Virus record (IMG/VR): IMGVR_UViG_3300005580_001063
Location: 1 to 51,611 of that record
Reading direction: 5' to 3' (one strand)
Length of the DNA stretch: 51,611 nt
Origin: a virus
Lineage: Duplodnaviria; Caudoviricetes
Position numbers and translations under genes: made by a program. Positions 1 to 51,611 of this stretch are shown here, in pieces (within the stretch, counting starts at the first letter, position 1; each line of letters opens with the position of its first letter). The notes under the pieces are model-generated. The model worked only from the letters and a program-made list of their open reading frames with translations, ran no database searches and was not told where the DNA came from.

Positions 1-1585
1 ATCTATATCCAGAAGAAGTATTATTTTCTCCAACTATAAAAATTCTTTCATTATAAGTTTGATTTCTTCTACCAATAATACTTGTTTCAAAACTATTTGC
101 AGAACCAGTATTATCTTTTCCTAGAATTATTATTTTTTCGCCACTATTTAAATTATTTGTTCCATAAACATCAGAATAATTTCCACTGCCATTGATTGTG
201 TTATTTCTTCCAAAAATATTTGACCAATTTCCTTGATAAGTAACATTTATATCTCTTCCTACTGCAACAATTGATGTACCAGTATAATTAGAATTTTTTC
301 CTGCAAGCCAATTACCAGTTCCAGATACATATATACATTCACCATAAATATCAGATGTATTTGCTGCTTGAATTTCATTTGTTCTTCCAGCTATATAATT
401 TCCACTCCCAATATTAATATAGTTCCAATCTCCAAGAGTATAATTTTCTACTGCAACTGGTTTGATTCTATTGTATTCTCCAAGAATAAAATTCGCATCA
501 CCAGAGCCAGTATTGCTTTGACCATATATTTGATTTGAATTTCCTGCATTACGATTTAATCTACCATAAACGTCAACTTCGATTCCAGTTATATCATTTT
601 CTAGTCCATAGACAGAAACTTTTTCTAGAGCGCCAGAATAAACTCTTACAGTATTATATCTTCCATATGCCAAAGTACTTTTGCCACTGATCGAATTATA
701 ATCTCCATAAACTAAAGAATTTGCTCCTGCCTCAGTTTCATTTCCTATATAATTATTTTGACCAACAACAAAAGATCCAGTTGAAAATTTTTCAGCAATA
801 TTATAATTGCCAAGAATTGTTACTTTGTTTGTATTAGTTAATTTATTATTATGGCCATGAACATGAAGATCATCTCCTGTAACCATACTATCTTCACCAT
901 ATATAGATATATCTTTTCCAGAAACTGAATTCTGTTGACCATAAATTCTAATTTGTGTTCCAGTCGCAACATTTCCTGTACCGTAAATTTTATTATCATT
1001 TCCCGTTACTTGATTAAATAATCCAAATATTGGTGAAAACTCACCACTTACTGTATTGCCTATTCCAAAAATTTGAATATTTTGTCCAGTTAATTTATTA
1101 TTCTGTCCAATACTTATATTGTTTTTACCTACTGTATTATTAAGATGACCTAATACAACGTTATATTCTCCAGTTGTATAATTAAACATGCCTAAATTAA
1201 TGTTATTTAAGCCTGAGACATTGCTAGTATGACCTAATTGCATACTTCCGCCTTCTAACCCAGATATCACTCCACTTCCATTTAATATAAGATTTCCGTC
1301 ATATACTCTTAATACGCATGCGCCAGGATGAGGAAGATTAGCGTCATCTCCATGACCACTTATCAAAAGGTTCCCACTGATTAATCTAAATCTACCATAT
1401 TGATTATTTAAATCATCTAATATATAAGGATCTGTATTATGTACTACAAAATATTGATCATTTACCATTCTATAAACGTTATCAATTGTTACTTTATAAT
1501 TAACTCCATCTTGAACTATAGGAAAGATATCTCCAGTTCTTGGATACGGATTTTCAAATAACTGAGATATTTTCTTATTTGCCAT
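1..1585 (-). CDS. Tail fibre/adhesin with YadA-head-like ~14-aa beta-roll repeats (runs off the left window edge; not in the ORF track)
   Basis: Manual translation from ATG 1585 gives MANKKISQLFENPYPRTGDIFPIVQDG..., then periodic GxxNxxxGxxxxxI units (GQNNKLTGQNIQIF, GIGNTVSGEFSPIF, GTGNVATGTQIRIY). SD-like AAGGA upstream. Confidence 0.7.
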   Translation of the reverse strand, partial: MANKKISQLFENPYPRTGDIFPIVQDGVNYKVTIDNVYRMVNDQYFVVHNTDPYILDDLNNQYGRFRLISGNLLISGHGDDANLPHPGACVLRVYDGNLILNGSGVISGLEGGSMQLGHTSNVSGLNNINLGMFNYTTGEYNVVLGHLNNTVGKNNISIGQNNKLTGQNIQIFGIGNTVSGEFSPIFGLFNQVTGNDNKIYGTGNVATGTQIRIYGQQNSVSGKDISIYGEDSMVTGDDLHVHGHNNKLTNTNKVTILGNYNIAEKFSTGSFVVGQNNYIGNETEAGANSLVYGDYNSISGKSTLAYGRYNTVRVYSGALEKVSVYGLENDITGIEVDVYGRLNRNAGNSNQIYGQSNTGSGDANFILGEYNRIKPVAVENYTLGDWNYINIGSGNYIAGRTNEIQAANTSDIYGECIYVSGTGNWLAGKNSNYTGTSIVAVGRDINVTYQGNWSNIFGRNNTINGSGNYSDVYGTNNLNSGEKIIILGKDNTGSANSFETSIIGRRNQTYNERIFIVGENNTSSGYR

Positions 1586-1624
1586 TAAAGTTTCCTTTTA
1601 CCTATAATAAATTTACACATAAAA

Positions 1625-4399
1625 TTAATATAATACTGAAAGATTACTAACTAAAAGCTCTCCGTCTTCTTGTAGAAGGTAGTTGCCATTTGAAGAGCCG
1701 TCATCTTCAGCTAGTAAAAAGTCTTCTATTTTTTCAATTCCAAGAAGTCCAGACATTTGCATCCCGCGAGTATAATCTTCTGGATCAATTTCTGTAGAAA
1801 AATTAAATCTCACATTTTGTCTAGATCCTATAGAATTTGAAGATGATATTCCTTCAAATTTACAATTAAAAAATTCACAACCATATACATTTAAAAACCT
1901 TTTTTCAAAATTACTTGATTGAGTTCGCTTTTCAAATTCAAAATTTGCATCATAATTACATATATTTTTACAATTTATTAATAAATTATAATCTTTATCT
2001 TCTCGTATAAGTTTAGATAAATCACTATAAGCTTGTTCGCCTGGAATGAGATCAATTCCTACGTTAATAATTAATGGTAAATTAATTTCTCTATCTAATG
2101 GTAGTTTATAACCTATCGCTTCCATTTTTTCTCTATCAAAATTAAAAGAAAATTCATAACCTTGTATACGAATATCATTTAAATTTAATCCATATCCAGA
2201 ACTATTTATATTAAACGTTAAATCTCCTGGAGATAAAGCAGATACAAGATTTTTTGAATTTAATTCATTTGGGATGTTAAATTTAATTCCAGTATTTGTA
2301 ACGTATGTTTTTGGATTAACATAAGGGGTATTTGCTCCACTACCACTCATTTGAAATAGCATGTTTTCTGCTGCATAACTGACATTAACTTCTACAAAAT
2401 TTCCAACAGAAGCTTTTTGTAAATAAGAAGAAAGATAACAATTTCCAAATCCAATCGTTCTAGTTCCTGTGGATTTTGGATCTGCACTGCGATCTATATA
2501 ATTTTGATAATCTGTTTTATTAAAATCTTCTATTAGTTTTTCATTATGGTCTACGTTTTCTTCTGCAAGAGCAACAAATATATTTCTTTTATCTCTAGTA
2601 TTAGATGGCCAAAATGGATCAGTACTCAAACACCCATATTCAGTAAAATCAGCTGGATCAACAATTAATTCATTATTTATCATATCATAATTAACATCAT
2701 CTTCTCCCCAGCCAGTTATTTCTTTTCTTTGTGGTGAGACATAAGCTATTGAATTTTTATAACTTGTATCTATAAATAAAACATTTTCAAAACTTCCAAC
2801 AGCTGTTGAATTCCAATTTCCAGTAAACATTCCTTGAGAATCATTGTAAACAATATTTTCATTTATTTGACCAACGTTATTTAATCCCCAACCAGTAATT
2901 TTATTATTTTCTAGCAAGGCTAAGGTGTGAAACCATCCAGCATGTATTGACTTAACTCCAGTTAACTTTCCTACAGGAGTAGTACTCCAATTTCCAGTAA
3001 AAATACCACTAGAATTATTTTTGTTTTTAATTCCTGCAATTTGACCATCATCATTCCATCCCCAACCAGTTACTTTTCCATTATTAAGTAAAGCAAAAGA
3101 ATGTAGATATCCAGCAGTAATTTGTTTTACTCCTGTCAAATAATTTCCACTTAACGATTGTCCATATTCATTGTCTCCCCAACCAGTTACTTTTTCATTA
3201 TTTAAGATGCATAAAGAATGATGTCCACCAGCAGAAATAGATCGTCCGCCAGTTAAAAAATTACCATTCAAAGACTGTCCATATTGATTGTCTCCCCAAC
3301 CAGTAATTGTGCCATCATCAAGCAATGCAAGAGAATGATATGCTCCAGCGCTAATATTATTAACGCCAGTAATATTGCTTACTGGAGTATTACTCCAATT
3401 TCCAGTAAATAAATAATTAGTATCATTATATCCAGTTGTTCCAACCGCTTGACCCTCATCATTTGCTCCCCAACCAGTAATAATACCACCAGACAATAAA
3501 ACTAAATTATGTAAATAATTTGTACTTATTTTTTTAACTCCAGTTAATTTTCCCACAATTGTATTCGACCAATTTCCAGTAAATTCTCCAGAAGGATTAT
3601 TATCGGTTACATAATTTACTAATTGTCCTTCATTGTTATCTCCCCAACCAGTAATCATACCCGATTCACCAAGAACAAACGAATGATAGAAACCAGCCGC
3701 AGCATCTGTAACTCCTCTGCCATGCATAGTTATTAAAGGATTTAAATTTTTTCCAACATAATATGGAATATAATTTGAATAAACATTTGGATTTGGAGAA
3801 GGCGTTGGCTGAATCATATTAAAACATGGAGATTTAACTTGTATTCCTTCTCCACGGGATGATTTGATTGGATCAGGTTTTGTATTATCTCTATTTAAAA
3901 ATCCAGAAAATAAAAATAATGAATTATTCACATCTGTTCTGAAAAAATATTTATCTCCAGTTACAGGATAATCTAATCTAGGATAATTTACATTAAACCC
4001 CATTCTCATCTCATTTTTTAAAGAAGCTAATATATAAGAAAAATTTAAATTAATTTCAGGTTTTGTTAAATATATTCTATCAATTGTTGCGGCTTTACCC
4101 ATTTGATTAATATTTGATCTATCTGAAGATATTTCGTAATTAAAACTTTGAATTCTATCTAATCTTTTTAAAAGATTATGATTTCTTGGAAATGTATTTT
4201 GATTTTTATCTTTTGGAATTATTGCGTGAATAAGGGCTGGATTTGGGCTTTTATATTGAAAATCTTCATAAGTGATATGAGGAAAATTTTCATGGTTGTT
4301 ATTTAAACCTCCAGAATAATTAATAAAATGGTTTCCGCTAGCTGGAGATGGGCCAATGAAAATATCTTGAATATTATAAATTATTTGATTACGCGCCAT
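1625..4399 (-). CDS. Virion structural protein (tail-tube-like halves) with inserted RCC1/BLIP-II beta-propeller repeats
   Basis: Repeated ISAGxxHSLALL..GxxTGWGDNxxGQ units in the middle. N- and C-terminal regions resemble each other (RIQSFNYEISSDR / RIQGYEFSFNFDR). C-terminal LLQEDG motif. Confidence 0.6.
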   Translation of the reverse strand: MARNQIIYNIQDIFIGPSPASGNHFINYSGGLNNNHENFPHITYEDFQYKSPNPALIHAIIPKDKNQNTFPRNHNLLKRLDRIQSFNYEISSDRSNINQMGKAATIDRIYLTKPEINLNFSYILASLKNEMRMGFNVNYPRLDYPVTGDKYFFRTDVNNSLFLFSGFLNRDNTKPDPIKSSRGEGIQVKSPCFNMIQPTPSPNPNVYSNYIPYYVGKNLNPLITMHGRGVTDAAAGFYHSFVLGESGMITGWGDNNEGQLVNYVTDNNPSGEFTGNWSNTIVGKLTGVKKISTNYLHNLVLLSGGIITGWGANDEGQAVGTTGYNDTNYLFTGNWSNTPVSNITGVNNISAGAYHSLALLDDGTITGWGDNQYGQSLNGNFLTGGRSISAGGHHSLCILNNEKVTGWGDNEYGQSLSGNYLTGVKQITAGYLHSFALLNNGKVTGWGWNDDGQIAGIKNKNNSSGIFTGNWSTTPVGKLTGVKSIHAGWFHTLALLENNKITGWGLNNVGQINENIVYNDSQGMFTGNWNSTAVGSFENVLFIDTSYKNSIAYVSPQRKEITGWGEDDVNYDMINNELIVDPADFTEYGCLSTDPFWPSNTRDKRNIFVALAEENVDHNEKLIEDFNKTDYQNYIDRSADPKSTGTRTIGFGNCYLSSYLQKASVGNFVEVNVSYAAENMLFQMSGSGANTPYVNPKTYVTNTGIKFNIPNELNSKNLVSALSPGDLTFNINSSGYGLNLNDIRIQGYEFSFNFDREKMEAIGYKLPLDREINLPLIINVGIDLIPGEQAYSDLSKLIREDKDYNLLINCKNICNYDANFEFEKRTQSSNFEKRFLNVYGCEFFNCKFEGISSSNSIGSRQNVRFNFSTEIDPEDYTRGMQMSGLLGIEKIEDFLLAEDDGSSNGNYLLQEDGELLVSNLSVLY

Positions 4400-4463
4400 T
4401 TCCTTAAGCCTTTCATCTAAATTTACACCATATAATTTAAATTTAAGTGTATTTATATTTAGG

Positions 4464-4949
4464 ATGAATTATAATTCTGAAAACTATGGCTTTGAACAAA
4501 TTAAAGCCAATAATAAGATTTTAAAGAACGATAAAGCGATTGAGTTTTCGAAGAAAATACTAAATGCAATTAAAGCTAAAGTAAAAGAGCATAATGCAAC
4601 GAGCGTCAAAAAGATAACTTTCGCTCAATTAAAAAAAGTTTACAAGAACAATATTCACGCTCTTGACTCTGAGAAAAATTTCAATCAAGTGGCTTTTGCT
4701 AGAGTTAATATGTTTTTAAGAATGGTAAACGGAGTATCTTCTTATCTGGGCGCTAATAGTAATTTTTCAAAAGCTATTAATAATAATTATATTATCGAGG
4801 CAAGTTTTAACCCTATTGAAGAAGATTTTATTAAAGCAGACGAAGATATCAAATCATACGATTTAAATGATTTTGAATTTAATAATCCTGATAATTTATA
4901 CCTAGATGATGAAGAAGATCGTGTAATATACGGTTTAGACAATTTATAA
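4464..4949 (+). CDS. Hypothetical head-module protein (DUF5824-like LKKVY...AFARVN motif)
   Basis: ORF track, motif resemblance, and position just before the protease gene. Confidence 0.45.
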   Translation: MNYNSENYGFEQIKANNKILKNDKAIEFSKKILNAIKAKVKEHNATSVKKITFAQLKKVYKNNIHALDSEKNFNQVAFARVNMFLRMVNGVSSYLGANSNFSKAINNNYIIEASFNPIEEDFIKADEDIKSYDLNDFEFNNPDNLYLDDEEDRVIYGLDNL

Positions 4950-4953
4950 AATT

Positions 4954-6498
4954 ATGAAAAAACAAAAATATAAATTTGAATCTACATTTGCTAATATTAA
5001 AATTCGACCAGTAGTAAGTGAAGAAAAAGATAAATATCTATCTCTTGCCTCTATTGATAAATTAAAGAAATTTCTTCCAGATATTAATACAGAGGATAAT
5101 ATAGACCTTCTTCCTATTGCTTTTGATGCATGCGTAGTTAATCGTGTTAATAAAAATGGCGACGTAATGGATGCAGTTACAGCAGCTAAAGTTACCAAAA
5201 ATTTTATTAATAAACCAATTAATATTGAACATAACCGCAACCAAGTTATTGGTTGTATTGTATCTGCTAATTTTAGTAAATTTGGTTCTAGCGAAAGTTT
5301 AACAGTAGAAGAAATCAAAGACATGAAAGCTCCATTTAATATTACTCTTGGTGGAGTAATATGGAAAGTAGTTAATAAAGAATTAGCAGATCAAATAGAA
5401 GAGAGTAATGATCCAACTAGTGAAAATTATATGAGTATTAGTGCTAGTTGGGAATTAGGATTTAATGATTATAATTTAGTATTATTAGATGGTAGCGAGA
5501 AGAATATTGAAAACGCACAAATTATCTCTGATGCTGGAGAGATTGAGAAATATAATAGTAAACTAAAATCTAATGGTGGAACAGGAAAATTAGATAATGA
5601 TAAATCAATTTACAGACAAGTTCTTGGTAAAGTAGTTCCTCTAGGCATAGGGTTAACCCTAAATCCTGCCGCTGATGTGCAAGGAGTAGCCGCAAAAATT
5701 GAAATTCCAATTGAATTAAAAATCAATGAAAATCAAAGTTCAGAGGAGCAAAAAATTGAAGAATTACCTTTACAGGATAAGGCTTCAGAAAATAATACTT
5801 CCCAAGAAGACAGTTTAGATGTAAAAAAGGAGAGGATATATATGAAAATAACCAAAATTGAAGATATTACAGACGCACTGCTTAAAGAGGTAACAGCTAG
5901 TTCTATTACCGAATTTGTAGCAGAAGAAATCAAAAAGGCTAACGATCAATTCCTAGCCGAAAAATCAGAAAAAGAGAATGAACTTAAAGCTACTAATGAA
6001 AAAGCAGCAGTTCTCGCTTCTGAACAAGAAGTTGTTAAGAAACAACTCGAAGAGCTCACTCAAAAGCTAGCTTCATTAGAAGCTGAAAAAACCGCTAAAG
6101 CTCAAGAAGAAGCTTTTAATATGCGTATGGCTTCATTTGATGAAGAGTATGAATTAAATGATGACGAGCGTAAAGTTTTAGCATCAGATGTTAAAGACAT
6201 GAATGACGAGTCTTTTTCTGCTTATAAAAATAAGATGGCTATCATGATGAAAGATAAGAGTAAAGAAGCTAAAAAAGCCAAAATGGAAAAAGAACAAAAA
6301 ATGAAAGCTTCAGAAGAAGTAAAAGCTTCAGAAGAAGTCACCCCAATTTCTACAACCCAGGAGGTTGTTGAACAAGCTGTTGATAATGGATCAAAAGCTT
6401 CAGTCGAAATTCCAAATTCCGCCTCAGTCGCAGAGCCAACCATACGTGAAAAATATGCTAAAGCTTTCGATATGAGTGGATTTGAAATTGTTAAATAA
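4954..6498 (+). CDS. Prohead maturation protease fused to a C-terminal coiled-coil scaffold
   Basis: N-terminal NKNGD..KPINIEH..IGCI and SASWE motifs typical of phage protease-like domains. E/K/A-rich coiled-coil C-terminus. Lies upstream of the decoration and capsid genes. Confidence 0.7.
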   Translation: MKKQKYKFESTFANIKIRPVVSEEKDKYLSLASIDKLKKFLPDINTEDNIDLLPIAFDACVVNRVNKNGDVMDAVTAAKVTKNFINKPINIEHNRNQVIGCIVSANFSKFGSSESLTVEEIKDMKAPFNITLGGVIWKVVNKELADQIEESNDPTSENYMSISASWELGFNDYNLVLLDGSEKNIENAQIISDAGEIEKYNSKLKSNGGTGKLDNDKSIYRQVLGKVVPLGIGLTLNPAADVQGVAAKIEIPIELKINENQSSEEQKIEELPLQDKASENNTSQEDSLDVKKERIYMKITKIEDITDALLKEVTASSITEFVAEEIKKANDQFLAEKSEKENELKATNEKAAVLASEQEVVKKQLEELTQKLASLEAEKTAKAQEEAFNMRMASFDEEYELNDDERKVLASDVKDMNDESFSAYKNKMAIMMKDKSKEAKKAKMEKEQKMKASEEVKASEEVTPISTTQEVVEQAVDNGSKASVEIPNSASVAEPTIREKYAKAFDMSGFEIVK

Positions 6499-6516
6499 TA
6501 AAAGGAAAAAATATAT

Positions 6517-7071
6517 ATGGCACATAATTTAAGACCATTCAGACAATATAGCGAAAGCGATGTTGTTGGCCTATTCTCTTATAGCGGAGATAGTACCCTT
6601 GTAACTAAGGGTCTAGCCGTTAAAGTCGTAGGTGACGGATGGACAAATGAAGCTAACAGTAGCCCAGTGGAAGCACTTGGCAGTGTTGGCGCTTCATACA
6701 CTAATGTTGTATCTCAAAGATACGGAGTAGCAGCCAAAGTAGGATTAGCAGCCTCTGGTGATGCAATCCTAGGAATAACCCTAATGGATGTACGCGAAAC
6801 TGATGAAAACGGTGAGAAACTCGTTTATAATCCTCGCAAAGCAGCCGAAATGGGCGTTGTAATCAGTGGACAAGCAGTTCCAGTGCTAACTAAAGGACTA
6901 GTTCTTTATAGTGGCGCTGCAAATGTTACCGCTGGTGCAGTAGCTTACGTTAGTGGCGCTGCTGGTGAACTAGCTGGTTTAGCTACTCTCCCAGCCCTTG
7001 CAACTAAAGTTGGCAGATGGCTAAGTAAGAATGATACCAACGGTATTGCTCTTCTTAAAATTGAGCTCTAA
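6517..7071 (+). CDS. Capsid decoration/cement protein
   Basis: Small G/A/V-rich protein between scaffold and major capsid genes, with SD AAGGA. Confidence 0.6.
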   Translation: MAHNLRPFRQYSESDVVGLFSYSGDSTLVTKGLAVKVVGDGWTNEANSSPVEALGSVGASYTNVVSQRYGVAAKVGLAASGDAILGITLMDVRETDENGEKLVYNPRKAAEMGVVISGQAVPVLTKGLVLYSGAANVTAGAVAYVSGAAGELAGLATLPALATKVGRWLSKNDTNGIALLKIEL

Positions 7072-7094
7072 TTCTTAAAAGGAGAATATTTAAA

Positions 7095-8150
7095 ATGAAA
7101 TTAAAATTAAAAAATACCCCAGAGCAAGTAGAGCTAATCAAAGCAATGGCCAGTCGCGAAAGCACCGTTGCTAAGGAAGCTCAAGAAGCTTTTGCAGCAT
7201 TCATTGGACCAGTTGTAAACAAAGTCCTAATGGAAGCAGCAACCTCTAGCGCAGTCTATACTGACCTAGCCTATGATGAAGATGATAGTCCTTCTATCCC
7301 TCTTGATCTATTCCAAGGCGAAGGTGAAGGTCTAGTCTCCGTTTGGAGTCAAAATGTAGCAGGTGGTCTTCCAACTTCAACAGTTGAAGGTCTATCTGAA
7401 TTGAAAGTCTCTACCTATCGTCTAGATAGCGCAGTTTCTTTCCTCAAACGTTATGCCCGTCGTGGTCGTCTTGATGTTGCTTCAAAAGCAATCGAGAGAA
7501 TGACCAATGAAGTTCTTGTAAAACAAGAGCGTAATGCTTGGGCAGTAGTACTAAAAGCTCTTGCTGATAGTGGCAACACTGTTGACATGGGTTCTAGTAC
7601 GGAATCTTTCACACTTGCTAAACTTAATACTTTAGTAAAGAATGTAAAGAGACTAAACAAATCTTATGCTAATGGCACAACCAGTAGTTCTTATGGTCTA
7701 ACCGATATCTTCGTTAGTCCAGAAACTATGAGTGACATCCGCGCATTCGCTTATAATCCAGTAGGAACAGCATCTAGTACAGATCTTCCAGCTGGTGTTC
7801 GCGAAGAGATCTATCGTGGTGGTGGAACTCAAGAGATTTATGGAATCAGTATCCATGAATTAGTTGAACTTGGTGCAAACCAAAAGTATACTAAACTCTT
7901 TAATGAGTTCTTCAGTGGTGCTAACAGCTTTGCCGATTCAGATGATCTTATCGTAGGTATCGACCTTACTAAAGATGCATTTGTTCGCCCAGTTGCTCGT
8001 AATGCTGATTCTGGCAGTACCTTCACTGCAATGCCTGACGATCAATTCGTTGCCCGTTCTGAGAAAATCGGATTCTACGGTTCTCTCGAAGAAGGTCGCG
8101 TTTGTATCGATTCACGCGCAGTAGCTGGTATAGCTATTAATCGCGCCTAA
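7095..8150 (+). CDS. Major capsid protein (probable HK97 fold)
   Basis: 351 aa in canonical protease-decoration-capsid order, strong SD GGAGA, high-expression-type codons (GGT, CGT), followed by a terminator. Confidence 0.75.
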   Translation: MKLKLKNTPEQVELIKAMASRESTVAKEAQEAFAAFIGPVVNKVLMEAATSSAVYTDLAYDEDDSPSIPLDLFQGEGEGLVSVWSQNVAGGLPTSTVEGLSELKVSTYRLDSAVSFLKRYARRGRLDVASKAIERMTNEVLVKQERNAWAVVLKALADSGNTVDMGSSTESFTLAKLNTLVKNVKRLNKSYANGTTSSSYGLTDIFVSPETMSDIRAFAYNPVGTASSTDLPAGVREEIYRGGGTQEIYGISIHELVELGANQKYTKLFNEFFSGANSFADSDDLIVGIDLTKDAFVRPVARNADSGSTFTAMPDDQFVARSEKIGFYGSLEEGRVCIDSRAVAGIAINRA

Positions 8151-8172
8151 TTAATCTTTAGATTAATATCAA

Positions 8173-8209
8173 GAGGCCCACAGGATAACCCCTGTGGGCT
8201 TCTTTTTTT
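8173..8209 (+). terminator. Rho-independent terminator after the capsid gene
   Basis: Stem GAGGCCCACAGG / CCTGTGGGCTTC with a 6-nt loop, followed by a T run. Confidence 0.9.
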
Positions 8210-8211
8210 AT

Positions 8212-8240
8212 TAGACATTTCTGACTTTAATCTATACAAT
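8212..8240 (+). promoter_or_regulatory. sigma70-type promoter
   Basis: TAGACA-N17-TACAAT, then SD GGAGA before ATG 8258. Confidence 0.6.
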
Positions 8241-8257
8241 ATAGTATAGGAGAAAAT

Positions 8258-8596
8258 ATGGCAAAGAAAAATAAATTAGATTCATTAACTCAAACTCACG
8301 GACAAGTAGAAAGCCCAAGGACGCTAGACCAAATTTGGGGAGATTCTGGTCAATCTAAATACGGAACATTAGTGCTTGCAGAGTATCAAAAATATTTAAA
8401 AGAATTGACTAAAAGTGATCTTCAAGCTCATGCAATCAAAGTAGGCCTTATTCCTATAGACAACAGAGAAACTCTAGTAAAAAGACTAGAAAAAGAATTC
8501 AATAAACATGTTTCTCTTTATCAACCCGCACCAAAAACAAAAAATAATATTAAATTAAGTAAATCTGCAAGAGATATTCTAGCAGAAGGCCGATAA
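8258..8596 (+). CDS. Hypothetical protein
   Basis: ORF with SD and upstream promoter. Confidence 0.7.
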   Translation: MAKKNKLDSLTQTHGQVESPRTLDQIWGDSGQSKYGTLVLAEYQKYLKELTKSDLQAHAIKVGLIPIDNRETLVKRLEKEFNKHVSLYQPAPKTKNNIKLSKSARDILAEGR

Positions 8597-8669
8597 TTTT
8601 GTGTAATATTGGTTGTTAGTCTGCCTTAAAAAAGCAGCAATTTAGCGCAAGCTAATAACAACAAAATAT

Positions 8670-10100
8670 ATGGCACAAAGATTTAAGGCTAAGACATTAA
8701 TATCAAATAGTGGCGTTTTTAATAACGAAGTAATTGCTCCGAATCTCGTTTACAATACTGGCGACCAAATTATCTCTGGAGTTAAAAATTTTTATACTCG
8801 TCCAACAGTAAATGGTAGCGGTTTTGTTTTAGATGGAGAAACATTCCCAAATATTGAAGTCCAAGATCTAGTTTTAAAAAGTGGAAACCAAACTATCTCT
8901 GGAATTAAAACTTTTACGACTGGAATAATTGCACCTAATGTAGTTTACAATACTGGAAACCAAACTGTTTCAGGATTGAAAACATTTAGTAATGGTATCG
9001 TTTCTAGCGTTGGAATTACTGGCACAAATATTGTTTACAATACTGGCAACCAAACTATTGGTGGACTAAAAACATTTAGTAATGGTGTCATTTCTAGCGT
9101 TGGAATTACTGGCACAAATCTTGTATACAACACGGGAGATCAAAATATTAATGGAATTAAAAATTTTATTTTAAAACCTACTGTTAATAGTAATGAAATT
9201 TTTGTTTATGGAGATTATTTAATAGATATTCGTGATGAAGGATCGTCTTTAGGAAACGTAAATACCATTAATTTCATTGGGCCAGGAGTTACAACTTCTG
9301 TTAATAATGGAAACGCTTCTGTAACTATCAATGGTGGGGAGGGTGCTGGAACTTTTGTTTCTTTGGTTGGAAATGAAACTATTGCTGGAGTTAAAACATT
9401 TACTAATGGTATCGTTTCTAGCGTTGGAATTACTGGCACAAATATTGTTTACAATACTGGTAGTCAAACTATTGGTGGACGAAAAACATTTAGTAATGGT
9501 GTCATTTCTAGCGTTGGAATTACTGGCACAAATATTGTTTACAATACTGGCGACCAAACTATTGGTGGACTAAAAACATTTAGTAATGGTGTCATTTCTA
9601 GCGTTGGAATTACTGGCACAAATCTCGTTTACAATACTGGCGATGAAACTATTGGTGGATTAAAAACATTTAGTGATGGTGTCATTTCTAGCGTTGGAAT
9701 TACTGGCACAAATCTTGTATACAACACGGGAGATCAAAATATTTCAGGTTTAAAAATATTTGCCGATGGAATAAATTTAAGTGGATCTGCTTTAGAAAAT
9801 GCAGTGCCAAAAATTGTTGATATTATTTATAATTTTGACATTACTTCTGGAATATACAATACTAAAATTATCTTTGCAGATTTAGCTTCTACAATTACAG
9901 GCACTATAACTGGAGATAATCCAAGTGGATTTAATACAACAATAATTCAATACGGAGCAGGGCCAATAAAAATTACTGGTGCCCCAGGAATAACAATTAA
10001 TAGTTATCAAAATAAATATCAAAGCGCTGGTCAATATGCAGCTATTTCAATTATTCAAAAATCAACTAATAATTATTTTATTTTTGGAAATACAGTGTGA
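8670..10100 (+). CDS. Fibre protein with 30-aa VYNTGDQTIGGLKTF... repeats
   Basis: Repeated NTGxQTIGGLKTFSNGVISSVGITGTNxVY units. TGDQTIxGxKTF is a common phage fibre repeat. Confidence 0.75.
   Translation: MAQRFKAKTLISNSGVFNNEVIAPNLVYNTGDQIISGVKNFYTRPTVNGSGFVLDGETFPNIEVQDLVLKSGNQTISGIKTFTTGIIAPNVVYNTGNQTVSGLKTFSNGIVSSVGITGTNIVYNTGNQTIGGLKTFSNGVISSVGITGTNLVYNTGDQNINGIKNFILKPTVNSNEIFVYGDYLIDIRDEGSSLGNVNTINFIGPGVTTSVNNGNASVTINGGEGAGTFVSLVGNETIAGVKTFTNGIVSSVGITGTNIVYNTGSQTIGGRKTFSNGVISSVGITGTNIVYNTGDQTIGGLKTFSNGVISSVGITGTNLVYNTGDETIGGLKTFSDGVISSVGITGTNLVYNTGDQNISGLKIFADGINLSGSALENAVPKIVDIIYNFDITSGIYNTKIIFADLASTITGTITGDNPSGFNTTIIQYGAGPIKITGAPGITINSYQNKYQSAGQYAAISIIQKSTNNYFIFGNTV
8940..9760 (+). 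repeat. Near-identical 90-bp tandem repeats in two blocks
   Basis: gcgttggaattactggcaca recurs at 9007, 9097 and at 9421, 9511, 9601, 9691 (90-bp period). Confidence 0.95.
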
Positions 10101-12178
10101 TAATATTACCTTCAATAAATCTTGGAGTTGCAGATAATAGTAGATCTTCTGCTCAATGTAGTGCAATATCTCCTTATCCATTAAATGATTATTGCTATTT
10201 ACAAGTCATTATTTTGGATCCAAATTGTTGCAATTCAATTTGGAATCAAACTTGTGAAGATTTATATTTAGTTTGTAATACTCCAAAACCAGATCCAATA
10301 ATTATTATAACTTTAGATCCACTTGGATATTATTATGATACTGCTCCTATAGGCCCTGGATATGCTGAACTTGATACTGGTGGTTCTACTGGAGCTGTAA
10401 CTTTCAATTACATTGGTATTAATGCTACGAGTTATGGGCCCGTAGGGACTAAGCCAACAAATGCTGGAAGTTATTCAGTAACTGCATCAGTTGCTGAAGA
10501 TAGTAATTATAACGCGGCCGTTTCTGACCCTGTTAATTTTGTAATTGAAAAAGCTACTCCAACAGTTACTGTGCTTCCTACTGCGTCTGAAATTTATTAT
10601 GATCAAACATTAGGTGATTCTATTTTGACGGGTGGGACAGCAAGCGTTGCAGGTTCATTTGCATGGGCTGATCCATGGGCATACATTTTTGCTTCTGACT
10701 ATTATGTGGTAATATTTACCCCAAGCGATATTATTAATTATAATGAGCTATACCAAGGTGAAGTTTTAGTTTATTTGACTGTTCTTCCAAAAATCACCCC
10801 AACAATTGAAGTAGTTCCTACTGCGTCTAATATTTATTCTGGCCAAGCATTATCTACTTCTATTTTGACGGGTGGAGAAGCAAGTGTCGCGGGCACATTT
10901 GAATGGACTGACTCAGAAGGAGGACCGATCATTATTACTAATTCAGACTCTTATTCGGTAACATTTATTCCAACCGATACTGTTCATTATAATGAAGTCG
11001 AAATCTCAGTTTATTTGACTGTTCTTGAAAAAATCACCCCAACAATTGAAGTAGTTCCTGCTGCGTCTGATATTACTTCTGGCCAAACATTAGGTGATTC
11101 TATTTTGACGTTTGGGGAAGCAAGTGTTGCGGGTACATTTGCATGGACCGACCCATCTGCGGTGATTACTAGTTCTGACTCTTATTCGGTAACGTTTACC
11201 CCAAGCGACACTATTCAATATAATGAAGTCGAAATCTCAGTTTATTTAGATGCTCTTCCAAAAAGCGACCCAGCAGTTGACAGCTCTCCTACTGCCTCTG
11301 ATATTGTTGCTGGCCAAAAATTAGGCGATTCTATTTTGACGGGTGGAGAAGCAACTGTCGCAGGCATATTTGAATGGACCGATCCATCTATGTTGGTTTA
11401 TGATTCTGACTCTTATTCGGTAACATTTATTCCAGACGATACTGTTCATTATAATGAAGTCGAAATCTCAGTTAATTTAACTCTAATTTCTATTTCTCTT
11501 ACATCAATTAATGGGCTTGTATTATGGTTAAAACCAGAAGATCCATTCGTAGATTCAAGTTCGGCCAATAATACGCCAGAATCTTTCGTAGTGACAGTTG
11601 ACTCTGAGCCAAACTCTCAAATAAATAGTTATAATTCTTATCTTTTTAGTGGTACCAATTATATAGATTTAAAAGATATTTTAAGCGGTGAGACTACTGG
11701 CGCAACCGCTTTTGCGTTATGCAAAGTGACTGGTGATTATTTATCTAATCAATTAGGCCCAGTTTTTGGAGATTTTGGTGATAATGCTTATGGTGGTTCT
11801 CATTACCCATGGGAAAATGGAAATGTTTATGATGGATTTGCGAGTGTACTTAGAGATAGCTTCTCGGCGCCTTCAGATATTACTGGTTGGCATGTTTTAA
11901 CTACTATGAGAAGTGATCAAAATCGTTACTTGTCTATAAACACAACTGGATTTGTGGACAATTATCCATCATATAATTATTACAGTAGCGGTACAAATGT
12001 GGGTGCAAATAGTTATCCTTATGGTGGGCCTTTTATTGGGTTACAGAATTGGAATGCAGCTTATTATTGGAAAGGCAATATAGCAGAAATATTAATATAC
12101 AATAAAGAGTTAAGTCGGTCGGAAATTAGTGCTGTAAGAAATTATTTAAGCGGTAAATACGATCTACCAATACATTAA
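10097..12178 (+). CDS. Adhesin/receptor-binding protein: Cys-rich motif, MBG-like domain, four ~78-aa Ig-like repeats and a C-terminal LamG/ConA-like domain
   Basis: KxTPT..PTASxIxxGQTLGDSILTGGxASVAGxFxW occurs four times. C-terminal GLVLWL...GNIAEILIYNKELS..EI..VRNYL..KY. GTG start overlaps the previous stop. Confidence 0.7.
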   Translation: MIILPSINLGVADNSRSSAQCSAISPYPLNDYCYLQVIILDPNCCNSIWNQTCEDLYLVCNTPKPDPIIIITLDPLGYYYDTAPIGPGYAELDTGGSTGAVTFNYIGINATSYGPVGTKPTNAGSYSVTASVAEDSNYNAAVSDPVNFVIEKATPTVTVLPTASEIYYDQTLGDSILTGGTASVAGSFAWADPWAYIFASDYYVVIFTPSDIINYNELYQGEVLVYLTVLPKITPTIEVVPTASNIYSGQALSTSILTGGEASVAGTFEWTDSEGGPIIITNSDSYSVTFIPTDTVHYNEVEISVYLTVLEKITPTIEVVPAASDITSGQTLGDSILTFGEASVAGTFAWTDPSAVITSSDSYSVTFTPSDTIQYNEVEISVYLDALPKSDPAVDSSPTASDIVAGQKLGDSILTGGEATVAGIFEWTDPSMLVYDSDSYSVTFIPDDTVHYNEVEISVNLTLISISLTSINGLVLWLKPEDPFVDSSSANNTPESFVVTVDSEPNSQINSYNSYLFSGTNYIDLKDILSGETTGATAFALCKVTGDYLSNQLGPVFGDFGDNAYGGSHYPWENGNVYDGFASVLRDSFSAPSDITGWHVLTTMRSDQNRYLSINTTGFVDNYPSYNYYSSGTNVGANSYPYGGPFIGLQNWNAAYYWKGNIAEILIYNKELSRSEISAVRNYLSGKYDLPIH

Positions 12179-12179
12179 A

Positions 12180-12992
12180 TTATTTTTTAATTTTTTTGAT
12201 TCTTTCTATTAATTCAAATATTTTAGATTTTGGGATATCTTGCACGGAATTTAGGTTTTCTGCTCCATCGAATTTTTCTTTAATTAATTTTTCTTTAAGA
12301 TAATCAAATGATACTTCTTTATCTTTCATAACCTTTTCCAGTAAAACTTGTGGAGAAGTCTGATTTTCCCTTGAGGATACCGCCTCTTCTAGAAGTTTTA
12401 CATCTCCAAGTTCTTCTTGAGATACTATATTAATCTTTAAAAAAGAGCGGACACATCTTACAAATGCTCTATTTTCCGCAATAGCTGCTAGAAAATACCT
12501 TGCAAAACTTTTTGTATTATTTAAGGTTGCATCAGCAAGAGCTTCAAATTCAATAACTCTTCCATTCGTCTCGTAATTAGGAATCCATGTAATTTTACAA
12601 GATGTTGCAAAATAATTTTCACTAGCGGCGGCTACTTTATATTCAACGCTAGTATAGCCTCTAATTTGCGCTAGTTCTTTGGTCCCTCCAAGAAGGATAA
12701 GAAGGTCTTTATCTTCTAATTTAGAAACATCTGTTTCTTGTGTTTTTTGTCTATTTGGCACAAGATACTCTTGCTTAACCATCCTACGCCAATTGATGGT
12801 TCCATCATCATGATAGATATAATTGGTATTTTTATCTTCAATTAAACCGTACTTATTTCTTGTAATAAGTTTAGGCGGAACTACTTCTAATATTGGTTCG
12901 TTTAGTTCTGGGATAATATTGATATTACTATCAAAAAGTGCGGAGCTTCCAACTGAAGCAGTTTGGTCTTGTTGTTTAATTCTTGGGCTCAT
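12180..12992 (-). CDS. Rad52/Sak-like single-strand annealing protein
   Basis: AIAENRAFVRCVRSFLKINIVSQEEL resembles the Rad52-like AxAETRAxxRALR...EEL motif. Replication context. Confidence 0.55.
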   Translation of the reverse strand: MSPRIKQQDQTASVGSSALFDSNINIIPELNEPILEVVPPKLITRNKYGLIEDKNTNYIYHDDGTINWRRMVKQEYLVPNRQKTQETDVSKLEDKDLLILLGGTKELAQIRGYTSVEYKVAAASENYFATSCKITWIPNYETNGRVIEFEALADATLNNTKSFARYFLAAIAENRAFVRCVRSFLKINIVSQEELGDVKLLEEAVSSRENQTSPQVLLEKVMKDKEVSFDYLKEKLIKEKFDGAENLNSVQDIPKSKIFELIERIKKIKK

Positions 12993-13000
12993 TATGGATA

Positions 13001-13029
13001 ATGATACCTTATTTATAAGAACTAGTCAA
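13001..13029 (-). promoter_or_regulatory. sigma70 promoter (leaderless spacing)
   Basis: TTGACT-N17-TATCAT-N8-ATG(12992). Confidence 0.7.
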
Positions 13030-14179
13030 TCAAAAAAGCATATTTTTCTGCATGTTTCCAAAATGTTTCAGTATCAATTATTTCTTGAATATTTTCATTA
13101 AACCCATTTATAGGTTTATTCGCGGCAAAAGCTGCTTCACTCATGTATAGTTTACTATTACTTATTATAAAATTATTACTTTTGTAATATTTGACATCGT
13201 ATTTAAAATTGTCTTTTTTATCTAATTTAAGTTTAATTATTAAACCAAGATCCATATAATCTATTTTAAATTTATTCACCTCTTCTTCACCTAGATAAGA
13301 AGCTAAAACATATTGAATGTTTAGGCTTTTTAATAATTTTATAAATTCTGGCTCGTTTTCCTTTTCTATTTTATAAAAGACTTGTATGATGTTTTCTTTG
13401 TATTTTTTTATTAATTCTGGCGATATACTTTTATTTGACACAATGATACATTTGGAGATTGATAGTAATTCTTTCAGTACATTTTCATTAAACTCCAAAT
13501 CCATTCTAACAATTAAATTGTTTAAATTAAATGCTTTAGGATCAATTACCATATTAGGTACAACTTCTATCGTCTTATTAGTATAATTTGAACCAAGATA
13601 TGTATATTTATATTTTATATTTTTATTTAAATTTAATTTATCTAATATGCCAAAAGCAATTTCATTTGGCTTAATATTATTTATGGCTTTTGATTGTTCT
13701 TGAGCTTGATAAGAGGGCTTTGAGTTTTTATCGAATCCTTCTAGTAAAACCAGATCTTTCTCTTCGCTCCAATAAGGCTTTGCTTGATTTGCATATATAT
13801 TGCCAAATAAACCAATTATTTTTTTATTGTAGTAAGAGGCAAGAGAAAGACCAAGGCTATTTGATCCTACATATAATAGCGAATTTCTTATTAAGAAAGC
13901 TTTTTGTCCAGTTACAAATCCTGAACATGTGTATGCATTTGTAATTTTTAAATCATTTTGACCACATAATTGTAATACATTAATATCATTTTTCTTTAAT
14001 TCTTCTGCGACTATATCAACTACTTCTTGCCAGTAATCATAATTTTTTGCTTGGTATTTGTTGTCATGAGTTTCTAATATTATATATTTTTCTATATTTA
14101 ATGGATAATATTTTTCGTATATATAAGGTTTATCAATTTTTAAACCGCACGATGTTGCAAATGATTCTATAATATGCAT
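13022..14179 (-). CDS. GT9 (heptosyltransferase-like) C-terminal-half protein plus an unknown domain
   Basis: AKNYDYWQEVV and AFLIRNSLLYVGSNSLGLSLAS..KKIIGLFG match a GT9 C-domain (variant of GxDSGxxHLA). Confidence 0.55.
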   Translation of the reverse strand: MHIIESFATSCGLKIDKPYIYEKYYPLNIEKYIILETHDNKYQAKNYDYWQEVVDIVAEELKKNDINVLQLCGQNDLKITNAYTCSGFVTGQKAFLIRNSLLYVGSNSLGLSLASYYNKKIIGLFGNIYANQAKPYWSEEKDLVLLEGFDKNSKPSYQAQEQSKAINNIKPNEIAFGILDKLNLNKNIKYKYTYLGSNYTNKTIEVVPNMVIDPKAFNLNNLIVRMDLEFNENVLKELLSISKCIIVSNKSISPELIKKYKENIIQVFYKIEKENEPEFIKLLKSLNIQYVLASYLGEEEVNKFKIDYMDLGLIIKLKLDKKDNFKYDVKYYKSNNFIISNSKLYMSEAAFAANKPINGFNENIQEIIDTETFWKHAEKYAFLID

Positions 14180-14187
14180 AAATTATG

Positions 14188-16116
14188 TTAAAAATTTTTC
14201 AATTCAAAATCTATTTTATCTTTTGCATTATGTAAATAATTTAATATTTTTTGAGTACCAATATAAGGCAAAAACGCTATTTCAAAATATCCTTTATTAT
14301 CTCTATTCCCTTCGCACCAAATTTGATTTTCCATTTGAGGTACGAAAGGGATTACCTTATCAATATAAGGGTTTCCTTCAAGAATATCAAAGAAGTCATT
14401 TTTAGTTGCAACATAAAGCTTGTATTCTGGATAAAGTCTCTTTATTGATGGGAATAGGCTTGTGCTTAAAAACACATCTCCTTCATCTTCTGGTATCACA
14501 TACAAAATTCTTCGCCCATCATCATCTTGATTTAATAAATCTTTAAAATCTGTTTTTTTATTTTTTTGATTTTCTTGCCAAGCTACCTGTTTGAAATGAT
14601 TTTCTATGTCTTGTCTTTTCATTCCTTTAGAGATTTCTTGCATCCAATATTTATGTCCTTCATCCTTTTCATCCATATCATGTATTTTCAAAATATTTAA
14701 ATACATATATTTTAACCATTCAGAATCATTTTGAATATCTGGAATTTTAGCTAATGGATCTCTATCTTCTGGAAATATTGTAAAATTTTTATAATCAACA
14801 AATTCCGCGCCATCTATAAAGTTTTCAAAAAATTTGCCTATTACTGCTGAAGAGTAATTTTCTATAGTCCATTCTCTGGCTTTAAAACCAATCTCTTTTC
14901 TTTTTTGAATTGGCATTTTCCATACTTTTTGAAGTTGTTTAGCAATTGAAGCTGGTGATGTTGAAGCTTTTCTAAATTCTGTTCCATGCTCTCTATATTC
15001 CGACCAATCTAAAGGCATAGAGTTTGCTTCGTCACAACACATTTCTTCTCCGCAACTATAATTTGTTACCAAAGTTATTAGCTCCGTAAGCTTTGCTTCT
15101 TGTATGGGTATTTCCTGTCCTCCGCTTGTAAACGGATGACAATAAACATCCATTAAATTATAAATTTCATTCAATTGTTGCTCTGAAACTCCCAGGCCAA
15201 CATTTGTTGTAATTTGGCCTTTGTCTGAATTACAAAATTTACATTTTAATTCTTGTCCAGAAAATGCTTTCACTTGATATTGCCCACAATTTCTACATAC
15301 ATATGTAGTTAATACTTCTTGATATGGCACATTATATTCCCCTGCAAGTTTATGTATATTCCATCCCTCTCCCCAATGAGTATGCAGGAGAAGATAAGTA
15401 TTTTTTACTTCTGGATTTCTAGCTTTCCACATAGCGTATCCTTCAAGTAAATTTGGCACGCTTTTCCTTAATTGATTTCTGAAAACGAATCCTACAATAA
15501 AAGCATTTGGATTAATATTATTTTTAATTCTTAAATCTTTTCTTTCATCATCAGATAATTTATAAAAATTATCAATATCAATCGGCCCGTGAACTGTTTC
15601 TACATGCTTGTGCTCTAAGTCATGCAAGGCTTTTGTTGCAAAGTCGCTCCAAATCCAATAATTTTTTAATTTTGTTGCGCAAGAAATTGCAGATGGTAAT
15701 ATCGGTAAAGAATCTAATGTTGTCCAAATTGCAGATTTAATTTTATTGAACCAAGGTTTGCCTATACTATAATCTACGCCCCAGATATCTTGCGCAGCGA
15801 TATAAACATCTGGCTTTTCTTGTTCTATAATTTTATCTATAAAATGTGCGCCATAACTAGCAAGTCTAGCTTGATTAGGATCTTTATTTAATTGCTCTAT
15901 TTCTGCTGGCGAATTTGGTAAAGTGCCTAAAGATTTCCAAGGTGTTTTTAGTAGCTCTGGATTATTCTCCTGCATACCGCAGCAATAATGAATGATATCG
16001 TATTTTCCAGTCTTATGTAAGTAAGTCAGCAAAGACTTTGATACTCTGCCAAAGCCAGTTTTGGCTAAGGCAAAATCAGAATGATATAAAAATTTCTTTT
16101 TCTTAGACATTACCAA
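14188..16116 (-). CDS. GT4 glycosyltransferase with an inserted Zn ribbon and a C-terminal GT9 N-domain
   Basis: TGFGRV, RNQLRK and GGQEIPIQEA motifs, CRNC...CKFC insert, and C-terminal GDVFLSTSLFPSIKRLYP...ILEGNPYIDKVI. Confidence 0.75.
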   Translation of the reverse strand: MVMSKKKKFLYHSDFALAKTGFGRVSKSLLTYLHKTGKYDIIHYCCGMQENNPELLKTPWKSLGTLPNSPAEIEQLNKDPNQARLASYGAHFIDKIIEQEKPDVYIAAQDIWGVDYSIGKPWFNKIKSAIWTTLDSLPILPSAISCATKLKNYWIWSDFATKALHDLEHKHVETVHGPIDIDNFYKLSDDERKDLRIKNNINPNAFIVGFVFRNQLRKSVPNLLEGYAMWKARNPEVKNTYLLLHTHWGEGWNIHKLAGEYNVPYQEVLTTYVCRNCGQYQVKAFSGQELKCKFCNSDKGQITTNVGLGVSEQQLNEIYNLMDVYCHPFTSGGQEIPIQEAKLTELITLVTNYSCGEEMCCDEANSMPLDWSEYREHGTEFRKASTSPASIAKQLQKVWKMPIQKRKEIGFKAREWTIENYSSAVIGKFFENFIDGAEFVDYKNFTIFPEDRDPLAKIPDIQNDSEWLKYMYLNILKIHDMDEKDEGHKYWMQEISKGMKRQDIENHFKQVAWQENQKNKKTDFKDLLNQDDDGRRILYVIPEDEGDVFLSTSLFPSIKRLYPEYKLYVATKNDFFDILEGNPYIDKVIPFVPQMENQIWCEGNRDNKGYFEIAFLPYIGTQKILNYLHNAKDKIDFELKNF

Positions 16117-16676
16117 AGCTCGCCATCATTATCAGCTTTGGCGTTATTTTGATTTTGATCTTGACCTTGGTCTTGATCATCGTCTTTTTTAAAGTTTTTA
16201 AGTTTTTTAATTACTTCTATTCTTTGACATTCAAATACAGAATCCAAAGCGTAAGACAAAAACTGTTTCAATAGTCTAGCTTCATTAAAATAAAAACCAA
16301 TTAAATATGATTGTTTGTTTTCGCTATTTTGTTTATCTGTTTTAGATACCATGTAAGAGAATCCAACCTGTTTTTCGTCTCTAAGATATGGAGATAATTT
16401 AATTTGAGTAGATTGCTTTTCTGAAGTATGGTAGGCTGAAAATTCAGTATTTCTTTCTAAAGCATCTAAAAGACCAGCGGCTTCTGTTAGAGAAAATTTA
16501 ATCTTAACGCTTTTATTTGGATTATTTTGGTTTTCAGAAAATGAACCGATTTTCTTGACCTCGTTCCAAGAAGATTGTTTAATTAACGAGCTCCAAATTG
16601 AAGCGTCTTTTGAATTTACTGTGAAACTGCAAGCGGTTCCAGTATTTTTACTATTAGGTTTGTAGAATGATATCAT
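16110..16676 (-). CDS. Whirly/PC4-fold single-stranded DNA-binding protein
   Basis: Duplicated beta-beta-beta-beta-alpha pattern (FYK..TACSF..KFSLTEAAGLL; AYH..QIKLSP..GFSY..IGFYFNEARLL) and an acidic tail ending DGELW, next to the polymerase gene. Confidence 0.55.
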   Translation of the reverse strand: MISFYKPNSKNTGTACSFTVNSKDASIWSSLIKQSSWNEVKKIGSFSENQNNPNKSVKIKFSLTEAAGLLDALERNTEFSAYHTSEKQSTQIKLSPYLRDEKQVGFSYMVSKTDKQNSENKQSYLIGFYFNEARLLKQFLSYALDSVFECQRIEVIKKLKNFKKDDDQDQGQDQNQNNAKADNDGELW

Positions 16677-16683
16677 ATATATG

Positions 16684-16712
16684 ATAATATATTGTATTTA
16701 ATCAAATGTCAA
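16684..16712 (-). promoter_or_regulatory. sigma70 promoter (leaderless spacing)
   Basis: TTGACA-N17-TATTAT-N7-ATG(16676). Confidence 0.75.
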
Positions 16713-19270
16713 ATCTTTTTAATTTCAGTTAGTTTCATATATATATGATGGTCTTGAACTGCTACTAGATCAGCAAATATACAGTCTTCTTTTTTAATCC
16801 CTTTGACTATCACTATATTTTTTTCTTCTGGATTTTTATTACCATTAAGGGCTTTGCAATTCTCTATCCTATCATTAAATAATAATACAGTAATATCGCC
16901 GCTTTCATCTGATACTTTAAGTCTTAAATATTTGGTTTTCTTCTCACTTTTAGATATGCCAGAATATGAGTCCGTGATTTCACCAACTAATGCTATTTTT
17001 GTATTAATTGGTAAATCTATTATTTCATTAATGCATATTAGATCTTCTCTCTTTTCATTAAAAATGTCTTTTAATGTTCTTTCGTAAGTATAGCCTAGTA
17101 GTCTTTTTTCGTAATACCAATTAGCGAAACTTTCGCTTTTACTATTTTGATTATATATTTTAAGATAAGGTTCATATTTAGATTTAATAGTATCTAACCT
17201 AGAGTTCTTAATTATAACTTTATTTTTTTCATCTGTAAAAGTATTCAAATGTTTAATTATTCTTATAAGATCATAATCAAATTTCTCTGCAAATGAGATC
17301 GCATATTTCTTCTCTTTAGATGTTAACATATTCCAAAGTTGAGCCTCTAATACTATTTTACTTCTAGATTGCTTGAATCCAGTTAAAGCTCCAGCTTGAA
17401 TCAATGAGCATAATACGCCTATGTTAAGATCTGCTTCTTCTGCTGCTTGCAGAATTTCAAACTTATTAGAATATTTATTTCTAAATCCATTCAATTTTTC
17501 AATTGATTTATCTGATATGCCTTTGATTGATAAAAGCCCAAATCTGATATCTTGACCTTCTATAGAAAAATCCATTTCAGATTTAATAATATGAGGCCTT
17601 AATAATCTAATATTAAAATGTCCCATTTCTTTTTGTGTCTTGGATATTTCGCCAATAGGGTCTGGTTCATTTCTAGTCATTTTTAATAAAGATAAAAAGA
17701 ATTGTTGAGGATAGTTGAATTTCAAATATATAGTAATTGCAGCTAAAGCCGCATAAGCAATTGAGTGTGATTTATTGAATGAATAATTCGCTGAATCCTC
17801 TAAAATCTTCCATAGGATTTCTCCTACTTCTTTTGGAAGTTTATTTTGCTTGATCTTGTCTTCGATCTTCTTTTTCCAAGCTTTAATTTCTTCAGTTTTC
17901 TTTTTTCCGACTATCCTTCTTAAGATTTCTGCTTCGTCTAAGGTGAACCCAATCTTATTGGCCATCTTCATAAGTTGCTCTTGATATAAAGCCACACCAC
18001 CAGTTTCCTTTAATATATCATCAAAGAATGGATGAATACTTTCGGACTGTTGAAAATTTGTATGGGCTGCGTATTTATCTGCAAATTGTAAAGCTCCAGG
18101 TCTAGCTAACGCTAGAACACCGCTCAATTCTTCTAAATTTTTAGGTTTAACTTTTTGACAAACCTTGAAATTAGTTTCTGCTTCGATTTGAAATAATCCG
18201 TGGGGGTTCCTTAAGTCTTGGAGATTTCTATAAATTGATTCATCATTTAAATCAATATCTTTTATCTTTTTACCAATACTATTACAAACGTCATTCACAA
18301 CGGAAACGCTTCTTAAGCCTAGAATATCTAGTTTAATATTAAATAAACTTACCCAACTCATATCAAAACTAGAAACAGCTTCTTTATCGCTTGATAATTC
18401 CGTAGGGCAAGAATTTTCTAAATTATTGTAAGATAACAAAACCCCAGATGGATGTACCCCTTTGTTTTTTATCAAATTTCTTAACTTGAGTGCAATATCG
18501 TAAATATTTTTATTATTATCACACCATTCTTTAAATTTAGGAACTTCATCATAAGCGGTGGTGATATCTTTTACTTGACCAAAGACCTTGGGAATTAAAG
18601 ACGAAACTTCTGTCATTTCTTGTTCTGATTTTTCATCAATTATTTTCCCGCACTCTTTGATTAAGAGTTTTCCGCTTAAAGTATTTAATGTCAAAATTTT
18701 ACTTGTTTTGCCTTTGAATTGATCTTCTAAATATTGAAGCACTTTATGTCTATTATAATAACAAATATCTAAATCAACATCGCACATCAAACTGCCATCT
18801 AGATAAGTTACCCCATCGACGACTTGCTTTTTAGCCCTAATCTTGGATATAAATCTTTCAAAATAAAGATCATATTTAACTGGGTCAATTTGAGTTACGC
18901 CAATTAAATATAATATAAGAGAGCCCGCTGCTGATCCTCTACCCAAACCAACTGGTATATTGCTTTTATTACAAAAATCAATAACGTTCCAAACTAAAAT
19001 AATATAATCAGTAAATTCTAATTCTTTAAGAGTCTCTAGTTCGTGTTTCGCACGATTAATATATTTCTTATATAAGTCTGAATCTTTTTCTAAATTTAAT
19101 TTTTTAAAACCTTTCAAAGTCAATGCTCTAAGAAATTCATAATTTGATACATCTTCACTTACTTCAAGGTCATGCTTGTATGAATTATCAATTTTAAACT
19201 CTGGGAGTCTTACGCCGTAAAGAGGCAAATTAATCTCCTCAAATAAATTATCAAAGTCTTTATTCTTCAT
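16709..19270 (-). CDS. dnaE: DNA polymerase III alpha (DnaE), catalytic portion lacking the PHP domain
   Basis: GRGSAAGSL, FERF, DVDLD, KLDILGL, LYQEQLM and YSFNKSH motifs, with a C-terminal OB fold. Confidence 0.95.
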   Translation of the reverse strand: MKNKDFDNLFEEINLPLYGVRLPEFKIDNSYKHDLEVSEDVSNYEFLRALTLKGFKKLNLEKDSDLYKKYINRAKHELETLKELEFTDYIILVWNVIDFCNKSNIPVGLGRGSAAGSLILYLIGVTQIDPVKYDLYFERFISKIRAKKQVVDGVTYLDGSLMCDVDLDICYYNRHKVLQYLEDQFKGKTSKILTLNTLSGKLLIKECGKIIDEKSEQEMTEVSSLIPKVFGQVKDITTAYDEVPKFKEWCDNNKNIYDIALKLRNLIKNKGVHPSGVLLSYNNLENSCPTELSSDKEAVSSFDMSWVSLFNIKLDILGLRSVSVVNDVCNSIGKKIKDIDLNDESIYRNLQDLRNPHGLFQIEAETNFKVCQKVKPKNLEELSGVLALARPGALQFADKYAAHTNFQQSESIHPFFDDILKETGGVALYQEQLMKMANKIGFTLDEAEILRRIVGKKKTEEIKAWKKKIEDKIKQNKLPKEVGEILWKILEDSANYSFNKSHSIAYAALAAITIYLKFNYPQQFFLSLLKMTRNEPDPIGEISKTQKEMGHFNIRLLRPHIIKSEMDFSIEGQDIRFGLLSIKGISDKSIEKLNGFRNKYSNKFEILQAAEEADLNIGVLCSLIQAGALTGFKQSRSKIVLEAQLWNMLTSKEKKYAISFAEKFDYDLIRIIKHLNTFTDEKNKVIIKNSRLDTIKSKYEPYLKIYNQNSKSESFANWYYEKRLLGYTYERTLKDIFNEKREDLICINEIIDLPINTKIALVGEITDSYSGISKSEKKTKYLRLKVSDESGDITVLLFNDRIENCKALNGNKNPEEKNIVIVKGIKKEDCIFADLVAVQDHHIYMKLTEIKKI

Positions 19271-19493
19271 CTTCTTTTTCTTTTCTTTCTATCTCATTTA
19301 TTTCTTTTTTAAAGGCTGCAAGACCAGTGGCTAAAATTTTCATTGAAGTTCTATCCTTTAGATTAAAAAATACATCAGCTTTACCCTGCTTCTTGCCCTT
19401 TTGAACTGTTATCAAAAGGTACTCCATATTAGAGTCTTCTAATTTTTGCAACATATCATATACATTATCTAAAGATCCCATATTATAACTCAA
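19260..19493 (-). CDS. Small hypothetical protein within the split-polymerase locus
   Basis: ORF overlapping both neighbours. The true start may be the second Met (MGSLD). Confidence 0.6.
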   Translation of the reverse strand: MSYNMGSLDNVYDMLQKLEDSNMEYLLITVQKGKKQGKADVFFNLKDRTSMKILATGLAAFKKEINEIERKEKEDEE

Positions 19494-20121
19494 TTTGCCA
19501 CTTTAATTTATTCCAAACCTTTAAATTAAGATCAAGATCATTAATAGCATCATGCAGGTTATCATAATCATGATCTATACTATTCTCTTTGCCAAGAAAT
19601 GTCAAGCTACTTTTTACATCTTTTCGTCTTGTATGATAGATTTTGTATTGGTACTCCAACAAATCTGTATTTGGTTTGTATGACGAGCCATATTTTATAC
19701 CTCTTGCCATACAGTTAGTATCAATAATCTTATTCATAAGATGCTCCCAATTACAACCCATAGATTCATATAGATCTTTTATCAAAAAAATATCAAATCC
19801 AAGAATATTATGCCCTACTATATAGTCTGCATTATCGAGCCAATCTTTAATAGTAGGGAAAACTTCTTTAATATCAAAGCCTTCTTTTGTAACTTTTTTA
19901 TGATCATATCTTGTGATTCTCGCCGCTGCTTCACTAATTTTTAAATCGGTATTCCATTTAATATAAAAATTCTTGCTATCAGTTTTAAAATCACCTTTAG
20001 CTTTTATCATTCCAATCTGCCAAGGTAGATTATGACAGAAACTCAAACAAAGATTAAATGTTTCTAAATCAATAAAAACAAAAGTCTTGCTCTTATCATA
20101 TCTTAATAAATGTTCGTCCAT
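19483..20121 (-). CDS. DEDDh 3'-5' exonuclease (DnaQ/epsilon-like)
   Basis: FIDLET, GHNILGFD and HDAINDL motifs. Confidence 0.9.
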   Translation of the reverse strand: MDEHLLRYDKSKTFVFIDLETFNLCLSFCHNLPWQIGMIKAKGDFKTDSKNFYIKWNTDLKISEAAARITRYDHKKVTKEGFDIKEVFPTIKDWLDNADYIVGHNILGFDIFLIKDLYESMGCNWEHLMNKIIDTNCMARGIKYGSSYKPNTDLLEYQYKIYHTRRKDVKSSLTFLGKENSIDHDYDNLHDAINDLDLNLKVWNKLKWQIEL

Positions 20122-20122
20122 A

Positions 20123-20161
20123 TTAAATTATATCCGCAAAAGGATTTGCTATCATATTCAT
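20123..20161 (-). CDS. Putative 12-aa bridging minigene MNMIANPFADII
   Basis: ATGA overlap with the PHP gene stop. Ends TAA-T-ATG at the exonuclease start and fills the gap exactly. Confidence 0.35.
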   Translation of the reverse strand: MNMIANPFADII

Positions 20162-20910
20162 TTTATATTTAGGCTTTCAAAAGAAAATCGGCTACTAGTC
20201 ATATGAGACAACTCTGGTTTATTTAAATTGCTACGATTGTTAATACATCTAAAAGTCAAATAGGCTTTAAAATCTTTGCCGTCTTTGTAGTAAATACTTT
20301 TAGTATTTAATATTTCTAGTTTATTGGCTTTGGCATAAGCTAAAACTTTATCCTTTATAATTCGATCAAATGGAAGGCTATTGTTTTCTACAAAAAGTAT
20401 TGGTTTAGTAAAGTCTAAATCTGGAACGCAAACCGTACCTTTTAATGTGTTATTGAATATAAAAGAATCATAAAATGGAATACATAATAATAAATTCTTA
20501 TCATTCCATGAGGATTTCAAAGTTTTAAAGTCAATTCTTGGTTCGTAATAAAATCCTTCTTTCGCGGCTGTTGAAAAGATTTTAATTAAGTCTTTGTATC
20601 CTTGTTCATTTTTAAAAAAGATTACTATTTTGGAAGTTTTTTGGCGAGCTTCTTCGGCCTTTTCGTTCATATCATCATTGATTGAAATTCTTAATCCATA
20701 TCTTAAATTGATATTGTATTTTTTAGTATTAGTATAGGCTTGAAGGAACGAGGTCATATTATCTTCAACCAGATAAATTTCTTTCAAATTATTATCTTTG
20801 GCTATATCTATAATAGAATCTGGCTGGTTCTCTTCTTTTTCTTCATCTTCAATAGTAAGAATAGATCTGCCAATACTAAAATGGGACTTAAATAATGGTA
20901 ATATTTCCAT
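20158..20910 (-). CDS. Stand-alone PHP domain of DnaE (metal ligands degenerate)
   Basis: SHFSIGRSI, KNEQGYKDLIKIFS and FYYEPRID match the DnaE N-terminus. The HxH, TDH and DxH ligands are replaced. Confidence 0.85.
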   Translation of the reverse strand: MEILPLFKSHFSIGRSILTIEDEEKEENQPDSIIDIAKDNNLKEIYLVEDNMTSFLQAYTNTKKYNINLRYGLRISINDDMNEKAEEARQKTSKIVIFFKNEQGYKDLIKIFSTAAKEGFYYEPRIDFKTLKSSWNDKNLLLCIPFYDSFIFNNTLKGTVCVPDLDFTKPILFVENNSLPFDRIIKDKVLAYAKANKLEILNTKSIYYKDGKDFKAYLTFRCINNRSNLNKPELSHMTSSRFSFESLNIK

Positions 20911-20916
20911 TTGGGT

Positions 20917-20945
20917 ATTATAATAAATATATATTCTGGTGTCAA
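20917..20945 (-). promoter_or_regulatory. Consensus sigma70 promoter (leaderless spacing)
   Basis: TTGACA-N17-TATAAT-N6-ATG(20910). Confidence 0.85.
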
Positions 20946-20948
20946 TAG

Positions 20949-21905
20949 CTAATTTAAATCAGCGAAAGCATCATGATTTTCACCTTGTTTAAGCGCGGGC
21001 CATTTAGGACATCCTTCGTATTTTCTGGTTTCTATTTTAAATCCTTTAATATCTTTAAAGTTATTCTCTAGGCTAGTCTCGACTATATTACCTTCGTCAT
21101 TTAATTTGACATAATATTCATAAGGGTCTTTGTATGGGCATGTCCATCCTCCTATTTTGCACATCCATCTGTTTTTTTGATTATCTATTGCGAAATTTGC
21201 TTTAGCTGAATTTTCATCGAATTTATCAATATACTCATTAATATGTTCTAGATAATGCTCGAATCCTTTAATTTGTTCATCAGTAAAGACAAGCTCTTGG
21301 ATTGGCTGTTTAGGAAATCTCAAAAATAAGAACTTAACAATAGGCTTTAATTTTGGCCATAATTTTTTACTCGCAAGACTATACATCATTGCTTGAATAT
21401 TAGCCTCTAGGTCATCACCTCTGAACTTGTACTTCGAGCTCTTGTAGTCGATTATATGCATTTCTTTTTTGATTTTAACGGGCTTATCTATAAATCCTCG
21501 AATATGATATTTAGGATCTTCATTCTCAATATCAAATGAATACTCTGGTTTTACTATCTCTCCGCTTGCACCAAAGAAGTCCTGTTTTAAACCTACTAGA
21601 ATCATATCATTTAATAGCTTATAATTGCTATCATCTAATTTGACTTTTTTAGCTAATTTTTTAACTAATTTATCAACTCCCTCATCGCCATTAATTGCGT
21701 TCTTTTCTATTATTCTTTTAAAATTCTTCAGATGCCTTTTATGCAATAGTAGTTCAAAAATAGTATGACAGATGGTACCTCTTAAAGCTCCATCGTTTTG
21801 ACTTTGCGGAACTTTAGTATGGTAGTTGTTCCAATAAACCCAAGAACAAGTTTCAAGAGTTTTTATTCTAGATGCTGATAATACTTTTAAATTTTTTTCT
21901 GCCAT
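20949..21905 (-). CDS. PD-(D/E)XK RecB/AddB/Cas4-like exonuclease
   Basis: LSASRI..C, GTICH, RGFIDK, IIDYKS and QAMMY motifs, with C-terminal cysteines. Confidence 0.85.
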   Translation of the reverse strand: MAEKNLKVLSASRIKTLETCSWVYWNNYHTKVPQSQNDGALRGTICHTIFELLLHKRHLKNFKRIIEKNAINGDEGVDKLVKKLAKKVKLDDSNYKLLNDMILVGLKQDFFGASGEIVKPEYSFDIENEDPKYHIRGFIDKPVKIKKEMHIIDYKSSKYKFRGDDLEANIQAMMYSLASKKLWPKLKPIVKFLFLRFPKQPIQELVFTDEQIKGFEHYLEHINEYIDKFDENSAKANFAIDNQKNRWMCKIGGWTCPYKDPYEYYVKLNDEGNIVETSLENNFKDIKGFKIETRKYEGCPKWPALKQGENHDAFADLN

Positions 21906-22795
21906 TGTAGTATTTCCTCAACGTTCATTTCACCAAAATCTTTCTTCGATGGGAGCTTTATCTCTAATTGCTTTTTATCAAAATATCTTAACAATTTATT
22001 ATAAGCTTTTTCTCCTGCAATATTGCCCGCGCTATTTTTCTGTTGATCATTATTAAATGATATATAAATTTTATTAGGATCGACTTTTAATAAAATATTT
22101 AAAATAGGCACGCTAATTTCTAATCCAAAAGTAACTATGGTGTTTTTAATTCCAGCATCCCATAAGGATAAGCAATCCCCAATGCTTTCAACTATAAATA
22201 TTTCTTTGGAATTTTGTATATGATCTATGTTTAAGAATAGAGGATAGCACCAGTTGATTTTTTCTCCAAGATGTTTCCACTTTATTTTGCTTTGAGAGTT
22301 CAAGTCTCTTCCAGAGAAACCTACGATATCTTTTTTACTATTTAATATTGGAAATACATACCTATTTTTCATTTTACCATTTTCAGCTACTCCACCTAAA
22401 AATAGGTTTAATGTATCTTGCGAAACACCTCTATCTAACCAATAGGAATGATCTTTTTTTAATTTTAAAAGCAAATCTTTATCAAAAGTTTTTGGAGATT
22501 TAATTTTAGGCTTTTCGTCTTTAACAACAGTAGTACCAATGAAATTTTTTTCTTTCAACCATATTTTAGCTTGATCTTGAGTCTCTAATTTTAAACTCAA
22601 TTTAATTAACGTTGTGAAGTCTCCGCTAATATTTTCTTTGAAGTCAACCCAATTGCCAGAATCTTTATAAATTCTTAAAACAGAATCATTATCGCTATCT
22701 CTGTAAATTGCTTTTGTCCTGTACTCTTTGCCACAGTCTTTAAGACAATATCCTAAATTAGTTAGGACTTGATGGATGTTTATTCCACTTTCCAT
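21887..22795 (-). CDS. DNA primase (DnaG-like TOPRIM)
   Basis: RYVFPI, VGFSGR, IVESIGD and FNND..AG motifs. Confidence 0.85.
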   Translation of the reverse strand: MESGINIHQVLTNLGYCLKDCGKEYRTKAIYRDSDNDSVLRIYKDSGNWVDFKENISGDFTTLIKLSLKLETQDQAKIWLKEKNFIGTTVVKDEKPKIKSPKTFDKDLLLKLKKDHSYWLDRGVSQDTLNLFLGGVAENGKMKNRYVFPILNSKKDIVGFSGRDLNSQSKIKWKHLGEKINWCYPLFLNIDHIQNSKEIFIVESIGDCLSLWDAGIKNTIVTFGLEISVPILNILLKVDPNKIYISFNNDQQKNSAGNIAGEKAYNKLLRYFDKKQLEIKLPSKKDFGEMNVEEILQWQKKI

Positions 22796-23439
22796 TGTAA
22801 TGCCTCACTAATAGTCGGGAACTCTTTCATAAAAATTTTCTTGCAGCGATCAGCTACTAACCTGTGTTCTTTTTGCGTATTTTGCTGTGTTCTTAATTCT
22901 ATGTAATGAATCCAACTTCTTAAAGATCCTTTCATATACATTGTGGTTTGCGTGGTTAAAGGCAATATCATTCTAGCAACTTCTTTTGCAACTCCATTCT
23001 CTATCATTGTATCATAGCAATGCTGAGAAAGCGACAATGATTCTATTAAGACTTCATTGACTTTATCATATGCGTCAGTGTTCGTTTTCATAAGAATTTC
23101 GCCGACTTGCCTATTCTTATCTCCTTGTAATCGAAGCTCAATATCTTCAAACTCATTTGCGACACTATATCTTTGACTAAATTCTTGAAAGCTAAATGAT
23201 CTATGTCTAAGAATTTGAGCTGCAATTCCTCTACTAGTTTTAATTTCGACACACATATCAACGAGCTCAAATGGGCTCCAATGTTTATGTTGAATTAAGA
23301 ACTTTAAAAGTTTTGGAGCGGTTTCAGTATTCATTTGATTAGATGGATTGCTAACTCTAGCGCAAAATGCTACTAAGTCTTCTGGATTTTTAATCCCTTT
23401 AATTTCTGGTTTTGTAATTGATACTAAATTTACATTCAT
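22780..23439 (-). CDS. thyX: FAD-dependent thymidylate synthase
   Basis: HWSPFE, RHRSFSFQEFSQRY and AKEVARMILP motifs. Confidence 0.95.
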   Translation of the reverse strand: MNVNLVSITKPEIKGIKNPEDLVAFCARVSNPSNQMNTETAPKLLKFLIQHKHWSPFELVDMCVEIKTSRGIAAQILRHRSFSFQEFSQRYSVANEFEDIELRLQGDKNRQVGEILMKTNTDAYDKVNEVLIESLSLSQHCYDTMIENGVAKEVARMILPLTTQTTMYMKGSLRSWIHYIELRTQQNTQKEHRLVADRCKKIFMKEFPTISEALQWKVE

Positions 23440-24920
23440 AACAATTCTCCATCATTTGAACTTTGATCATTTAATTGATACTGCTCTCTTTGTCTAGTAG
23501 CTATGTCATGCAAAGAGCCTCGTTCTTCAATTTTAAAATTTTGTACATTATAATTTAAATAATTTTGCGACCATGTCTCTTTTCCAGTGGAATCTAATCT
23601 TCTAACTAAGTCTTGATGCCCAGCCGCTTCTCTACCTTGAAATCTAGTTTTAGTTGGAATTAATTTATGCGTACCAAATTGTTGGCCGTCTAAAGCTAAT
23701 TCATCCAAAGTTTTTCTTCTAAAGATCGCTACGAATGAAGCGAACCATTGTAATCTATCCGATAATGCTATAGCTGAACTATCATCAACTACAGCTGAAG
23801 CATTTCTATTAAAATTTTCCCCAGTTCTATTCATTTGCATTGCTGTAATAATTGGACAATTGATTTCTTCTGAAATTCTTTTTAGTTTATCAATTTTATC
23901 CCCAATCGCTTGATGCTCTGCCCAGTTCTGCCCGACCTTCTCGCCAGTTAATTTAATATAATCATAAGCAATTAGAGCTTGATTTCCTCTTCCTACTTTT
24001 GAAAGATACCATCTGCGAATCATGGAGCATATTTGATCAATATTTTTACTACCAACATGATAATGATAATGTTCGTAATTTTTCACATGCGACCAAGCTG
24101 CCCTAACTTTTTTAGTCATTTCTTCGTTTTTACGCCAATTTCCAGTTTCAAGATACCACATCGGTACATCCGATATTGATGACACCATTCTTAATTGAAT
24201 ATCAAAAGTCTGCATTTCTGTATCTAAGATTAATGTCTTGACTTTATTCTTAGGATTTTTAGCTACGTTAAAACACATGTCATTAATCCAAGTCGATTTT
24301 CCTTGACCTGGACGACTTACAATTGCGTAAATGTTTCCATTTTTTAAGCCACCATATAATCTATTAAATTCTGGATAACCAGTTATTAGGCCAACATCTT
24401 CTCTGGGATTATTTCCTAGTTCTTCAACTATATCTTCGATTCCTTCGAAAAGATTAATTGGTTCATCATTTGAAATATAAGATGAAATTTTATTATTATA
24501 AATTGCATCTGCTTCAGAAATAATTTTATCAATAGCATCTTCACCATTTCTCGTTACAAAGGTTTTTAACTTATCTGCTGTTTGAATTATTTCTCTTCTT
24601 ATTCTTAATTTCATTAATTCTTTACAAGCGTTCATGGTTGCTTCTTCTGTGATTTGAGAGAAAGCTAAATTTTCAATATAATCAAATATATTAATATCAT
24701 CCTTGAAGGATATTCCAAGATTTTTAATTTTTTCAGCCAAAAGGACTTTATCAACCTTCTCCCCTTTATTGGTTATATTTTTATAAACTGAATAAATTGT
24801 AGAATGAACATCATTAAAGAAGTCCGTATCATTTAAAAAAATATCTACTTCTGGAAATAAATTTTGATATTTAATTAAACCACTTAATACATGTCGTTCT
24901 ACTTGAATAGAATAAATCAT
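23436..24920 (-). CDS. dnaB: Replicative helicase, DnaB family
   Basis: SRPGQGKS Walker A, DTEM, YDYIKL and QMNR motifs. ATG 24920 is preferred from promoter spacing. Confidence 0.9.
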   Translation of the reverse strand: MIYSIQVERHVLSGLIKYQNLFPEVDIFLNDTDFFNDVHSTIYSVYKNITNKGEKVDKVLLAEKIKNLGISFKDDINIFDYIENLAFSQITEEATMNACKELMKLRIRREIIQTADKLKTFVTRNGEDAIDKIISEADAIYNNKISSYISNDEPINLFEGIEDIVEELGNNPREDVGLITGYPEFNRLYGGLKNGNIYAIVSRPGQGKSTWINDMCFNVAKNPKNKVKTLILDTEMQTFDIQLRMVSSISDVPMWYLETGNWRKNEEMTKKVRAAWSHVKNYEHYHYHVGSKNIDQICSMIRRWYLSKVGRGNQALIAYDYIKLTGEKVGQNWAEHQAIGDKIDKLKRISEEINCPIITAMQMNRTGENFNRNASAVVDDSSAIALSDRLQWFASFVAIFRRKTLDELALDGQQFGTHKLIPTKTRFQGREAAGHQDLVRRLDSTGKETWSQNYLNYNVQNFKIEERGSLHDIATRQREQYQLNDQSSNDGELL

Positions 24921-24928
24921 CAACCATT

Positions 24929-24957
24929 ATAATACCGTATTAAGAATTGAAAGTCAA
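24929..24957 (-). promoter_or_regulatory. sigma70 promoter (leaderless spacing)
   Basis: TTGACT-N17-TATTAT-N8-ATG(24920). Confidence 0.7.
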
Positions 24958-24958
24958 G

Positions 24959-25222
24959 TTAATCTTCGTTTTCTCTATCTTCTTCGTCATTTTTTCTAGC
25001 GATTAAATCTGTTGTAGCTTCTAAATTAAGTTGGTCTACGCTTTGGCTCCATGTATTTAGATAATATAAAAGGGCCATAGCATTTATTTGATTATCAAAC
25101 TTTGTATATACTTGGGGACTTCCTTTGTTTGAGAAATTAAAAAGCACATATCCGCCGAAACTACATTCATCGATTTGTTTTAAAACAGAGTCTGGAAAAT
25201 TAAATTTTTTTTTGTTGGTCAC
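24959..25222 (-). CDS. Hypothetical protein
   Basis: ORF with GTG start, preceded by a GTGTAA motif. Confidence 0.6.
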   Translation of the reverse strand: MTNKKKFNFPDSVLKQIDECSFGGYVLFNFSNKGSPQVYTKFDNQINAMALLYYLNTWSQSVDQLNLEATTDLIARKNDEEDRENED

Positions 25223-25237
25223 TACTTGATTTTACAC

Positions 25238-25657
25238 TTAAATAATTAAAATTCCGCACTTTTCTTCTATATATTGTGGTGATAAATTCTTAAGGTCATC
25301 TTCATAAAGCTCTAAGAATTTAAATTCATTCAATTCGATCCATTTTTCTTTTTTAACATCTCTTTTGATGCTCTCAAGATATTTTAATCTTGAATTATCA
25401 TGGAAAAATTTATTAAAGGATTCATGCTGAGATCCTTGTATCTCTACGGCTATCTTTTTTGTTGCATTTAATAAATCTATCTTAAGCATGCTTCCGTAAA
25501 CTGGAAACTCTTCATAGACTATATGATTTTTCCAATAAGGGTAGAAAAACTCTTTAAATTTAAATTGAAGTTTGCTTCTGCTTTTGGCTTGCCAATTAAT
25601 TGAGTATCTTTTGACGTTCTTGTTAACGAGCCTTCCGTTAACATTTAATAATCTCAT
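25238..25657 (-). CDS. Vsr/DUF559-like PD-(D/E)XK endonuclease
   Basis: EEFPV..LKIDLL..KIAVEIQGSQH..RDVKK pattern. Confidence 0.75.
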   Translation of the reverse strand: MRLLNVNGRLVNKNVKRYSINWQAKSRSKLQFKFKEFFYPYWKNHIVYEEFPVYGSMLKIDLLNATKKIAVEIQGSQHESFNKFFHDNSRLKYLESIKRDVKKEKWIELNEFKFLELYEDDLKNLSPQYIEEKCGILII

Positions 25658-26799
25658 AGAACCAAAGTATTAATAAATTTATTATAAAAATAATCTACAA
25701 TAGGTTTATTATCTTCTAAGTAAGACCTAAGATTATCTATCCCTTGATGTTGTTTTTTTAATTCTAAATTTTCTTTTTTAAGCTCTTCTATGATCTCATC
25801 TGTAAAAGTTACCCATGCTCCTTTTGCAGATGCAAACTCCCAAGAAAGAATTTGATCAATGATCTCATATTCTCTCCATACTGAAGACCCATCTTTTCTA
25901 CCATACTTAATAGGATATTGAACTTTAGAATTTGTAGTTTCATTAGTAGATTTTTTGATAGTAATTTTAACATTATGACCAATTATCTTATTCTTGACTT
26001 GGTCATATCTTTCATTTGGCTTTTCTAAAATAAGGTCTTTACCAAATTTTGGTTCAAATTCAAGTATCCAATTAGCAAAATGTAAAAGTGCATTTCCACC
26101 AGTTGCAGTCGTTTGGCGGATATCCTTATTAGCGGCGTATGGATCAAGTTTAATATCTGAACGTACTTGGCTTATAAAGATAGCCATATGGCCACGCTTA
26201 GAAAGTGCCAATGATATTCTTTTCATAAGCATGGAAGATATTACTGCTCCACCTGCGACTTTCGTTGCTTCTGTCATACTTTTGAGACTGTCTCCTTTGG
26301 TCATTAAACCATCTACAGAATCCAACATAAACATATATTTTTTACCTTCATCATTATTTTGAATGAGGTCTTTCATAAGTTCGGAAACTGTTTCGAAAAT
26401 ATTACATTCGAAAACAAAACACGTTCCGTCTTCCCACTCATCAGCAGAACTTACAAACTTTATTCCAGATCTTTCTTTAATTTCTTTGCTTAATCTTCCT
26501 TCTGCTTTAAACAAAAGTGCTTTAGAGTCTTTTACCGTTTTAAGAAAGTTCTTCATAACCTCTAACGCTTCTGACGTTTTACCGCCTTCATTCATGCCTA
26601 TAAATCTATGCAATCCTGGGCATAGTCCTCCACTTGTAGCAATATCTAAATTTAAACTTCCAGTAGATACTTTGTAATATACCTCTTCTTCGTAATTATA
26701 ATGATCGTCTTTATTTTCTTTTAAAAACGAAGATAATCTATTTTTCGCACTTGGCCCAGTATTATCTACTGGCTCTTGTTCTTTAGGTTTTCTTCCCAT
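25654..26799 (-). CDS. recA: RecA/UvsX-like recombinase
   Basis: STGSLNLDIA, GMNEGGKTS, LDSV, FISQVR, TGGNALLHFA and GAW motifs. Confidence 0.9.
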   Translation of the reverse strand: MGRKPKEQEPVDNTGPSAKNRLSSFLKENKDDHYNYEEEVYYKVSTGSLNLDIATSGGLCPGLHRFIGMNEGGKTSEALEVMKNFLKTVKDSKALLFKAEGRLSKEIKERSGIKFVSSADEWEDGTCFVFECNIFETVSELMKDLIQNNDEGKKYMFMLDSVDGLMTKGDSLKSMTEATKVAGGAVISSMLMKRISLALSKRGHMAIFISQVRSDIKLDPYAANKDIRQTTATGGNALLHFANWILEFEPKFGKDLILEKPNERYDQVKNKIIGHNVKITIKKSTNETTNSKVQYPIKYGRKDGSSVWREYEIIDQILSWEFASAKGAWVTFTDEIIEELKKENLELKKQHQGIDNLRSYLEDNKPIVDYFYNKFINTLVL

Positions 26800-26805
26800 G
26801 TTAAG

Positions 26806-26839
26806 ATTGTAGTATATTTATATTAAAAAATCAAGTCAA
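26806..26839 (-). promoter_or_regulatory. Two overlapping sigma70 promoters
   Basis: TTGATT-N17-TACAAT-N6-ATG(26799), and TTGACT-N17-TATACT offset by 5 nt. Confidence 0.7.
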
Positions 26840-26844
26840 ATAAA

Positions 26845-27483
26845 TTATATTTTTTTATAGGCTATAAATCCATCCCAATAACCTTGTCCTTGATGGATTT
26901 TTATAATCTCACAGGATATTTCATCTATTTTTAAAGATGCGAATCTTGGTATTTCATGAGATTTGATATCTTCTATAATGTAAATACCATTAGTATTTAA
27001 ATATTTATGTAAATAAAAAAATGTTAAAATCATATGATCTTCGTAATGACTTCCATCATCTATAATTAGATCAAATTTTTGATTTTGATTATCTTTTAGA
27101 ATTTCATTTATACTTTTTTCAAGTTCAATTTCTTTTGATTGATCTGTATAAAAGCATTTTATTCTTTCTTCTTGAAAGAGGGTTGAGTTATCTATGTCTA
27201 ATCCATAAATATTTGCATTAGGAAAGAAGTCCCTCCAAGCTTTTAAGCTCGCTCCATGAACATAATCTGGTCCAGATATTGATTCCATTAATTGTTTGTT
27301 TCCAATTCCTATTTCTAATATATTTTTGGCTGTATATTTTGTATTTTGAAGTAAATTAAAATATTCGGGAGAATAAGAATGAAATATTTGTGGGGATTTA
27401 TCTGACAAATATTTATAAAAGAGATCACAAAGCTCTGTATTGTTGTCGCTATTTTGTTTTTTAGCGTAAGGAAATTGTTGCAT
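26845..27483 (-). CDS. SAM-dependent sugar O-methyltransferase (MycE/TylE-like)
   Basis: ILEIGIG, GASLKAWRDFFP, DLIIDDGSH and YIIED motifs. Confidence 0.8.
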   Translation of the reverse strand: MQQFPYAKKQNSDNNTELCDLFYKYLSDKSPQIFHSYSPEYFNLLQNTKYTAKNILEIGIGNKQLMESISGPDYVHGASLKAWRDFFPNANIYGLDIDNSTLFQEERIKCFYTDQSKEIELEKSINEILKDNQNQKFDLIIDDGSHYEDHMILTFFYLHKYLNTNGIYIIEDIKSHEIPRFASLKIDEISCEIIKIHQGQGYWDGFIAYKKI

Positions 27484-27487
27484 ATAA

Positions 27488-27826
27488 TTAAATGTTTTTA
27501 AAGTTTATAAAATCTAGCAGGCTTTTGGGTTTTTTGCAAACCTTTTTATCTTCTCCAATTTTCGCTTCTTGTATTTCAAATTTAATTGGTTTATCTAGCT
27601 CTAGATTATCTTTCTTTTTTTCCATAGCAATAAAGCTCTTCCCATCTTCTGTTAAAAAGAAGGCCAAACTAGTTAATTTGATAGGTTTGAGCCCATTCCA
27701 AAATGAATAACCTTCGTAGGTTTTTATTAATTTTTGAGCTATTTTGATTTCCCTTGCCCAATCTATTTTCTGGTTAATATATTTTTTAACTATAAATTGG
27801 CAAAGTTTATGGCTTGTAATTTTCAA
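27488..27826 (-). CDS. Hypothetical protein
   Basis: ORF track, operon-like packing. Confidence 0.55.
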   Translation of the reverse strand: MKITSHKLCQFIVKKYINQKIDWAREIKIAQKLIKTYEGYSFWNGLKPIKLTSLAFFLTEDGKSFIAMEKKKDNLELDKPIKFEIQEAKIGEDKKVCKKPKSLLDFINFKNI

Positions 27827-28952
27827 TATCCGATATTACCATCTTTTCTACTAGTTTGTCAAATGATATTTTTGGAGTCCATCCTAGTTCCTGCCTAGCT
27901 CTGCTTGAGTCTCCAAGCAGTAATTCGACTTCTGCTGGTCTGTAGAATTTAGGATTGATTTGAACAAGTATCTTGTTATCTTCTGTAGTATATATAATAT
28001 GTTCATTTTCCCCAATCCATTTTCCATTTATTCCAACCACATTAAAAGCTTTTTGTACAAATTCTTTGATTGTATGAGTCTCGTTAGAAGAAAATACATA
28101 ATCATCTGGGGTGCCATTATAATTTTTATTGTATACATCTTGATTTAGCATCATCCAAACTCCATCTACAAAATCTTCTGCATCGCTCCAATCTCTCTTG
28201 GCTTCTATATTCCCTAACTCTAGTGGGATAAAATCTTGATTATTTTTTATAGCCGAATGGATTCTAGCTATGTTTTTAGTTATTTTTCTTGTTACAAATT
28301 CTTCTCCTCTACGAATTCCTTCGTGATTAAACAACCAACCTTGTATAGCATAAAGATTATAAGATTCTTTGTATACTTTTATGAGTTGTCTTGATGCAGC
28401 TTTGCTTGCTCCATAAGGACTTCTTGGGCGTAATGGATGTTTTTCATCTTGAGGAGTATAGATCACATTTCCAAATTCTTCACTTGATCCAGCTTGATAC
28501 AGTCTGCATGATGGTTTATAAAGTCTTATTGCCTCTAGTATATCAAGTACAGCTGTAGAATTTGTTTGCCAAGTTTGACGAGCAAAATCCCAACTACTAG
28601 CAACAAAGCTTTGAGCCGCAAAATTAATAAAATAATCTGGTTGAAGCTTTTCTACTGTTCTTGATATTGCATGAGAATCAGTTAAATCAAAATTAATTAA
28701 ATAAAATCTATCAGATTTAATATGTTTAATGTTTTCGTGATTATATACGCTTAATCTTCTAACTCCTCCAAATACTAAATAATCGGTATTTTTTAATAAA
28801 AAATCCGCCATATGACTTCCATCTTGACCAGTAACACCAGTAATGACTACTGTTTTTCTATTATTGATTAACTTGCTAGCATCTTCAATGTTTAGGATAT
28901 TTGCGGTATCTATTTTTTTACCATAATAAGTCTCTTTAAAATTTTGACTCAT
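27807..28952 (-). CDS. gmd: GDP-mannose 4,6-dehydratase
   Basis: ITGVTGQDGS, AAQSFV, PRSPYGASK, LFNHE, FVTRKIT and YRPAEV motifs. Confidence 0.95.
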   Translation of the reverse strand: MSQNFKETYYGKKIDTANILNIEDASKLINNRKTVVITGVTGQDGSHMADFLLKNTDYLVFGGVRRLSVYNHENIKHIKSDRFYLINFDLTDSHAISRTVEKLQPDYFINFAAQSFVASSWDFARQTWQTNSTAVLDILEAIRLYKPSCRLYQAGSSEEFGNVIYTPQDEKHPLRPRSPYGASKAASRQLIKVYKESYNLYAIQGWLFNHEGIRRGEEFVTRKITKNIARIHSAIKNNQDFIPLELGNIEAKRDWSDAEDFVDGVWMMLNQDVYNKNYNGTPDDYVFSSNETHTIKEFVQKAFNVVGINGKWIGENEHIIYTTEDNKILVQINPKFYRPAEVELLLGDSSRARQELGWTPKISFDKLVEKMVISDIENYKP

Positions 28953-29908
28953 TAGTTTATTTGATTTTTAATCCATTCGAATGTCTTTTGGATACCTTCT
29001 TTTAAAGGCCTTGAAGGAGACCAACTCAATTTTTCTTTTATTAATTTATTATCAGAGTTTCTGCCTCTAACTCCTAGTGGCCCAGTAATATTCTTAATAG
29101 TAATATTTTTACCACTTAATCCTATTATCATCTTTGCAAAGTCATTAATAGAAATCATTTCTTCCGAACCAATGTTAACTGGTCCCTCAAAATTTGATCT
29201 CATCAACCTAATTGTTCCATCTATACATTCATCAACATATAAAAACGATCTAGTTTGTTTTCCGTCTCCCCAAATTTCAATTTCTCCATTATCTTCTGCA
29301 TCTATTACTTTTCTGCAGAGCGCGGCTGGAGCTTTCTCTTTGCCTCCTTTGTACGTTCCTTCTGGACCAAAAATATTATGATATCTGGCTATATGCACAT
29401 CTAGTCCATAATTTCTCTTATATGCTAAGAAAACTCTTTCGCTAAATAGCTTTTCCCAGCCATACTCGCTGTCTGGGGCTGCTGGATAAGCTGATTCTTC
29501 CGAGCATTTTGGATTCTCTGGATCTAATTGATTGTGTTCTGGATAAGCGCAAGCAGAAGAACTATAGAAAACTTTTTTAACCTTTTTGATAACTGCTTCA
29601 TGAGCAATATTTAAATTAATGAGTGCCGAGTTGTGCATTACATTCGCGTCATTTTCCCCAGTGAAAATATATCCTGCTCCACCCATGTCTGCTGCAAGTT
29701 GATATAATTCATCTATATCTTCGCATATTACATTTCTTACAAAATTAGGATCAGTTAAATCTCCAACTAGAAATTCATCTGCTGGACTTTGGGAATATAA
29801 CGGAAGCTTTAGATCAGCTCCCCTTACCCAAAATCCTTCATCTTTTAATCTTTTTACTAGGTGTGATCCTATGAAACCACCTGCTCCACAAACTATTGCT
29901 CTTTTCAC
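28952..29908 (-). CDS. GDP-mannose 3,5-epimerase-like NAD-dependent epimerase
   Basis: GAGGFIG, LAADMGG, SSSAC, YGWEK, EKAPAA and GVRGRNSDN motifs. Confidence 0.9.
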   Translation of the reverse strand: MKRAIVCGAGGFIGSHLVKRLKDEGFWVRGADLKLPLYSQSPADEFLVGDLTDPNFVRNVICEDIDELYQLAADMGGAGYIFTGENDANVMHNSALINLNIAHEAVIKKVKKVFYSSSACAYPEHNQLDPENPKCSEESAYPAAPDSEYGWEKLFSERVFLAYKRNYGLDVHIARYHNIFGPEGTYKGGKEKAPAALCRKVIDAEDNGEIEIWGDGKQTRSFLYVDECIDGTIRLMRSNFEGPVNIGSEEMISINDFAKMIIGLSGKNITIKNITGPLGVRGRNSDNKLIKEKLSWSPSRPLKEGIQKTFEWIKNQIN

Positions 29909-30714
29909 ACTTGATTATATATATCTTTAATTCCATTTTCTAAAGTAATTTTAGGTTGCCAAAAATTCAAAATATATTCATCTGGTTCATTTTTTTTATT
30001 TAATTGAATATCATACGCTTCTCCAATTGAATAAGTTGTATTAGATATTGAGCTTATTATTTTAGCTATATCAATAATTTTAGTCCATTCAAAACTAGTA
30101 ATATGATAGTCTTTATCTCTTGGTAATTCTGAATATTTATTCATTAAAATCTCTAAGCAAGAAGAGCAATCATCTGCATGAAGAAATTGCCTTTCTTCTT
30201 CTCCAGAGGTCTTTATTGATATATGATTATTTTGTTTAGCTGATTTAATAAAATCAGTTATTACATGAAACTTTTTCTCATCTTTTTCTAAACCATATAC
30301 ATTCCAAAATTTAACTAAAATACCATTTAGCATTTGAGTATATTTTTCTCCAATATGTTTTAAAATTCCATAATTTGAATAGCTCATATTTGCCATTTGA
30401 CTAGAAGCGAATATAAATGGCGTTTTGTATTTCTCTAAAGATTCAAAAGTGTAAAGCATAAGCTTCATATTATTGTCCATGAATTCTTTTGTATCTTGAT
30501 ATTTTTTTAGATAAGTAGACCCTCCTACATCAAAAGCTAGAAAAAAAACAAAATCTGTATCTTGTAATAATTTATCCAATATATACCTGTTACGCAAATC
30601 TTCTTCTAGCGATCTTTCTATATCAAATTCTGTTACATTATATTTAATTGATAGATAATTTTTTAAAGCAAATCCAATTTGACCGCTCGACCCCAATACT
30701 AAAACGTTTTTCAT
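29905..30714 (-). CDS. NAD-dependent epimerase/reductase (extended SDR)
   Basis: LGSSGQIG, FLAFDVGG, YGILK and RQFLHADD motifs. Confidence 0.85.
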   Translation of the reverse strand: MKNVLVLGSSGQIGFALKNYLSIKYNVTEFDIERSLEEDLRNRYILDKLLQDTDFVFFLAFDVGGSTYLKKYQDTKEFMDNNMKLMLYTFESLEKYKTPFIFASSQMANMSYSNYGILKHIGEKYTQMLNGILVKFWNVYGLEKDEKKFHVITDFIKSAKQNNHISIKTSGEEERQFLHADDCSSCLEILMNKYSELPRDKDYHITSFEWTKIIDIAKIISSISNTTYSIGEAYDIQLNKKNEPDEYILNFWQPKITLENGIKDIYNQV

Positions 30715-30716
30715 AA

Positions 30717-31382
30717 TTATAAAATTTCTTTTGGAATTAACAAATATTCGTTAAAACCATCAATTTTATCTTTCTTCTTCATGTCCATATCAAAAGCTAA
30801 ATAATTCATATCAAAAAATTTATTAAAATCAAACCCACCATTAGATACTTTTTTAAATCCTGGAAAATTATCATAGACACATTGAATACCATGTTCATAA
30901 GTATCGTGAGTGGATAATTGAAAGATTGGCCTATGCTGGACTATTATATCAATGCAAACTTTTAAAGCTAAAGTTTCCATGCCTTCTATATCCATTTTAA
31001 TCAATTTAGGAAATGGTAAATTATTTTCTTCAATAATTTTAGGAAGAGTGCGATATGTAATATTTTGCGCAATATGCTCGCTAACAGGAGAGCAGTCGTT
31101 AAATCTGGTGATTATATTATCTTGATTGATTTCGTGTAATGCCAAGTTTATTGTTTTAATATTTGGATATTCTTTAGTATTTTCAACTAATATTTTAAAA
31201 TTAATTGGCGATCCTTCTATTGCTATAACATCGAATCCCATTTTAGCAAAATTCACACTCAGTACTCCTTTGTACGCTCCTATGTCATAAACAACATCTT
31301 TTCTTTTTAAGAAACGATTATATATATTAGTATTAAATGATAATATTTGCGTGTCATAATCTTGCTTAGATATATCTAGCAT
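30717..31382 (-). CDS. FkbM-family methyltransferase
   Basis: YDIGAYKG and IKMDIEGME motifs. Confidence 0.85.
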   Translation of the reverse strand: MLDISKQDYDTQILSFNTNIYNRFLKRKDVVYDIGAYKGVLSVNFAKMGFDVIAIEGSPINFKILVENTKEYPNIKTINLALHEINQDNIITRFNDCSPVSEHIAQNITYRTLPKIIEENNLPFPKLIKMDIEGMETLALKVCIDIIVQHRPIFQLSTHDTYEHGIQCVYDNFPGFKKVSNGGFDFNKFFDMNYLAFDMDMKKKDKIDGFNEYLLIPKEIL

Positions 31383-31385
31383 AAA

Positions 31386-32039
31386 TTACAAAATTTTAAA
31401 AATTTTATGTACGTGAGGAAACTCGTTTCCTATTGAAAATATTTGCTCTGTCTTAATATTATATTTTTCTGTTAATTCTTTATGTGCCCTTGATTCTCCA
31501 CTAGAATTATTTTCAAAACCTATACTGCCACCCCAATCATCATAAAATATTGTCGTTACTCCATTCTCGTACAGTTTATTTTTAAAAATAAAATCTAAGA
31601 CAGTGTAGGCTGATGAATATAGATCAACATCTATATCTAAAATCAAAGCTTTTCTCAAATTATGTTTCTTAAGTAAATCATCATTTAATACATTATTATA
31701 ATATCCAATTATAGGAATATAACTCTCATTATTAATAAAATTTTCTATGAATTCACTAGCCTCTTCTGGTGAGTCTGTGTTAGTTTCTTTTCTAGAATCA
31801 AAATTTCCTTTCGACCAAGACTCTTGCCATAAAGGTTCTGTGTCGTCAAATGGAAGCCCTTCGAAAGAATCAAAACCATAGATTTTATTAAATTTGCTAT
31901 TTGGAATATAATGCAAAAATTCTTTTACTGATCTTCCAGAACAAACCCCAAATTCATATATGTCAAAATCTTGAGTATTATTAAATCCAACATTTTTTAA
32001 AAAAATACTACGCCAAGTTTGATATTTGCAATCACTCAT
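31386..32039 (-). CDS. TylF/MycF-like O-methyltransferase
   Basis: EFGVCSG, GFDSFEGLP, DVDLYSS and FYDDW motifs. Confidence 0.8.
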   Translation of the reverse strand: MSDCKYQTWRSIFLKNVGFNNTQDFDIYEFGVCSGRSVKEFLHYIPNSKFNKIYGFDSFEGLPFDDTEPLWQESWSKGNFDSRKETNTDSPEEASEFIENFINNESYIPIIGYYNNVLNDDLLKKHNLRKALILDIDVDLYSSAYTVLDFIFKNKLYENGVTTIFYDDWGGSIGFENNSSGESRAHKELTEKYNIKTEQIFSIGNEFPHVHKIFKIL

Positions 32040-32857
32040 AATTTAGTAAAGCAATTGTCGTACATCCATTTATCTGGGGATGCAAATTTCTCAAATTTTT
32101 CATAATTTTCTTTGATATATGGCATTTTATTATAATAGTCTTCTGGACCAATAATTTCAAGTATTTTGATTAAATCTTCTATTGTATTCCATGTATGGAA
32201 TCCATTTTTATTAAAATGTTCGCTAATATTTGGATCCCCCCAATAAATTGGAATACATCCACTAGCAAAGCAGTCTATAATTTTATCTGTAAAGTAATTT
32301 GGATATTGGCAATTTTCTATAACAATAACGTACATATAGTCTTTAAATGGTTTAATTCTATCTTCTGGTTTATCGCTAAACCAATTATATCCACTGCCCC
32401 ATAATTCTAAATCTTTGTGCAATTTCTTGGCAATAATTTCATGTCTAAGTTTATGTCCAGGAGCATGGTTTTTGTTGGATGCAACTATGGATAATAGTTT
32501 GCTTTTATCATATATTTTGCAATTTTCTTTTACTATCCAGCATGCACCAAAATAAGCCTGTTTATATTTTGGATTATCTTTTGGTGGATTATACATATAA
32601 ATATAATCAAATTTATGTTCAACTCTTTTAATATAAGATTCCACATATGGTTTAATTACTGGGCTTTCTAACGCCCATGCTATTTTGTATTTTGATTTTA
32701 TATCATCAACAACTTCATGAAAACACATTTCATCTGTGAATAACGAAATGCCATCAAATTCTTTAACTGGGGAAATATATTCAACTTCTGGAAATGGCCA
32801 GTGATTATTAAAATATGGGGCAATACCTTTGTTAACATCTACTAAATTTATTTTCAT
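32036..32857 (-). CDS. GT10 (alpha-1,3-fucosyltransferase-like) glycosyltransferase
   Basis: YxxVIEN..NYFTDKIIDCF..GCIPIYWG fucosyltransferase motif. Confidence 0.85.
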   Translation of the reverse strand: MKINLVDVNKGIAPYFNNHWPFPEVEYISPVKEFDGISLFTDEMCFHEVVDDIKSKYKIAWALESPVIKPYVESYIKRVEHKFDYIYMYNPPKDNPKYKQAYFGACWIVKENCKIYDKSKLLSIVASNKNHAPGHKLRHEIIAKKLHKDLELWGSGYNWFSDKPEDRIKPFKDYMYVIVIENCQYPNYFTDKIIDCFASGCIPIYWGDPNISEHFNKNGFHTWNTIEDLIKILEIIGPEDYYNKMPYIKENYEKFEKFASPDKWMYDNCFTKL

Positions 32858-33411
32858 GAATTTTTAAAAATTACTAAAAGTCCTCTTTGACATCTTTCTC
32901 CAACTAAAGAATTTTTATTAAAAAGATAATGATGTATATTTCTTTTTTTACAAATTTCATATATCTCTCTTAAATTAACAAAAGATTCTTCAACAATATT
33001 AATATCATGATAAATTAATATCCCTTTGTCATTAAGAAGATTTTCGTAAACATGTTCAAACCATTGATTTGTTCTATTATGGTCTGCGTCACTCATAATA
33101 AAATCAAATTTCTCTTTTGTAGAGAAAACAAATTCTTTTTCATCCATAGTGACAATCTCTGCTTTTTTGCCGTATATTTCCATAACATTTTGTGGAATTT
33201 CATGATTCCAATCTAACCAATTATCTACTATTTTAAATTTTGGATTGTTTTTATTAAACTCAATTCCAGCTAAAATTGCATCACAACTTCTGCCTCCTCC
33301 AAGACCTAGTTCTAAAATACTAGATGGTTTTTGACTAAGAATTAAACCCACAATTAAATGAGCGTGAACTACGTCTATTTTTACTCCTTCATTGCTTCTA
33401 AAGTCTTGCAT
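32854..33411 (-). CDS. Class I SAM methyltransferase (Methyltransf_24-like)
   Basis: ILELGLGGG, FDFIMSDADH and LIYHD motifs. Confidence 0.75.
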   Translation of the reverse strand: MQDFRSNEGVKIDVVHAHLIVGLILSQKPSSILELGLGGGRSCDAILAGIEFNKNNPKFKIVDNWLDWNHEIPQNVMEIYGKKAEIVTMDEKEFVFSTKEKFDFIMSDADHNRTNQWFEHVYENLLNDKGILIYHDINIVEESFVNLREIYEICKKRNIHHYLFNKNSLVGERCQRGLLVIFKNS

Positions 33412-33416
33412 GTTTT

Positions 33417-34118
33417 TTATCTTTCGTATAAAGCTTGATAATCTTCTTTCATTGTTTCTTGTTTGTTTCCATTACCATATTTACATGGTCCTGCATAATG
33501 AATGAAATTTGACTTATATCTTTCGTTATTCAAATCATAATTACCCAAATCCATTCGATTGAATTTATAGTCGATACTTTCAAATGGAATACCGTTTTTA
33601 GCTACCCAATAGTTAACTATTGTTTGTTCTCCAAAATACCATATATCTGGCCATTCTGGAATATCATTTAATCTAAATGAATTTTTGCACTGCTCTAATA
33701 AATTTTTAGAAAAAAGAAGAACTCCAGCATTGAAGTATTGTTTTTTATTTTTAATATTTTGTGGCCATTTTACATTAGACAAATTTTCATATATATATTT
33801 ATCCCTATCCATCCATTCTGGATGATCATTTTCATCATATGCATATAATATGTCATTATTATTATATTTATCGAATATATTTTCTGCATTTGGTGTCGCC
33901 ATTATATCCGCATCAAGATACAAAACTCTATCTATACCAGAATTCAATAAAGAAAAAAGTTGATATTTTTCAAACATTATATGTGGACCATTAACGACTA
34001 TTTGATCTGATACGTAATGTTCGATGCCGTATTTTTGGCAATATTTACCAATACTTTTAATACAATATTCTTGCCCATTGGATGGGCCAATTAAAAATTG
34101 AAATACTGCGGTTCTCAT
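33417..34118 (-). CDS. GT8-like glycosyltransferase
   Basis: LYLDAD, YFNAGV, EQT.VN and FIHYAG motifs. Confidence 0.85.
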   Translation of the reverse strand: MRTAVFQFLIGPSNGQEYCIKSIGKYCQKYGIEHYVSDQIVVNGPHIMFEKYQLFSLLNSGIDRVLYLDADIMATPNAENIFDKYNNNDILYAYDENDHPEWMDRDKYIYENLSNVKWPQNIKNKKQYFNAGVLLFSKNLLEQCKNSFRLNDIPEWPDIWYFGEQTIVNYWVAKNGIPFESIDYKFNRMDLGNYDLNNERYKSNFIHYAGPCKYGNGNKQETMKEDYQALYER

Positions 34119-35110
34119 TTTATTACGTTATGTATTATATACTCTGCAAGGGATTTTGACGATAAATTTTCACATTCCCTCTTGCATGATAAAGATTTAT
34201 TCTCTCCACCAAAACTTTGAAGAAAATATGATGGGCAATGTTTCCTACATTCTAAGTGCAAGTGTTCTGGAAAAAATGCATTACCTAATTTAAAGAATTC
34301 TACCTTGTTAATTAAGCATGCTTGAAACAAGACTACTGGTTTATTTCTTATATTAAAAGCGTGATGAATGCCTCCATCGCTCATAATTCCAAAATCCATA
34401 AAGTCAACATTTTTTATTAAAGTAAAAATATTACCATCATCTTCAAAATGATGATCTCCAAGTCCAAAATTCTCTTTAGAAAATTCAAATATTTTTATTT
34501 TATTATTTAGATTTTTCATTGTAGATACGAGTTCCTTCCAAGATTCTAATCCTTTCATACCATTAAATCGAAAACCTTTTCCATCGCAGTCTGGATGAGG
34601 ATTAGCCTTGCCAGAAAGTTTAGTGGTAGGAACTATTCCAATATTAATAAAATTCGTAGCATTATGATTGCTTTCAATATCTAAAGATCCTAGGAAATTA
34701 ATATCTTTATTAAATAATAGATGCTCTAGTCTCAATTGCAAAAGATAATTTACTGTTATAATATTTGCAGTAGGATGATCTTCCAACATCTTAAAATGCT
34801 CTTTCCAAAAAGAAAATACTTTAGGGTGCCAATCTGGATATATTACTTTAATGTTTTCTTCTTGCTGCTCTGAAAATGCATATTGTTGAAAATTTAAATA
34901 TCGCTCTTCTTCATTTGGTTCTCTGACTATATCTACATGACTATCTAATTTAAATAAATCAATTAAAAATCCATAAGTAATTATTTCTAATTCTGAGTTT
35001 GGGTAAATTTTTTTTAAAATTTTTGGAACAAATGTACACACTAAGCTATCACCAAGATTATTAGGAAATATCCATCTTGGAAAATAAAATTTTATTTTAG
35101 ATTGGCTCAT
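34115..35110 (-). CDS. GT9-like glycosyltransferase
   Basis: LGDSL..PKILKKIYP and SDGGIHH..KPVVLF motifs. Confidence 0.7.
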   Translation of the reverse strand: MSQSKIKFYFPRWIFPNNLGDSLVCTFVPKILKKIYPNSELEIITYGFLIDLFKLDSHVDIVREPNEEERYLNFQQYAFSEQQEENIKVIYPDWHPKVFSFWKEHFKMLEDHPTANIITVNYLLQLRLEHLLFNKDINFLGSLDIESNHNATNFINIGIVPTTKLSGKANPHPDCDGKGFRFNGMKGLESWKELVSTMKNLNNKIKIFEFSKENFGLGDHHFEDDGNIFTLIKNVDFMDFGIMSDGGIHHAFNIRNKPVVLFQACLINKVEFFKLGNAFFPEHLHLECRKHCPSYFLQSFGGENKSLSCKRECENLSSKSLAEYIIHNVIK

Positions 35111-35828
35111 AAGGATTTTTGGATCTTATTTCTGACTCACAAAGAAATTGTTGAAATTTTCCTCCTCCAGCGCTTTCATTTTTAAATTCATTATAAGGGC
35201 TTTCATCATTATAAATATAAAGCACTTCTGATATAAATTCATAGTGATTGCTTCCAGCCATCTCTGCCATTGGAAATGAGTACGCTAAGTCTGGTGCGCT
35301 TGTAATTGGATTTCCAAATTGATGATTAAAATCTTCTGGATTTATTTTTTTCCATAAATGAGCCTTCCACGTTCTCAAGTGAGAAAATCGGAAGGGTTGT
35401 TTTCTGATTTGAGAATAATCAACTTTATTAGAGAAACCAATTTTACCATCTTTATATACAAAGCTTCCATTCGTCAGCCATAAGTTAGGATTATTTTTGT
35501 ATTTATTATTTATGAAATTTAAGACATCATTATTTGAAAATTGATCATCTCCATCTAATTCGACTATAATATCTTCATCATCTATTTCTGATTCGTTTCT
35601 TATTAAATCATCAATATTTTTTAATTTAAATTTTTTATCTTTATTTACTATAAGTTGAAATCTGTTGTCATTTTCTATTAAAGACTTTATTTTTTCAATT
35701 GTGTCGTCTGTAGATACGTCGTCTAATAAATATACTTTAAAATCTTTGAACGTTTGATTTTTTACTGAATTTATAGATTCTTCAATATATTTTGAAGCAT
35801 TCCAAAAACAAGAAATTATTTTAATCAT
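35097..35828 (-). CDS. GT2 glycosyltransferase
   Basis: YIEESINSVKNQT, DDVSTD and ELDGDD motifs. Confidence 0.85.
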   Translation of the reverse strand: MIKIISCFWNASKYIEESINSVKNQTFKDFKVYLLDDVSTDDTIEKIKSLIENDNRFQLIVNKDKKFKLKNIDDLIRNESEIDDEDIIVELDGDDQFSNNDVLNFINNKYKNNPNLWLTNGSFVYKDGKIGFSNKVDYSQIRKQPFRFSHLRTWKAHLWKKINPEDFNHQFGNPITSAPDLAYSFPMAEMAGSNHYEFISEVLYIYNDESPYNEFKNESAGGGKFQQFLCESEIRSKNPYEPI

Positions 35829-36678
35829 CTATGACTTCCCAAAACTTTTTGGAAGCATTTTTACAATTTTCTTTAAATTTTTCCTGACCCACTTTGGACA
35901 TTTCAATTAAAGATCCAATTATATTAGGAGAATTTGATATCATTTTCATTCCACACATTGAAGCTTCTGCGACTGATCTACAAAAGGGTTCTGGAATAAC
36001 TGGACTATAATAAACAATATCGTATTGATTATATACTTTATGCATATTTTCATAAGGAATTGGCCCAAGATATTCTATGTTTGGTATATTTCTAGCAAGA
36101 AAATCAAAAGTTTTTTGTCCCCATCCAGCTATTACAAATTTCATTTCTGGGTGCGCTAATACGAATTCAAAAAATGCAAATGTTCCTTTTAATTCATGCA
36201 TATAACCAACATATAAAACTTTATCTTCTCTTTTCCGCTCTTCATCTTTAAATAAATCTGTATCTATTGGATCATATACTATATGAACTCCATTAAAAAT
36301 ATCTCCATACATTTTTATAAATATTTCGTGATGAAAATCAGTTAAAAATATTGTTTTTTTACATGATTTAAAAAGTTTTTCTCTATGTTCTTTCGATAAA
36401 TATCTATTTGAATCATGCTCTAATCTAATATGATTTTTATGTTTTGCTATTTTATTTATGATACTATTATCTGAACCGTATATTGCTTCTAAATTAGATG
36501 AAATTAATATATCATATTGATCAAAATCTTCAATTTTAAAATTGAAATTATAATTTGCTTCAAGTATTGAATAGCCCAGCTCTCTTCCTTTTTGGATAAT
36601 TATATCATTGCTTCTTTGTGCTCCTCCTGGAGCATGTGATAAATTATAATCTGAAATAAAAAGTATTTTTTTGCTCAT
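35821..36678 (-). CDS. GT4 glycosyltransferase
   Basis: GGAQRS, YVG...LKG and EPFCRSVAEA motifs. Confidence 0.85.
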   Translation of the reverse strand: MSKKILFISDYNLSHAPGGAQRSNDIIIQKGRELGYSILEANYNFNFKIEDFDQYDILISSNLEAIYGSDNSIINKIAKHKNHIRLEHDSNRYLSKEHREKLFKSCKKTIFLTDFHHEIFIKMYGDIFNGVHIVYDPIDTDLFKDEERKREDKVLYVGYMHELKGTFAFFEFVLAHPEMKFVIAGWGQKTFDFLARNIPNIEYLGPIPYENMHKVYNQYDIVYYSPVIPEPFCRSVAEASMCGMKMISNSPNIIGSLIEMSKVGQEKFKENCKNASKKFWEVIDD

Positions 36679-36689
36679 TACTATAGATA

Positions 36690-36757
36690 ATAGTAACTTA
36701 TTATTATAAGAATGTCAATTAATTTTATTTGACAAAATATATTTATTGCCTTAATAT
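36690..36757. promoter_or_regulatory. Divergent sigma70 promoter pair
   Basis: Minus strand: TTGACA(36718-36713)-N17-TACTAT toward the glycan operon. Plus strand: TTGACA(36729)-N17-TAATAT(36752) toward the structured RNA. Confidence 0.75.
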
Positions 36758-36763
36758 AGTACG

Positions 36764-37100
36764 ACATCTCGCTGAAAAGCGAAAAGGTTCGCCGTACTCC
36801 TTAAAATGGTGAGTTAGATTAGTTCTTAACGTCAGGCAACGCTACTAGCTTGCGACCTGAGAAACCAGAAGCAATTCTGGGAGTGTAGGTGAAAGAGCTA
36901 ACACGCGATGGATGATCCTACCGACATCCGATAAGTGTTAGGGGCCGAAAGGCTTATGGACTCAATTGGGAAATTGAACTAACGGCTCAAGCATGCTTGT
37001 GGTAAAACACAGAGAAAGCTATGCTTTGTAGGAGCTCATTGGGAAATATTTATTAAGAACAGATATAAGACCAGTACACTTCTTTAACAAGATATGAAGT
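36764..37100 (+). ncRNA. Unassigned large structured RNA or structured 5' leader of nrdAB
   Basis: GC-enriched island with no ORF of 60 aa or more, its own promoter, about ten helices, four GNRA-capped hairpins and a candidate pseudoknot (see findings). Confidence 0.75.
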
Positions 37101-37178
37101 TATTAACACTAATTTGGTTATTTTTCTTTTATAAAAATTAAAAATGCTGTAAACTACTCTTTACATCACAAACAAAAA

Positions 37179-39437
37179 ATGAGCAAAAATTTTACTATTA
37201 AGAAAAGAAACGGTGCAACTGAAAAGTTTGATGTAGAAAAAATTAATAAAGTAATACATTGGGCAATTGATGGTTATAGCGGGGTTAGTTTGACGGATAT
37301 TGAAATTAACGCTAAAATAAACATACATGATGGCATAACAAGTAAAGAGATACACAACTTATTGATTGAAAGCGCAGCAAACCTTATTTCTATTGAAAAA
37401 CCAAATTATCAATTTGTTGCTGGAAGACTTCTAAATTATCAATTAAGAAAAGACGTTTGGAAGGGTAAGCATGCTCCAAGATTATCAGAGTTTTTAAATC
37501 AAAGCATTAAGAATAAAATTTATGATCCTATAATTTTAGAAAATTATTCAGAAGATGAGATAAATAAAATTGGTGAATTCATTGATCACGAAAGAGATTT
37601 CATTTTTACATATGCTGGCATAAAACAGCTTTGCGATAAATATTTAATTAAGAATAGAACCACAAATCAAATTCATGAAACTCCACAATTTGCCTATATA
37701 TTAATAGCTGCATATTCTTTTGCTAAATATCCTGCAGAAATTAGACTTTCTTATGTTAGAAAATTTTATGATGCTATTAGTAAGCATAAGATTAATCTCC
37801 CAACTCCAATAATGGCTGGAGTCAGAACCAGCAGTAGAAATTACGCTAGTTGCTGTCTAATAGGAGTTGACGATACCAAAGAAAGTATTACAGCTAGTGC
37901 AACTGCCGTAAGTATGGCAACAGCCAATAGATGTGGAATTGGAATAGATGTAAGTAAAATTAGAGCAGTTGGATCACCAATAAAGAATGGAGAAGTAGTG
38001 CACACTGGTTTAATTCCATTTTTAAAGATTTACGAAAGTAGTGTTAAAGCTTGGCAACAGAACGGATTAAGAGGAGGAAGTGCTACCTGCAATATTCAAT
38101 GGTGGCATTATGAAATTGAAGATATAATAGTATTGAAGAACAACGCTGGCACAGATGATAACAGAGTTCGAAAATTAGATTATACCATTGGGATGAGTAA
38201 GCTATTTTATGATAGAGTTTTAAAAGATGAAGATATTATTTTATTTAACAATGCTGAAGTTCCAGAGTTATATGAAGCATGGGGAACTAAAGACTTCGAT
38301 AAAGTATATAAAGAATGTGAATCTAAAAAATTAAAAATTAAAAAGAAAATCTCTGCCCGTAAATTGTTTTCTCTTATAATAAAAGAACGAGTTGAAACTG
38401 GACGTATTTATATACTTAATGTTGATCATGCAAATAATCATGGTGCTTGGCTAGACAAAGTTACAATGAGCAACCTTTGTACTGAGGTCATTCATCCGAC
38501 TATTCCATTAAATGATTATCATGATAAAAATGGCGAAATTGGGATGTGTATTCTTTCGGCAGTGAATATGCTAGAAATTAAAAACTGGCTAGATCTTGAA
38601 AAGACCTGCGATCTTATCGTAAGATTTCTTGATGAAATCATAGACATTCAAGATTACTTTAATATCGCTGCTGAAAATTTTGCTAAAAAACGTAGAAGCC
38701 TTGGCGTAGGAATAACTAATCTTGCGGCTTTTCTTGCTAAAAATGAATTAAAATATAGTTCAGATAAGTCATTAGTAGTTATTGATGAGTGGATGGAGCA
38801 TTTTCAGTATTATCTTTTAAAGAGCAGTCTTGAATTAGCTAAAGAAAAAGGCAAGTGTGAAAAATTTGAAAGTACAAAATACTCTAAAGGCATATTGCCA
38901 ATAGACACATATAAAGATAAAGTAGATGAATTAGTTAAAAGAAAACTAACACTTGATTGGGAGAAATTAAGAAAAGATGTAAAAGAATTTGGACTTAGAC
39001 ATTCTACGTTATCTTCTTGTATGCCTTGTGAAAGTAGTTCGGTAATTCAATGCTCAACTAATGGAGTTGAACCTATCCGTAGTCTTATGACTTACAAAAC
39101 TAGTAAAATGGGTAAACTTCCAGTCATGGTTCCAGGAATTGGAAAATACCATGATAATTATGAATTAGCTTATGATCTCAAAGACAATATTGGATTATTA
39201 AAAATTAACGCTGTTATTCAAAAATACATTGACATGGCTATATCAACTAATGTATACTACAATTATAATCATTATGAAGATAATATACTACCAGATTCCA
39301 AAGTCATGAAAGAGATAATGTATGCATATAGCCTTGGATTGATAAGCTTATATTATAACAATACAGATGATGGAGACAAAGAACAATCTATGACGCAAAA
39401 AGAAGATGATTGCGCTAGCGGAGCGTGTAAACTATAA
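37179..39437 (+). CDS. nrdA: Ribonucleotide reductase class Ia alpha subunit with ATP cone
   Basis: IKKRNG cone, ETPQF, PTP, SCC, SNLCTE and C-terminal CASGAC motifs. Confidence 0.97.
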   Translation: MSKNFTIKKRNGATEKFDVEKINKVIHWAIDGYSGVSLTDIEINAKINIHDGITSKEIHNLLIESAANLISIEKPNYQFVAGRLLNYQLRKDVWKGKHAPRLSEFLNQSIKNKIYDPIILENYSEDEINKIGEFIDHERDFIFTYAGIKQLCDKYLIKNRTTNQIHETPQFAYILIAAYSFAKYPAEIRLSYVRKFYDAISKHKINLPTPIMAGVRTSSRNYASCCLIGVDDTKESITASATAVSMATANRCGIGIDVSKIRAVGSPIKNGEVVHTGLIPFLKIYESSVKAWQQNGLRGGSATCNIQWWHYEIEDIIVLKNNAGTDDNRVRKLDYTIGMSKLFYDRVLKDEDIILFNNAEVPELYEAWGTKDFDKVYKECESKKLKIKKKISARKLFSLIIKERVETGRIYILNVDHANNHGAWLDKVTMSNLCTEVIHPTIPLNDYHDKNGEIGMCILSAVNMLEIKNWLDLEKTCDLIVRFLDEIIDIQDYFNIAAENFAKKRRSLGVGITNLAAFLAKNELKYSSDKSLVVIDEWMEHFQYYLLKSSLELAKEKGKCEKFESTKYSKGILPIDTYKDKVDELVKRKLTLDWEKLRKDVKEFGLRHSTLSSCMPCESSSVIQCSTNGVEPIRSLMTYKTSKMGKLPVMVPGIGKYHDNYELAYDLKDNIGLLKINAVIQKYIDMAISTNVYYNYNHYEDNILPDSKVMKEIMYAYSLGLISLYYNNTDDGDKEQSMTQKEDDCASGACKL

Positions 39438-39441
39438 CTCT

Positions 39442-40506
39442 ATGAAAACAGTTTTAAATTTAAAAAATGTAGATTATACTAAACAGCCTTTGTTTCTTGG
39501 AGAAGATCTAAACTTACAAAGATATGATAGATTCAAGTATCCAATATTTTTTGAATTATTTAAAAAGCAAAATGAAAACTTTTGGTGGCCTCATGAAATT
39601 GCTTTAGGAAAAGATAGAAGTGATTATCAGAACTTAACTGATACCGAAAGATTTGTATTTGATAGTAATTTAAGATTTCAAACTCTTGGAGATTCGATGT
39701 TATCCAGAAGCATACATAGTCTAAAAGATTATGTAAGCAATCCAGAACTTGAAATATGCATGAATACTTGGGCTCAATTTGAAGGTATTCATAGTTATAG
39801 CTACTCTTATCTCCTTAACAATGTCTACCCAGATCCAACTAAATTCTTTGATAGTATAATGGAAGACAAAGAAATTACAAGTCGCGCCGAACTAATTAGA
39901 AATAATTTTGATAAAATTCTTGGAGATGACGAAAAGAAAGATGTTAAACAAAAGATTTTTGATGCTATCCTTTCTATTAATGTTATGGAAGGACTTGTAT
40001 TTTACGTTTCTTTCGCTTGTTCTTTCTATTTTGGATATCGTGGTAAGATGGAAGGTAATTCTAAAATCATTAAATTCATTCAAAGAGATGAAGCTTTGCA
40101 TTTTGCTACCTCTCAAAATCTTTTGAAAATTCTTCGTGATGAAGATAAAGAAGGTTTTACGTCTATTGTAAAGAAAAATGAAGATAAGATATACGCTTTC
40201 TATGAACAAGCCGCAAAGAATGAAAGTGAATGGGCTCAGTATCTATTCAGTAATGGCAGTTTACTTGGATTAAATTCTGACGTTTTAGATGGGTACTCTA
40301 AGTGGCTTTGCGATAGTAGGCTAAGAAGCTTGGGTTACAAGAAGATATTCAATCAAAAAGATAATCCTATTGCTGGATGGCATGATAGCTATTTAGACAG
40401 TAGCAAAGTACAAGTTGCACCCCAAGAAACAGAGATATCATCATATAAAATTGGAGCAAGGAAGACTGATATATCTGATGATGACTTTTCTAATTTAAAA
40501 TTATAA
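39442..40506 (+). CDS. nrdB: Ribonucleotide reductase class Ia beta subunit
   Basis: FWWPHE, EGIHSYSY, EG..FYVSF, RDEALH and VAPQETE motifs. Start moved to ATG 39442 (MKTVL). Confidence 0.97.
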   Translation: MKTVLNLKNVDYTKQPLFLGEDLNLQRYDRFKYPIFFELFKKQNENFWWPHEIALGKDRSDYQNLTDTERFVFDSNLRFQTLGDSMLSRSIHSLKDYVSNPELEICMNTWAQFEGIHSYSYSYLLNNVYPDPTKFFDSIMEDKEITSRAELIRNNFDKILGDDEKKDVKQKIFDAILSINVMEGLVFYVSFACSFYFGYRGKMEGNSKIIKFIQRDEALHFATSQNLLKILRDEDKEGFTSIVKKNEDKIYAFYEQAAKNESEWAQYLFSNGSLLGLNSDVLDGYSKWLCDSRLRSLGYKKIFNQKDNPIAGWHDSYLDSSKVQVAPQETEISSYKIGARKTDISDDDFSNLKL

Positions 40507-40533
40507 TAGCATATATAATGTGTAATTATCTAT

Positions 40534-40863
40534 GTGAATCTAGATATTACTATCATATTTAATTTAGTCTTAGGAGCTCTATCTTTTCTGGGTGGATGGC
40601 TATTTACCAGAGTATTCTCTCTTTTCGATAAGCAAGAGAATTTAATGAAAGATATAAACGATAAAACATTTAGTGATTTTATTACTTTAAGAAAAGAATT
40701 AGAATTAGAGGCTAGAAAACATCAACAAGAGATAGCTGATTTAGCATTAAAAGTTAGCACAACATATATGACTAAAGAATCTTTTGAAAGTTACTTTGAT
40801 AGAATAGAAGACAAACTAGATAAGAATTTTGAAATGATACAAAATCATTTTTTAAAAAAATAA
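40534..40863 (+). CDS. Membrane-anchored coiled-coil protein (holin-like topology)
   Basis: N-terminal hydrophobic helix followed by a coiled coil. GTGTAA motif upstream. Confidence 0.5.
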   Translation: MNLDITIIFNLVLGALSFLGGWLFTRVFSLFDKQENLMKDINDKTFSDFITLRKELELEARKHQQEIADLALKVSTTYMTKESFESYFDRIEDKLDKNFEMIQNHFLKK

Positions 40864-41394
40864 ATGTTAAATTTATCTGATATAGAATATATATCTAAAA
40901 AAACTAAGTTATCAGAAGAAAAGGTCTATATTCTGACAGAAGACCCTAAAGATTTTAATTTAATTATAAATGAATTAGCTAAGGATAATCTTGAAGAAGG
41001 GATATTAACTATCAGTTTTGAGCTTTTTACAAAACTACATATATATAAAATAACATTAGATTCCAAATATGATTTTAATGAAAAAAATTATGTAAGTGAA
41101 ACGATAAGCAATATATATCCTAAACTAGATAAGCGGAAAATAGAAAATGTAGATATTCAAGACTCTTGGGAAACTTTATATGAGCCGAATGAAGACTTGG
41201 CAAAGTATTATTTTACATTACTTAGTTTATTTGATAAAAGCCTAGACAGAAGACGAAGGCAGTTTCCGAGTAAAAATTTTCTTTATAAAAAAGCTTTAGA
41301 TGGTTTTTATAATAGCGAGCATAATGAAATTGCTAATCATCTTAATAATTGGATAATTTTAGTTAAAAGAATGAAGGAAGAATACTGGAATTAA
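40864..41394 (+). CDS. Hypothetical protein
   Basis: ORF track, TAA-ATG junction. Confidence 0.6.
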   Translation: MLNLSDIEYISKKTKLSEEKVYILTEDPKDFNLIINELAKDNLEEGILTISFELFTKLHIYKITLDSKYDFNEKNYVSETISNIYPKLDKRKIENVDIQDSWETLYEPNEDLAKYYFTLLSLFDKSLDRRRRQFPSKNFLYKKALDGFYNSEHNEIANHLNNWIILVKRMKEEYWN

Positions 41395-41744
41395 CTATCG
41401 CCATATGATTTGGGATGCTTTTTACCGCTACGTTTTTTACTCCAGTCTTTAAAGTATTTGTTTTTAATTGGATCTTTACCATGAATTTTTTCACGTTTTT
41501 CTGAGAGCTCTTTGCTTCTATCAAAAAGATCTCCAACGTTACCTTTTTGGGAAGATGTTACTCTTGCGAAATCTTGCGCGCTTGAATTTATCGATAGTTT
41601 ATCTTGAGTATTTATCTGAGGCGAAGTAAAAACTCTATTCCATTTTACACCTTTAGAATCAGTATACTCATGCTTATCATTCACGCCTTGTACCAAAGAG
41701 ATTGTTTTACTATTATTAGGATGCTGATACAAGTATTCTGGCAT
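41391..41744 (-). CDS. FmdB-like (MPxYxY) protein lacking Zn cysteines
   Basis: MPEYLY...WNRVFTSP pattern. Confidence 0.5.
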   Translation of the reverse strand: MPEYLYQHPNNSKTISLVQGVNDKHEYTDSKGVKWNRVFTSPQINTQDKLSINSSAQDFARVTSSQKGNVGDLFDRSKELSEKREKIHGKDPIKNKYFKDWSKKRSGKKHPKSYGDS

Positions 41745-41745
41745 A

Positions 41746-42831
41746 TCAATCCATTAATTTTAAAATATTATCAACAGTATTATCAATAGTATATTGATTT
41801 TGCAATTCTAGACCAGCTGCATTTAATTTATTCGTTTCTACTCTATTTATTACTTTTTCGCAAGCAGATATAAAATCATCTTCTTTAAATGTAAAAATAT
41901 TACCTTGATTAAAAGGCGTGCCTTTATTAAAAAACATATTGTCATAAATTTCAATCTTTTCAGATGGATCAACTAATATAGCATTTTTTTCATCAGCCCA
42001 ATCTTTATATGCATGAGCATTTAAGAATACTCCATGTTTTCCTAGCGCCAAAGAATGAAACTCTGGAAGGCCCCATCCTTCTCCACCACTCATTCCAATA
42101 ATAACATCTCCACTATTTAGAAAATCATTGTAGGTTTCATTAGTTTGCATAAAACCTAAAAAAGATACATTAAAATATTTTTTACCTTCTAATATTTGAG
42201 ATAATAACGCCGTCTGATCTTCTTGTTTTAAAAATGGATTAAATATTGCACACTGTAAGTAGTATTTAGGATTATTTCCAAACTTCTTAGCCCAAGATTG
42301 AATAACTTTTTTATGATTTTTTCTTTTTTCTAATTTTCCTACAAGATTAAAAACTATTCTATCATCATTAAAATATTTTTTATCTTTCTTATTGAAATTT
42401 TTACTATCAAAAAATAATGGTATATACTCTATATTTGAACATCCATATTTCTTAAAAATATCACAAGTAAATTTAGAAGAAAATATTACTTTATGATTAT
42501 TTTTTACAATGTTTAATTCAGTATCAGTTGGACTATCTGATTCATAAAAAGAAAATAATATTTGTTTTTCTGAAAAACTTTCTAAAGAACCATTAATATG
42601 CCATAACTTAAAAATTTTTTCTTTTTTGGAAAATTCCCTATAGGCACAAGCAATAGACTTATTTAACCAATCATTAAAATTTGGATCAATTTTTTGAGAG
42701 GATAAGTCTACTCCATTACCTATAGGGAAAATTTTAGCTTTATATTTTTTATCAAATAATTTTTGGGCTAAAGCACAAGATGTTTGGCCAAAGCTTAGAT
42801 TATTTAATGGTATATTTAAAGCTACTTCCAT
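41746..42831 (-). CDS. GT4 glycosyltransferase
   Basis: VGKLEKRKN and GEGWGLPEFHSLALG motifs. Confidence 0.85.
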   Translation of the reverse strand: MEVALNIPLNNLSFGQTSCALAQKLFDKKYKAKIFPIGNGVDLSSQKIDPNFNDWLNKSIACAYREFSKKEKIFKLWHINGSLESFSEKQILFSFYESDSPTDTELNIVKNNHKVIFSSKFTCDIFKKYGCSNIEYIPLFFDSKNFNKKDKKYFNDDRIVFNLVGKLEKRKNHKKVIQSWAKKFGNNPKYYLQCAIFNPFLKQEDQTALLSQILEGKKYFNVSFLGFMQTNETYNDFLNSGDVIIGMSGGEGWGLPEFHSLALGKHGVFLNAHAYKDWADEKNAILVDPSEKIEIYDNMFFNKGTPFNQGNIFTFKEDDFISACEKVINRVETNKLNAAGLELQNQYTIDNTVDNILKLMD

Positions 42832-43160
42832 TACAATACTTCTTCTGTTTCCTCAATTACTTGAGTTTTCTGGACTTTAGAAGCTTTTTGAGGAACACTA
42901 GCTTCCACTTCTGAAGACCCAGATTTAACCGCTTCTTTAGATAAGTATACTCTAAAGTCGGGAGCAGTATCTTTTGATTTGTTTTTATTACCGAAAACAA
43001 CAACATTGACTTTGGTTTTGGCACCAAATTCATCAATTGTCAAATATCCTGATAGATACTTTTGAGTAGGACCAGACTTCTTCCAAAGTGCCCCAATTTC
43101 TCTTTTTGACCAATCGTTGTTCTTGCTTTCTGTATTATTTGTATTTGTGTTTGTATTCAT
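42831..43160 (-). CDS. DUF736-like protein
   Basis: EIGALWKK..YLSG..APDFRVY pattern. Confidence 0.6.
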   Translation of the reverse strand: MNTNTNTNNTESKNNDWSKREIGALWKKSGPTQKYLSGYLTIDEFGAKTKVNVVVFGNKNKSKDTAPDFRVYLSKEAVKSGSSEVEASVPQKASKVQKTQVIEETEEVL

Positions 43161-43168
43161 ATTCTATA

Positions 43169-43197
43169 ATTGTATCTTGTTCTATATAAAATGTCAA
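43169..43197 (-). promoter_or_regulatory. sigma70 promoter (leaderless spacing)
   Basis: TTGACA-N17-TACAAT-N8-ATG(43160). Confidence 0.75.
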
Positions 43198-43201
43198 GAT
43201 T

Positions 43202-43783
43202 TTATATTTGATCGTTGAAATTTTTATTTGATTTTATTTTTAAAAATTGCATATGTTTATTATAAATATTAATTGCAGTTTGAGTACTCATATTTAATCT
43301 TTTACCTATAGCGTTCCATGATCTATTTTTTTTATTACTAGAGAAGAATCTCATTTTAAATATTTTATAGGCCCTCTTATCTTTAAGCGATTTAAGTATA
43401 TTTAAAAAATATTCACAATTCTCTTGATTAAGATTTTCTTTATTATCTTGGCTACTTTCTATTATATTTTGCAAATAATTGTTTTCTGTAGGGAAGAATT
43501 TAGCATTTTTATTTAAAAAATTTAGACAATGATATCTAGCTTGATTTCCTAACCATGTTGAAAATTTTATATTTTTATCTTCATTAAATGATAATGCGGA
43601 TTGATATACCACCATATCTTTCTCTTCAAATAAGTCTTTTGGATCGTGTCCTTTTTGAGTTACAAAATGTTGGTATCTTTTAACGATTTCACAAAAAATA
43701 CCACTATGACGATCAATTAGTGATTTTAATGATTCATTATCTTTGTTATCTCTTATATTTTTAATTAGGTCTAAGTCTGTCAT
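43202..43783 (-). CDS. Phage-encoded sigma70-family sigma factor
   Basis: Region 2 (FNEDKNIKFSTW) and region 4 HTH (KMRFF..SWNAIGKRLNMSTQTA). Confidence 0.85.
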   Translation of the reverse strand: MTDLDLIKNIRDNKDNESLKSLIDRHSGIFCEIVKRYQHFVTQKGHDPKDLFEEKDMVVYQSALSFNEDKNIKFSTWLGNQARYHCLNFLNKNAKFFPTENNYLQNIIESSQDNKENLNQENCEYFLNILKSLKDKRAYKIFKMRFFSSNKKNRSWNAIGKRLNMSTQTAINIYNKHMQFLKIKSNKNFNDQI

Positions 43784-44345
43784 ATATATTCCTTAAGTTC
43801 TTCTGCATAAGCTCATACAAGAAGTTTGTATCTTGACAAGTCTCCCAACATATAGAAAAATCGGCAACAGTTTTTAATTTATTATCATTTGCTTTTTCTT
43901 CAATGTTGGCTGGGAGGATAAGAGTTCCATCATCTAGTTTTCTAGACAAATGTATCAATATACCATTATGAGATTTTAACCAAGCGTATTCATCATCTTT
44001 ATACTCTATATATCTTACGTCAGTTATAATAGGTATAGTTGCTTCTTTTAATAATTTTTCTACTTTAATATCAAGCTGAGATGTCCAGTATTTGCCTTCA
44101 GTTTGACTTCTTCTACATTTTCCATATGCCACCATAAGAGGTCTAACTAATTCTTTATCTGGTCCATCACATTTGAATAAGTCTATTTTAAATTTTTCTT
44201 TAGTGAAATCGTTTAATTCTTTTTTTAAATCATCTGCAAAAGCTAACCTTTGGGATTTTAGCTGTTTTTCTTCTAAATATTTATTCAATATTGAATAAAA
44301 TGTATCTTTACCTGAGCGAGCCACGCCAGTTATGCCTATAATCAT
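43761..44345 (-). CDS. Deoxynucleoside monophosphate kinase
   Basis: MIIGITGVARSGKDT, AFADDLK and ITDVRY motifs. Start reassigned to ATG 44345. Confidence 0.85.
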   Translation of the reverse strand: MIIGITGVARSGKDTFYSILNKYLEEKQLKSQRLAFADDLKKELNDFTKEKFKIDLFKCDGPDKELVRPLMVAYGKCRRSQTEGKYWTSQLDIKVEKLLKEATIPIITDVRYIEYKDDEYAWLKSHNGILIHLSRKLDDGTLILPANIEEKANDNKLKTVADFSICWETCQDTNFLYELMQKNLRNIYDRLRPN

Positions 44346-44352
44346 AACAATC

Positions 44353-44403
44353 ATTATAATAAAAATAAAATGTCTTGTCAAGTCATTAGTATTATGATAA
44401 TAT
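44353..44403. promoter_or_regulatory. Divergent promoters with overlapping -35 boxes
   Basis: Minus strand: TTGACA(44381-44376)-N17-TATAAT-N7-ATG(44345). Plus strand: TTGTCA(44375)-N17-TAATAT-N6-ATG(44410). Confidence 0.75.
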
Positions 44404-44409
44404 ACTAAT

Positions 44410-44469
44410 ATGGAATTAAAATTTGTTTTAATAATATTGTTCTCTATTTATTTGTTATATAAATTATGA
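44410..44469 (+). CDS. 19-aa hydrophobic peptide MELKFVLIILFSIYLLYKL
   Basis: ATG sits 6 nt after a -10 box, and the stop overlaps the next start (ATGA). Confidence 0.5.
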   Translation: MELKFVLIILFSIYLLYKL

Positions 44470-44876
44470 GAAGAATTTCATTTGAAGAACTTGCGCTTAA
44501 TATAGCAAGCGAATGCTCTAAAAGATCAGAAGATCTTCATCAAAAAGTAGGATGTTGCATCTTGAATAAAGAAGGTAGAGTACTATCAACAGGATACAAT
44601 GGTCTTTTGCCAAAGATAGATATGGATAAAAGCTTTTGGCTTGATCGAGATTTGAGAAGAAAATATGTTATACATGCTGAGATAAACGCTTTATCTAGAA
44701 TAAAAAGAGAAGAAGAGCCTTACATTCTAGCTACTACGTTACTACCATGTTCAGCTTGCGCATCAAATATAGCATCATATGGAATTAAAAAAGTGATATA
44801 CAAAGAAGATTATCATAACGACAAAGGATGTTTTGATATTTTTAATTTTTATAAAATCCAACTTATTAAAATTTAA
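44466..44876 (+). CDS. dCMP deaminase
   Basis: STGYNG, HAEINA and PCSAC motifs. Confidence 0.9.
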   Translation: MRRISFEELALNIASECSKRSEDLHQKVGCCILNKEGRVLSTGYNGLLPKIDMDKSFWLDRDLRRKYVIHAEINALSRIKREEEPYILATTLLPCSACASNIASYGIKKVIYKEDYHNDKGCFDIFNFYKIQLIKI

Positions 44877-45274
44877 TGAACGATATAATCATACCAATTT
44901 TAAAGACTAATTTTTCTAGTAAAAATCCAGAAAAAATTAATAATAATACGTTTAAATTTTTTGCTGAACAAGACTGCGATATCTTGCCAGAAGCTTCAAA
45001 TACCATAAGTTCTGGATTTTATTTGAGAAACGTATTATTTCAAATTATTCCAACGGATATATATAAAAATATTAATTGTTTAGCCGAGTCATTCATCTCA
45101 GAGGATTCTTTATTATCAATAAAATGCTATTGTTATGAAGAACCAATTAATAATAAATACACTAGCTCGTTTGCTCAAAAAAGAAGAAATATTAAAAAAG
45201 ATACTTGCATTTTTTATTTATCCATTGTATCATCTAAATATGAAGAAAATTATATACTTGATATTGTTGACTAA
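44876..45274 (+). CDS. Hypothetical protein, possibly a degenerate dUTPase-like fold
   Basis: Weak resemblance only (DILP..ISSGF, IKKDTCI). No catalytic motifs seen. Confidence 0.35.
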   Translation: MNDIIIPILKTNFSSKNPEKINNNTFKFFAEQDCDILPEASNTISSGFYLRNVLFQIIPTDIYKNINCLAESFISEDSLLSIKCYCYEEPINNKYTSSFAQKRRNIKKDTCIFYLSIVSSKYEENYILDIVD

Positions 45275-45548
45275 TGCTTTTGTTTTAAATTTAAAAGCCC
45301 AGACGACAGCTGAGAATGGAAATCAAACATATATTTATAGAAATTATACGAAATCCATTGTAAGAGTGCCATATCCATCATACCTTGTAAAAGGCCAATA
45401 TATTTATAGACTTTACCCTAAATCTATTGTAAGAGTACCATATCCAGAATTTACAATCAAAGGTGATAATATTTACAGAAATTATTCTGATTCCATAATC
45501 AGAACTCCTTACCCAATTGGTAAAATAGGCAGTGGAATACCTGAATAA
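45240..45548 (+). CDS. Small secreted protein with three 23-aa repeats
   Basis: Signal peptide MKKIIYLILLTNAFVLNLKA, then IYRxYxxSIxRxPYP three times. Confidence 0.65.
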   Translation: MKKIIYLILLTNAFVLNLKAQTTAENGNQTYIYRNYTKSIVRVPYPSYLVKGQYIYRLYPKSIVRVPYPEFTIKGDNIYRNYSDSIIRTPYPIGKIGSGIPE

Positions 45549-45566
45549 TATATTTTTTAGCGACAT

Positions 45567-45595
45567 TTGACTTAGTAAAAAATACATTGTATAAT
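45567..45595 (+). promoter_or_regulatory. sigma70 promoter (leaderless spacing)
   Basis: TTGACT-N17-TATAAT-N7-ATG(45603). Confidence 0.8.
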
Positions 45596-45602
45596 CATTA
45601 AA

Positions 45603-46709
45603 ATGAAATATGATTTTAAAGAAGCTATTACATATGATGATATATCCTTATTGCCAAATTTTTCAGATATTACATCCAGAAAAGAAGTCAGCACAATAAC
45701 AAAAATTTCTAAAAATAAATATATAGATTTTCCAATTGTATTATCTCCCATGGATACAGTTTCATCTGTAAAATCTTGCATAAAAATAAATCAAATTGGT
45801 GGGGCTGGAGTAATACATAGATTCATGCCAATAGAATCTCAAAAAAATAAAGCAAAACGAATTAAAAATGAAAGTAATTTCTGTATAACAGCCATAGGTT
45901 TGAAAGATGCAAAAAATAGGATACAAGAGTTATCTGAAGTAACAGACATTTTCTTTTTGGACACAGCAAACGGTTTATCTTCTAGAGTAGAAGATTTTCT
46001 TATTGAATACAAGCAGTCATCTTATAAGCAGGATATTATAGTAGGAAATACCTTAACAAAACAAAGTGTTTATAGATTAGCTAATCTTGAAGCAGATGGA
46101 TTCAGACATTTAATTGGTCCAGGAAGCATGTGTTTGACTCAAATTAAGACTGGGATAGGATGCCCAAGTGTGACAGGATTAGGGTACGCATGGAAAGCTG
46201 TTAGAAATTTTCAATTAGCAAATTTAGATTATTTTAGGCATGAAAATACTAGCGAAGAAAATCGTCCAAGTATATTAGCTGATGGAGGCATAAGATATCC
46301 ACGAGATTTAGTAAAAGCTATTGCATCTGGAGCAGATTCTGTTATTTGCGGTAGAATATTTGCTGGATTAGCAGATGTAGTTGATGAAGAAAATATTTTT
46401 GAAAAAGATGGTAAAAGATTCGCAAAATACAGAGGAATGGCAAGTCAAGACGTAGTAGAAGATTACGATTTATATGATGGAAACAGAAAAAATTTATTTG
46501 TCGAAGGAGACGTTACAGTTGTACCTTTAATAGAAGATAAGACTCTAGAAGATATAGTCTATGATTTTATAAATGGTTTGAGGAGTGCGATGAGTTATCT
46601 AGGTATGCGTTCTATAGAGGAAATGCGCGGAGGTATCTGGAACGATAAAATAACAATAGTGAGAAACAGTCCAAACAGCATGTATGAAAGTTTTGCCCAT
46701 GGAAAATGA
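45603..46709 (+). CDS. IMPDH/GMP reductase family enzyme without CBS domains (GMP reductase favoured)
   Basis: TYDDI.LLP, SPMDTV, IGPGSMCLT, ADGGIR, YRGMAS and GLRSAMSY motifs. No Arg-Tyr flap dyad. Confidence 0.85.
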   Translation: MKYDFKEAITYDDISLLPNFSDITSRKEVSTITKISKNKYIDFPIVLSPMDTVSSVKSCIKINQIGGAGVIHRFMPIESQKNKAKRIKNESNFCITAIGLKDAKNRIQELSEVTDIFFLDTANGLSSRVEDFLIEYKQSSYKQDIIVGNTLTKQSVYRLANLEADGFRHLIGPGSMCLTQIKTGIGCPSVTGLGYAWKAVRNFQLANLDYFRHENTSEENRPSILADGGIRYPRDLVKAIASGADSVICGRIFAGLADVVDEENIFEKDGKRFAKYRGMASQDVVEDYDLYDGNRKNLFVEGDVTVVPLIEDKTLEDIVYDFINGLRSAMSYLGMRSIEEMRGGIWNDKITIVRNSPNSMYESFAHGK

Positions 46710-47451
46710 TTGGCAAATCCAAGCGAAGAAGCATGCAATTCAAAACGTAAATGAAGAATGCTGTGGCCTAGTGTTACAAAAAGATGATATTTTATATTAT
46801 CTTGGGGCCAAAAATGTAGCTGCAAATAAAAAAAATAACTTTGCAGTAGATCCTCACGCTTATTTACATGCATCTAGAAGTGGGAAAATTATTGCATGTT
46901 TTCATTCTCATATTAAAAATAATTCATTTTCTTGGATAGACATAAATAATAGTTTTAAAGTGAATCTACCATACTATTTGTATAATATTAAAAAAGATAA
47001 TATTAGTTGTTTTTCTCCAGTTGAATATGAACAATATAAAAAATATTTATATTTTAAATTTAATTATGGTAAAAATGATTGCTTTTCATTGATAAGAAAT
47101 TTTTACAAAAATGAATTAGATATTGAAATGTCAGACCCAGCGCAAGATAGAGCTACTAAATACATGCCGCCAGAAAATTGTCTGATTTGGCATAGGCAAG
47201 AATACAAAGAATGGGCAAATCAAAACGACCTTGTAGATATGGATGTAAATGGTATTTCTCAATTAAAGAAGCATGATATATTAGTTTTTGATGGGTTTAA
47301 TAAAGGTGAACCAAGTCATGGTATGATATATATAGGAAATGAATTAGTTCTACATCATCCGTTTAACGACATATCTAAAATAGAATCAATTAGAAAAGCA
47401 CATTTCAAATTTTTAAAATTCATAATAAGGCATAAAAACGTAAATATATGA
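46699..47451 (+). CDS. JAB/MPN + NlpC/P60 protein (lambda gpK-like), copy 1
   Basis: EECCGL, HSH..S..D, NDCFSL, SHGMIY and LHH motifs. Likely start at MENDW. Confidence 0.8.
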   Translation: MENDWQIQAKKHAIQNVNEECCGLVLQKDDILYYLGAKNVAANKKNNFAVDPHAYLHASRSGKIIACFHSHIKNNSFSWIDINNSFKVNLPYYLYNIKKDNISCFSPVEYEQYKKYLYFKFNYGKNDCFSLIRNFYKNELDIEMSDPAQDRATKYMPPENCLIWHRQEYKEWANQNDLVDMDVNGISQLKKHDILVFDGFNKGEPSHGMIYIGNELVLHHPFNDISKIESIRKAHFKFLKFIIRHKNVNI

Positions 47452-48200
47452 ATAAATTTTTAATAAAAAATACTCTCAAGAAAATAAAAGCATATTCCCT
47501 CTTGAATCACAAAGAAGAAATCTGTGGGTTAATTTATAAAAACAATGAAAAATATGAAATTTATCCATGCGATAATATAGCAATTAATAAAAAAATTAAT
47601 TTTGTTATAAAACCTATTGATGCAAAAATTTGCGAAAAAAAAGGAGAAATAATTGCATGCTACCATTCTCATATAAAAAATGGAGGATTTTCACATGACG
47701 ATATAAGTTCTAGTCTAGAAATAAAATTACCTTATATTGTTTATAATATTATTGAAAATAAATTTTACTTTTTTGATCCTATAAAATATTTTCATTACAA
47801 AAAATACATCAATTTAAATTATCAATATGGAGTAAATGATTGTTGTGCGATTTTTGTAAGATATTCTAATGATCAATTAAAAATTCCAATTACAGATCCA
47901 GAAGATGGAAGGTTTCAAAGGCCAGATTATAATTCGTACTCGTCTTGGTCATATGAATGTAGAAAAGATTGGATGGACAAAGTTGGCCTTAAGAAAATTA
48001 ATCCAAAATCTATTAAGGATTTAAAAGTCAATGATATATTAGTTTTTAAAAGTCAAGATGAAGCAACGCCGACTTCTGGAGCGATATTATTAGAAAATAA
48101 ATTAATTCTTCACCAAAGAAATCATCAACCCTCTAGAATAGAATCTTTTAGAAAAGCCCATTTCAGAATGTTATTATACGCTGGAAGATATGAGGAATAA
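47448..48200 (+). CDS. JAB/MPN + NlpC/P60 protein, copy 2
   Basis: EEICGL, HSH..S..D and NDCCAI motifs. The catalytic His position reads TSGAIL. Confidence 0.8.
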   Translation: MNKFLIKNTLKKIKAYSLLNHKEEICGLIYKNNEKYEIYPCDNIAINKKINFVIKPIDAKICEKKGEIIACYHSHIKNGGFSHDDISSSLEIKLPYIVYNIIENKFYFFDPIKYFHYKKYINLNYQYGVNDCCAIFVRYSNDQLKIPITDPEDGRFQRPDYNSYSSWSYECRKDWMDKVGLKKINPKSIKDLKVNDILVFKSQDEATPTSGAILLENKLILHQRNHQPSRIESFRKAHFRMLLYAGRYEE

Positions 48201-48205
48201 TTTAT

Positions 48206-48952
48206 ATGATAATATATCAAGCTATGGCTGGAAGATTGTATCCAAAAATACTTGATTCTATATTAGATGGAATAGACTTATATGATCCAGATGTAGAAAA
48301 TAAACAAATTAAAGAGTTTCATTATCCTTATTTATTATGCAATGAAAACGATTATCAAAATTCTAATGATATACTTAAAATGATACCAGCGACATTAAAA
48401 CACGAAAGATTTGAAGGCGTACTTTATGGAGTTTTTAGTACATCTAATTTAAATAAAAAAAAAGAAGATTTTCATTTTACTATAATAAATCATCCAGTAG
48501 ATCAAATATACGAACTTTTTGCTTATTGGAATTTTTTAGCAAATAAACCATCTTTAGATGAAACAAATAAATTGTCTCTAGACGTAACAAATAAACTATC
48601 TTTAGATGAAAGAATAAGTATGGTTTTTAAAGCTAATCAATATCATTCGTTAGAAGAATATATAGATATTATTTTAAATAATATTCCAATATATTTCTAT
48701 TATAATGGAATTAAATATCAACCAATAAAAGAATTATTTCATGGATATGAAAACATTAAAGATTTTAATTATATTGGTAAATTTTCAGAAATTAAAAAAA
48801 CATTTAAGTCATTAAGTGAAATATTTGATTCTTATATCAAACCATTTGATAGCGAACATGCAACATCATATAGAGGTAATTTTTATAAAAGAGATTTATT
48901 GGAAAAAATGCTTAAAGATCAAATTGAAATTTACGAAAATATAAAGTGTTAA
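48206..48952 (+). CDS. Sulfotransferase-like protein (degenerate)
   Basis: FTIINHPVDQIYELF and FNYIGKFSEI resemble the FxxxRxPxxRxxS and DFIGxxE motifs. Confidence 0.45.
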   Translation: MIIYQAMAGRLYPKILDSILDGIDLYDPDVENKQIKEFHYPYLLCNENDYQNSNDILKMIPATLKHERFEGVLYGVFSTSNLNKKKEDFHFTIINHPVDQIYELFAYWNFLANKPSLDETNKLSLDVTNKLSLDERISMVFKANQYHSLEEYIDIILNNIPIYFYYNGIKYQPIKELFHGYENIKDFNYIGKFSEIKKTFKSLSEIFDSYIKPFDSEHATSYRGNFYKRDLLEKMLKDQIEIYENIKC

Positions 48953-48965
48953 TTAAATTAAAAAC

Positions 48966-48994
48966 TTGATATTAATCAATATATGATATATACT
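48966..48994 (+). promoter_or_regulatory. sigma70 promoter (leaderless spacing)
   Basis: TTGATA-N17-TATACT-N8-ATG(49003). Confidence 0.7.
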
Positions 48995-49002
48995 TGTGGA
49001 AG

Positions 49003-49212
49003 ATGAAACAAAAAAATATACAAAAATTAAATGTACTTAAGAGGATAGTCGGAAAAAGAGTGGCAGTCATATTAAACCATAATACTTTTGATTGCTTTTA
49101 TGGAGAAGTATCAAGTGTTGTTGACGAATATAATGTGGTAGTAAAAAACGATAGAAATGAAGATTCTAAAGTTTCAATTTTTGACATTAGAAACCCAAAT
49201 CAAGAACTATAA
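49003..49212 (+). CDS. Small Sm/LSm-like (SH3-type barrel) protein
   Basis: LKRIVGKRVAVIL...FYGEVSSVVDEYNVVVKN resembles the Sm1 motif. Confidence 0.45.
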   Translation: MKQKNIQKLNVLKRIVGKRVAVILNHNTFDCFYGEVSSVVDEYNVVVKNDRNEDSKVSIFDIRNPNQEL

Positions 49213-49454
49213 TGCAAGAACAACAAGAAGAGTTGCCAGAAATTGGACCATATGTTCAACCATATTTAAGAGGCCCAGTGCGAAGATTAGCTCCAAAAAT
49301 GCAAAGAAATGATCATTGCGGAATTAATAATATAAAGTTTAAAAAATGTTGTGGAGCTGATGGATCTAATTTTTGCAAAAAACTCCTTGGAGATTATTTA
49401 AATGAGCTTCAAAAAGGCCAAGAAGATTTAGCGAAAAATGATAAAAGCAGTTGA
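49212..49454 (+). CDS. SEC-C motif protein
   Basis: KMQRNDHC...KFKKCCG. Confidence 0.65.
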   Translation: MQEQQEELPEIGPYVQPYLRGPVRRLAPKMQRNDHCGINNIKFKKCCGADGSNFCKKLLGDYLNELQKGQEDLAKNDKSS

Positions 49455-50430
49455 CATCATCTTCGGGCTAGCTTGGGGAGACGAAGGTAAAGGTAAGATA
49501 AGCAATGCAATATCTAAAAATTATGATATGGTTTGTCGTTGGAATGGTGGCCCCAATGCAGGTCACACAGTTTATATCAACGATAAAAAATATAAAACTC
49601 ATATTATTCCTTGTGGAGTTTTTAAAAATAAACCTAGTATTATTGGTCCGAATTGTGTTATCAATATTGATAAATTTTATGATGAAATAGATTATCTTAA
49701 AAAAGAAGGTTTTGACACGTCTTTAATAAAGGTGAGTCCTAAAGCGCACGTAATAACAGAGAAGCACATTCAATATGATCTTAAATTTTTAAAACCTAGA
49801 CTTGGAACAACTGGACAAGGTATTGCACCAGCATATGCTGATAAAGCCTTGCGAGTAGGCAAGCTTGCTGGAAATTATTTAAATAAAGAATACATTTGGG
49901 ATGGCAAACTCTATGGAGAGATTCTTTGTGAAGGCGCGCAAAGCTTTTGGTTAGATTTAAATTATGGAGATTATCCATATGTTACAAGTAGTGAGACCTT
50001 ACCATATTCCGCTTGCTCTTTAGGTTTTAGTCCTAAAAAAATTAGAGATATTATCGGAGTAGCAAAAATTTATGACACAAAGAGTGGAGTAGATCCATTA
50101 TTTCCAGAATCTCTTTGGGATATTCCAGAATTAAATATGATTATTGATATAGGTCAAGAATTTGGATCTACAACTGGTAGAAAAAGAATAGTTAATTGGC
50201 TTAATTTAAATAAGCTTATTGATTCAGTTAAGACCTCTGGAGTGACAAGGCTTATAATTAATAAATGTGACGTATTAGAGCAAATCAATACTTTTAAAGT
50301 ATATCAAAATAATGATTTATTTAAATTCAATACTTTACAAAGCATGCAGTCTTTTATAAAAGCATATCTTAGTCATGCTATAAATCATTATATAGAAGTA
50401 ATATTTTCTGGAAATAAAGAAAATATATAG
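49438..50430 (+). CDS. purA: Adenylosuccinate synthetase (short form)
   Basis: WGDEGKGK, GGPNAGHT, GTTGQGI, EGAQ, YPYVTSS, GSTTGRKR and NKCD motifs. Confidence 0.93.
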   Translation: MIKAVDIIFGLAWGDEGKGKISNAISKNYDMVCRWNGGPNAGHTVYINDKKYKTHIIPCGVFKNKPSIIGPNCVINIDKFYDEIDYLKKEGFDTSLIKVSPKAHVITEKHIQYDLKFLKPRLGTTGQGIAPAYADKALRVGKLAGNYLNKEYIWDGKLYGEILCEGAQSFWLDLNYGDYPYVTSSETLPYSACSLGFSPKKIRDIIGVAKIYDTKSGVDPLFPESLWDIPELNMIIDIGQEFGSTTGRKRIVNWLNLNKLIDSVKTSGVTRLIINKCDVLEQINTFKVYQNNDLFKFNTLQSMQSFIKAYLSHAINHYIEVIFSGNKENI

Positions 50431-50442
50431 ATATTATATATT

Positions 50443-51180
50443 ATGTCATCTTGTCCATTCGGTTTTTCTTCAGAAAATAAACCTAAAAATAACCAAAATT
50501 CTTTAAAACAATCAATTGTACAATTATATTTAATGGAACAATACGATAAAAATCTGCTACCTCAAAAACCTGATATTTATTCAAATTGGTGGGAGCAAGA
50601 TCGAAAAACAAAAAATCATGCAAAATTTTGTATGCCATTATTAATGGCAAATGGATTGGGATATGATATTCTATCTCCTGCTACATTTGAAATAGAATGG
50701 GACGGAGTCGAGGGGAACGATTCAAAAGTGTCTATATTAGAAAAATCTTCTCATGGAATCGTAGATAATCATTCAGCAACAGGAAGTTTTACAGTTCAAG
50801 CACATTTTATACCAAAAACTGAAAAAGGATACTACATTTATATTAAAGGTATACCAAATATTAGACGACCATTTTCAGTTATGGAAGGACTTATTGAAGC
50901 TTGGTGGAATCCAGCTAATTTTGGAATCGTTTGCTTATGTAATCATCCTGGAAAATTTACTGTTAAACAAGGAGAGCCATTAGCAAGAATGATACTTTTA
51001 CATGAAGATGCCATTAAAGTTTCATTAGAAATAAAAGATAATCAATTTGAAGTCTTTCAAAGAAAAGAGTTTTTAGAAAAAAGAGATAAACAAACGGGGC
51101 ACGTTTTAGATTATTTTAAAGGACTTTATCCAAATGGTGAAAAAGCAGATTATCATATCAAACCTAATATTTATAATTAA
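50443..51180 (+). CDS. DUF6065-family protein
   Basis: FCMPLLMANGLGYDILSP..WDG, GIPN, EGLIEAWW and KQGEP motifs. Confidence 0.7.
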   Translation: MSSCPFGFSSENKPKNNQNSLKQSIVQLYLMEQYDKNLLPQKPDIYSNWWEQDRKTKNHAKFCMPLLMANGLGYDILSPATFEIEWDGVEGNDSKVSILEKSSHGIVDNHSATGSFTVQAHFIPKTEKGYYIYIKGIPNIRRPFSVMEGLIEAWWNPANFGIVCLCNHPGKFTVKQGEPLARMILLHEDAIKVSLEIKDNQFEVFQRKEFLEKRDKQTGHVLDYFKGLYPNGEKADYHIKPNIYN

Positions 51181-51182
51181 TT

Positions 51183-51611
51183 ATGAAACCAAGATACGAA
51201 AGACCAAAAGAAAAATTAAAAGTTGATCACAATGTAAAAGACGAAATAAAAGATCTTATCAAAGACACCTTGCTGATCATAACAAATAATGATTATGATA
51301 GAAAAACAGCAGAAAATTTAATTGAATCTTTAAATGGTAATAAAAAAAGAGATTGGTTTGTAGATCATGCTTATTTTTGCTTACCATTAATGATTGCAAA
51401 TCAACATGGATTCATTGTTAAAGCAGCGTATGATTTTTCTGTTTTTTGGGATGGAGGGGGTTATCTTCCAAACGTAATAATCAAACATGAAGAACAAAAT
51501 ATCCAAGGGCAAATCATTTCGTCCCATTTCGGTATGGGCACATTTACTATACAAAATCCATGGATGGTAAGAACGCCAAATGGAGTAAATACTTTAATTA
51601 TGAATCCTCCA
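51183..51611 (+). CDS. Second DUF6065-family protein (truncated by the window end)
   Basis: Manual translation: MKPRYERP...RDWFVDHAYFCLPLMIANQHG...WDGG...SSHFGMG...RTPNGVN. Confidence 0.7.
   Translation, partial: MKPRYERPKEKLKVDHNVKDEIKDLIKDTLLIITNNDYDRKTAENLIESLNGNKKRDWFVDHAYFCLPLMIANQHGFIVKAAYDFSVFWDGGGYLPNVIIKHEEQNIQGQIISSHFGMGTFTIQNPWMVRTPNGVNTLIMNPP

Follow-up and report, generated by a model that had tools for sequence, protein, structure and literature searches.

The window, that is, the whole stretch of DNA analysed here (51,611 nucleotides), is an AT-rich portion of a large uncultured phage, and for the most part its GC content is ∼27–31%. Among its products are a DnaE-type polymerase, DnaB, DnaG, a RecA-like protein, and ThyX, together with a long run of sugar-modifying enzymes and glycosyltransferases. 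Despite the presence of the DnaE-type polymerase, DnaB, and DnaG, no replication initiator was recognised in the window. The genes for ribonucleotide reductase, nrdA (37179–39437) and nrdB (39406–40506), are accompanied in the window by further nucleotide-metabolism genes and a gene for a sigma-like protein. The best cultured match of NrdA was found in the Pelagibacter phages Mosig and HTVC008M (52–53% identity), and that of DnaE did not exceed 32% identity; thus, the phage belongs to a lineage without a cultured close relative in the collection searched. A T4-like middle promoter for nrdA was considered and abandoned because the replisome is not T4-like. Between the end of a glycosyltransferase gene (36678, − strand) and nrdA lies a gap of ∼500 nt, inside which the initial annotation of this DNA had noticed a GC-rich island; indeed, the GC fraction is 0.46 at 36800–36999, compared with 0.19–0.30 in the flanks.

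Judged from its sequence, this GC-rich stretch upstream of nrdA is a gene in its own right, which specifies a tightly folded RNA of ∼285 nt (Table 1). The promoter that had been proposed for it is present as a near-consensus sequence of the sigma-70 type, and its TTGACA hexamer is kept in 22 of 23 aligned relatives. In the same 23-copy alignment, the start ACAU is conserved ∼7 nt after the −10 hexamer, and conservation stops at ...CTCATTGGGAAGT. The 5′ end given here is the predicted one, 7 nt past the −10 hexamer, and the 3′ end is placed where conservation stops, that is, at the second of two sequence boxes described below; both ends are therefore predictions. No terminator-like site was found between 36400 and 37400. 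When 15 other phage contigs were searched for this promoter with ACATA after it, the pattern picked out the RNA gene in 12, and G015, one of the three contigs without such a match, contains the RNA nonetheless. A second match to the promoter-ACATA pattern in G003 is not the RNA. The predicted folding energy of the + strand (−93.6 kcal/mol; z = −2.64) is by itself weak evidence because the − strand scores as well or better (z = −3.51).

Relatives were collected through nrdA, of which 210 confirmed relatives are present in IMG/VR; the loci analysed are the best 80 of these 210. The element was found by blastn at 22 of these best 80 loci. A base alignment of 23 copies, all of the window's sequence type (type A), was used to build a covariance model, which together with nhmmer uncovered four further sequence types (B to E) of the same architecture; the copies of these other types align to the covariance model over their full length (E = 1e-8 to 1e-17). 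Among IMG/VR viral contigs, the twin-box pattern of the window's type occurs in 24, and a core pattern that is independent of the boxes occurs in 28 contigs of JGI metagenomes. In the contigs checked, the RNA never exceeds one copy each. A search of 185,579 prokaryote species (one genome each) returned 11 pattern matches, none of which is the RNA (none full-length, and unrelated by eye); 50,697 cultured phage records gave no blastn match for two of the RNA types, and no RNA precedes nrdA in the Pelagibacter phages HTVC008M and Mosig, which encode the closest cultured NrdA. The core pattern of hairpin H3 was found at 98 loci in viral contigs, but nhmmer showed that those outside the phage group share the pattern only: 12 such loci were examined, of which 11 are coding sequences of GC-rich phages and one is an unrelated non-coding stretch. 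In G005, a member of a more distant clade (78% NrdA identity; 57% complete), cmsearch found no match in 134 kb. Members of the RNA family occur in most of the contigs that were checked from these uncultured freshwater (lake) phages, which form an abundant group. Mini-ORFs starting in the boxes were considered as well, and rejected, as they are not conserved across the types.

Table 1. Features of the RNA gene in the window, in order of position.
Feature	Positions	Strand	Remarks
Promoter of the RNA gene, sigma-70 type, TTGACA(AAA)-N17-TAATAT	36729–36757	+	10 of 12 consensus matches
RNA gene, ∼285 nt	36764–37047	+	Limits from conservation; covariance-model match 36758–37052, 319 bits
H1 hairpin, TCGCT-GAAA-AGCGA	36769–36782	+	3 of 5 pairs change on both sides; poor alignment, 58.8% of cells paired
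Closing helix, 5′ strand, AGGTTC	36785–36790	+	Partner GGAGCT at 37031–37036 (5′ half of box 2); 100% paired
H2 hairpin, GCCGT...ATGGT, A-rich loop	36791–36810	+	3 of 5 pairs compensatory; 100% paired
Long-range helices, 5′ strands, GAGTT and TTAGTTC	36811–36825	+	Partners at 36976–36988; 7 of 12 pairs compensatory, 100% paired
H3 hairpin, invariant core GGCAACGCT...AGCTTGCGACC	36832–36860	+	Outer stem covaries
H4 hairpin, CCAGAA-GCAA-TTCTGG	36865–36880	+	3 of 6 pairs compensatory; longer in other types
Pseudoknot, 5′ strand, GTAGG	36885–36889	+	Partner CCTAC at 36917–36921, loop of inner hairpin
H5, CTAACAC/GTGTTAG, around H6, GATG/CATC, and the pseudoknot loop	36898–36941	+	Helix counts in both alignments
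H7 hairpin, GGCC-GAAA-GGCT	36943–36954	+	GAAA loop invariant in the window's type
Box 1, GGACTCA-A-TTGGGAAAT	36958–36974	+	Between H7 and the long-range 3′ strands
Long-range helices, 3′ strands, GAACTAA and GGCTC	36976–36988	+	Pair with 36811–36825
H8 (variable hairpin) and H9 (AAAGC-TAT-GCTTT)	36996–37027	+	Helix counts in both alignments
Box 2, GGAGCTCA-TTGGGAAAT	37031–37047	+	3′ end of the conserved RNA

Covariation among the relatives shows that the RNA folds as a multi-helix junction that is closed by long-range helices and contains a covarying pseudoknot. The curated structure comprises 68 pairs, including the pseudoknot, and was counted over 21 distinct relatives of the window's type: 96.8% of the cells are paired, and 23 of the 68 pairs are compensatory. 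When the 3′ partners were slid by 1–3 columns as a control, only 31–49% of the cells were paired, and 1–4 pairs were compensatory. None of 500 shuffles reached the observed values for four out of five measures; for the fifth, the count of further pair types, 499 of the 500 did. RNAalifold, applied to the 23-copy alignment, predicted 66 pairs, of which 19 show compensatory changes. An alignment across the sequence types (34 sequences) has 94.6% of its cells paired and compensatory changes at 47 of 64 pairs; it was fitted to the model and hence leans towards it. The + strand is the functional one because many of the G-U pairs would turn into A-C if the − strand were read.

Most of the helices that the initial annotation had folded by hand are borne out by the relatives. 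The hairpins TCGCT/AGCGA, CCAGAA/TTCTGG, and GGCC/GGCT were recovered both in the RNAalifold fold and in the pair counts; CTAACAC/GTGTTAG with GATG/CATC inside it is upheld by the pair counts, as are the two long-range helices GAGTT/GGCTC and TTAGTTC/GAACTAA; and TCAGG/CCTGA, the outer part of H3, is paired in 94 of 94 cells, with changes from A-U to G-C. The inner part of H3 has two possible pairing registers, with covariation in both. The proposed pseudoknot GTAGG/CCTAC covaries over all five sequence types, in the variants GUAGGU/(A,U)CCUAC, GUAGCU/AGCUAC, GUGGCU/AGCCAC, GUGGAU/AUCCAC, and GUAGUU/AACUAC, with one mismatch in each of four sequences. Other details had to be revised. AGCAT/ATGCT is paired in merely 49 of 105 cells (47%), and the family keeps AAAGC/GCTTT instead. 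CTCCT/AGGAG is paired in 76 of 104 cells (73%), and at one of its pairs 10 of 21 rows have C-A; the real closing helix is rather AGGTTC/GGAGCT. The hairpin TCAATT-GGGA-AATTGA, although paired in 111 of 126 cells (88%) in the window's type, forms part of box 1 and is lost in the other types. GNRA loops, which had been assigned to several hairpins, do not cap these hairpins in all relatives; the GAAA loop of H7 is invariant in the window's type. At its apex, H4 carries the palindrome UGUACA in types D and E only and not in the type of the window.

A further feature of the RNA is a pair of purine-rich boxes, predicted to be single-stranded and spaced 65–75 nt apart. Each box opens with GGA, followed by 1–3 bases and UCA (UUA in type E) and then by a purine-rich core that ends in GU. 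In the window, the cores (ATTGGGAAAT; 36965–36974 and 37038–37047) form an exact direct repeat of 10 nt, 73 nt apart. The cores of the window's type are UUGGGAAGU, UUGGGAAAU, UUGGGAAAAU, UUGGAAAGU, CUGGGAAGU, UUGGGAAUU, and UUGGGAAGA, that of type C is GGGAAAAAGU, and that of types B, D, and E is AAGAAAAGU; they are purine-rich in every type though their sequences differ. The 9-nt cores of the two boxes are identical in 57 of the 58 sequences scored (from 88 unique ones, 30 of which the pattern skipped), and the lone exception is an extraction error. About 10 core variants, including the single-base variants TTGGAAAGT, ACTGGGAAGT, and TTGGGAATT, change in both boxes together, and the C-to-U change in UCA likewise affects both at once. 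Box 1 is always longer by one base, which follows UCA; this makes simple homogenisation of two repeats unlikely. To be identical within an RNA and yet change between RNAs is an unusual constraint, and it points to a mechanism that involves either the complementary strand or a shared partner.

A complement of the boxes was sought at several levels. Within the RNA, no segment is complementary to the purine cores; the sole internal complement is the 5′ strand AGKUUU, which can pair with the GGA..CU part of either box and thus allows two alternative closures. Besides its partner in box 2, the closing-helix strand AGGTTC has a second possible one in the 5′ half of box 1 (91% paired in 34 sequences). 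This shared pairing of the 5′ halves alone could explain part of the likeness of the boxes. The loop CCCAAUU of H1 complements the box in some type-A RNAs but was rejected as a partner because the same loop occurs in type D, the boxes of which differ. In the 51.6-kb window, the boxes have no complement better than those of shuffled boxes. In five contigs of types B and D (87–134 kb), the only exact complement is the antisense strand of the RNA gene itself, the one recurrent site with a single mismatch appears in its mRNA in the sense of the box rather than as a complement, and neither iterons nor further box copies were found elsewhere.

No known RNA family accounts for the element. The scan with Rfam covariance models that the initial annotation had suggested (Rfam 15; 4227 models, including those for cobalamin riboswitches, tmRNA, RNase P, group I and II introns, GOLLD, ROOL, HEARO, pRNA, and 6S RNA) gave no match at gathering thresholds over the whole window. 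When the cutoff was relaxed to E ≤ 10 in the region 36600–37250, the sole match was to an unrelated snoRNA model (36614–36695, − strand) outside the element. The RNA copy of a relative also had no Rfam match at E ≤ 0.1, under conditions in which the adjacent tmRNA scored 111.8 bits, and ARAGORN found neither tRNA nor tmRNA in the window. Cobalamin riboswitch, tmRNA, RNase P, and group I or II intron are thereby ruled out, in agreement with what had been read from the letters alone. Related phages have a true tmRNA encoded by a gene of its own; in G001 this gene is divergent, and its 5′ end lies ∼260 nt from the promoter of the RNA described here. A type III antitoxin RNA (ToxI-like), which consists of tandem head-to-tail repeats of ∼34–45 nt beside a toxin gene, was rejected as well: the only direct repeat is 10 nt long, its copies are 73 nt apart with no repetition of the sequence between them, and the neighbours of the RNA gene are a glycosyltransferase gene and nrdA. 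The RNA belongs to none of the Rfam families tested, and a literature search that drew chiefly on abstracts found no description of it there. The lack of an Rfam match, the strong covariation, and a conserved promoter of its own agree with the earlier proposal of a novel phage non-coding RNA. Large RNAs with comparable covariation are few, and earlier cases turned out to be ribozymes, riboswitches, cores of ribonucleoproteins, or self-assembling cages.

The position of the RNA in the window, directly 5′ of nrdA and on the same strand, had led to the idea of a nucleotide-sensing leader that controls nrdAB in cis, and the same arrangement was found at 27 of the best 80 of the 210 relatives. No terminator-like site separates the RNA from nrdA, so that read-through is possible. 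However, among these best 80 loci the RNA lies within 3 kb of nrdA at 54, and at 25 it follows nrdB at a distance of ∼2 kb, encoded on the opposite strand; in L054, it is 1.25 kb upstream of nrdA with another gene in between, and one of the 54 copies is cut off at the start of the locus. Of nine contigs that seemingly lacked the RNA, eight were found, by the promoter pattern and cmsearch, to hold one copy each at a distance of 4–10 kb from nrdA. These copies are of type D (cmsearch E = 1e-9 to 1e-11), and they also dispose of the notion that the RNA is an optional module. The constant place in a 5′ UTR that a leader should have is thus not seen, as only 27 of the 54 RNA-bearing loci (from the best 80 of 210) have the RNA directly upstream, and both its position and its strand vary. 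Nor was an expression platform found: the region 36400–37400 is devoid of terminator-like sites, as mentioned above, and the helix thought to act as a switch (with 37053–37068) does exist in the window, where it spans 16 nt and is 81% complementary, but its 3′ arm is not conserved beyond the closest relatives. Moreover, nrdA has an upstream motif of its own (TACAC ... TGTTAATAA ... TTTTCTTTT ... TGTAA..TTACA; one occurrence in the window), which is conserved with or without an adjacent RNA, and no riboswitch family in Rfam matches. The position data largely refute the leader, and a cis-acting leader or riboswitch of nrdAB is accordingly considered highly improbable. No protein gene was found to travel with the RNA among the neighbourhoods compared.

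The explanation that we favour, tentatively and with somewhat less than even confidence, is that the RNA would be transcribed separately and act in trans as a scaffold that binds one partner twice via its boxes, and would not be a leader of nrdAB. Early in infection, the gene would be transcribed by the RNA polymerase of the host; the folded core, as a scaffold, would present box 1 within the junction and box 2 as a 3′ tail, and both boxes would then engage the same sequence-specific partner, twice. Because the cores stay purine-rich while their sequence drifts, a pyrimidine-rich nucleic acid, bound by base pairing and not encoded beside the RNA, would be the most likely partner. The joint change of the boxes is, however, explained at least as simply by one box pairing with the DNA template of the other: as box 1 in the RNA is complementary to the template strand of box 2, no third partner is needed and only identity of the boxes is required. 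The main rival is accordingly that the RNA may act in cis at a replication origin or close to one, where it would form an R-loop or supply a primer in the manner of ColE1 RNA II, the upstream G-rich segment of which pairs with C-rich template DNA downstream; this is possible, if rather unlikely. RNA box 1 would meet the template DNA at box 2 (or the reverse), a hybrid of purine RNA and pyrimidine DNA would nucleate there, and the stable hybrid would then be processed into a primer. The required complementarity between an upstream segment of the RNA and the template DNA further downstream is indeed present, given the identity of the cores in 57 of 58 sequences, and the cores are all-purine in every type. 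It also fits that conservation stops at box 2 with no terminator-like site after it, that one copy per contig stands behind a strong host-type promoter, and that the phage has a DnaE-type polymerase, DnaB, and DnaG without a recognised initiator in the window. No more than 0.5 kb separates the RNA from the minimum of the cumulative GC skew and from the main switch in gene orientation in the window and in G006, G002, and G003; in G001 it is located at a local skew minimum, and in G004 2.2 kb from the minimum. In G015, G011, and G012, on the other hand, the distance is 4.7–8.5 kb, so that over nine genomes the RNA is at the minimum in five, 2.2 kb off in one, and 4.7–8.5 kb off in three, and since GC skew follows gene orientation, a skew minimum does not by itself locate an origin. 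Further points against priming are that the RNA converges on the nrdB operon in loci where it lies downstream of nrdB, that its pseudoknotted fold with tetraloops exceeds the needs of known primer RNAs, and that the contigs lack iterons or extra box copies elsewhere. The full form of this proposal, a new class of phage RNA whose twin boxes would seize the template strand of their own gene and so build, from RNA, the replication start of a lineage of lake phages with a bacterial-type replisome, is unlikely; if R-loop priming were true, phages would have a hitherto undescribed means of initiating DNA synthesis.

Binding of a protein has to be weighed too. Both boxes open with an invariant GGA, with U or A before it and UCA after it, and the H2 loop, which reads ACUCC in type A and AGUCAAA in types B and D, resembles the start of a box; this suggests that the boxes and this partial third copy might capture an RNA-binding protein of host or phage, as a decoy or ribonucleoprotein scaffold that holds two copies or a dimer in the way of CsrB/RsmZ-type sponges or 6S RNA. 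The early and strong expression that is predicted would suit a role in host takeover, and a decoy would lead to a host factor whose neutralisation these phages require. A protein site, however, leaves the joint single-base changes of the cores (∼10 variants) unexplained, there are two or three sites compared with the many of Csr/Rsm sponges, and no conserved neighbouring protein gene was found; we consider a decoy quite unlikely. The invariant GAAA loop, the pseudoknot, and the multi-way junction are hallmarks of tertiary structure and could alternatively indicate an RNA that is functional by itself, either a ribozyme or a self-assembling ornate RNA, in which the boxes would be processing sites or intermolecular contacts. 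GOLLD and ROOL RNAs, which are phage-encoded as well, are reported to form homo-oligomers or cages (PMC12286853, PMC12515178). The palindrome at the apex of H4 in types D and E would be compatible with such contacts, but it is missing from the window's type, and complementary or palindromic contacts common to the whole family were not found. In addition, the RNA contains no complement of its boxes and matches no ribozyme family in Rfam, and with ∼285–330 nt it is at most half the size of ROOL. Neither of these self-contained forms has specific support, and they are improbable.

Against this background, the RNA shares single traits with several known systems. As in CsrB and RsmZ, repeated single-stranded GGA motifs are displayed by a folded RNA (here by prediction), but in contrast to these sponges there are only two or three motifs, conservation extends 13–17 nt past GGA, and the copies change jointly. 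GOLLD (RF02032) and ROOL (RF03087) are likewise borne by phages or prophages, highly structured, transcribed separately (predicted for the present RNA), non-coding, and of unclear role; the RNA described here differs from both in that neither model matches, in its much smaller size and other architecture, and in the lack of any sign of self-assembly, and we know of no twin, co-changing boxes in GOLLD or ROOL. With the pRNA of phi29 (RF00044) it has in common that a phage RNA is expressed from a strong early promoter (predicted in this case) and that the fold is conserved while the sequence drifts. Unlike pRNA, which stems from a different phage group, it belongs to a phage with a DnaE-type replisome, it is not matched by the pRNA model, and no complementary pair of loops for ring formation was found. 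ColE1 RNA II is, as predicted for the present RNA, a folded transcript from a constitutive host-type promoter, with an upstream purine-rich segment that is repeated downstream and no terminator; here, however, there is no antisense partner resembling RNA I, and the R-loop and the RNase H site are only proposed. Whereas RNA II is a plasmid RNA, the present one is encoded by phages, combines a pseudoknot with tetraloops, and is located at the skew minimum in about five to six of nine genomes.

Comparison of related loci revealed that nrdA has a conserved region of its own 5′ of the gene, which is retained irrespective of whether the structured RNA adjoins it or not. Besides several short elements, it carries an inverted repeat directly ahead of the nrdA start codon (see the table), and its motif occurs only once within the window. 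The region could possibly be an nrdA-specific operator or promoter. Elsewhere in the window, a second exact promoter match (TTGACAAA-N16-TAATAT; 0.17 expected by chance) precedes sugar-nucleotide and glycosyltransferase genes that form a leftward operon; this match is likely to be another early promoter.

Coordinates of the features discussed (G, contigs of related phages; L, fetched loci of relatives)
Feature	Position	Strand	Details
nrdA upstream region	window 37076-37165		TACAC, TTATTAACA, TTTTTCTTTT (37121-37130)
Inverted repeat	window 37148-37153 / 37160-37165		TGTAAA...TTTACA
Second promoter match	window 27833-27862	-	
5′ strand of the RNA	window 36785-36790		AGGTTC
Start of box 1	window 36958-36962		GGA..CT
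Start of box 2	window 37031-37036		GGA..CT
tmRNA gene	L269:14722-15112 = G001 94722-95112	-	RF00023 / ARAGORN
tmRNA gene	L273:14627-15014, in G006	+	RF00023 / ARAGORN
Regions of the protein observations	window 2-4399	-	
	window 46684-48200	+	
	window 50443-51611	+	

Further observations concern other proteins encoded in the window. Two of these are possibly fibre or surface proteins: one of 528 aa, which has an ice-binding-like beta roll, and one of 924 aa, which contains RCC1 repeats. Two JAB-domain proteins, one of which also contains an NlpC/P60 domain, are encoded side by side, as are two DUF6065 proteins.

Copies of the RNA belonging to sequence type D were overlooked when whole virus records were searched with an RNA model, yet the same model detected them by cmsearch on the fetched loci (E=1e-9 to 1e-11); an empty result from the whole-record search is no evidence that the RNA is absent. 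Related phages also carry a true tmRNA gene (RF00023, 111.8 bits), for which ARAGORN reports the tag AKTAKYKGHISARASLVEMTASVA*, together with tRNA genes for Thr, Asn, Ser and Asp. On G001, the tmRNA and RNA genes are divergently transcribed, the tmRNA 5′ end lying ∼260 nt from the promoter of the RNA. Neither tmRNA nor tRNA was found in the window itself.

Within the RNA, the 5′ strand AGGTTC is able to pair with the start of either of the twin single-stranded purine-rich boxes. The two pairings are mutually exclusive; pairing with box 1 would create a second pseudoknot. They may represent a conformational switch, or may be a mere by-product of the likeness between the boxes. In types D and E, the hairpin H4 is longer and its apex carries a conserved UGUACAUNAUAUGGCU including the palindrome UGUACA (L053, L038, L066 and others), which could form a kissing-loop contact in these two types only; in the window's type, unlike in D and E, H4 is capped by a plain 4-nt loop.
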